Source: Thermodesulfobacteriota bacterium (lineage in GTDB: Bacteria > Desulfobacterota_D > UBA1144 > Nemesobacterales > UBA2774). From it: a stretch of 64,000 nucleotides of DNA. Below, piece by piece: positions 1-64,000 of this stretch. How positions within the stretch are numbered: the stretch's first letter is position 1; each line of letters begins with the position of its first letter. The DNA is taken from assembly GCA_963422265.1 (NCBI GenBank), contig OY729416.1, positions 192,001-256,000 on the forward strand, in the 5' to 3' direction. Below the pieces are notes generated by a model. The model made no database searches. It was not told the origin of the DNA and saw only the letters and a list, made by a program, of their open reading frames with translations. Both the position numbers and the translations under genes were made by a program.

Positions 1-2
1 AG

Positions 3-2432
3 AAACGCGGCGTAATTATATGTCCTCCCGGACTTATTGGGGATGCAAGCAGAGATAGTGGTTGGAAGAAATACGTTGAAGACTTTCGTCTTTACGAGTG
101 GGAAGTTCGCTCGCTTGGCGATCTGGAAAACACTTTAGAATTTGTTAAAAAAGCCAAAGATATTGAAGTTGTCATCGTTGATGAGGCGCACCGTTTTAGA
201 AATCAGGATACGAAGGGATATGAGCTTCTCAAAAATATCTGTCGTGAGAAGCAGGTTATATTACTAACGGCTACTCCATTTAACAATAGGCCAGGAGACA
301 TTCTTTCACTTCTAAAACTTTTTATAAATCCTAAAAAATCTTCTATTACTTTAGACGGCAATCTGGTTAATCAATTTAGAGTATTTAAGGAGATTTTTGA
401 TAGGATTGCCTACATAAAAAAACACTGCAATTCCCCTGACTCTTCTAAAAGAAAGAAAGCGGAAAACTACTATAAGTCTTTATTTGAAGAAGAAGCGGTG
501 AATCTAAATAAAGTAGCGCGGCGCGCTCGTTATTTGTCAAAGCAAATTAGGGATGTAATTGAGCCTGTTACCATAAGGCGCAACCGCTTAGATTTGCGGA
601 ATAACCCTCTTTATAAAAATGAAGTAGAAAAATTCTCGAAGGTGGCTGACCCTATAGAATGGTTTTTTGAACTGAGTAGTGAGCAGTCGGAGTTTTACTC
701 AAGAATAATTGAACATTATTTTGGGGATCCGGAGGGTGGCAGGCGATTCAAAGGGGCGATTTATCGACCATTTGAATATGAGATAGACGTTGAAAAAGAT
801 ATAGGCGAAGGTAATAACCGGCAATTACAGCAACAGCGCAACTTATTTGATTTTATGCGACGGTTGCTTGTAAAGCGTTTTGAGAGTTCCTTTGGTTCGT
901 TTAAGCAGAGTATCAAAAACTTTAAGAAAATTACAGAGAGCTGTAAGAAATTCATTGATAAAACAGGTGAGTATATTCTTGACCGCGCCCTTTTGGAAAA
1001 AATCTATGAATTAGACCTTGAGGAGATTGAAGAACGCCTGCTTGATTATGAAGAAAAAATAAACAGGGACGAATATCCGAAAAATCATAAACGCTATAAG
1101 TTAAAGAATTTTAAGCGTAGGGATGAGTTTATATCTGATTTAGAGTCCGATCTTGACTTATTTGATGAAATTCTAAAAATGCTCTCAACGCTGGATTTAG
1201 TCCAAAGCGACCCCAAGATGTCTTGCCTAATACAGAATATAAAAAGAGAGCTAAAGAAAAAGCCGAAGGCAGGAGAACCAAAGCGGAAAATTATCATTTT
1301 CTCTGAATACGTTGATACGGTGCGTTATTTGAGTAAGGCGATTAAGGAGGAATTTGGAAGCAGGACGCTAGTAGTAGATGGACCCTTGTTTAATTCAGGG
1401 ATCAAGCAAATAAATGAAAACTTCGACGCGTCTTATCCTAAGCAAAAGGAAGATTATGATATCCTACTTAGCTCCGATAAAATTTCTGAGGGCTTTAATC
1501 TCAACCGTGCTGGTATGGTGATTAACTACGATATTCCATGGAATCCCGTCCGGGTCATCCAGAGATTGGGAAGAATTAATCGTATCAGCAAAAGAGTGTT
1601 TGATGAGCTTTTCATCATCAACTTTTTCCCAACCGAAAGAGGGGCTAAGCACGTGCGATCTCGTGAAATAGCTACCGATAAGATGCTTCTAATTCATGCC
1701 GCGCTTGGAGAAGATTCCAAGATTTTTGATATTGACGAGGAGCCTTCCCCATCTGGCTTGTTTAACAGAATTCAGCAAAATCCAGATAGTAGGGAAGAGG
1801 AAAGTTTCTATACTAAAGCTCTCAGAAGGTTTTTGAAGATTAAGGACAATCATCCAGAATTGATTAAAAATCTAGATGGCTATCCGCCACGAATTAAGGT
1901 AGCCAAAAAACATAGTGAAAATGAGCTTTTGGTTTTCTTTAAGAAGGTCCGCTTATACGTAACGGCTGCTAGTACCGACGTAGAAAACCTTAAACCGTAT
2001 TATATGGATTTTGAAGATGCGTTTGACAAGATTGTCTGCACGAACGATGAAGAAGGGATAGACTGGAATACGGATCAATTCTGGAGGGCTTATCAAAGGA
2101 TCAAGGAGTTTAAGGATTACTCTTCGAGATCAAATAGCGAGCAGAGTTTGGAGCAAAAAGCTCTAAACAATCTCGACTTTCTTGCCAGAAGTGATAAAGA
2201 AGAACTGATGCCTCTTAAAGACTTCCTACGCACTCTAAGGGATGATATTGCTTATTACGGCACGCTTTCAGATTATACTATGCGCCGAATAGCCAATTTC
2301 AAAGAGAATTCTAGTGAAGACGTTAAGAAGCTGATGGATGAGTTAGGCAAAGATTATTTGCTCAGAGAAAAAAGCCGTGAAAAAGCCCAGAAAAGAGAAG
2401 TCATTATAGCTATTGAGAATAAAAAAGCATGA
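3..2432 (+). CDS. SF2 (SNF2-like) helicase of a restriction-modification-type defence operon, 5'-truncated by the window edge
   Basis: The frame of ORF 498..2432 is open back to base 3 (KRGVIICPPGL...VVIVDEAHRFRN...LLTATPFNN = motifs II and III). It has a C-terminal helicase domain (IIIFSEYVDT, SEGFNL, YDIPWNPVRVIQRLGRINR) and an ATGA overlap with the methyltransferase. Confidence 0.85.
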   Translation, partial: KRGVIICPPGLIGDASRDSGWKKYVEDFRLYEWEVRSLGDLENTLEFVKKAKDIEVVIVDEAHRFRNQDTKGYELLKNICREKQVILLTATPFNNRPGDILSLLKLFINPKKSSITLDGNLVNQFRVFKEIFDRIAYIKKHCNSPDSSKRKKAENYYKSLFEEEAVNLNKVARRARYLSKQIRDVIEPVTIRRNRLDLRNNPLYKNEVEKFSKVADPIEWFFELSSEQSEFYSRIIEHYFGDPEGGRRFKGAIYRPFEYEIDVEKDIGEGNNRQLQQQRNLFDFMRRLLVKRFESSFGSFKQSIKNFKKITESCKKFIDKTGEYILDRALLEKIYELDLEEIEERLLDYEEKINRDEYPKNHKRYKLKNFKRRDEFISDLESDLDLFDEILKMLSTLDLVQSDPKMSCLIQNIKRELKKKPKAGEPKRKIIIFSEYVDTVRYLSKAIKEEFGSRTLVVDGPLFNSGIKQINENFDASYPKQKEDYDILLSSDKISEGFNLNRAGMVINYDIPWNPVRVIQRLGRINRISKRVFDELFIINFFPTERGAKHVRSREIATDKMLLIHAALGEDSKIFDIDEEPSPSGLFNRIQQNPDSREEESFYTKALRRFLKIKDNHPELIKNLDGYPPRIKVAKKHSENELLVFFKKVRLYVTAASTDVENLKPYYMDFEDAFDKIVCTNDEEGIDWNTDQFWRAYQRIKEFKDYSSRSNSEQSLEQKALNNLDFLARSDKEELMPLKDFLRTLRDDIAYYGTLSDYTMRRIANFKENSSEDVKKLMDELGKDYLLREKSREKAQKREVIIAIENKKA

Positions 2433-5400
2433 GCGAAGCCTTACGACGTTTAGAGTCAATAATTCATGGTGATAGCTTCTCGGTCGAGGACTTCAATCTC
2501 TTTTTTCGGGAGAAAAGCAGGGACTACATACAACTAGATCAGCGTTGCTCTAACTATGAAGATGAGGAGTTCAAAGACATTGTTAAACTCGGCAAGATTA
2601 AATTTCCTGATGGAGATAGCCGCCTTATCTGCTTCTCTATAAAAGTCCTAAACAATCTCACCGAGCGCGCGGGCAAGAAGAAACAATATGAGAAAGCCAA
2701 AAGGATATTGAAATCAGATGAAGGTGGAATGAACTCAACTGGTATATTCATTTTTTACGATTCAGGCGGTAGCTTCCGATTTTCCCTTATTTATTCAGAA
2801 TCGTTTGGAACAAGAAATAAGTGGAGCAATTTTCGCCGATTTACGTATTTCGTTGACAAAAGCCTAACTAACAAAACCTTTAAGCATCAAATCGGTGAAG
2901 GCGATTTCTCAACTCTAGAGGCAATCAAAGACGCCTTCTCAGTTGAGAAGGTTACCAAGGAATTCTATCAAGCAATTGCTAACTGGTATTTCTGGGTGGT
3001 TGGACTATCTCAATTTCCCAAGGATGCGGAGGCGGAAGAGGGCGGGCGCAATATCTCTATTATTAGGCTTATAACGCGGATAATTTTCATCTGGTTTATG
3101 CGCGAGCGGGGATTGGTGTCCAAAGACTTATTTGATAAGACATCTATAAAACAGATTCTAAAACACTTTGATCCACTTGATTCAGAAGACTCTAATTACT
3201 ATAAAGCTATTCTACAGAATCTGTTTTTCGCTACGCTTAGTGCTAAAAAAGAAGAACGCAAGTTCAGAACAGAGCAACGAGGGTATAAAGGCTATAATCG
3301 TCACTTTGGCTATAAATACGTCTTCCGTTATCACGCGCTCTTCAAAAATCCTGATAAGATAAAAGACATATTTGATGATACTCCTTTCCTAAACGGCGGG
3401 CTTTTTGAGTGCTTGGATGATAGAAAGAAAGACGTTTTCATTGATGGTTTTACAGACGTTAAAAAACATCAGCCTACCGTGCCAAACCTGCTTTTCTTTA
3501 GTGATGAGAAGGCGGTAGATCTAAATAAGTTTTATGGCACGAAAAACAAAACTCACAAAGTGCGAGGGCTTCTTAATACCCTTTCCTCGTTTAATTTTAC
3601 TATAGATGAGAACACGCCGGATGATCAAGACGTTGCACTTGATCCAGAGCTACTAGGACGAGTCTTTGAAAATCTACTCGCCAGTTTTAACCCGCAGACC
3701 TCCACGACTGCCCGCAAAGCTACGGGAAGCTATTATACGCCTAGAAAAATTGTGGATTACATGGTTACCGAATCACTCAAGGCTTACTTAAAAACTAGTC
3801 TCGAGAATGAGGGTATAGAAGACGTAGATGGCAAACTTAAGAGTTTATTCATTGTGGACAACGAGGAAAATCCTTTTGACGAACGGCAATCAAGGAAGCT
3901 AGTTGATTTGATTGAAAGCGTCAGAATCGTTGATCCTGCCGTTGGTTCAGGCGCGTTTCCAATGGGAGTGCTTAATAAGCTGGTGTTTATTCTCAATAAG
4001 GTTGATCCGGATAACAAGTTATGGAAGTCGGCTCAACTCAAGGTGGTGGATGCTATATCTGATCCTAGCGCGAGGCGGAAAGCTAGGGAGAGCATAGAGA
4101 AGTTTTTTGAAGGGAAGAACGCCGATTATGGTAGAAAGTTGTATTTGATCCAACGGTGTATTTACGGTGTTGATATTCAGCAAATTGCGGTTGAGATTGC
4201 CAAACTCCGATTTTTTATATCTCTTCTGGTTGATGAAAGGATTGATAAGGATTCTTATAACCATGGCATAGAACCCTTGCCAAACCTAGATTTCAAGATT
4301 ATGCAGGGGAATAGCCTGATTGAACTTATTTCCTATACCATTACAAAAGACAGGGAAAGAGATGAAATAGTTAGAGAACTGAAAAAGCTGAAAGATGAAT
4401 TGTTTAGCATTGCCTTACCAGAAGCGAAGCGTAACAAGCGAGATGAAATAGAAAGATTGACTGAAAAACTCTTTGAACGGGATAGGAGTAAAAAGATAGA
4501 AGAATATGAACTAGAAATAAAGGCAATAGAGGCACAGGATGGGCTATTTGAGGATAGTGGAGCTAGAAGGAGACAGAAAGAGAATGAGAAAAAGATAAAT
4601 GAATACAAATTGAAAATTGAAAGGATTAGAAATCTACAAGTTCTGGGACCTGCAGATCACTTTGAATGGCATATCTACTTTTCTGAGGTCTTTCAAGAAA
4701 ACGAGGGGTTTGACATAGTAATAGGCAACCCGCCTTATGGCGTCAAAATCAGCCAGGCTAATCTGAAAGCTATCAAAGCAAATATTCGCGATACGAAAAA
4801 TACCAACAGCGCGGCACTGTTTGCTGACTATGCAAAAAACCGTTTCATTAACAAAGATGGAGTGGTGTCCCTGATTGTTCCCAAGTCTTTGTTGTTTTCA
4901 GAAAGATGGCTGGATTTGGCGTTTGGATTACTGCCTAAAACAGTAGTGCTGGTGGATGTTGAAAAGGCATTTGAGAGGGTCAAGCTGGAGCAGGTGGTAC
5001 TCATTTGGTCAGCCAAGTGTAATGACAACTTTTATATCGGGCGTAAGTTTCTCAACAATACTTTTATGCAAACGACCCAAATCAATAGAAAATATCCGAA
5101 AAAGTTTCAGGCGTGGATATGTTCTGTGTCAGAAGTGGAAATTGCTCTGGGCAGTAAGATCTCCAGCATTGGGACATTCCTCCGCAAGGTTTCAAAGACC
5201 AGCAGAGGTTTGGCAATACAGAAAGACCTTGCGCCGACCGGTGATATACCCGTGCTTGGAGGCAAAGAGATTAGGCGCTACGCCATCCGTGGCATAAAAG
5301 GCTATATCAGCCGTGAACATCTAGACATGAACAGCCGCAAGGTTCAGTTCTTGCTTCAGCCGAAAGTGATTTCTCAGAGACTTGTGGCTCATATTCAGAA

Positions 5401-5806
5401 TCCTCAGCTTCATGTCAAAATAATTTCTACGGTTGATAAAGTTGGCGATATATTGAGTGTTGATACGGTGGAAAACACGGTTATTACAGATGAAATTTTT
5501 AGTCCGGTTTTTATCTCGTCTCTTTTTAATTCAGTGCTCATAAACTGGTACGCTTACAGATTTATTTTTTGTTCCGCAATTAGAACTATGGATTTCGATA
5601 ATTACTATGTAGGCAAGATTCCTGTTCCCATTGTTATGACTGAACAGCAAGCACCGATCATCGCCCTGGCAACGGATATTCTCGCTGCCAAAGCCGCCGA
5701 CCCGAATGCGGACACTACCGCTTTGGAAGGGGAAGTTGATCGGCTGATCTATGGGTTATACGGACTGACGGAGGAGGAAATAGCGGTGGTAGAGAAACGC
5801 GAATGA
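2429..5806 (+). CDS. Eco57I/type IIG-like N6-adenine DNA methyltransferase with C-terminal target-recognition (TaqI_C-like) domain
   Basis: 1125 aa with GSYYTP, motif I DPAVGSGAF, motif IV GNPPY, PFLNGGLF and the C-terminal IDRLIYGLYGLTEEEI-type tail. Confidence 0.9.
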   Translation: MSEALRRLESIIHGDSFSVEDFNLFFREKSRDYIQLDQRCSNYEDEEFKDIVKLGKIKFPDGDSRLICFSIKVLNNLTERAGKKKQYEKAKRILKSDEGGMNSTGIFIFYDSGGSFRFSLIYSESFGTRNKWSNFRRFTYFVDKSLTNKTFKHQIGEGDFSTLEAIKDAFSVEKVTKEFYQAIANWYFWVVGLSQFPKDAEAEEGGRNISIIRLITRIIFIWFMRERGLVSKDLFDKTSIKQILKHFDPLDSEDSNYYKAILQNLFFATLSAKKEERKFRTEQRGYKGYNRHFGYKYVFRYHALFKNPDKIKDIFDDTPFLNGGLFECLDDRKKDVFIDGFTDVKKHQPTVPNLLFFSDEKAVDLNKFYGTKNKTHKVRGLLNTLSSFNFTIDENTPDDQDVALDPELLGRVFENLLASFNPQTSTTARKATGSYYTPRKIVDYMVTESLKAYLKTSLENEGIEDVDGKLKSLFIVDNEENPFDERQSRKLVDLIESVRIVDPAVGSGAFPMGVLNKLVFILNKVDPDNKLWKSAQLKVVDAISDPSARRKARESIEKFFEGKNADYGRKLYLIQRCIYGVDIQQIAVEIAKLRFFISLLVDERIDKDSYNHGIEPLPNLDFKIMQGNSLIELISYTITKDRERDEIVRELKKLKDELFSIALPEAKRNKRDEIERLTEKLFERDRSKKIEEYELEIKAIEAQDGLFEDSGARRRQKENEKKINEYKLKIERIRNLQVLGPADHFEWHIYFSEVFQENEGFDIVIGNPPYGVKISQANLKAIKANIRDTKNTNSAALFADYAKNRFINKDGVVSLIVPKSLLFSERWLDLAFGLLPKTVVLVDVEKAFERVKLEQVVLIWSAKCNDNFYIGRKFLNNTFMQTTQINRKYPKKFQAWICSVSEVEIALGSKISSIGTFLRKVSKTSRGLAIQKDLAPTGDIPVLGGKEIRRYAIRGIKGYISREHLDMNSRKVQFLLQPKVISQRLVAHIQNPQLHVKIISTVDKVGDILSVDTVENTVITDEIFSPVFISSLFNSVLINWYAYRFIFCSAIRTMDFDNYYVGKIPVPIVMTEQQAPIIALATDILAAKAADPNADTTALEGEVDRLIYGLYGLTEEEIAVVEKRE

Positions 5807-6786
5807 AATCCCCTTGTAAAGAACTACTTGACCGGGCGATAGCCACAACCGTTGCTGCCATCGATATTTACAATAAGCCGGACTTTCTTTATCGGGCGGA
5901 AACCTTTTCCATTCTGGCAATCAATGGTTGGGAACTGCTTCTGAAAGCGAAGTGGCTCAGTGAGCATGACGACAAAATTCGCTCTATTTATATGACGGAA
6001 CCCGCGAAGAAAGACGGGACAAAAAGCGAGCACAATCAATCGGAAATCAAACGCACTCGTTCGGGGAATCCGATTACGCACAGCTTATACTACCTCGCGA
6101 AAAAGCTTGTTGAACAGAAGCATTTGAGCCAAACGGCAATGGGTAATATAGAAGCATTGCTTGAATTGCGTAATTCTTCCGTTCATTTTTACAATCAATC
6201 CGACACAGCATTAGCGTCCCGACTTCAAGGAATAGGTGCCGCTAGTCTCAAAAACTTCGTTTTAGCCGTGAGAGGGTGGTTTGATCGTGACTTGAGCGAA
6301 TTTAATTTTTACCTGATGCCCCTGTCGTTCGTGTGTCTGCCTCAACAGATGGACGCCATTGTCTTCAAAGAAGAAGAGCAGAATTTCCTGAGATATCTGA
6401 AACAGCTTGAGGAGATGACAGATGAGGAAGATTCTGGATACGCTGTCACGCTCAACATTGACGTGAGGTTTACGCGTTCCAAGTCAAAGGACGTTCCCGA
6501 GGTTCGTCCTACGAAAAATCCTGATGCGCCCGAGGTTCGCCTGACGGAAGAACAGATTCGGGAACAATACCCTTGGGACTACGACAAACTGATAAAAGAG
6601 TGTGTTGAGCGATATGCAAATTTCAAGTGCAACCCCGAATTCCACGACATCAAAAGGAGGCTACTTGAAGAGGATAGGTTTTGCCATGTCCGCTACCTTA
6701 ACCCCTACAATAAAAAGAGTTCAAATAAGAAGTTCTATAAAGCCAACATCCTGCAGGAGTTAGATAAGCATTACTCGCGGAAATAA
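5803..6786 (+). CDS. DUF3644-like HEPN-domain protein, putative RNase effector
   Basis: The N-terminus AIDIYNKPDFLYRAETFSILAINGWELLLKA is typical of DUF3644. It has an Rx4H motif (RNSSVH) and an ATGA overlap with the upstream gene. Confidence 0.75.
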   Translation: MKSPCKELLDRAIATTVAAIDIYNKPDFLYRAETFSILAINGWELLLKAKWLSEHDDKIRSIYMTEPAKKDGTKSEHNQSEIKRTRSGNPITHSLYYLAKKLVEQKHLSQTAMGNIEALLELRNSSVHFYNQSDTALASRLQGIGAASLKNFVLAVRGWFDRDLSEFNFYLMPLSFVCLPQQMDAIVFKEEEQNFLRYLKQLEEMTDEEDSGYAVTLNIDVRFTRSKSKDVPEVRPTKNPDAPEVRLTEEQIREQYPWDYDKLIKECVERYANFKCNPEFHDIKRRLLEEDRFCHVRYLNPYNKKSSNKKFYKANILQELDKHYSRK

Positions 6787-6928
6787 CTTGTCTGTGGGCG
6801 TCATATACTGAATGACAGCCAGCAGGTGCTGGCAAGCAAAAATCTCAGCGATTGAAAGAGCACATTGACGGATGATGAGATTCTGCAATGGACTTATCAC
6901 TTCCATTCAATTTAACAAGTTGCTCTCT

Positions 6929-6949
6929 CCTTCGACAAACTCAGGACAG
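6929..6949 (+). repeat. REP-like short interspersed repeat (CCTTCGACAAACTCAGGACAG family)
   Basis: Intergenic copy. Degenerate relatives occur at 11908, 35101, 35716 (minus) and 52698. Confidence 0.6.
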
Positions 6950-7102
6950 CACAACACAACTAGCTCACTGACCAATCAGGACACCGCTTCCTTGTTTTTC
7001 ATAAGGACATGCTTTTGAGTGGAAGAGGCAATATGTTGAACAAGTGTACATTCTCAAATTTCCATAGCGGAGCAAATACCTTTTATCCCTAAACCGTGTA
7101 TA

Positions 7103-7963
7103 ATGGAAAACCAATCAGAGATGAGCGCTAATAGAAAGAATTACTTTAAGATAATTTTGCTGGTTTTTTCCGCCTTAGGCGTTGTATTATCAATTTACTT
7201 AACCTATCTCCATTACGCTCAGCTTGCAGCTTTATTTTGTGAGGAAGGTTCTGGCTGTGACGTCGTTAGGCAGAGTGGCTATTCAATCCTTCTGGGCGTT
7301 CCCATTGCGGTTTTAGGAATAGTTGGCTACCTCTCCATTTTCATATTTACGATTATTTCCTTTCCTAAGGGTAAATCGTGGCTTTCGCTATACCTGGCAT
7401 CGCTTGCGGGATTTGTTTTTTCTGCGTATCTAACTTACCTTGAGGTTTTCGTCATAGATGCGATTTGCCTTTACTGTATAATCTCGGCGCTTATAATGAC
7501 GGTGATTTTCATTGCGGCACTTTTAGCGAAAGCCGAGCTTTATCCAAAATTGTCAATGCTCAAAACATCCGTTCTAAGTATAGTTGTCACTGTTGTCATA
7601 ATTACAGGCTCAATGGCTTTCCAGTCGGATCATACGATAAGAATTGACCCTGCAAGTATTAGCGCTAACAGCTTTCAACTGGGGCTGGCTAGGCATCTCG
7701 GCAAACAGCGAGCCGTGATGTATGGGTCGTTTAGGTGTGCTCATTGTATTCAACAAAAGGATCTTTTTGGGGATGCTTTTGTTTACGTCAAATACGTGGA
7801 ATGTCATCCAGATGGTCAAGATTCCAACCCATCTCTGTGTTTAGAAAAGGGAATAAGGAGTTACCCCACTTGGGAGATTAAAGGTAGATACTACAAGGGA
7901 ATTCAATCTTTAGAGAAGTTATCCGCTATATCTAGGTATATGGGGGAAGGGTATAGTGGCTAA
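7103..7963 (+). CDS. VKOR-family disulfide-bond formation protein fused to a thioredoxin-like domain
   Basis: Transmembrane VKOR domain with loop cysteines (CEEGSGC) and CLYC, followed by a Trx-like domain with CAHC and YPTWEI. Confidence 0.88.
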   Translation: MENQSEMSANRKNYFKIILLVFSALGVVLSIYLTYLHYAQLAALFCEEGSGCDVVRQSGYSILLGVPIAVLGIVGYLSIFIFTIISFPKGKSWLSLYLASLAGFVFSAYLTYLEVFVIDAICLYCIISALIMTVIFIAALLAKAELYPKLSMLKTSVLSIVVTVVIITGSMAFQSDHTIRIDPASISANSFQLGLARHLGKQRAVMYGSFRCAHCIQQKDLFGDAFVYVKYVECHPDGQDSNPSLCLEKGIRSYPTWEIKGRYYKGIQSLEKLSAISRYMGEGYSG

Positions 7964-7994
7964 TTAACGAAGCCTTTCATTTTGCCTATGCTTG

Positions 7995-8684
7995 TTACTG
8001 TCTTCTACCGCATTCCTTGACAAATTCAGAGAATATTAGCCTAGATACCTCTGTATCTTCAAGTTCAGGGTGCCACTGAACTCCTAATACGAATGCTTTG
8101 CCTTCGGACTCAATTCCTTCAACTATACCGTCCTTTGTCTCCGCGCATAGTTTGAGTCCTTTTCCGATTTGCTTGACGGACTGGTGATGATAGCTTTTGG
8201 CTGAGAACCCATCAGCGCCTACGATTGTTGAAAGGAGGGTGTTTTTTAAGACGTTTATACGATGGGTCGCTCCGTTTTCATGGGGCAGCGCCTCTGGGAT
8301 ATAAGCCTTTATGTCTTGAAATAGGGATCCACCGAAGAAAACGTTGATTAGTTGCATACCACCGCAGATACCCATTACTGGAATGCTACTTTTTACCGCT
8401 AAGTTGAGTGCTGAAAACTCAAACTCCGTCCGCTCTAAGCTCATGGGTTTTAATCTAGGGTGAGGCTCCTCGTTGTAGAACTTAGGGTCCATATCCCTGG
8501 AGCCGGGAAGTAATAATCCGTCAATACTGCCTATGGTATCTGTAAGAAAATAAGAGTTTCCCGCCATTGATGGAATAAGGAATGGTATTCCTCCAGATTC
8601 CACTAAAGAGCGCGCGTAATTTTCCTCGATTGAGAAGCACCCGTCTTTTACATCTGTAGTAATTCCTATTATGGGTTTCTTCAC
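7995..8684 (-). CDS. Gamma-glutamyl-gamma-aminobutyrate hydrolase family (peptidase C26) glutamine amidotransferase
   Basis: KPIIGIT, GICGGMQ nucleophile elbow, SYHHQ, GVQWHPE. Confidence 0.9.
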   Translation of the reverse strand: MKKPIIGITTDVKDGCFSIEENYARSLVESGGIPFLIPSMAGNSYFLTDTIGSIDGLLLPGSRDMDPKFYNEEPHPRLKPMSLERTEFEFSALNLAVKSSIPVMGICGGMQLINVFFGGSLFQDIKAYIPEALPHENGATHRINVLKNTLLSTIVGADGFSAKSYHHQSVKQIGKGLKLCAETKDGIVEGIESEGKAFVLGVQWHPELEDTEVSRLIFSEFVKECGRRQ

Positions 8685-9532
8685 ATAACCATTTCTTCTA
8701 ATCTTCTGATCCTTTCCTCCATTGGTGGATGGGTGCTGAATAGTGAAGCGAGACCTTTTCCAGTAAGGGGGCTAGCTATAAGCATGTGAGACGTGCTATC
8801 TGCCACTTGCTCGCTTACCCTTAGGGGGACGCGTCCTGAATAAGCACCCAGCTTTCTAAGCGCATTGGCTAGATAAAAGGGGTGTCCGCATATCTCAGCC
8901 CCAACTTTATCAGCTCCGTATTCTCTCGTTCTGGAAATAGCCAGCCTAATCACCGTAGCTGCGATTGGCGCTACTATAGCCATTGCAATTAGCGCAAGTG
9001 GGCTTCCGCCCCTGTCTCTTCCTCCACCCCCTCCGAATATAGCGGCGAACTGAGCCATATAGGCAAGGTAAGTAATAGCCGTAGCGAGCGTTGCCGCAAT
9101 AGAACCAATTAGGATGTCTCTGTTTTTAATATGAGCTAGCTCGTGAGCGAGCACGCCCTTTAGCTCTTCACGGCTTAGGAGACTCAATATGCCCTGCGTG
9201 ACGGCGACCGCCGCGTGTTGGGGATCCCTTCCCGTAGCAAAGGCGTTTGGTTGCTCCTGTGGCGTTATATAAACCTTAGGCATTGGGAGTCCCGCCTTTT
9301 GCACAAGCTCCTGAACGTCTGAGTATAGCTCGGGAGAATCTTTATAAGTGACCTCTTTTCCCTTATATAGTGAGAGCACGATTTTATCGCTCCACCAGTA
9401 GCTTGTGAAGTTCATTACGAGTGCTATTACGAGCGCAATAGTGGCGCCACCCTGCCCGCCGAAGTACGCCCCAATAGCGAGCAATATCCCTGACATGCTC
9501 GCAAGCAAGATAAGGCTTTTAATGGTGTTCAT
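8681..9532 (-). CDS. htpX: Zinc metalloprotease HtpX
   Basis: PNAFATGR, HELAH, SRTREYGAD, STHPP. Confidence 0.95.
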   Translation of the reverse strand: MNTIKSLILLASMSGILLAIGAYFGGQGGATIALVIALVMNFTSYWWSDKIVLSLYKGKEVTYKDSPELYSDVQELVQKAGLPMPKVYITPQEQPNAFATGRDPQHAAVAVTQGILSLLSREELKGVLAHELAHIKNRDILIGSIAATLATAITYLAYMAQFAAIFGGGGGRDRGGSPLALIAMAIVAPIAATVIRLAISRTREYGADKVGAEICGHPFYLANALRKLGAYSGRVPLRVSEQVADSTSHMLIASPLTGKGLASLFSTHPPMEERIRRLEEMVM

Positions 9533-9677
9533 CTTTTATTTCTCCTCTTAATACAAGTATATATGGAAATCAAATACATAATTGGTAAGCTAGTGTTGTT
9601 CACTGAATTATCTGGTGAGAATATAACGCTTTCGAGCCCAAAATTCAAGAGCCGTTCAGCGGCGCTTAGTGAATTGC

Positions 9678-9720
9678 GAGGGAATTTGAGGGAATTATTG
9701 AGGGAATTTGAGGGAATTAT
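9678..9720. repeat. 22-bp tandem duplication containing four GAGGGAATT units
   Basis: gagggaatttgagggaattatt followed by gagggaatttgagggaattat, directly upstream of ORF 9724. Confidence 0.85.
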
Positions 9721-9723
9721 GGT

Positions 9724-10020
9724 ATGAATAGCCTAATAATATGGACGCTAGCAGGAGCTTTTATAAACGTTACGGTGCTTACTAGAGTAGCGCAGTATCT
9801 ACTAAGAAAGACCAGCCTTCGGGATAAGAAAAGGGCTATAGTTGTCTTTATTATAGTCGGAATTATTGATTTGTTGGGACTAACCTTGTTTTTTAAGAGC
9901 GTTAGTGTTGGTATTCAATTTATGATTTTCTATTACCTACCTTTTTTGTTGATGTGGTTGTTAAAGGATTTTATGGAGGCATCAAGAAAAAAAGCGCCGC
10001 GGGACGCACGCCCTCAGTAA
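9724..10020 (+). CDS. Hypothetical small membrane protein (about 3 TM)
   Basis: 98-aa hydrophobic ORF filling the gap before purC. Confidence 0.65.
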
Positions 10021-10048
10021 AAAGGGCTTTGGTAAAGCGAGGCATATT

Positions 10049-10939
10049 GTGCAAGACGTCGTGTTGATGAAGACGGATTTTCAAGAAGCTGAGCTTCTGA
10101 AAAGGGGCAAGGTGAGAGATATATACGTTGAGAGGGATAAACTCCTTATCGTTGCCACTGACCGCATATCGGCTTTTGACGTTATCTTGCCCGAGGGTAT
10201 TCCGGGAAAGGGCAGGGCGCTTAATAGAATCTCAGAATACTGGTTTGCTCAGACCGAAGATATAATACAGAACCATTTAATTTCCACGGACGTGGATGCT
10301 TATCCTGAGGTTTTTCACAAGTATCGTCCCTTGTTAGAGGGAAGGAGTATGCTAGTTAGAAAGACTGCCCCCCTTGCCGTTGAGTGCGTTGTTAGGGGAT
10401 ACGTTGCGGGTTCAGGGTGGAGGGAGTATCAGGAATCCTGCTCTATATGCAGCATTCCGTTGCCCAAAGGGCTTGTCGAATCGGCTAAGCTAGATACCCC
10501 TATATTTACCCCGTCAACCAAAGCTCGAGATGGTGAGCATGACGAGAACATCAGTTTTGATGAGGTTGTGGAATTAATAGGTCAAGGGCTTGCCTGTAAG
10601 GTTAGGGAAGCCAGTATTGCACTTTATCTTAAGGCAAAGGATATAGCGGGACGAAAAGGTATAATTATAGCTGATACGAAATTTGAGTTTGGCATTGACG
10701 TGGAAACCGGAGGGCTTATTCTCATTGACGAAGCTTTAACGCCCGATTCCTCTAGGTTCTGGCCTGCCGATGAATATAGCCCCGGAGGTTCGCAGCCAAG
10801 TTTTGATAAGCAGTTTGTAAGGGATTATCTGATCACCGTTGGTTGGGATAAAAATCCGCCCGCTCCGTCTCTGCCTAAAGGGGTAGTAGAGAAATCTTCG
10901 GAAAAATACGAGGAGATGCTAAAGCACCTATTGGGATAG
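10049..10939 (+). CDS. purC: Phosphoribosylaminoimidazolesuccinocarboxamide (SAICAR) synthase
   Basis: [46 protein letters not shown]. Confidence 0.97.
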
Positions 10940-10950
10940 TCCTAAGTTAA

Positions 10951-11775
10951 ATGGATACGATAAGCATATTAGGATGTGGTTGGCTAGGGCTCCCCTTAGC
11001 TAAGCGCCTGATTGATAGTGGTTACAAGGTTAAGGGTTCTACCCGTCGTCGTGCCTTGAGTGAGTTTGACTCTTTAGAGGCAGGTGGTATAGAACCTTAT
11101 TGCCTATCCCTAGATCCGGACGTATCAGGTGAAAAGGTGGAGGATTTTTTAGATAGCGATATTCTAATCATTAACTTTCCACCTGAGAGAAGAGAGGATA
11201 TTATAGATTTTCATGTAGCCCAGATAAATTCATTGGTATCAAAACTAAAACTCTCTCCCATTAGTAAAATTATTTTTGTCAGTTCTACCTCCGTTTATCC
11301 AGACGTGAATAGGGAGGTATATGAGCACGAGCGATTGCCTCCCTCTAAAATCTCTGGGCAAGCGCTATTGGAGGTGGAGAATATACTTCAGACCTGCGCT
11401 CGTTTTAAGACTACCGTGATCCGTTTTGGGGGGCTGATAGGATATGATCGTCAGCCGGGGAGGTTCTTATCAGGCAAAAAGGAAATAACAAACGGGGAGG
11501 CATACGTAAATCTTATTCATAGGGACGATGGTATTTCAATTATTCATGCTATAATTGAGCAAAACGTCTGGGGAGAAATTTTTAACGCCTGCGCGGACGG
11601 GCATCCCAGGAGAAGGGATTATTACATTGCTAAAGCTAAAGAGTTGGGACTGCCCCCTCCTTTGTTTAAGGATGACAAAGACGTAAGTTATAAACTCGTT
11701 AATAGTGATAAATTGAAAAGGATTGCGGGATATAAATTCAAGTATCCTAACCCTGCTTGCATTATGGAGAGATGA
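10951..11775 (+). CDS. Atypical SDR / NAD-dependent epimerase (YeeZ-like)
   Basis: ILGCGWLG Rossmann motif, FVSSTSVY, RFGGLIG, VNLIHRDD. Confidence 0.85.
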   Translation: MDTISILGCGWLGLPLAKRLIDSGYKVKGSTRRRALSEFDSLEAGGIEPYCLSLDPDVSGEKVEDFLDSDILIINFPPERREDIIDFHVAQINSLVSKLKLSPISKIIFVSSTSVYPDVNREVYEHERLPPSKISGQALLEVENILQTCARFKTTVIRFGGLIGYDRQPGRFLSGKKEITNGEAYVNLIHRDDGISIIHAIIEQNVWGEIFNACADGHPRRRDYYIAKAKELGLPPPLFKDDKDVSYKLVNSDKLKRIAGYKFKYPNPACIMER

Positions 11776-11826
11776 GTTTATAACGTAGTTTCATACTATT
11801 GATAAGAGGAGGATAACTTATAGGAT

Positions 11827-12891
11827 ATGCAAGAGACGGTAACGAATGATAAGGTCCCTTCAACCCTTCAACGTGGCTCGGTAAACTCACCAACTGTTCA
11901 GGACAAACCTTCAACAAGCTCAGAATACCACGCAGCTTCAGGTCGCCACGTTATAAAAGAGCTTCAGTTTGGGGATGCAGCTTACGTTAGGGAGCTTTAC
12001 GGGCAGCACAATCAAAACTTAAAGGAGGTAGAATCCCTATTTGGAGTAAATATCCATTCGAGGGGAAATAAGCTCTGTTGTGAAGGGGAGGCAAGAGGGG
12101 TTGAATCGACTTGCGTATTCCTAAAGGGAATATATGCGCTTCTTGAAAAAGGCTATTCGCTTAATCCTGGCGATCTCGAGCTTGCGTCCAGAATCTTTGA
12201 CAATGAAGACCTTGGTCTTGAAGATATTTTCCTTGATACGATATGCGTATCTACTAGAAAGAAGATAATCGCTCCCAAGAGTCTGACCCAAAAGCTATAT
12301 ATAGAATCTATACGTAAACACGACGTTGTTTTCGGTGTTGGCCCTGCTGGCACTGGAAAAACCTATTTAGCTATGGCTATGGCTGTATCAGCGTTTTTGA
12401 ATAAGCAAGCCAATAGAATAATACTGACGAGGCCCGCCGTTGAAGCGGGTGAAAAGTTGGGTTTTCTTCCAGGAGACCTCTCGCAGAAGGTTGATCCTTA
12501 TTTGCGTCCTCTTCTTGACGCTTTATATGACATGATGGATTACGACAGGGTGTCCAGATTGGTGGATAAGGGAGCGATTGAAATTGCCCCCTTGGCTTTT
12601 ATGAGGGGTAGGACGCTAAATGATGCCTTTGTAATACTAGACGAAGCTCAAAACACTACTTCGTTACAAATGAAAATGTTTCTAACGAGGCTCGGATTTG
12701 GCTCCAAAGCTGTAATTACCGGGGATACTACTCAGATTGATCTCACTTCCGAGCAAAAATCAGGTCTCCTTGAGGTTGAGTCAATCGTTAATCATATTCG
12801 CGGCATATCATTTGTATATTTCTCAAAGAATGACGTAGTCAGGCATCCTTTGGTAAGAAAAATAATAGAGGCTTACGAGAATGTATCATAG
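11827..12891 (+). CDS. phoH: PhoH-family ATPase
   Basis: GPAGTGKT, RPAVEAGEKLGFLPG, MRGRTL, DEAQN, VVRHPLV. Extended N-terminus containing repeat-derived sequence. Confidence 0.95.
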   Translation: MQETVTNDKVPSTLQRGSVNSPTVQDKPSTSSEYHAASGRHVIKELQFGDAAYVRELYGQHNQNLKEVESLFGVNIHSRGNKLCCEGEARGVESTCVFLKGIYALLEKGYSLNPGDLELASRIFDNEDLGLEDIFLDTICVSTRKKIIAPKSLTQKLYIESIRKHDVVFGVGPAGTGKTYLAMAMAVSAFLNKQANRIILTRPAVEAGEKLGFLPGDLSQKVDPYLRPLLDALYDMMDYDRVSRLVDKGAIEIAPLAFMRGRTLNDAFVILDEAQNTTSLQMKMFLTRLGFGSKAVITGDTTQIDLTSEQKSGLLEVESIVNHIRGISFVYFSKNDVVRHPLVRKIIEAYENVS

Positions 12892-12992
12892 CTTCGCGTC
12901 ATAATCGTATTTGGATTTAGGGGTTAATGTAAGACTGTTGGCTTGGGTGTTTTGTATAGGAAAGTTCTTGTGGTCGACCTTTCTCATATTGT

Positions 12993-15597
<2,605 letters not shown>

Positions 15598-15598
<1 letters not shown>

Positions 15599-17184
15599 TA
15601 AAATTTGACCTGTGTGACGGATACTATGTCTGGAAGGTTGGATATCTGCTTCATTACGTCATCGGGCACAGGGGAATCTACGTTTGTAAGAACTATGGCG
15701 CGACCTCCTATAGCCTCCCTGCCAAGGTGCATAAGACCGATATTGACTCCGTTGTCTCCAAGCACGGAGCACATGGCACCTATGAAACCGGGCTTATCAT
15801 AGTTCTCACTCACTAGCAGACAGCCTTTAGGCACAACGTCCACGTAAACGCCGTTCACCTTCATGAATCTTGGTTCTTCTTTTCCATATATAGTTCCCGA
15901 AACCTGATTTTCACCTTCTTCCGTTTTCACGTTGACCGATATTAGGCTGGTAAAGCTTTTAGATTTAGAGGATTTTGATTCTACTACCTTTATCCCTCTT
16001 TCCTCTGCAATGACCGGGGCGTTTACATGGCTTACCACGACGTCCATGATCGGAGCGAGAAAGCCCATAAGGGCAGCGACGGTTATAGGGGAGGTGTCAA
16101 GATTCGAGACTTCGCCGTCATATTCTATGTGTATTTCTTCTACGGCTCCTTTCAGCAGTTGTCCCTGCAAGCTCCCGATCTTCTCGGCGAGGTTAAGATA
16201 GGGTTTCATTACCGTAAGTGAGTCAAGGCTGACCGAGGGCATATTTACTGCGTTTTTTACAACGCCGTTCAAAAGAAAGTCCACTATCTGCTCGGCTATC
16301 GCCAAGCCTACTTTCGTCTGAGCCTCTCCTGTTGACGCGCCTAGATGGGGCGTGAAAACCACGTTATCGCTAAGGGCAAAAAGAGGATTATCCGCTTGGG
16401 GAGGCTCGCTTGTGTAAACGTCAAAGGCGGCTCCAGCGACTTTTCCTGACTTAACCGCGTCCGCTGTATCCTTTTCGTTGACAATTCCGCCTCTCGCGCA
16501 GTTGATTAAAATCAGATTTTTTTTAGTTCTTTCAAAGACGTCCTTATTGATAAGGTCTTTAGTTTCAGGCGTAAAGGGCGTATGTATTGTTATTATATCG
16601 GCTCGCGCCAAGAGATCATCAAACGTTACAAGTTCTACGCCCGATTTCTCTGCGGCCTCCTGGGTCAAAAACGGGTCATAAGCAATTACTTTCATCTTGA
16701 GCCCAATCGCTCTCTCGGCGACCAGCTTTCCTATATTGCCCAACCCAATGCAGCCTAGTATTTTACCGTAAATCTCGATCCCTTTGAATTTGCTTCTTTC
16801 CCATTTGCCCGACATAAAAGACGCGTGAGCTTGAGGAATTCTTCTGGCTAAAGACATCATAAGGCTTATTGCGTGCTCAGCCGTCGTGATAGCGTTTGCT
16901 TCAGGGGTATTCATTACGACGATGCCTTTCTTTGTGGCTGCTTCTACGTCAACGTTGTCAACTCCTATACCAGCTCTTCCGATAACCTTAAGGTTCTTAC
17001 CAGCTTCTATTAATTCCGACGTCATAGTAGTAGCACTTCTTATTATTACCGCGTCATAATCACCGATTATTTCCAGTAGCTCTTCCTTAGAAATTCCCTT
17101 CCTGACGTTGACGTCCAGCCCCGCCGCAGACTCAAAAACACTCAGACCTTCCTTAGCCATACCATCAGTTATTAATACTTTCAT
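15598..17184 (-). CDS. serA: D-3-phosphoglycerate dehydrogenase (long form with ASB and ACT domains)
   Basis: GRAGIGVDNVD, GLGNIG, NCARGG, TPHLGAST, C-terminal ACT domain (DKPGFIG). Confidence 0.96.
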
Positions 17185-17506
17185 TTTGCCTCCAGGAAAG
17201 GTTAAGGGATCATATCTAACAGGCTAACAATATATGTGAGTGATAAACCATTGTCAATATGATGTGTGGGGGTACCCTTTCCCTAGGGCGAAGCGCGACC
17301 AAGGAATCTCGCTTTTTCTCCCCATCCCTCGGTTGGTGAGCCTGTAGAACCAGGGAGAGTGCAGGGATAAGGATATTTTCGTCATTCCCGCCCCCGTGCG
17401 ATTTTCTATCCTCTATGATAAAAGCGTTTGGGGACGACAAGCATAGCTGCCTAATCTCTTCCTACTTCCTTGCGAATTGCTTTACTGCCCGAAATTCAAC
17501 CGTATG

Positions 17507-17523
17507 TGCTTAATAACTAAGCA
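17507..17523. promoter_or_regulatory. Candidate enhancer-binding-protein (NtrC-like) site
   Basis: Palindrome TGCTTA-N5-TAAGCA (TGC-N11-GCA, 17 bp) about 115 bp upstream of a sigma54 promoter. Confidence 0.55.
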
Positions 17524-17637
17524 TCTTATCTTGTTCACATTAGAGACACGGCTTCCACGTTAATTCTTAGAATAATGCAACAATTTTAAGGCGTAGGAGG
17601 CATGCTCCGCTTCGTAACTCGGTTGGTAATAAGTATC

Positions 17638-17653
17638 TGGCATATCTCTTGCA
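17638..17653 (+). promoter_or_regulatory. Sigma54 (-24/-12) promoter of amtB
   Basis: TGGCATATCTCTTGCA has exact GG-N10-GC spacing and lies upstream of an ammonium transporter. Confidence 0.8.
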
Positions 17654-17755
17654 AATAACTTAACAAACAAATCTGTGGGGCAGTCAATAAATTGATATTG
17701 AAAAGGTTTTTGAAGTTCTATCTAAAGAAGGTTTTATCCAAAGGAGGACTAAGTA

Positions 17756-19132
17756 ATGAGAAAGTTTTTGCATAGGTTTAGAGGGAAGGCTACAAACGTC
17801 ACGTTGTTCACCGTTATTAGCTTGTTGGTTCTAGGGTCTTTCTCGGCGTTCGCCCAAGAGGAGACAATTGGACCAACGGCGGCGGATGCGATTTTTACTG
17901 CAAATAACGTCTGGATGCTTGTCGCTACGTTCCTCGTTTTTATTATGCACTTAGGATTTGCGACGCTTGAATCGGGGCTTACAAGGGCGAAAAACACGAC
18001 TAATATTTTGTTTAAGAACGTCTCTATTATATCAATAGGGCTTCTTACCTACGCTTTGGTAGGTTTCAATCTGATGTATCCGGGGGACTTCAACGGATTT
18101 CTTGGCTTCGCCGGGTTTGGCATTTCAGCTCCTGAGGGTGCTGCCGGGTTAATTGCCTATGCAGACGGGGGTTATACTTACTGGACTGATTTTATATTTC
18201 AGGCGATGTTCGCCGCCACCGCTGCTACCATTGTTTCAGGAGCCGTAGCTGAAAGGATAAAATTGAGCAGCTTCTTGGTATTTTCCGCAATCTTTGTTGC
18301 TATTGTATATACCATTGCAGGATCGTGGAAGTGGGGTGGTGGTTGGCTAGATCAAATGGGATTTTACGATTTCGCCGGATCCACTTTGGTGCACAGCGTG
18401 GGTGGCTGGGGCGCTTTGGTAGGTGCGATTATATTGGGTCCACGACTCGGTAAATATACAAAGTCGGGCATGAAGCCTATACCAGGCCATAGTCTTCCAC
18501 TGGCGACCGTCGGCGTATTTATGCTCTGGTTCGGATGGTACGGATTCAATGGAGGCTCCGTTCTCTCCGCTGATCCTGAACTTATTTCGTTAGTGTTCGT
18601 TACTACATCTATGGCGGCGGCCGCGGGGGTCATAGGGGCTATGTTCCTGTCCTGGTTCATATTCAAAAAGCCTGACCTGTCAATGATTCTGAACGGCTCG
18701 CTTGCGGGGCTTGTCGGCATTACTGCGGGGGCGGACGTTATGACCCCGTTCAGCGCGGTAATTATCGGTTTGGTCGCTGGATTTATAGTAGTAGCATCCG
18801 TCTTATTTTTTGATAAGACGCTTAAAATTGACGATCCGGTCGGGGCGATTTCAGTTCATCTAATATGTGGCATATGGGGGACGCTCGCCGTAGGTATTTT
18901 CGCAGCCGATTTTAGTTTCTTAACCCAGTTGATAGGCGTGTTAGCTTACGGTGCGTTTACGGTGATATGCTGCCTCGTTCTTTTCCTCTTAGTCAAGGTC
19001 GCAATGGGGCTAAGGGTTTCTGAAGAGGAAGAATTAGCCGGGCTTGATATAGGGGAGCATGGAATGGAGGCTTATCCAGACTTCCAGCGGGTCGCCGAAG
19101 GTGGTGGATCAAGCGGGTTAGTTACAAAATAA
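17756..19132 (+). CDS. amtB: Ammonium transporter
   Basis: RBS AAGGAGG, signal-like N-terminus, FQAMFAATAATIVSGAVAER, DFAGSTLVH, WYGFNGGS, DDPVGAISVH. Confidence 0.96.
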   Translation: MRKFLHRFRGKATNVTLFTVISLLVLGSFSAFAQEETIGPTAADAIFTANNVWMLVATFLVFIMHLGFATLESGLTRAKNTTNILFKNVSIISIGLLTYALVGFNLMYPGDFNGFLGFAGFGISAPEGAAGLIAYADGGYTYWTDFIFQAMFAATAATIVSGAVAERIKLSSFLVFSAIFVAIVYTIAGSWKWGGGWLDQMGFYDFAGSTLVHSVGGWGALVGAIILGPRLGKYTKSGMKPIPGHSLPLATVGVFMLWFGWYGFNGGSVLSADPELISLVFVTTSMAAAAGVIGAMFLSWFIFKKPDLSMILNGSLAGLVGITAGADVMTPFSAVIIGLVAGFIVVASVLFFDKTLKIDDPVGAISVHLICGIWGTLAVGIFAADFSFLTQLIGVLAYGAFTVICCLVLFLLVKVAMGLRVSEEEELAGLDIGEHGMEAYPDFQRVAEGGGSSGLVTK

Positions 19133-19229
19133 ATTAATCTTGGACTCAATTGGGTCGCTCCTTGAGATAAAGGAGCTTGGGGAGCGGCTCAAAATTTCAT
19201 ATAAAACAGTCAAAGGAGGATTAGCCAGA

Positions 19230-20408
19230 ATGAGAAGATTAACAGTTTTAGCAGTAATGACTTTAAGTTTAGTATTAGCGCCGCTTTTAACTCTTTCATC
19301 CGCAAAAGCGGAGCCCTCGGAATTGCTCGACGCCATAGATCTCGGTTTTTACGTGGATACTACGTATCAGTATTCTTCAGCGGATACTGACGAGTTGGGT
19401 TTCAGAACTCTGTATCCAGATAACAAGGAATTTAATATAAATGCGTTTACGCTCTCGTTGTCAAAAACTCCGACGATGGAAGGCGGTGCGATGGATTTAT
19501 TGGGTTTCAGGGCTGACGTGCTTTTCGGAGAGCAAGCTCCGCTGCTTTCTTCTGCTGGGCTTGAGAGTGACGTTGTGGATCCCTATCAGGCGTATCTTCA
19601 ATTCATGGTGCCAACTGGAGATGGTCTCAATATTTACGCAGGTAAGTTTGTAACCCTAGCTGGCTTTGAAGTGATAGAGGCTAAGAACAATCCAAACATT
19701 AGCAGATCAATACTGTTCGGTTATGCGATACCGTTTACGCATACGGGTATCAGGGCGGATTTTACAACGGGACCCCTTACTTTTACCGCAGGTGTTAACA
19801 ACGGTTGGGATCAGGTTAAGGATGACAACGATAACGTTACATTCGAAGGTCAGGTAGCGTTTAGCCATTCCGGTGGTTCTATAAGTGATCTATGGGTTGG
19901 AGTTACTGGGTATCTTGGGAAAGAGCCAGGGATAACTCTCGCTGAAAAGGCAACCAACGGGTCCAGAAAGCTTATAACGGCTGTGGGCTCCCTAACGTTG
20001 ATGGACCGGATAACTTTCATTGTGGATGCTGATTTTGGATGGCAGGAAGAGGGTGTTCTTAAGAGCAATAAACCAGTTGAAGCCTCATGGTGGGGCGTTG
20101 CCGGTTACGCCGTATTAGACGTTACACCCTCACTCACCCTGGCTATGAGGGGTGAATATTTTGAAGACAAAGACGGTTTCAGAACTAATGAAGGTAATGG
20201 CACTCAGGAGCTAAAGGAATTCGCAACCACTTTATCCGTTAAGCCGTTTGCCAGCATAGGTGGAGACGAGGCTCTTGACAACCTTGAGCTAAGAACCGAG
20301 CTTAGGTGGGACAGCTCTAATATAAAATCCTTCGTAGATGAAGATGGTAAGGCTACAAAGGATCAATTTGGCATCATGGGGCAGTTGCTCTATTGGATTG
20401 AGATATAA
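19230..20408 (+). CDS. Outer-membrane beta-barrel porin (BBP2/DUF1597-like)
   Basis: ATG 19230 follows AAAGGAGGA. Signal peptide, GKFVTLAGFEVIEA..NPNISRSILFGYAIPFTHTG, NNGWD, aromatic C-terminal beta strand. Confidence 0.82.
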   Translation: MRRLTVLAVMTLSLVLAPLLTLSSAKAEPSELLDAIDLGFYVDTTYQYSSADTDELGFRTLYPDNKEFNINAFTLSLSKTPTMEGGAMDLLGFRADVLFGEQAPLLSSAGLESDVVDPYQAYLQFMVPTGDGLNIYAGKFVTLAGFEVIEAKNNPNISRSILFGYAIPFTHTGIRADFTTGPLTFTAGVNNGWDQVKDDNDNVTFEGQVAFSHSGGSISDLWVGVTGYLGKEPGITLAEKATNGSRKLITAVGSLTLMDRITFIVDADFGWQEEGVLKSNKPVEASWWGVAGYAVLDVTPSLTLAMRGEYFEDKDGFRTNEGNGTQELKEFATTLSVKPFASIGGDEALDNLELRTELRWDSSNIKSFVDEDGKATKDQFGIMGQLLYWIEI

Positions 20409-20490
20409 AAAACGGTGTTTGTTAAAGATTAGAAGATAGAATTAGCAGCTAGAATTCTCCATCTCTCTATTATCTCCTTTGTGTGAACGG

Positions 20491-20534
20491 AGGGAGATCG
20501 GCAATTAACAACGTGTCGATCTCCCTTTGCTTTT
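20491..20534 (+). terminator. Probable intrinsic terminator of the amtB-porin operon
   Basis: Stem AGGGAGATCGGCA/TGTCGATCTCCCT followed by TTGCTTTT. Confidence 0.7.
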
Positions 20535-20605
20535 ATTAAGTAATCAGATGACAGTGCTAGTTGTGCTTTGCCATTAGGTGATCCCAGGAGTTAGAAAAGG
20601 ATATT

Positions 20606-20759
20606 CCCCTCCTTTTGTAAAGGAGGGTTAGGATGGATTTTCTTGTTTATCTGTGGGGGCGACCCTTGTGGTCGCCCTAAGGTAAATGCAAGGGTAACCC
20701 CTACAATATAATAAGGGGAATGTGCGGCGGTCGTCATTCCTGCGCAAGCAGGAATCTAG
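20606..20759. repeat. Cluster of several REP-like palindromic repeat types
   Basis: CCCTCCTTTTGTAAAGGAGGG hairpin; GGGCGACCCTTGTGGTCGCCC with a partner ending CCCCTAC; GTCATTCCTGCGCAAGCAGGAATCTAG. Confidence 0.7.
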
Positions 20760-20959
20760 TAAGGGGATGGGAGGGAAAGCCTGAACTATTCTCTGCTTAA
20801 TACTACTTGCTTATAAATTTTCAGTTAGGTAAAGTTACCCCTGAATATCATTACCGTGCAAGCATGTCCCGTGGAGCTTGTGCTCAACTTGATTGGGAAG
20901 GGAACTGGATGGTAATCGAGTTCTTAGAGTAGAGATAACCCTTGTGATTGCCCTTTTAT

Positions 20960-21032
<73 letters not shown>

Positions 21033-21138
21033 TTTCTACAGTTAAAAAAACTTGCTACTACTAACCTTAATAATATAAACTAACAAGTATAAGTGAATTG
21101 ATATAGTGGCAAGATTTACATAGTTTGCGGAGGTAAGG

Positions 21139-21555
21139 ATGAAATTTGGAGATTATCTGAAAAGCAAGAGGAAACAGAAGAATATAACCCAGGAGGAACT
21201 GGCTCATTCTCTTGAAGTTTCCAGCGTGTTCATACATCAGCTCGAGACCGGCAAAGTTGACGCTCCGTCTCTTGGGCGGTGTGGGCAAATTTCAATGATA
21301 TTAGGCGTTGATATTAGCGAGCTATGGAGCGTTGCCAGAAGAGAGCGTCTTGAAAGGTTTATGCAAAGAGAGGAAATTCCGCAGGATGTCTTTGAGATTT
21401 TGACGGACGGCGAAAAAGCACTTGTAAATCTTTATAGAAGCCTGGATAGTCCGATGAGGAAGGATTTTGAGGGAATGATCTTTATGTTGCTAAGACACGT
21501 GAATAGTAAAGGGGTTCGGGAGATACTAGAAGAGTTTATGAGAAAATGCGCTTGA
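21139..21555 (+). CDS. XRE-family HTH transcriptional regulator
   Basis: FGDYLKSKRKQKNITQEELAHSLEVSSVFIHQLETGK; RBS GGAGG. Confidence 0.88.
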   Translation: MKFGDYLKSKRKQKNITQEELAHSLEVSSVFIHQLETGKVDAPSLGRCGQISMILGVDISELWSVARRERLERFMQREEIPQDVFEILTDGEKALVNLYRSLDSPMRKDFEGMIFMLLRHVNSKGVREILEEFMRKCA

Positions 21556-22325
21556 CAAACAGGTTGTCGACAATTCTTAAGACAATAGGCATAGAGATTT
21601 GTATTCTTGCTCTTATAGGGCTTGTGTTCCTATTTCAGTTTGATAAGGCTAAGAACGAGTTCGTATCTAAGACAAGGGCGATCTCCGAGACAATAGGGGA
21701 TTTGGCGAGTGATTTTTACTCCGAAGAGGGGCATGTGCCAGCTAGCGGTGGGTTCTACCATTTTCTGGATAAGAGGCTTGGGAGAAAAAAACTGTTTAAC
21801 ACGTTTGAGATAGCGCCTAAATTCTTTAGCGTTGTTTTCAGAGATGACTTTATGGGAAAGTCGGAGTCTAATAACAATTTATTCTTAAGTGAATTTTACC
21901 CTGAGGGTGGTTTTTCTGTGAGAGATACAGATGGGGTAATTTCAGTATCCGTGCCTTTCTCAACGCGAATGGAGACGGAACCATTTGGAATTGTGAAGAT
22001 TGATTCTGATACCAAGTCTATCTTGAAAAGGGTTTTTGCGGACAATTATTTGTTATACTTAGCAATGCTTATTGTGCTTAACAATCAGGCGTTCATTCTT
22101 TATCTCCTGATGAAAAGGAAGAAGGAGGTTGTGTTTGATAAGGGGTATTTAAGAGAGCACTCTATAGGGGCTCTTAAAATCATGCACAAGGTGCTTGGCG
22201 ATATAATTCAGGATCATAAAACTGACGTTGAGTATGTTGAACATAAAGAAAATGCAGGAAAAATTCACGGATCTAGTAAAAACGTGATTTCCATATCTGA
22301 TTTGGCGGAGAATAGGAAGAAATGA
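21546..22325 (+). CDS. Hypothetical two-TM membrane protein with periplasmic sensor-like domain
   Basis: TM near residues 14-31, an ~135-aa soluble region ending VSVPF...FGIVKID, a second TM and a short cytoplasmic tail. Overlaps both neighbours. Confidence 0.7.
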   Translation: MRLTNRLSTILKTIGIEICILALIGLVFLFQFDKAKNEFVSKTRAISETIGDLASDFYSEEGHVPASGGFYHFLDKRLGRKKLFNTFEIAPKFFSVVFRDDFMGKSESNNNLFLSEFYPEGGFSVRDTDGVISVSVPFSTRMETEPFGIVKIDSDTKSILKRVFADNYLLYLAMLIVLNNQAFILYLLMKRKKEVVFDKGYLREHSIGALKIMHKVLGDIIQDHKTDVEYVEHKENAGKIHGSSKNVISISDLAENRKK

Positions 22326-22717
22326 AGAGATACGCAGTCCTGTTAAGCGTAATTGTTTCTTTGCTGTTTATCTGGGGTTGTGATAGCGTTGATGGGGACG
22401 GTGTTGTAAAGTTGGATGGACCCATACTTGAGAAAACCGTATATGGAAAGGGAGTTTCAGAGTTTAGCGGCTATGTTGTAAACACAGGTAATACGGCTGT
22501 AAATTCAGTTTACGTAGTTGTTGTTCTAAAGGATGATAAGGGAAATATCATTAGGGAAGCCTCGACGTCTATTTTTAGAGAAGGTTCAAATACGCCGCTC
22601 AATCCTTCAGAAAGGCAGCCTTTTGCGCTGTTAGTTGAGTCGGAGCCCGGCGAGGTGTTTACGAAAGAAGCAGAAGTGTATTATGAGGATATAGCGAACA
22701 ACTCCCCTGTTCGGTAA
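22322..22717 (+). CDS. Lipoprotein with Ig-like (FxLYD-type) domain
   Basis: Lipobox IWGC; GYVVNTG..V..V.V.VVLKDDKGNII; LNPSERQPF. Confidence 0.7.
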   Translation: MKRYAVLLSVIVSLLFIWGCDSVDGDGVVKLDGPILEKTVYGKGVSEFSGYVVNTGNTAVNSVYVVVVLKDDKGNIIREASTSIFREGSNTPLNPSERQPFALLVESEPGEVFTKEAEVYYEDIANNSPVR

Positions 22718-22807
22718 GCACTCTTTTAAGCTATCTGATTCACGTCTTGCAGAGGGGTTTGGAAAAGTGCAGTATGCGTTTTGTCAATTGCCTCCCCTCT
22801 GACTGAA

Positions 22808-22999
22808 TTATTCCTTTCTACTGCCCGGGGGCACAGTATTTACGACTGCGGATATAGTAAACGCTATTACCGCAATTAGCGCAAGATACTTAAAATACGC
22901 CTGCCAGTTTATTGAAATTCCTAGATAAAGCCCTATTCCAATAAACAAGAATAGTATTAAGCATACAAGCATTGCGCCGGGAATGTTTTTGCTTAGCAC
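22808..22999 (-). CDS. Small hypothetical two-TM protein
   Basis: 63-aa hydrophobic ORF preceded by GGAGGG. Confidence 0.55.
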   Translation of the reverse strand: MLSKNIPGAMLVCLILFLFIGIGLYLGISINWQAYFKYLALIAVIAFTISAVVNTVPPGSRKE

Positions 23000-43298: not shown

Positions 43299-44465
43299 TT
43301 ACACGAAGACTTGACTAAAGGGATCGGCGTGAGTCTTATCGCTGGCAAAGGGGTCAATCTTTTTCTTATCCGTTCTCTCTATTCTTATAACGCCGTTTTT
43401 CCTACTGGTCGCAATGAATTGGGATCCGCTGGTCTCACCTGAAATTTTTTGCAGTATTCGAGGATAATTTTTTGAACCAATAAATATAGAATGGATACAT
43501 ACCCCTAGCTTTTTGGCCCTTGTTCTTTCCGCTGTTACGCTACAGTCTCCAGACGTAGGTATGCCATCTGTAATTAAGAGTATGTGTTTGTTCCTAAGTC
43601 CTCTTCCTCTAAATTCGGAAAGCGCATCCTTGAGCGCGTCTTCATAGTTTGTGTTCCCAGAGCATTCGGTTTTGGAGGCTTCCTCTAGCATCCATTTATA
43701 ATCTCTGGTAAAGAACTTAGAATTTTTTCTATGTTTATAGGATCGGTGATTGAACTCAACGTATCCTACTCTCATTCTTTTAGATCTTGCTAGCTCTACA
43801 ACTCCCTTTACTACCGAAGAAGACCATTCGCTATACACTCCCATCATAGAGGTGCTTACGTCCCTTAGTATAGCGATCTCGCCTCCCATCGTTTCTTTCT
43901 CTCGCTTGTGAACTCTGGGAAGCGATGGAGTGGTATGCTCTGACCAGAAGGTCGCCTCAAACGGATCCACGTCCTCAATCTCATCAAAATGTCTCATTCG
44001 TTTCCAGGTTCTGGGCATACCGCCCGGGTGCGGTGCCCTTAACGCTATACTTTTCTGAAAGTTGCCCTCCAGGACTTTCATTATGATTTTTACATTATCG
44101 GCGGAGTCTAAATTCTTTCTCCCGCTTATCCAGTAGTCTTCTTCATCGCCTGGATCAGGAGACTTGCTTGCAAACACTTTGCTTGATTTAGGTGGTTCCC
44201 TATCGTCCTTCCTGCCAAGGTCATCGCTCAGTTGCCCAGTAGGATCAGAAGGAATATTCTGATCATCTGGAGGGGACATGTCGCTTTCATTCTGTATATT
44301 TTCTTTAAGTTCTTTTAACGCCTGAAAGAAGGTCTTTCTGGCTTCAGAGAGTTGGTCTTGAGGGGATTCTGATTTTTTAGTTGCTTCGTCGTCGGGTATT
44401 TCTTGGGTTTCCTCGCCTGGTGTATCCTGCTCAAATTCTGACTGTGATTCTTCTAGGTTACGGTC
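43299..44465 (-). CDS. Acidic linker plus vWA (MIDAS) domain, ViaA-like; frame probably entered by a -1 shift from the upstream ATPase
   Basis: MIDAS residues DVSTS, GNTN, ITDG. The frame is open for 62 codons upstream of ATG 44279, back to the A10 run, with no start codon. Confidence 0.8.
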   Translation of the reverse strand, partial: DRNLEESQSEFEQDTPGEETQEIPDDEATKKSESPQDQLSEARKTFFQALKELKENIQNESDMSPPDDQNIPSDPTGQLSDDLGRKDDREPPKSSKVFASKSPDPGDEEDYWISGRKNLDSADNVKIIMKVLEGNFQKSIALRAPHPGGMPRTWKRMRHFDEIEDVDPFEATFWSEHTTPSLPRVHKREKETMGGEIAILRDVSTSMMGVYSEWSSSVVKGVVELARSKRMRVGYVEFNHRSYKHRKNSKFFTRDYKWMLEEASKTECSGNTNYEDALKDALSEFRGRGLRNKHILLITDGIPTSGDCSVTAERTRAKKLGVCIHSIFIGSKNYPRILQKISGETSGSQFIATSRKNGVIRIERTDKKKIDPFASDKTHADPFSQVFV

Positions 44466-45406
44466 TTTTTTTTTTGAGGGGAAGTGACGTCTTCAAGTAT
44501 TTTGTCCATTTGCATGAGCACCTCTTCGGGGATACGAAAGGCGGTCATATATTTAAGCGCTTTCAGATCCTCGGTTGTGCAGTGCTTCCTATTATGCAGT
44601 AGCGCGTGCGCCCTTATTATTTTAAGCGACTTAACAAAGAACGTTCTGTCAGATATAAGAGAGTTTGTCTCGTTGCATCCGTAGTTTTCTATTAGCGTCG
44701 TTACGAAATTGGCTAATCCCTCCTGCACCTCAAGGGGCATCTCTACGCTACCGAGCTTTTCATAATACTCATCAAAGACTTCTTTGCTTACCCTCGCAGG
44801 CACGTCATATTCACCAGATCTTTTGCTGTAGAGCTTTATTACCTCTTTCGCTTCCTCCCATTTCCTTCCGTAAGAGAGCCCCTGAGCATTTATTTGAATG
44901 ATAAATCTATCCAGATTCGCAGGATCTAAAGGCTCGTTATAGTATTCATCCGCAGTTGGGTTACTAGTAGCTATGGCTGTAAGCAAGGGTATGTTCTCGT
45001 CAAAAAACTTCCTTTCATTAAGAATTCTAAGCAGCACGTTAAGCGATTCGCCCGGCGCGCGGGAGATGTCGTCCAAGAGGCAAATTTCAGACGTTAGGAT
45101 GCCACCCTTGACTATTTTTTGCTTAATTACTTCTCCGTTATCCGTAGTCTCTTTAGAGATTACTAGGTCTCCTATTAGCTCCGAGAGTCTCGTGTCTCTG
45201 TGTAGTTGGTAGAAGAAGAAGCCAAGCCGAGCTGCCCCCGATATGATTTCCGCGAGCATGGTTTTAGCCGTGCCAGGAGGACCCTCAATGTATATGTGCT
45301 CTCTAGCTATTACACCTAAAAGAAGGGATATTTTTACTTCCTCGTGTCCTACTACTAGCTTGTCCATTTCTTCTTTTAGGGCTACGAATGGATTATCTGC
45401 ACTCAT
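44453..45406 (-). CDS. RavA/MoxR-family AAA+ ATPase
   Basis: GPPGTAKT, ICLLDDI (Walker B), LNVLLRILNERKF, IATSN, LDPANLDRF, ISDR lid motif. Confidence 0.88.
   Translation of the reverse strand: MSADNPFVALKEEMDKLVVGHEEVKISLLLGVIAREHIYIEGPPGTAKTMLAEIISGAARLGFFFYQLHRDTRLSELIGDLVISKETTDNGEVIKQKIVKGGILTSEICLLDDISRAPGESLNVLLRILNERKFFDENIPLLTAIATSNPTADEYYNEPLDPANLDRFIIQINAQGLSYGRKWEEAKEVIKLYSKRSGEYDVPARVSKEVFDEYYEKLGSVEMPLEVQEGLANFVTTLIENYGCNETNSLISDRTFFVKSLKIIRAHALLHNRKHCTTEDLKALKYMTAFRIPEEVLMQMDKILEDVTSPQKKKTVT
44465..44475 (-). other. Candidate -1 frameshift / transcriptional slippage site (A10G; A_AAA_AAG in phase)
   Basis: The minus strand reads CCT CAA AAA AAA AAG ACC GTA ACC TAG. The -1 frame continues GAC CGT AAC into the vWA ORF. 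Confidence 0.7.
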
Positions 45407-45801
45407 TGTCTTACCTTGCCTCCATTTAGTTCTATTTCAATAAAAAGCAATTCTACATAAAGCTTTATTTTTTTGCAATTTTCTGCGATTATGGCATTAA
45501 GATTATAACTCCTTCTTCTTCACACAAGATATACATTATCCTTAGTAGAGGAAACGGGCAGAGGAAATGGTCTTGAGGCAGGTGCATTGGCAATGTTGAG
45601 GTTTCTTAATCCCGTTATTGCTTCGCCTTACAATGTTGAGACGGATAGGTTAGTTTGACATAATTATCACTTTAGTATTATTTATTAAAGCTAGAGTTAA
45701 AAGATATAAAGTAGGTAAAATTAAAGTGAGTAAATATAGCGAGTAAATCGAGTAAATATAGAGTAGGAAGACTTAGTAAAGCAACTTCAGTAGAGATAAC
45801 C

Positions 45802-46176
45802 ATGATATTAGTGATTTCTCTCTGTTATCCGACTCTATCCTATGGGGAATCTACAATCGGGGATGAGAAGAGTTTAGAAACAAGAGTAGGAATTATAGAA
45901 ACTAAAATTGTAGATATAGAACAAAGGCTAGATAATATATAAGTGAGTATGGGGGGAATAAGGAGTGATGTGTCTGATCTTAAAGTAGGACAAGCAGAGA
46001 TAAAGACGACGATGAAGATGTTGTTGACAATTCTAAGCGTTGTTGGCGGTGCGATAGTAGCTGGAATAGCTGGGTGGTTGATAAAGCAATTGCCTAGCAA
46101 TGCGAAGGTTCAAGCTTCTTATGCAGTAGACAAAGAAGATGCTAGATCAGTATCTTCTTTTGCTTCCCATCTTTAA
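45802..46176 (+). pseudogene. Small coiled-coil plus C-terminal TM protein interrupted by in-frame TAA (45940-45942)
   Basis: The heptad pattern LETRVGIIETKIVDIEQRLDNI*VSMGGIRSDVSDLKVGQAEIK continues across the stop. Confidence 0.5.
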
Positions 46177-46256
46177 GGGCAATCTATATTAAGTTCAATA
46201 CGTTGTGAGAGTGCTGTAAAAAAAACAGAGACGATAGTTTCTAGGTGTAGGCAGAA

Positions 46257-47612
46257 ATGCAAGAGCAAATCACCAACCTCCTTTCTCTAGCTAGCGGTTT
46301 CGTTTGGGGCGCTCCTCTAATAGTTCTACTTCTCGGCACCGGTATATACCTTACTATAGTATTGAGAGGCATACAGTTTCGCGCTTTGGTGCCTGCGCTG
46401 TATCTCGCTTTAATAAGGAGAAAAGAGAGAGGAGAGGCTCAGGGCGATATCTCACAGTTTCAAGCTCTGATGACTGCGCTTTCGGCGACCGTGGGGGTTG
46501 GCAATATAGCAGGGGTTGCTACCGCAATTGCCGTAGGTGGTCCGGGGGCGCTGTTCTGGATGTGGGTTACCGGGCTTTTGGGGATGGCGACTAAGTATTC
46601 AGAGGCTGTCCTAGCCGTTAAGTACAGAGAGGTTGATAGTCTCGGTGCTATGAGCGGTGGCCCTATGCACTACATATCTAAAGGGCTTGGATTCAAGTGG
46701 CTAGGCATGCTTTTCGCTGTATTTGCGTCAATTGCGGCTTTGGGTATCGGCAACATGGTCCAGTCAAACTCGGTCGCCGACGCTCTCGGGGCGGCGTTTG
46801 GGATTCCTTTCTGGTTTACTGGCGTTCTATTATCCATTACTACGGGGCTTGTGATAATCGGTGGCATAAAGAGGATAGCTAGGGTTACAAGCGCGATAGT
46901 ACCCATAATGATAGTTTTTTATTTGATAGGTGCGATACTAACCCTAATTGCTTACCATGAGAACGTTCCGAATGCGTTCTATTTAATTTTCCACCACGCT
47001 TTTTCTCCTACCGCTGCCGCGGGTGGATTCATCGGTGCTACTATTAGTCAGACCTTACGTATGGGGGTAGCGCGCGGTATATTTTCAAATGAATCTGGGC
47101 TTGGAAGTTCCCCTATTGCGGCTGCCGCCGCCAAGACGAATAACCCAGTTGGACAGGCTCTCGTGTCCATGGTACAGACTTTTATTGATACAATCTTCGT
47201 CTGCACCTTTACGGGGCTTGTTATTATATCAAGCGGGGCGTGGACGACTGGCGAGACGGGAGCGGCGCTTTCAGCGCTAGCTTTTGAAGGTGGGATGCCT
47301 ATGCGGTTGGGGGCTGACGTTGTAGCTATTAGTCTCGCTTTCTTCGCGTATTCTACAGTGCTCGGATGGAGTTATTATGGTGAGAAGTGTATAGAGTATA
47401 TCTTCAGAGAGCGTGCCGTGGTGCCTTATAGAGTCATATTTACAGTTGTGCTGTTTGTCGGAGCAGTCATAAAACTCAACCTGGTCTGGGCCTTCGCCGA
47501 CGTGATGAACGGACTCATGGCCTTTCCTAATCTGGTGGGACTTTTAGGTCTTTCGGGGGTCGTGGTGGAAGAGACGAAGAAGTATTTAAGCCTAGAAATC
47601 TCGAGAGCTTGA
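46257..47612 (+). CDS. Sodium:alanine/glycine symporter (AGCS/AlsT family)
   Basis: [44 protein letters not shown]. Confidence 0.95.
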
Positions 47613-47616
47613 CCTT

Positions 47617-47668
47617 CACCTGAATCTAAGAGAGCTGTCTGGCACCTGAATCTAAGAGAGCTGTCTGG
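47617..47668. repeat. Perfect 26-bp tandem duplication
   Basis: CACCTGAATCTAAGAGAGCTGTCTGG x2. Confidence 0.9.
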
Positions 47669-47693
47669 GATCAAAAACAAATAGGAATTGTGC

Positions 47694-49928
47694 ATGATTC
47701 AGCGTCTGAACGTTACGGATATGAGCTGTGCTAGTTGTGTTGAAACGGTTGATAAAGCTCTTAGATCAGTTCAAGGGGTTTTAGAAGTGCGCGTCAATTT
47801 TGTTGACGGCACGGCGACCGTTGAAGGTTCAGTATCATATGAACGTCTTATTAGGGCTGTTAGGGATGCTGGATATAAAGCTTCATTAATACCCGATAGC
47901 GCATACGATTACGATACGGAAAGGACCAAAAGCGAGAATTACAGATGTGACCTAAAGCGGACTATAATATCCGGAGCCATAAGTCTTTTAGTGCTAATAG
48001 TGAGCGTATTTGGCTTACTGCCGAGTACAGAGTCTATATCAGGGAGGGTGTCCTGGGGAATAGTTTCATTGTTGACCTTATTTGTGTTGACTTACGGCGG
48101 CGGCCGCTTTTTTAGTGGAGCCTATAGGGCATTTAGGAATCACAATGCTAATATGGATACCCTGGTTGCGATTGCGACAGGGGTCGCATGGGTCTATTCG
48201 AGTTTCGTCATTCTGTTTCCAAATGCGTTTCCCGAATTAGAGCGACATTTACCCGATCGCAGTCGGGGGTATATTTATTTTGATACGGCTGCTTTAATAA
48301 TAGCTTTTGTTAACTTAGGTTCGGTGCTTGAGACGCGAGCAAAACAGAAGGCATCTCAGTTAATTAAGCACCTTATCGGTCTTCGGCCCAAGACGGCAAG
48401 GGTTCTAAGAAATGGTGAAGAGAAGGATATACCAATAGAGCAATTAAAGTTGGGAGAAGTTGTGCGCGTTCGACCTGGAGAGAAGCTGCCAATTGACGGT
48501 GAAATAATTGAGGGCGCTTCTTACGTGGATGAATCTATAGTTACAGGGGAGCCGATGCTGATTGAAAAGGGTGTAGGAGATGAGGTGGTCAGCGGCGCGA
48601 TCAACAAGTCGGGCAGCTTTTTATTCAGGGTTACCCGTGTGGGAAAAGAGACGACCCTTGCGCGGATTGTAGATATGGTAAGGAGGGCTCAGAATGCAAA
48701 GCCCCCTATAGGAAAGCTTGCGGATAGAGTCTCGTCAGTATTTGTTCCTTCCGTATTGGTAATTGCCGTTATCACTCTTATCGCTTGGTTTATTTACGGT
48801 CCTGAGCCCCGCGTTACCTTTATGCTGATAACTTCAACGTCTGTTTTAATAATAGCCTGTCCCTGCGCTCTGGGGCTAGCGACCCCTATCTCAATTATGG
48901 TTGGGGTTGGCAAAGCCGCTGAATATGGAGTTCTCATACGCCGCGGCGACGCCCTCCAACAGATGGGAGAATTGACTACGGTGGTTATAGATAAAACCGG
49001 GACGATAACTGAGGGTAAGCCCCAGCTTACGGTTGTAGAAACGGCGTTAAACTGGTCTCAGGATGATTTATTAAAAGTAGCTGCAAGCGTAGAGCGTAGT
49101 TCAGAGCATCCTCTTGCCGAGGCGATTGTAGGCGCTGCCAAGGAGAGAAATTTTGAACTAAGAAGTCCGGAATCGTTTGAGTCCCTTTCCGGCCATGGAG
49201 TTATTGCTAAGCTTAACGGGCGGGACGTTTTAATCGGTAATGAAAGGCTAATGGATAGTTATGGCGTCGATTTGACAGGGCTAACTCAAAAGTCGCAAGT
49301 CTTATCTAAGGTTGGACAAATCATTGTATTCGTAGCCGTAAATAATAACCTGGTGGGGATATTGGGTATATCCGATCTTGTAAAGGCTGACTCATACGAG
49401 GCAATCAATAGACTTAGGGAAGCTGGGATTAAGGTGGTTATGCTAACGGGAGATAGTTATGCGACTGCAAAAGCCATAGCTGCACGGGTTGGCGTAAATG
49501 ACTTTATTGCCGAGGCGTTACCTGAAGATAAGGCTTATGAAATTTCTAGGCTACGCTCAAAGGGCGAAAGGGTCGCCATGGTCGGTGATGGTATAAACGA
49601 TGCGCCTGCACTTGCCGAAGCTGACGTAGGCTTTTCAATGGGGGTAGGGGCAGACGTTGCGATCGAGAGCGCTGGTGTAACGCTTACTGGGTCATCCCTA
49701 CATGGCGTTGCTGATGCAATGAGCATATCAAAGGCGACTTTAAGAAATATTAAACAGAACCTTATCGGTGCGTTCGCTTATAACTCCTTCGCTATACCCA
49801 TAGCCGCAGGCGTACTATTTCCATTTGCGGGGTTACTATTGAATCCTGCCATAGCGGGCGCCGCTATGGCTTTGTCATCCGTAACGGTAGCAATGAATGC
49901 CAATCGTTTGAGGCGGTTTCAACCCTAG
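47694..49928 (+). CDS. copA: Copper-translocating P1B-type ATPase
   Basis: HMA CASC, CPC, DKTGT, SEHP, GDGIND, YN and MALSS Cu(I) motifs. Confidence 0.93.
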   Translation: MIQRLNVTDMSCASCVETVDKALRSVQGVLEVRVNFVDGTATVEGSVSYERLIRAVRDAGYKASLIPDSAYDYDTERTKSENYRCDLKRTIISGAISLLVLIVSVFGLLPSTESISGRVSWGIVSLLTLFVLTYGGGRFFSGAYRAFRNHNANMDTLVAIATGVAWVYSSFVILFPNAFPELERHLPDRSRGYIYFDTAALIIAFVNLGSVLETRAKQKASQLIKHLIGLRPKTARVLRNGEEKDIPIEQLKLGEVVRVRPGEKLPIDGEIIEGASYVDESIVTGEPMLIEKGVGDEVVSGAINKSGSFLFRVTRVGKETTLARIVDMVRRAQNAKPPIGKLADRVSSVFVPSVLVIAVITLIAWFIYGPEPRVTFMLITSTSVLIIACPCALGLATPISIMVGVGKAAEYGVLIRRGDALQQMGELTTVVIDKTGTITEGKPQLTVVETALNWSQDDLLKVAASVERSSEHPLAEAIVGAAKERNFELRSPESFESLSGHGVIAKLNGRDVLIGNERLMDSYGVDLTGLTQKSQVLSKVGQIIVFVAVNNNLVGILGISDLVKADSYEAINRLREAGIKVVMLTGDSYATAKAIAARVGVNDFIAEALPEDKAYEISRLRSKGERVAMVGDGINDAPALAEADVGFSMGVGADVAIESAGVTLTGSSLHGVADAMSISKATLRNIKQNLIGAFAYNSFAIPIAAGVLFPFAGLLLNPAIAGAAMALSSVTVAMNANRLRRFQP

Positions 49929-50064
49929 TTTACGGGCATGATAAGTGCCAATGCACAACAATTCTGTAGGCATTAGCTCTTATCAATGCGCTGGCTTTGA
50001 AACGAGAGAAAAGCTTGTCCAGAATTATTCTTGAGAACTTCTAAGGAAGGAGTTCTACAAATAT

Positions 50065-50268
50065 TTACTGAGCAACCTTATTAACTTTACTTGCCTGGAG
50101 TCCCTTTGGACCCTCGACTACTTCAAACTCTACTTCATCGCCTTCGGCTAAGGTTCTAAAACCGTCGCCTTCAATAGAACTGTAGTGGACGAATACGTCC
50201 TTACCACTATCCTGCTCAATGAATCCGAATCCCTTGGACTCGTTAAACCATTTTACTTTACCTTTCAA
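50065..50268 (-). CDS. Cold-shock protein
   Basis: [26 protein letters not shown] start after GGAGG. Confidence 0.95.
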
Positions 50269-50329
50269 CCTAATTCCTCCAAAAAAGTATTTTAGTAAAT
50301 AATACATGCTATTTTTTGCTTAGTCAATA

Positions 50330-50363
50330 TAAAATGTAATTATTGATAAAATGTAATTATTGA
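50330..50363. repeat. Perfect 17-bp tandem duplication in the divergent csp/tpx promoter region
   Basis: TAAAATGTAATTATTGA x2. Confidence 0.85.
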
Positions 50364-50413
50364 GATTTTATCTAAAATTCATTTAAGTCAGAACGTTAGA
50401 GAATTACGACTAT

Positions 50414-50442
50414 TTGACATTGAGTATAGCCTAGGATTTAAT
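50414..50442 (+). promoter_or_regulatory. Candidate sigma70 promoter for tpx
   Basis: TTGACA-17 bp-TTTAAT. Confidence 0.5.
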
Positions 50443-50493
50443 GATAGTCTATTAAGTCTATAAAGTTAAGAAAGTTAAGGAGGTATTAAAAGC

Positions 50494-51012
50494 ATGGCTG
50501 AAGAAAGATCGGGAATAGTAAAACTTAAGGGGAATCCGTTGACCCTTGTAGGTCCAGAGATAAAGGTTGGGGATGCTGCCCCTGATTTTTCAGCTTTGGA
50601 ATCTCTAGGCTCACCCGTAAGCCTGAGCGACTTAGAAGGGAGAGTCAAAATCTTTAACGTGGTAGTTTCCGTGGATACGCCGGTTTGCGCTGTTCAAACA
50701 AAGAAGTTTAACCAGGAAGCTGCGAGTCTAGGTGAGGGAGTCGAAATTCTTACGATGAGTATGGATCTGCCTTTTGCGATGAGCCGCTATTGCGCCGCCG
50801 AAGGAATTGACAGGGTGAGAAACCTGTCGGACTATAAAGAAGCGTCCTTTGGTGAGGCGTATGGTGTCCTTATTAAAGAGCATCGTCTATTAGCGAGGGC
50901 AGTATTCATAGTTGATAAACACAACGTTGTAAAGCACGTAGAATACGTAAGCGAGGTAGCTCAAGAACCCGATTACGAGGCGGCTATGGAAGCTGTGAGA
51001 GCCTCTCTTTAG
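50494..51012 (+). CDS. tpx: Thiol peroxidase
   Basis: SVDTPVC, SMDLPFA..RYC, LLARAVF, EPDYEAA; RBS AAGGAGG. Confidence 0.95.
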   Translation: MAEERSGIVKLKGNPLTLVGPEIKVGDAAPDFSALESLGSPVSLSDLEGRVKIFNVVVSVDTPVCAVQTKKFNQEAASLGEGVEILTMSMDLPFAMSRYCAAEGIDRVRNLSDYKEASFGEAYGVLIKEHRLLARAVFIVDKHNVVKHVEYVSEVAQEPDYEAAMEAVRASL

Positions 51013-51199
51013 ACGAGACGCATCTACGTAAGAAACGGTTATCCCTGTAAAGTTACTCTTAACGGTTACGAAACGGCTAAGATAGAGAGAATGAGAAAGT
51101 ATTTGCCTGTTGTGTGGAAGGGAGCAAAGTGGAGTCAGTGGGATAACGCAGTAGAAAACATGGAGACTTTGAGGAGACTTTGACATGAGGATAGGAAGC

Positions 51200-51664
51200 A
51201 TGATCAACAAACTATTGAATAAAGAGGGCGAGGTTGAAACAAATGAGGTTGAAACAAATAGTGAACCTAGCTCCATCGGTAAGGCTACAGTAGATAGTAG
51301 TTCTCTAACCCCCCGAGGTGGAGTGATGAGTCAGAATTTTGATAATGCGGAAGCCTCAGTAGTGAAGGTTACGGAGGAGCAGGTGCTTGAAGTTTTAAGT
51401 GAAGTGTACGACCCCGAGATTCCCATAGACATAGTTAGCCTGGGGCTGATCTACGGCGTTGAGATTAAAGGTGGAAACGTGCTGATTAAAATGACTATGA
51501 CCGCGCCCGGTTGTCCTGCTTCCACTCAGATAGCAGGCGAATCGAAACTACTCTTAGAGAATCTTCCAGGAGTAGAATCGGCGGAGATAGAGATCGTATG
51601 GGACCCGCCGTGGGATCCTAGCAAGATGAGCGAAGAAGCACGGAGCAGTATGGGCATATTCTAG
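51200..51664 (+). CDS. DUF59/SufT-like Fe-S cluster assembly protein (start uncertain)
   Basis: VYDPEIPIDIVSLGLIY, MTMTAPGCP, VWDPPWDPSKMSEEAR. Confidence 0.88.
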   Translation: MINKLLNKEGEVETNEVETNSEPSSIGKATVDSSSLTPRGGVMSQNFDNAEASVVKVTEEQVLEVLSEVYDPEIPIDIVSLGLIYGVEIKGGNVLIKMTMTAPGCPASTQIAGESKLLLENLPGVESAEIEIVWDPPWDPSKMSEEARSSMGIF

Positions 51665-52480
<816 letters not shown>

Positions 52481-52556
52481 GGGTTGGCTAGTCTAATTTA
52501 AGTGTTTATTACTTTAGGCATCTACAATGTTGGGGCAATATTTGTTGTAGATAAGC

Positions 52557-52584
52557 TTGACAGATTTCTTTGACGTGATATAAA
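52557..52584 (+). promoter_or_regulatory. Candidate sigma70 promoter of the ACIII operon
   Basis: TTGACA, a 16-bp spacer and an extended -10 TGnTATAAA. Confidence 0.5.
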
Positions 52585-52743
52585 TAGTGAGGTCTTTAGA
52601 AAGTTTAAACCTAAACTTTCTAGACAGCGGCGCATCTGCTGAGTGCGCTTCAGGAGTCGTGCTAGACTTGTAGCGCTAGACTTAACGTTAGAAAGCGCCT
52701 TCGGCTCTTTAGGACAGGAAATAAGACGGAAAAAGATAAAGTA

Positions 52744-53310
52744 ATGAAAAAACGTATCAGGCTTCTCTCGGCAGTGGTATTGGTTCTGTCTATTATTTTA
52801 GGTTCTTATTTTTATAATGCCGAAAGCAGCGATAAGGGTCCAGTTCAACCCATAAGGTTTAGTCATAAAATACATGCTCAGGAGGACCAAATCCCCTGCG
52901 AGTACTGCCACAGTTTTGTGGACGTCTCTCCTAATCCCGGGATACCTTCATTAAAGAAGTGTATGGGGTGTCATCAACATATAGTAGGGCGGGATGTTGA
53001 GTATGATTTTGACGGCGCAAAAATAAACATTAGGCAAGAGATAAGTAAAGTAAGACAACACTGGGATAAAAAAGAGCCTATTCCTTGGATCAAGGTTAAC
53101 TCCATGCCGGATTACGTTCATTTTACTCATAAACGTCATATAAAACGAGGTATAGAGTGCTCACAGTGTCACGGGGACGTTGCCAGCATGGATCAGGTGC
53201 ATAAAGTTCACAGACTCAATATGGGTTTCTGTATTCAATGTCATACTAAGAATGCGAAGGACGAGGAAGAGCTTGCCCGCCTAAAGGATTGCCTGACCTG
53301 TCATTATTAA
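52744..53310 (+). CDS. actA: Alternative complex III pentaheme cytochrome c subunit
   Basis: N-terminal TM, QPIRFSHKIH, five CxxCH motifs. Confidence 0.9.
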   Translation: MKKRIRLLSAVVLVLSIILGSYFYNAESSDKGPVQPIRFSHKIHAQEDQIPCEYCHSFVDVSPNPGIPSLKKCMGCHQHIVGRDVEYDFDGAKINIRQEISKVRQHWDKKEPIPWIKVNSMPDYVHFTHKRHIKRGIECSQCHGDVASMDQVHKVHRLNMGFCIQCHTKNAKDEEELARLKDCLTCHY

Positions 53311-53322
53311 TCGGAGGATAGA

Positions 53323-56280
53323 ATGCCTGAAGATAAAAGGGCTGAGCGAAGAGATAAAGAGAGTGGTATTAAGAGAAGAGACTTTCTTAAGATAATAGGC
53401 GTCGCTGGAGGAACCGCCGCCGTAACGGGTGCGTGTTCTGAGCCTGTGGAGCAAATAATTCCGTATGTAATTCCACCTGAAGGCGTCGTACCTGGGGTTC
53501 CCAACTGGTATGCTAGCACGTGCAGAGAGTGTCCAGCAGGCTGTGGAATAGTCGTAAAGAATCGTGAAGGGCGGGCGATTAAAATTGAGGGGAATACGGA
53601 AAACCCAATAAACGAAGGTTCGAGTTGCGCCCGCGGTCAGGCTTCACTTCAAGGTCTTTATAATCCCGATCGTATAAGTTCACCCCTCAGTAAAAATGAT
53701 AAGGGCAAGTATGAGCCTATCGGGTGGGAAAATGCTGAGAAAATTTTAGCCCAAAAAATAGCGGAGATAAGAGAGAAAAGATCAGGTGGTAAGGCTGTAT
53801 TTTTGACTAGTCATGTAGCAGGCACTTTTGGCAATTTGGTTGATGAATGGATGGACGCCTTGGATGGCGAGCGTATTTCTTATGAAGCTTTTTCTTACGA
53901 ACCGCTTAAAGAAGCTAATAGATTAGCTTTTGGCATAGACAAGATACCAACTTACAAGATAGATAAAGCCGATTATCTTCTTTCATTCAGTTCAGATTTT
54001 ATTGAGACGTGGCTTTCTCCCGTTGAGCACTCTAAGAAGTTTAGTCAGATGCACGGCGTTAAGGGTAAGTCTATAGGCAAGTTTATTTACGTTTCCCCAA
54101 GGGCTTCACTTACTGGCACGAACGCTGACGAATGGGTTTCTATAAAGCCTGGCACGGAAGGGTTTCTCGCTTTGGGACTGGCGAACGTAATAGTGAACGA
54201 AGGTTTATCCTCACGCTCTATAGACGGATTAAAAGGGATTTTGGCTAACTATCCACCTGACAAAGTGTCTTCCGTTACGGACATTCCCGTAGATGCGATT
54301 AGGCGGATAGCAAAAGATTTTGCTGGTATGGGCAGCAGTCTGGCAATAGGGGGCGGGGTAGCTAACTCGTCAACTAATGCGACGGAAACGCTTATCGCCA
54401 TAAATATTCTCAATTACGTAGCTGGTAATATAGGGGATACGGTTGATTTTGGTGATACTTTGAGCATTTCAGACGTAAATACGTTTCAAGACGTATCTTC
54501 GCTAGTCAGTTCTATGGATGATGGGAAGGTAGAGCTACTATTCATACATGATGTGAATCCAGCTTTTACGTTGCCCAAATCACTTAAATTTGAAGAGGCG
54601 ATCAAGAACGTTCCTTACGTCGTCAGCTTTTCGAGCTTTCCTGATGAAACGACCGAATTGGCTGATCTAGTTCTTCCGGACAGCACGTTTCTTGAGAGTT
54701 GGGGCGATTATGCTCCCAGAGAGAGCGTGCTGGGTTTGACTCAGCCAACTATGAAGCCGGTGTTTAATACTAAATCTACAGGTGACGTGATTTTATCGGT
54801 AAGCGGACGAGTTGAGGAAATCAAGGACAGATTTAAGAGGAAAACCTATTATGATTATCTAAGGGATTCATGGCGGAAGGTCTGGAGTGAGAATTCGGTA
54901 GGGGTTAGTTTTGATACGTTCTGGAATGATTCGCTTAAGAGAGGCGGATATTACAAGAAAGTAACACCTGTTCAGTTGTCACTTTCAAGTTCTGTCAATA
55001 GCTTCAAATTCTCAGGAGCGGAAATAGAAGGGCAGGGTGACTATTACTTTTTAACATATCCATCTTATAGGTACTACGATGGGAGGGGGGCGAACAAGCC
55101 CTGGCTTCAGGAACTTCCCGAGGCTATATCTACGGGAACTTGGGACTCATGGGTTGAAATCCATCCTGATACCGCCAAGAAGATGGGGATCCAGCTTGGG
55201 GACTTCGTAGCGATAGAATCCACTCACGGAATGATCCAAACTCAGGCTTACGTTTATCAGGGAATAAGACCTGATACGCTTGCAGTTATGATAGGCCAAG
55301 GGCATACAAGCTATGGAAGGTACGCGAAGGGGAGAGGTGTTAATCCTGTAGATATACTTCCTGTAACCACCGACAAGCTGTCGGGTGGATTCGCATGGCT
55401 ATCTACAAAGGTGAAAGCGTCAGGGGTGGGTAAGCGTGCACAGTTCGTCCAGACTCAATATACTACTACGCAGCACGACAGGATAGTTGCCAAGACCATC
55501 TCGCTCAACGAGCTTAAAAACGGAATACAACACGAGGAGCACCACGAGCCCGATTTTTATCCCCCTCGTAAATATGCAAATTACCGTTGGGGCATGGCTA
55601 TTGATCTGCAAAAGTGCTCTGGCTGCGGCGCTTGCGTAACGGCTTGCTACGCTGAGAATAATATTCCTTTTGTGGGGAAGGAACTCGTAGCTAAAAGGCG
55701 GGATATGGCATGGATAAGAATAGAGAGGTATTTTGAAAAGGCTGATAACGCCGCCGGATTCAAAACTCAGTATCTCCCAATGACCTGCCAGCAATGTGGA
55801 AATGCCCCATGCGAGCCTGTATGTCCGGTTTATGCTACGTATCACAACCCCGAGGGGTTGAACGGCATGGTATATAACCGCTGCGTAGGAACAAGGTATT
55901 GCTCTAATAACTGCACGTATAAGGTTAGAAAGTTTAACTGGTTCAACTACAAATTGCCTGAGCCTCTAAATTGGCAGTTGAACCCTGACGTCACAGTCAG
56001 AAGTAAGGGCGTGATGGAAAAATGCACGTTCTGCGTTCAGAGGATTAACTATGGAAAAGATATTGCTAAGGATAAGGGTAGGGACGTTAGAGACGGTGAG
56101 ATAAAGGTAGCCTGCGAGCAGGCTTGTCCTTCAGATGCGATAGTTTTTGGGAATTTACAGGAAGAAGGCAGTAAGGTATCGGAGCTTTCCCATGATAAAA
56201 GGGGCTACAAGGTGCTTGAGGTAATAAATACGCAACCTGCGATTACTTATCTAAAAAAAGTGACATGGGATAAGGCATAA
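53323..56280 (+). CDS. actB: Alternative complex III molybdopterin-oxidoreductase-like / Fe-S subunit
   Basis: Tat motif RRDFLK with lipobox-like TGAC, CRECPAGC, C-terminal 4Fe-4S motifs (CSGCGAC, CQQC..APC, CVGTRYC, CTFC). Confidence 0.92.
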   Translation: MPEDKRAERRDKESGIKRRDFLKIIGVAGGTAAVTGACSEPVEQIIPYVIPPEGVVPGVPNWYASTCRECPAGCGIVVKNREGRAIKIEGNTENPINEGSSCARGQASLQGLYNPDRISSPLSKNDKGKYEPIGWENAEKILAQKIAEIREKRSGGKAVFLTSHVAGTFGNLVDEWMDALDGERISYEAFSYEPLKEANRLAFGIDKIPTYKIDKADYLLSFSSDFIETWLSPVEHSKKFSQMHGVKGKSIGKFIYVSPRASLTGTNADEWVSIKPGTEGFLALGLANVIVNEGLSSRSIDGLKGILANYPPDKVSSVTDIPVDAIRRIAKDFAGMGSSLAIGGGVANSSTNATETLIAINILNYVAGNIGDTVDFGDTLSISDVNTFQDVSSLVSSMDDGKVELLFIHDVNPAFTLPKSLKFEEAIKNVPYVVSFSSFPDETTELADLVLPDSTFLESWGDYAPRESVLGLTQPTMKPVFNTKSTGDVILSVSGRVEEIKDRFKRKTYYDYLRDSWRKVWSENSVGVSFDTFWNDSLKRGGYYKKVTPVQLSLSSSVNSFKFSGAEIEGQGDYYFLTYPSYRYYDGRGANKPWLQELPEAISTGTWDSWVEIHPDTAKKMGIQLGDFVAIESTHGMIQTQAYVYQGIRPDTLAVMIGQGHTSYGRYAKGRGVNPVDILPVTTDKLSGGFAWLSTKVKASGVGKRAQFVQTQYTTTQHDRIVAKTISLNELKNGIQHEEHHEPDFYPPRKYANYRWGMAIDLQKCSGCGACVTACYAENNIPFVGKELVAKRRDMAWIRIERYFEKADNAAGFKTQYLPMTCQQCGNAPCEPVCPVYATYHNPEGLNGMVYNRCVGTRYCSNNCTYKVRKFNWFNYKLPEPLNWQLNPDVTVRSKGVMEKCTFCVQRINYGKDIAKDKGRDVRDGEIKVACEQACPSDAIVFGNLQEEGSKVSELSHDKRGYKVLEVINTQPAITYLKKVTWDKA

Positions 56281-57614
56281 TGAGCGAGACGAACACTTTA
56301 ACTTACGCAAAAGTAAATGAAGACGTAATACGTATGCTGGATAAGCCTACGTTTAAGTGGTGGGCTCTTTTCCTGCCTACGTTAGCTTTTGTGGGATTCG
56401 GCGTATTCTGTTTTCTCTATCAAACTTACACAGGCTTAGGCGTAGCGGGTTACAGGCACCCAGTGTTCTGGGGCGTTTATATTACGGATTTCGTGTTCTG
56501 GGTTGGTATAGCCCATTCAGGGACGTTAATTTCCGCCATACTTTTCTTGTTTAGGGCGAATTTCAGGATGTCTATCTACAGAATCGCCGAGGGTATGACG
56601 GTATTCGCCGTTCTTACGGCGGGGCTTTTTCCTATTATACACTTGGGCAGACCATGGAACTTCTACTGGTTATTTCCTTACCCAAACCAAAGGGAACTGT
56701 GGATAAACTTTAAGTCTCCTCTAGTTTGGGACGTTTTTGCGGTAAGCACTTATCTTACGGTTAGCTCCTTGTTTTTCTTCGTTGGTATGATTCCTGACCT
56801 CGCAGCTATTAGAGACAGAGTTAAAGAAGCGCCTAGAAAGCTCATTTATTCCATACTTTCCTTGGGTTGGAAGGGAAGCAACTGGGAGTGGCTTCACTAT
56901 ACTAGGGCGTATCTATTTTTTGCAGCCTTTGCGACCCCTCTTGTGCTTTCGGTGCACAGCGTGGTTTCCTGGGACTTTGCCATGTCTAATCTGCCGGGGT
57001 GGCACACCACGATCTTCGCCCCTTATTTCGTCGCCGGTGCTATTTTTTCAGGCTTGGGAATGGTTATTACACTTACCGTGCCAATAAGAACAATATTTCG
57101 CTTAGAAGAATATATTACCCTTGATAACTACGATGGCATGGCAAAGCTCATAATTTTTACTTCTCTTATAGTTGGTTACGCCTATGGCGTTGAGTTCTTT
57201 ATGGCTTGGTACAGTGGAAGTCCTTATGAATGGGGGCAATTTTATTACAGAGCCACTGGCGAATACGCCCTGTTTTACTGGATTATGGTAGTTTGTAACG
57301 TTCTGATTCCCATTCCCCTTTGGTTCAAATCGGTGCGTAGAAACATAAAGGTTCTCTTCATTATATCCATATTTATAAATATAGGCATGTGGTTTGAAAG
57401 GTTTAATATTATCGTAATTTCTCTATCACAGGGGTTTGATCCGGGAGCATGGGGTATCTACAAGCCTTCCTGGGTTGAAATAGGCATAACAGTCGGAAGC
57501 TTTGCTTGGTTCTTTATGTTCTTTCTGTTATTTATCAAAACCCTTCCTTCGGTTTCAATTGCAGAGATGAAGGAGATATTGCCAGTTCCACGTAGGGAGG
57601 CAAAGACGCAATGA
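56280..57614 (+). CDS. actC: Alternative complex III NrfD-family quinol-binding membrane subunit
   Basis: FVFWVGIAHSGT, HLGRPW, SPLVWD, SVHSVVSWDFA, WFERF. Confidence 0.93.
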   Translation: MSETNTLTYAKVNEDVIRMLDKPTFKWWALFLPTLAFVGFGVFCFLYQTYTGLGVAGYRHPVFWGVYITDFVFWVGIAHSGTLISAILFLFRANFRMSIYRIAEGMTVFAVLTAGLFPIIHLGRPWNFYWLFPYPNQRELWINFKSPLVWDVFAVSTYLTVSSLFFFVGMIPDLAAIRDRVKEAPRKLIYSILSLGWKGSNWEWLHYTRAYLFFAAFATPLVLSVHSVVSWDFAMSNLPGWHTTIFAPYFVAGAIFSGLGMVITLTVPIRTIFRLEEYITLDNYDGMAKLIIFTSLIVGYAYGVEFFMAWYSGSPYEWGQFYYRATGEYALFYWIMVVCNVLIPIPLWFKSVRRNIKVLFIISIFINIGMWFERFNIIVISLSQGFDPGAWGIYKPSWVEIGITVGSFAWFFMFFLLFIKTLPSVSIAEMKEILPVPRREAKTQ

Positions 57615-58123
57615 AAAAAGATCAGTACGTTCAGGGAATTTTTTCCTACGTTGATGACGTTGTAGAGACTGTAAAAAGACTAAAGGAATCTGGATTTAAA
57701 AATTTACGCGTTTTTTCTCCTGTCCCGAATCATGAGATTGAAGAGGTAATGGATGAGCCTGAAAGTATAGTGCGCTTCTTTACTTTAGGCGGGGCTATGC
57801 TTGGTGCCGCGTGCGGAGTAGGCTTTACCGTTCTCACTTCTACGGCTTACCCCATAGCGGTGAGTGCAAAACCAATAGTATCTCTTCCCCCTTACATGGT
57901 AATTATTTTTGAGCTTACTATCTTAATAGGGGCTCTTTCTACTCTTTTAGGCTTGCTTATCAACTCGAGGTTAAGGAGAAACGCCCCAAGGGCTATGTAT
58001 GATCCAAGGTTTTCTGAAGACAAATTTGGAGTTATGGTGACCTGCTCCAAAGACGGCGTGGAGCAAGTCAATGAGATTCTCAACTCTCAAGGGGCTGAGG
58101 AAGTTAGGTTTGATGGAGTCTGA
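57611..58123 (+). CDS. actD: Alternative complex III subunit D (DUF3341)
   Basis: FSPVP, two TMs, FELTIL, YDPRFSEDKF. Confidence 0.9.
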   Translation: MKKDQYVQGIFSYVDDVVETVKRLKESGFKNLRVFSPVPNHEIEEVMDEPESIVRFFTLGGAMLGAACGVGFTVLTSTAYPIAVSAKPIVSLPPYMVIIFELTILIGALSTLLGLLINSRLRRNAPRAMYDPRFSEDKFGVMVTCSKDGVEQVNEILNSQGAEEVRFDGV

Positions 58124-58149
58124 TAGAAGTATGGGAGGTTAGGACGATA

Positions 58150-58695
58150 TTGTTTGTTAAGCACAAGAGATACTATCTGCTTTTATTGCCAGTCTTGGGT
58201 TTATTCATGGGGGCAAAGGCTTTTGGTTTTCCATGGAACTTTGATATGTGGCTTCAGCCCTCTATCCTTCCTTATGAAGAGCCAATTGCGTATCCTGAGC
58301 TTTCCGTGTCGCGAGAGGGACTGATGCTAAAACCCTTGCCTAGAGAGGATTTTGAGGCTATTGCCGAGTCTCCGGTATTCCCTACTGAAGCATCATTGGT
58401 TAATGGGCAAAAGTTATATAATAGGCATTGTTACACTTGTCACGGCGAGAAGGGAATGGGTGATGGTCCTGTAATTAAAAGGGGTTTTTACCCGCTTAAC
58501 CTTACTTCTCCCGGTGTAGTGGGTAGGACTGATGGTTATATCTATGCTTATATAAGATATGGTGGAAAGGTGATGATGCCTAGCTATCGTGAGAACTTAT
58601 CTTCCACGATGGCTTGGGATATAGTGAACTATGTCCGAAGGCTCCAGGAGGATCAGCAGAAAGGGATTAATACCGCGGAGGGGAATGCCGAGTAA
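58150..58695 (+). CDS. actE: Alternative complex III monoheme cytochrome c subunit
   Basis: DMWLQP, CYTCHG, MMPSY, WDIVNYVRRLQ. Confidence 0.88.
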   Translation: MFVKHKRYYLLLLPVLGLFMGAKAFGFPWNFDMWLQPSILPYEEPIAYPELSVSREGLMLKPLPREDFEAIAESPVFPTEASLVNGQKLYNRHCYTCHGEKGMGDGPVIKRGFYPLNLTSPGVVGRTDGYIYAYIRYGGKVMMPSYRENLSSTMAWDIVNYVRRLQEDQQKGINTAEGNAE

Positions 58696-58696
58696 G

Positions 58697-59941
58697 ATGG
58701 ATGAGCAAATCAGAGACGACGTACTTGTTAAGAGAGCCCATATACCCAGCTTAGCCATATATGTTCTTTTGGCAGTTGCTGTTGTGGGATTCGGCGCATT
58801 CACGTTGCGGGTTATGGGAGCGAATCCTGACGAGGCGTGGCAAATATTCTTAGTGAATTTTCTGTTCTGGACGGGTATCGCTCAGGCGGGCATAGTCTTT
58901 TCCTGTATTCTGCGTATTACAAACGCTAGATGGGCAAGGCCGCTTCTCCGGATGAGCGAGGGGTTGGGGGCATTTCTTCCTGTCTCTTTAGTCCTTTTGT
59001 TGATTATATTTGTCGGCAGAGAGTATTTGCTTCCTTACGCAACTGAGCATTACCATCACCCGAAAGACGTCTGGCTTGATACAAGATTCGTATTCGCTAG
59101 GAACGTATTAGGATTTACTGTCCTGTTTCTGTTGAGCTACTACTATCTTTACAACTCTCTCAGGCAAGATCTCGGTGGTGCTGGCGAGCGGTTGAGCGGT
59201 TTGGCTTTCTGGGTAGCTTCCGGATGGACAGGTGAAGAAGAGAGAGGAAAAGTCTGGAAAAGATTAGGCGTCCTGGCGCCAGCGATATTGATTTTCTATG
59301 CGATTGTTTTTAGTTTTTTCGCATGGGACTTTATGATGTCTTTAAACCCGCATTGGTTCAGCACCCTCTTTGGTCCTTATTATTTTATGGCTAGTTTTAT
59401 TGCTTCTCTTGGGGTTACGATCATTCTGTCCGTGATGCTCAGAAAGAGGCTCGGTTTAGAGGAATACTTGGTAGATAATCAGTATCACGATATAGGTAAA
59501 ATGCTTCAGGGGTTCTCATTGTTTTGGGTTTATCTCTTCTTCTCGCAGTTGCTTCCAATATGGTATGCGAATATGCCAGAGGAGACCGGCTTTGTAATTA
59601 CCCGCGTCAAGGACGAGCCGTTCAGGTCTTTGTCCTGGGTAGTTTTGAGCTGCTGCTTCATTATTCCTTTCGCTTCACTTATGCCTAGAACAAATAAAAT
59701 CGTAAAGCCTATCTTGGTATTCATTGCGTCAATTTCAGTGACGGGATTCTTTATAGAAAAATACGTTCTCGTAGTTCCGTCATTATCTGACACGATTACT
59801 TTCGGGATAATTCACATACTAATTACTCTTGGTTTCTTAGCGGCTTTCGTGCTTATGTTTCTGTTGTTTATGAGGGCTTTTCCCTCAATACCCATAGGAG
59901 ATCCCTTCTTTGGCGGCAAAGCTAGTAAAGGAGAGCATTGA
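58697..59941 (+). CDS. actF: Alternative complex III membrane subunit F
   Basis: Multi-TM protein with DFMMSLNPHWFST, HDIGK, WYANMPEE, in operon position six. Confidence 0.9.
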   Translation: MDEQIRDDVLVKRAHIPSLAIYVLLAVAVVGFGAFTLRVMGANPDEAWQIFLVNFLFWTGIAQAGIVFSCILRITNARWARPLLRMSEGLGAFLPVSLVLLLIIFVGREYLLPYATEHYHHPKDVWLDTRFVFARNVLGFTVLFLLSYYYLYNSLRQDLGGAGERLSGLAFWVASGWTGEEERGKVWKRLGVLAPAILIFYAIVFSFFAWDFMMSLNPHWFSTLFGPYYFMASFIASLGVTIILSVMLRKRLGLEEYLVDNQYHDIGKMLQGFSLFWVYLFFSQLLPIWYANMPEETGFVITRVKDEPFRSLSWVVLSCCFIIPFASLMPRTNKIVKPILVFIASISVTGFFIEKYVLVVPSLSDTITFGIIHILITLGFLAAFVLMFLLFMRAFPSIPIGDPFFGGKASKGEH

Positions 59942-60084
59942 TGGACGAACGACATCTAGAAATTATTATTCAGGGCGTCGTAGCAGTTGTATGTTGTGGA
60001 ATAGGTGGTTTTATAGCTTTAATCGCGTCAGTCGCCTTTTTTGGTCCTCTGCTTGCCCCGCTTATGAATAAACTCCCGTGGTAA
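59941..60084 (+). CDS. Unannotated 47-aa single-TM protein translationally coupled to actF
   Basis: TGATG overlap and AAAGGAG upstream; MDERHLEIIIQGVVAVVCCGIGGFIALIASVAFFGPLLAPLMNKLPW. Confidence 0.65.
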   Translation: MDERHLEIIIQGVVAVVCCGIGGFIALIASVAFFGPLLAPLMNKLPW

Positions 60085-60605
60085 ATAGTTCTGCTGTCTT
60101 CTCCACAACCCACTTTTCTTTGTTCTGTAGCTTGGACGATTTTGCTCGATGAAACGTACTATAAATACTGGGCGTTCGCAACCGAAAAAGGTGTGAAAAA
60201 AGGGAGAAATAGCGCTATTAATTGGGGTTTTGAAAACTTTATAAAACTTATACTTTTTGGCGATTTTCTTTACCTTGGGAAAGTGGATTATATCCATAAT
60301 TAGGCTTTTTAGGCAATAAATGTAATGATTGCAGGGTGTTATGCGTGGTTAATTTTAATAGGTTTTTTTGCCGTTTTTCCTAATAATGCAATAATGACAA
60401 TGGGTTAGAATACCGCTAGGTGAAAGTTTTTAATTTGTTCATCCCCGATCCTAAAGCGAGTTCAGGACAGACATCTGCGGATATATTTGCAATCCCTTGC
60501 CGTTCTTCCTATAAAACGTGAAAATGTGTTATCTTGTAAAAGGGTTGGACGTTATGGCTACAGAGAGGCGTCCGCGATTACAAATTTCTAATCTAGGGAT
60601 TACTA

Positions 60606-60947
60606 ATGTCAAAAGAAGCCGAGATTAAATTTCTTATTAAACTAGACGATAGCGACGCGCCAGAGCAGATATACTGGGACGCGACCGAATCCAAAGGCGA
60701 GGGGTTCAAGCCATGCGATTCTCTTATGGTTTCAATGTGGGACAGGCAAGAGAAGAATACTATGAGCATAGACCTTTGGACGAACGATATGGAAGTGGGA
60801 GAAATGAATTCTCACTATTATTTTACTTTGATGAAGATGGCGGATACCTACGAGAAGGCTACGAGGAACAAAACTCTTTCTCAAATGATAAGAGATTTTG
60901 CCGGAGAGTTTGCGGAGAAAGTGGATAAACTAACTAAGAGAGGATGA
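60606..60947 (+). CDS. GldC-like protein
   Basis: IKLDD...PEQIYWDA, SMWD...TMSIDLWTNDM, MADTYEKAT match my recollection of the GldC-like family. Confidence 0.75.
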   Translation: MSKEAEIKFLIKLDDSDAPEQIYWDATESKGEGFKPCDSLMVSMWDRQEKNTMSIDLWTNDMEVGEMNSHYYFTLMKMADTYEKATRNKTLSQMIRDFAGEFAEKVDKLTKRG

Positions 60948-61212
60948 GATTCGCAGATGTGCTCCACATGTTTTCATACATAAGCGCTTAACAAGCATTA
61001 AGAATTATCTAAATTTGTTTTATAGTTAAGTTCATAGTTGGGGAGTTTTTCCCCTCCCCAAAAGTTTAAGTATTGCAGCAGGTCATATAATTGGATATCC
61101 TAAGCTAGAAGGGGATCTAGCGGTTTTCAGTCTTAGGGTGATGGTCACTACCTGCCTTAATTCCGCTCCAACCTTGATTAGTTGTGAAGAACTGAGCTTT
61201 AGGCTTTGAAGC

Positions 61213-62346
61213 ATGGTTAAGAAAGAGGGTCGTAAAAACCGGATATTGCTCATCGCTCCTCTGGGATCTGGTAAGTCCGCCACCAACATCGTTGGGGGAA
61301 ACAGATTGATGGCTGCTGAGTCGATTCATGAGTTGACTCCGCGTGGTTTTGAGGTAGATGTCCTCGACACCTCAGGAAGCGTAACCAATCTATCTCCGTG
61401 GAAAATCCTATTTATTCGCCTGACGAGATTTTTTTTGGTGTTATGGAGCGTAGTGAAAAATATCCGACGCTTCGACGTGGTTTTTCTGCTTATCGCCCCC
61501 TATTCGGCGCTCGTCTTGGCAACGTCAATCTGGGTTATCTGTAAAATCGCGCGCAGACCCATGGTGCTGCGATTATCGGGGTCCAGCTTTGGCGAGGTAT
61601 ACAGCTCATACGGCGCGGTGGCTCGCTGGCTTGCCGATCGTACCTACATGCGCTGTGCGCTGATATATGTCGAAACTCTGCAAACGTCTCAGGAATTCAG
61701 CAATCTGGCGAATGTTCATTGGTTCCCAAATACGCGGAATGTCGAGTCGCCAGCCGTGGTCAGGCGTGACAGAGTGAGTAAACTGATCTTTGCTGGTCGT
61801 TTGGAGCGTAAAAAAGGGCTGGCTGAGGCACTAGAGGCATGCCGTCACCTTCCTGAACATTGTCATCTTCAGGTTTTTGGACCTCCGATGTCTAACACGG
61901 ATTTTTCCCTGTTCGAGGGACATCCCCGGGCGACCTATGGCGGCGTGTTGGAGCCGGCAGAGGTGCCTCGGGTGCTAAGCGAACACGACTTACTTTTATT
62001 CCCCAGTTATTTCAGCACCGAGGGCTATCCGGGCATTATTCTCGAAGCCTTCCAGTGCGGCGTGCCGGTTGTCGCCGCTAGGTGTGGGGGCGTTCCTGAG
62101 GTCGTCGAGCACGAACGCAGCGGGCTGCTGGTGGAACAACGATCCCCGTCGGCGTTGCAGTCGGCTATCGATCGGTTGCTAGACAACCCCGCCTTGTATC
62201 AGCGGTTGCGCCATGGCGCCCAACGCCGAGGGGAATATTTTCGCAGCCCAAACTGGTATGGCCAGATGGCTTCCGACCTAAGCGGCTTGTGTCGTAAAAC
62301 AAATTCCACGTGGAGATCTAACCCATACTCCTCCCGGCCTGTATAG
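61213..62346 (+). CDS. Glycosyltransferase family 4
   Basis: FAGRLERKKG, FPSY..EGYPGIILEAFQCGVPVVA..GGVPE. Confidence 0.9.
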   Translation: MVKKEGRKNRILLIAPLGSGKSATNIVGGNRLMAAESIHELTPRGFEVDVLDTSGSVTNLSPWKILFIRLTRFFLVLWSVVKNIRRFDVVFLLIAPYSALVLATSIWVICKIARRPMVLRLSGSSFGEVYSSYGAVARWLADRTYMRCALIYVETLQTSQEFSNLANVHWFPNTRNVESPAVVRRDRVSKLIFAGRLERKKGLAEALEACRHLPEHCHLQVFGPPMSNTDFSLFEGHPRATYGGVLEPAEVPRVLSEHDLLLFPSYFSTEGYPGIILEAFQCGVPVVAARCGGVPEVVEHERSGLLVEQRSPSALQSAIDRLLDNPALYQRLRHGAQRRGEYFRSPNWYGQMASDLSGLCRKTNSTWRSNPYSSRPV

Positions 62347-62349
62347 GAG

Positions 62350-64000: not shown

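What the first reader, a model, noticed from the sequence alone, without database searches (positions are those of the whole stretch)
43299..45406. One gene, two subunits: a RavA/MoxR AAA+ ATPase joined to its vWA partner through an A10 / A_AAA_AAG -1 slippery site
Seen: the ATPase frame ends CCT CAA AAA AAA AAG ACC GTA ACC TAG. The -1 frame opens at TGA 44495-44493, only 6 codons before the A run. It then runs stop-free through 62 codons of acidic, low-complexity linker (DRNLEESQSEFEQDTPGEETQEIPDDEA...) with no start codon, into the vWA ORF. The two frames overlap for only ~37 nt and that overlap holds the A10G run, with A_AAA_AAG in the correct phase. Known: A_AAA_AAG is the E. coli dnaX -1 frameshift heptamer; runs of 9 or more A cause transcriptional slippage (T. 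thermophilus dnaX); frameshifted chlD-type chelatase genes make both an AAA+ subunit and an AAA+-linker-vWA subunit. MoxR/RavA ATPases normally use a separately encoded vWA protein (ViaA). Inference: this locus makes a 317-aa ATPase plus a ~702-aa ATPase-linker-vWA fusion at a fixed ratio, so the hexamer would carry a covalently tethered adaptor. I do not know of this being described for the RavA/MoxR clade.
Basis: partly seen in the sequence, partly recalled or inferred. Interest (0 to 1): 0.9.

Follow-up and report, generated by a model that had tools for sequence, protein, structure and literature searches.

The report
Slippery A-run: one gene, two proteins
A run of ten A's splits one gene so that the cell probably makes both a motor protein alone and the same motor joined to an adaptor domain, a trick already known from chelatase (chlD) and dnaX genes but here in a different, little-studied protein family.

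Summary
A 317-aa MoxR-class AAA+ ORF ends just after an A10 run (44466-44475). The -1 frame then runs without a start codon through a conserved acidic linker into a vWA domain. Contigs of three sequencing runs show A10 without indels, and it is the only A/T run of 10 or more in the 1.78-Mb genome.

Comparative evidence shows a conserved recoding site:
- All 87 distinct N-free relatives' genes carry A9-A12 at this junction: 71 in the -1 frame, 15 in frame, 1 in +1.
- Frame state changed at least 17 times on a tree of 151 genes, and the run was never lost.
- The start-less linker is under purifying selection (dN/dS about 0.09).
- A GC-rich clade, whose proteins sources label Tectimicrobiota, keeps an in-frame A10 using a rare CGA codon, with stops at once in both other frames.
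- High-GC relatives lack the run and instead carry two genes, AAA-vWA and AAA alone.

Best reading: the gene makes two products, ATPase alone and a 702-aa ATPase-linker-vWA fusion. RNA-polymerase slippage is more likely than dnaX-type -1 ribosomal frameshifting. No RNA or protein data were available.

The family is MoxR-class, not ChlI/ChlD and not RavA proper. The closest precedent is frameshifted chlD. This scan has noted the same site before in other genomes.

The parts
44453..45406 (-). Zero-frame ORF: MoxR-class AAA+ ATPase, 317 aa. This is the product of standard decoding.
   Evidence: Pfam bpMoxR 72.9, AAA_5 66.5, AAA_3 43.5 and AAA_lid_8 30.5 bits. Best PDB sequence match is 2r44 at 2.4e-19, then RavA.
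45260..45283 (-). Walker A motif, GPPGTAKT.
   Evidence: Nearly all of these residues are invariant in alignments A6 and A7. The motif name is recalled.
45059..45079 (-). Walker B region, LLDDISR, with DD where DE is usual.
   Evidence: D112 and D113 are invariant in 115 fused homologues. The motif assignment is recalled.
44466..44475 (-). A10 homopolymer: the proposed slippage/recoding site. It encodes the end of Q and KKK at the boundary between the folded AAA+ module and the disordered linker.
   Evidence: An A9-A12 run sits at the same junction in 87 of 87 distinct N-free relatives' genes and in 151 of 151 tree rows.
44465..44471 (-). A_AAA_AAG heptamer in phase with the zero frame. This is a possible -1 ribosomal frameshift site.
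   Evidence: Read from the sequence.
44493..44495 (-). TGA that closes the -1 frame six codons upstream of the run.
44453..44455 (-). TAG stop of the zero frame, three codons after AAG.
43299..44465 (-). -1-frame continuation: 388 codons (acidic linker, conserved helix, pre-vWA region, vWA domain) plus TAA.
   Evidence: tblastn matches in relatives begin 7-12 residues after the frame opens.
44280..44465 (-). 62 linker codons with no ATG/GTG/TTG. They can be translated only by continuing from the ATPase frame.
   Evidence: In 27 close relatives pN is 0.174 and pS 0.706, giving dN/dS of about 0.09.
44295..44345 (-). Conserved amphipathic helix EARKTFFQALKELKENI within the linker.
   Evidence: Invariant F46, L50 and L53 in alignment A1. 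dN/dS of about 0.045 over linker codons 38-62, which hold this helix. The AF2 model of a relative's fusion has a helix at 355-377.
44277..44279 (-). First ATG of the -1 frame, the start of the 326-aa ORF listed by the ORF listing. It lies downstream of the conserved linker.
   Evidence: This Met is not conserved across families.
43413..43877 (-). vWA domain with an intact MIDAS-type motif (DVSTS at 43848-43862).
   Evidence: Pfam VWA 40.3, VWA_3 34.1, VWA_CoxE 33.0 and VWA_2 32.8 bits. Invariant D202, S204, S206, T272 and D300 in A1. The motif name is recalled.

Best explanation
The two ORFs are one gene with a programmed recoding site.

Standard decoding of the A10 template gives a complete 317-aa MoxR-class AAA+ ATPase that stops three codons after the run. 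A fraction of expression events shifts into the -1 frame within the run and yields a 702-aa protein. That protein is the same AAA+ module joined through a disordered acidic linker and a conserved helix to a vWA/MIDAS domain.

The most likely route is RNA-polymerase slippage on the A10 (T10 template) tract, giving A11 mRNAs (A8 mRNAs would also be in frame). A -1 ribosomal shift on A_AAA_AAG may contribute.

Both products are needed, by analogy with ChlI plus ChlD: a motor subunit and a motor-adaptor subunit that presumably co-assemble. The client in this organism is unknown.

What is shown: the site, its conservation, selection on the start-less linker, and the existence of equivalent in-frame and two-gene encodings. 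What is inferred: slippage itself, the product ratio, co-assembly and function.

My odds: recoding of either kind about 0.85; given recoding, transcriptional slippage as the main route about 0.65-0.7.
For: 1. Conservation of the site.
- 40 of 41 genomes of the same order have the gene.
- In the 38 junctions I could read, 32 are in the -1 frame, 5 in frame and 1 in +1, and all have A9-A11.
- Pooled with 80 named genome records, there are 117 loci, 89 distinct genes and 87 without N: 71 in -1 (A9 x3, A10 x41, A11 x27), 15 in frame, 1 in +1.
- Of 76 metagenome loci with both halves, 68 have a run of 9 or more A's at the junction.

2. The run is selected as DNA, not as Lys-Lys-Lys.
- Elsewhere in these genes Lys is AAA in only 2391 of 4624 codons.
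- In 26 GC-rich in-frame genes the codon before KKK is CGA or AGA in 24 of 26, although A-ending Arg codons are 63 of 1179 elsewhere.
- L163 keeps A10 while encoding QKKN.

3. Frame state is labile while the run is constant.
- There are at least 17 state changes on an AAA-domain tree of 151 rows, with 9-10 forced by well-supported branches.
- Sister pairs differ by run length: A11/A12, A10/A11, A11/A9.

4. The linker is translated.
- There is no start codon in the window's 62 linker codons.
- 34 of 72 shifted genes have none before the conserved helix.
- dN/dS is about 0.09 for the linker and 0.045 over codons 38-62, which hold the helix.
- In many genes the -1 frame opens only 3 codons before the end of the run.

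5. In-frame genes look built to give the short product by slippage.
- In the GC-rich clade both alternative frames stop within 0-3 codons in most genes. Both frames stop within 4 codons in 44% of all 57 in-frame loci, against 4.8% of background positions.

6. Seven of seven high-GC relatives without a run carry two adjacent genes, AAA-linker-vWA and AAA alone.

7. Points favouring transcription over translation.
- The run is never shorter than 9.
- Frames -1, 0 and +1 all occur.
- There is no consensus RNA structure from -30 to +90 in 20 diverse loci (0 pairs), and no stable downstream fold in the window (-5.8 kcal/mol, z +1.1).
- tRNA-Lys(CUU) is present.

8. The run lies exactly at the domain boundary. 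In the AF2 model of a natural in-frame relative, residues 1-305 are folded, KKK is at 310-312, and 310-356 is disordered.
Against: There is no direct evidence. No run on record as RNA holds the locus. Contigs cannot show minority A11 transcripts, and no proteomic data were available.

Any run of 7 or more A's also contains an in-phase X_XXY_YYZ heptamer, so every -1 gene is also compatible with ribosomal frameshifting. The published chlD cases are described as translational frameshifting with downstream structures (PMC9227772, passages read).

The relatives are kin, so counts overstate independence. Many loci are metagenome assemblies in which homopolymer length can be mis-called; some of the 17 state changes and the five +1 rows may be assembly errors.

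The threshold of about 9 for polymerase slippage, and the role of tRNA-Lys(CUU), are recalled knowledge that I did not test.

The X7 contig (labelled 'RNA?' by guess only) shows A10.
Confidence: 0.6

Rival explanations
1. Programmed -1 ribosomal frameshifting on A_AAA_AAG, as in E. coli dnaX, is the main or only route to the fusion. mRNAs are faithful A10 copies.
For: The heptamer is in phase. All 71 -1-frame genes contain an in-phase A_AAA_AAN. Poly-A sites of the chelatase cluster gave 10-63% shifted product in E. coli reporters and are described as frameshifting (PMC3711429 passages; PMC9227772 passages).
Against: No conserved downstream stem-loop or pseudoknot. No SD-like element upstream in the window (read). 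The genome has tRNA-Lys(CUU). The run never drops to the 6-7 A's that would suffice for this mechanism. It does not explain the +1-state genes, or the stop codons kept in both alternative frames of in-frame genes.
Confidence: 0.25
2. DNA-level phase variation. Replication slippage toggles the run between lengths, so only 'ON' cells (A11 or A8) make the fusion and there is no recoding.
For: Close relatives differ by one or two A's (L055/L058, L024/L065, L007/L157, L079/L173). That shows the tract is mutable, or is mis-assembled.
Against: Whole deep clades are uniformly in the -1 state (29 and 14 rows), yet their vWA half is under strong purifying selection and is 60-80% identical across families. 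Three assemblies of this species from three studies all show A10. In-frame genes also keep the run and nearby out-of-frame stops.
Confidence: 0.07
3. These are two separate genes. The vWA protein starts on its own at ATG 44279 or elsewhere and no fusion is made. The linker frame is open by accident.
For: the ORF listing gives a 326-aa ORF from ATG 44279. MoxR ATPases often have separately encoded vWA partners (recalled). 38 of 72 shifted genes have some ATG/GTG/TTG in the linker.
Against: The 62 codons upstream of that ATG are conserved as protein, with dN/dS about 0.09 and invariant helix residues. That Met is not conserved. 34 of 72 shifted genes have no start before the helix. 15 of 87 relatives, and a whole wider family, are in-frame fusions through the same linker.
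Confidence: 0.05
4. Artefact or decay: a homopolymer sequencing error in a plain fusion gene, or a recent frameshift pseudogene.
For: Homopolymers are error-prone. A few metagenome contigs (L162, L164, L165, L169) look like errors.
Against: A10 without indels in contigs of three runs from three studies. The same -1 break occurs in 71 of 87 distinct genes, from assemblies whose contig names differ in style (k141_, NODE_, chromosome-level records; titles). Both halves are more conserved than the neighbouring mltG: AAA about 84% against about 55% identity.
Confidence: 0.02

Closest known systems
Frameshifted chlD (fs-chlD), the 'magnesium chelatase' recoding cluster. Sources: Antonov et al. 2013, PMC3711429 (abstract and passages read); Atkins et al. 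2016, PMC5009743 (passages); Kuznetsov et al. 2022, PMC9227772 (abstract and passages); Antonov 2020 MBE (seen only as a reference; not held).
   Same: One gene yields a short AAA+ subunit and a long AAA+-linker-vWA subunit through an A-rich slippery site at the AAA/linker junction. In-frame fused homologues and two-gene (chlI + chlD) versions exist in other taxa. Some carriers lack the large subunit and have no known function.
   Different: It is a different AAA+ family. Here the Pfam matches are bpMoxR, AAA_5 and AAA_3, and Mg_chelatase matches only residues 18-56. TIGR02442 scores 28 bits against a 779 cut-off, and no BchD-ChlD model matches at E<=1. No chelatase chain appears among 43 PDB sequence matches. 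The genome has no CobN/ChlH. fs-chlD sites are described with downstream RNA structures, and none is conserved here.
dnaX recoding: Thermus thermophilus A9 transcriptional slippage, and the dnaX genes with A10 in which recoding is needed for the longer subunit (PMC3711429, abstract and dnaX passage).
   Same: A homopolymer of 9-10 A's. A short and a long product share the N-terminus. Both gene layouts occur: the long form in frame, or the long form needing the shift. Alternative frames close quickly.
   Different: The protein is unrelated (clamp-loader subunits). Here the layouts interconvert many times within one clade.
E. coli dnaX -1 programmed ribosomal frameshift (A_AAA_AAG with upstream SD-like element and downstream hairpin; described in PMC3711429, Figure 1 legend).
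   Same: The same heptamer, in phase.
   Different: No stimulators were found. tRNA-Lys(CUU) is present. The shift lengthens the product rather than shortening it.
BchI/BchD (ChlI/ChlD) and CoxD/CoxE-type two-gene motor + adaptor pairs; RavA-ViaA (roles recalled).
   Same: A MoxR/chelatase-type AAA+ motor works with a vWA/MIDAS protein. High-GC relatives of this gene encode AAA-vWA and AAA alone as neighbours. In 3 of the 4 such loci that extend past the AAA-only gene, CoxS-type genes follow directly (with a CoxL-type gene in L175); in the fourth a MobA-like gene lies downstream. The vWA half matches VWA_CoxE (33 bits).
   Different: In this genome the two products come from one gene. No Mo-hydroxylase large subunit (PF02738) is present, so the client differs. 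RavA's own model is not met (61.7 against 681 bits).

Membership tests
MoxR-class AAA+ ATPases (Pfam AAA_3 / AAA_5 / bpMoxR) | Profile match above the curated cut-off over the whole AAA+ module | tested here: met
   bpMoxR 72.9 bits (cut-off 27), AAA_5 66.5 (22), AAA_3 43.5 (27), AAA_lid_8 30.5 (22.8).
MoxR-class AAA+ ATPases (Pfam AAA_3 / AAA_5 / bpMoxR) | Closest solved structures are MoxR/RavA | tested here: met
   By sequence: 2r44 at 2.4e-19 and RavA at 2.3e-12. By Foldseek on the model of a relative's fusion: 2r44 at 7e-19, RavA at 1e-14, then MCMs.
MoxR-class AAA+ ATPases (Pfam AAA_3 / AAA_5 / bpMoxR) | Canonical Walker A and Walker B (hhhhDE) | tested here: inconclusive
   Walker A GPPGTAKT is present. 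The Walker B position reads LLDD, invariant in 115 homologues. The effect on ATPase activity is unknown, and the motif definitions are recalled.
MoxR-class AAA+ ATPases (Pfam AAA_3 / AAA_5 / bpMoxR) | Associated vWA/MIDAS partner | tested here: met
   A vWA domain follows in the -1 frame with invariant D-x-S-x-S, T and D.
RavA (NCBIfam NF010054 equivalog) | Score above the equivalog cut-off; about 498 aa with C-terminal domains | tested here: not met
   61.7 bits against 681 and 58.9 for the fused relative. The ATPase product is 317 aa.
ChlI/ChlD chelatase (fs-chlD) | AAA+ module of the Mg_chelatase (PF01078) type | tested here: not met
   20.4 bits over residues 18-56 only, which is profile positions 5-43 of 207.
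ChlI/ChlD chelatase (fs-chlD) | Match to the BchD-ChlD or cobaltochelatase subunit models | tested here: not met
   TIGR02442 scores 28.1 bits against a 779 cut-off, over the lid and linker only. No BchD-ChlD model matches at E<=1.
ChlI/ChlD chelatase (fs-chlD) | Large subunit ChlH/CobN in the genome | tested here: not met
   PF02514 is not found in the 99.4%-complete single-contig genome. PMC9227772 reports that some fs-chlD carriers also lack it.
ChlI/ChlD chelatase (fs-chlD) | AAA+ - acidic linker - vWA architecture with an A-rich recoding site at the junction | tested here: met
Programmed transcriptional slippage (T. thermophilus dnaX type) | Homopolymer of about 9 or more, conserved at nucleotide level | tested here: met
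   A9-A12 in 87 of 87 distinct N-free genes and in 151 of 151 tree rows. A rare CGA codon extends the run.
Programmed transcriptional slippage (T. thermophilus dnaX type) | mRNA population heterogeneous in run length; both proteins detected | not testable with these tools
   No RNA holder is listed, and contigs drop rare variants.
-1 programmed ribosomal frameshift (E. coli dnaX type) | X_XXY_YYZ heptamer in phase | tested here: met
   A_AAA_AAG at 44471-44465.
-1 programmed ribosomal frameshift (E. coli dnaX type) | Conserved downstream RNA structure and/or upstream SD-like stimulator | tested here: not met
   RNAalifold finds 0 pairs in 20 loci. Single-sequence folds give z from -2.2 to +1.3, and the window gives +1.1. 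No GGAGG-like element is seen upstream in the window.
CoxD/CoxE-type Mo-hydroxylase maturation pair | vWA of the CoxE type, and linkage to coxSML-type genes | tested here: inconclusive
   VWA_CoxE scores 33.0 bits against a 26.4 cut-off. Linkage holds in high-GC relatives: L175, L179 and L183 carry CoxS-type genes (with CoxL-type in L175), and L182 carries a MobA-like gene. G000 itself has no PF02738.

The most novel reading that the evidence does not exclude
The poly-A tract may be an ancient, cross-phylum 'stoichiometry dial' for a ChlI/ChlD-like two-subunit machine built from a MoxR-class motor. Run length and frame state would set how many subunits of a mixed ring carry the tethered vWA adaptor. 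Lineages would re-tune this repeatedly by gaining or losing a single A (at least 17 switches), or hard-wire it by gene duplication once GC content makes a long A run hard to keep. If slippage frequency also responds to physiology (NTP pools, temperature, growth rate), the ratio would be regulated without any regulator protein.
Probability: 0.3. Interest if true: 0.75.

Novelty: new variant of a known kind. Interest (0 to 1): 0.6.

Why it matters
Annotation pipelines will call this locus two genes or a pseudogene. In fact it is probably one of the most conserved genes of this streamlined lineage: 40 of 41 genomes have it, and it is more conserved than its neighbours.

It extends the short-plus-long-subunit-from-one-gene design from chelatases and the clamp loader to MoxR-class chaperone ATPases. 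It also supplies an unusually clean natural series of the same protein pair. The pair is encoded as a -1-split gene, as an in-frame gene with a slip-to-stop site, and as two genes. This series argues that motor-only and motor-adaptor subunits are both required.

That gives a concrete, testable hypothesis for how MoxR-vWA systems are assembled, and a good model for measuring transcriptional slippage against ribosomal frameshifting.

Tried and rejected
- **RNA evidence.** The look-up of sequencing runs listed no holder on record as RNA. X7 is labelled 'RNA?' by guess only. Its contigs show A10, which says nothing about minority transcripts. Raw reads of X10: 0 laid, so no test.
- **Complex prediction** of the AAA product with the linker-vWA product: no verdict (score 0.00, controls not run). 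This is not evidence either way.
- **Defence-system reading** (prompted by the bpMoxR hit): PADLOC gives only an 18.7-bit P-loop match to IetA. Rejected.
- **Operon context in this genome:** the gene stands alone, convergent with mltG/proB. That synteny is kept in 71-73 of 80 loci but gives no functional clue.
- **CODH-type client in this genome:** PF02738 not found.
- **Chelatase reading:** PF02514 not found.
- **Other homopolymers:** 8 of the 19 A/T runs of length 9 that I checked lie inside ordinary uninterrupted genes. The other 11 were not checked.
- **Literature.** Seven full-text searches found no report of recoding in a MoxR-vWA gene. Of the 20 papers holding both 'MoxR' and 'frameshift', I saw 15 titles and read passages of two (PMC2669436, PMC2147016); both were irrelevant. 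One search failed on term syntax and was not repeated. Antonov 2020 is not held. The supplements of PMC3711429 and PMC9227772 were closed and may list genes of this family.
Full report
**What is there**

On the minus strand a 317-aa ORF (44453-45406) ends ...CCT CAA AAA AAA AAG ACC GTA ACC TAG. The A run is ten bases (44466-44475) followed by G. The -1 frame is closed by TGA at 44495-44493, six codons before the run. It is then open for 388 codons to TAA at 43301-43299. Its first ATG/GTG/TTG is ATG 44279, the 63rd codon after the run.

The upstream product is a MoxR-class AAA+ ATPase: Pfam bpMoxR 72.9, AAA_5 66.5, AAA_3 43.5 and AAA_lid_8 30.5 bits. Mg_chelatase matches only residues 18-56. 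The -1 frame encodes an acidic linker and a vWA domain: VWA 40.3 and VWA_CoxE 33.0 bits.

**Is the run real?**

Contigs of three runs from three studies cover 43299-45406 without any insertion or deletion. One is identical and may be the source. One has 12 substitutions. One is a 771-nt contig across the junction with 7 substitutions. Raw reads of a fourth run laid none.

In the complete 1,783,595-bp genome (GC 44.1%) this is the only A/T homopolymer of 10 or more, against about 7.5 expected. There are 19 runs of 9. Eight of those that I checked sit in ordinary uninterrupted genes.

**Relatives in the same order**

- A six-frame search of 41 genomes of the same order found the vWA half in 40. 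G026, 90% complete, had none.
- Matches begin 4-16 residues after the frame opens in nearly all whole matches, that is, inside the start-less linker.
- I read the junction in 38 genomes. G016 and G023 were dropped because their matches lie at contig ends.
- Of these, 32 have the vWA half in the -1 frame, 5 are in-frame fusions of 709-800 aa, and 1 is in the +1 frame. All 38 have A9-A11 at the junction.

**Relatives in public genome records**

- A scan of public genomes gave 103 relatives, of which the best 80 were kept. Most record titles read Candidatus Dadabacteria, Thermodesulfobacteriota or Deltaproteobacteria; some bear other or no taxon labels.
- Of the 79 with both halves, 64 are -1 (A9 x2, A10 x38, A11 x24) and 15 are in frame.
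- Pooled and de-duplicated, 117 loci give 89 distinct genes, 87 of them without N: 71 in -1, 15 in frame, 1 in +1.

**The linker is coding**

- Alignment of 28 diverse vWA-frame products shows conserved motifs upstream of any conserved Met. These are SEF, then a helix EARKTFFQALKELKENI with invariant F, L, L, then SKS..G.
- In 27 close -1-state genes, the 62 codons that lack a start in the window have pN 0.174 against pS 0.706, so dN/dS is about 0.09. For codons 38-62, which hold the helix, it is about 0.045.
- 34 of 72 shifted genes have no ATG/GTG/TTG in the vWA frame before the helix. In many the -1 frame opens only three codons before the end of the run, because TCT-AAA creates TAA in that frame.
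- The shift therefore has to happen inside the run.

**The run is selected as nucleotides**

Lys codons elsewhere in these genes are AAA in 2391 of 4624 cases, yet the junction is always uninterrupted A.

**A wider family**

- Searching with a natural in-frame fusion (P0002, 705 aa) found 223 proteins at E<=1e-5. Most of the 120 listed are 624-714-aa fusions. Sources name them MoxR-like ATPase, AAA family ATPase or ATPase RavA.
- They include a group at about 48% identity, some of which sources label Tectimicrobiota, Tectomicrobia or Entotheonellaceae.
- 15 of 19 aligned representatives have KKK at the same junction, one has KKN and three have none.

**The GC-rich in-frame clade**

- DNA for this wider group (80 metagenome loci, 76 with both halves) shows a run of 9 or more A's at the junction in 68.
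- In the GC-rich clade (GC 0.52-0.60) the gene is in frame and reads CGA AAA AAA AAA GTA GCG CCT GA.
- The Arg codon before the run ends in A in 24 of 26 distinct genes, although such Arg codons are 63 of 1179 elsewhere.
- Losing one A gives AAG TAG. Gaining one gives a stop after three codons.
- Both alternative frames close within 4 codons in 44% of all 57 in-frame loci, against 4.8% of background positions.
- L163 keeps A10 while encoding QKKN.

**Loci without a run**

- Eight of the 76 loci have no run. L169 is a contig with several frame breaks.
- The other seven are high-GC loci (0.69-0.75): L170, L175-L177, L179, L182 and L183. All seven carry two adjacent genes, an in-frame AAA-linker-vWA and an AAA-only gene (Pfam for L175).
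- In the four of these (L175, L179, L182, L183) aligned, the fused copy has lost the TSNP motif that the AAA-only copy keeps.
- Where the contig continues, Mo-enzyme genes lie next to or just downstream of the AAA-only gene. CoxS-type 2Fe-2S genes follow directly in L175, L179 and L183, with a CoxL-type gene as well in L175. A MobA-like NTP transferase lies downstream in L182.

**Frame state is labile**

On a FastTree of the AAA domain alone there are 151 rows: 90 in -1, 56 in frame and 5 in +1. Frame state needs at least 17 changes, 9-10 of them forced by well-supported branches, while every row keeps A9-A12. Sister pairs differ by run length: A11/A12, A10/A11 and A11/A9. Some of these may be assembly errors, and the rows are kin.

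**Which mechanism?**

Any run of 7 or more A's holds an in-phase heptamer, so -1 ribosomal frameshifting cannot be excluded. The following points favour polymerase slippage:
- The run is never shorter than 9.
- All three frame relations occur.
- In-frame genes keep stops in both other frames.
- There is no consensus RNA structure from -30 to +90 in 20 diverse loci (0 pairs).
- There is no stable fold downstream in the window (-5.8 kcal/mol, z +1.1).
- Both tRNA-Lys(UUU) and tRNA-Lys(CUU) are present.

The slippage threshold and the tRNA argument are recalled knowledge.

**Structure**

An AlphaFold2 model of the natural fusion (115-row alignment, mean pLDDT 71.9) has these regions:
- a folded AAA+ module at 1-305;
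- KKK at 310-312;
- disorder at 310-356;
- a helix at 355-377;
- disorder at 376-439;
- a vWA fold from about 437 to 685.

The truncated product is therefore a complete motor. Foldseek ranks 2r44 and RavA first, then MCMs.

**Classification**

- The gene is MoxR-class.
- It is not a RavA equivalog: 61.7 against 681 bits.
- It is not ChlI/ChlD: TIGR02442 scores 28 against 779, no BchD-ChlD model matches at E<=1, and no CobN/ChlH is in the genome.
- It is not a known defence system.
- No Mo-hydroxylase large subunit is present in this genome, so the client here is unknown.

**Known precedent**

- The 'magnesium chelatase' cluster comprises 23 genes in six genera, with poly-A of 7-11 and 10-63% shifted product in E. 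coli (PMC3711429, passages).
- The later fs-chlD work covers production of small and medium chelatase subunits from one gene. It also covers two-gene descendants and carriers without any large subunit (PMC9227772, abstract and passages).
- The same 2013 paper describes dnaX genes with A10 in which recoding is needed for the longer subunit.
- Seven searches found no report for a MoxR-vWA family. Antonov 2020 and all supplements were not available.

**Earlier notes of this scan**

The same site had been flagged in at least five other genomes with the same reading, and the two-gene variant in one. I reached the two-gene and DD Walker B observations before reading those notes.

**Verdict**

This is a real, conserved recoding site. 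The mechanism is more likely transcriptional than ribosomal. It is a new variant of a known kind. Direct RNA and protein evidence is still missing.

Noticed in passing
window 45059-45079 (-), and alignments A6/A7: The Walker B position reads LLDD, not the usual DE. Both Asp residues are invariant in 115 fused homologues and in the AAA-only genes of high-GC relatives. This hints at an unusual or slow ATPase.
   Followed up: partly
L175:1501-5727, L179, L183, L182: High-GC metagenome relatives carry AAA-linker-vWA plus AAA-only as two neighbouring genes. CoxS/CoxL-type Mo-hydroxylase genes or a MobA-like gene lie next to or just downstream of them. The fused copy has lost the TSNP motif, so it looks like a ChlD-style degenerate motor.
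   Followed up: partly
L182:4422-5486 (+): One 355-aa ORF combines a MobA-like NTP transferase domain with a nucleoside diphosphate kinase domain, which is an unusual fusion.
   Followed up: no
L163 (metagenome locus), junction: The junction keeps A10 although the peptide is QKKN rather than KKK. The DNA run is conserved beyond the protein motif.
   Followed up: partly
L038 (G035), L173, L162, L164, L165: Five genes have the vWA half in the +1 frame. In four the run is one A shorter or longer than in their closest relatives. L162 has the same A10 as its identical-AAA relative L121, so its frame change lies elsewhere. These may be real variants or homopolymer assembly errors.
   Followed up: partly
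L008 / L053 junction; L113: Bases directly after the A run read N in one genome record (masked or withheld). L113 also holds N's. All three were left out of the counts that needed clean sequence.
   Followed up: no
L169: A metagenome contig with several frame changes along the gene, probably a low-quality assembly. Its junction was not analysed.
   Followed up: no
G000 whole genome: Long A/T homopolymers are depleted: one run of 10 or more against about 7.5 expected, and 20 of 9 or more against about 27 expected. The junction run stands out all the more for this.
   Followed up: yes
window 42261-43289 (+) and 41122-42264 (+): mltG and proB lie convergent to the gene, and this arrangement is kept in 71-73 of 80 related loci. 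MltG is only about 45-60% identical where the ATPase is about 70-86%.
   Followed up: partly
G026 (same order, 90% complete): This is the only one of 41 genomes with no match to the vWA half.
   Followed up: no
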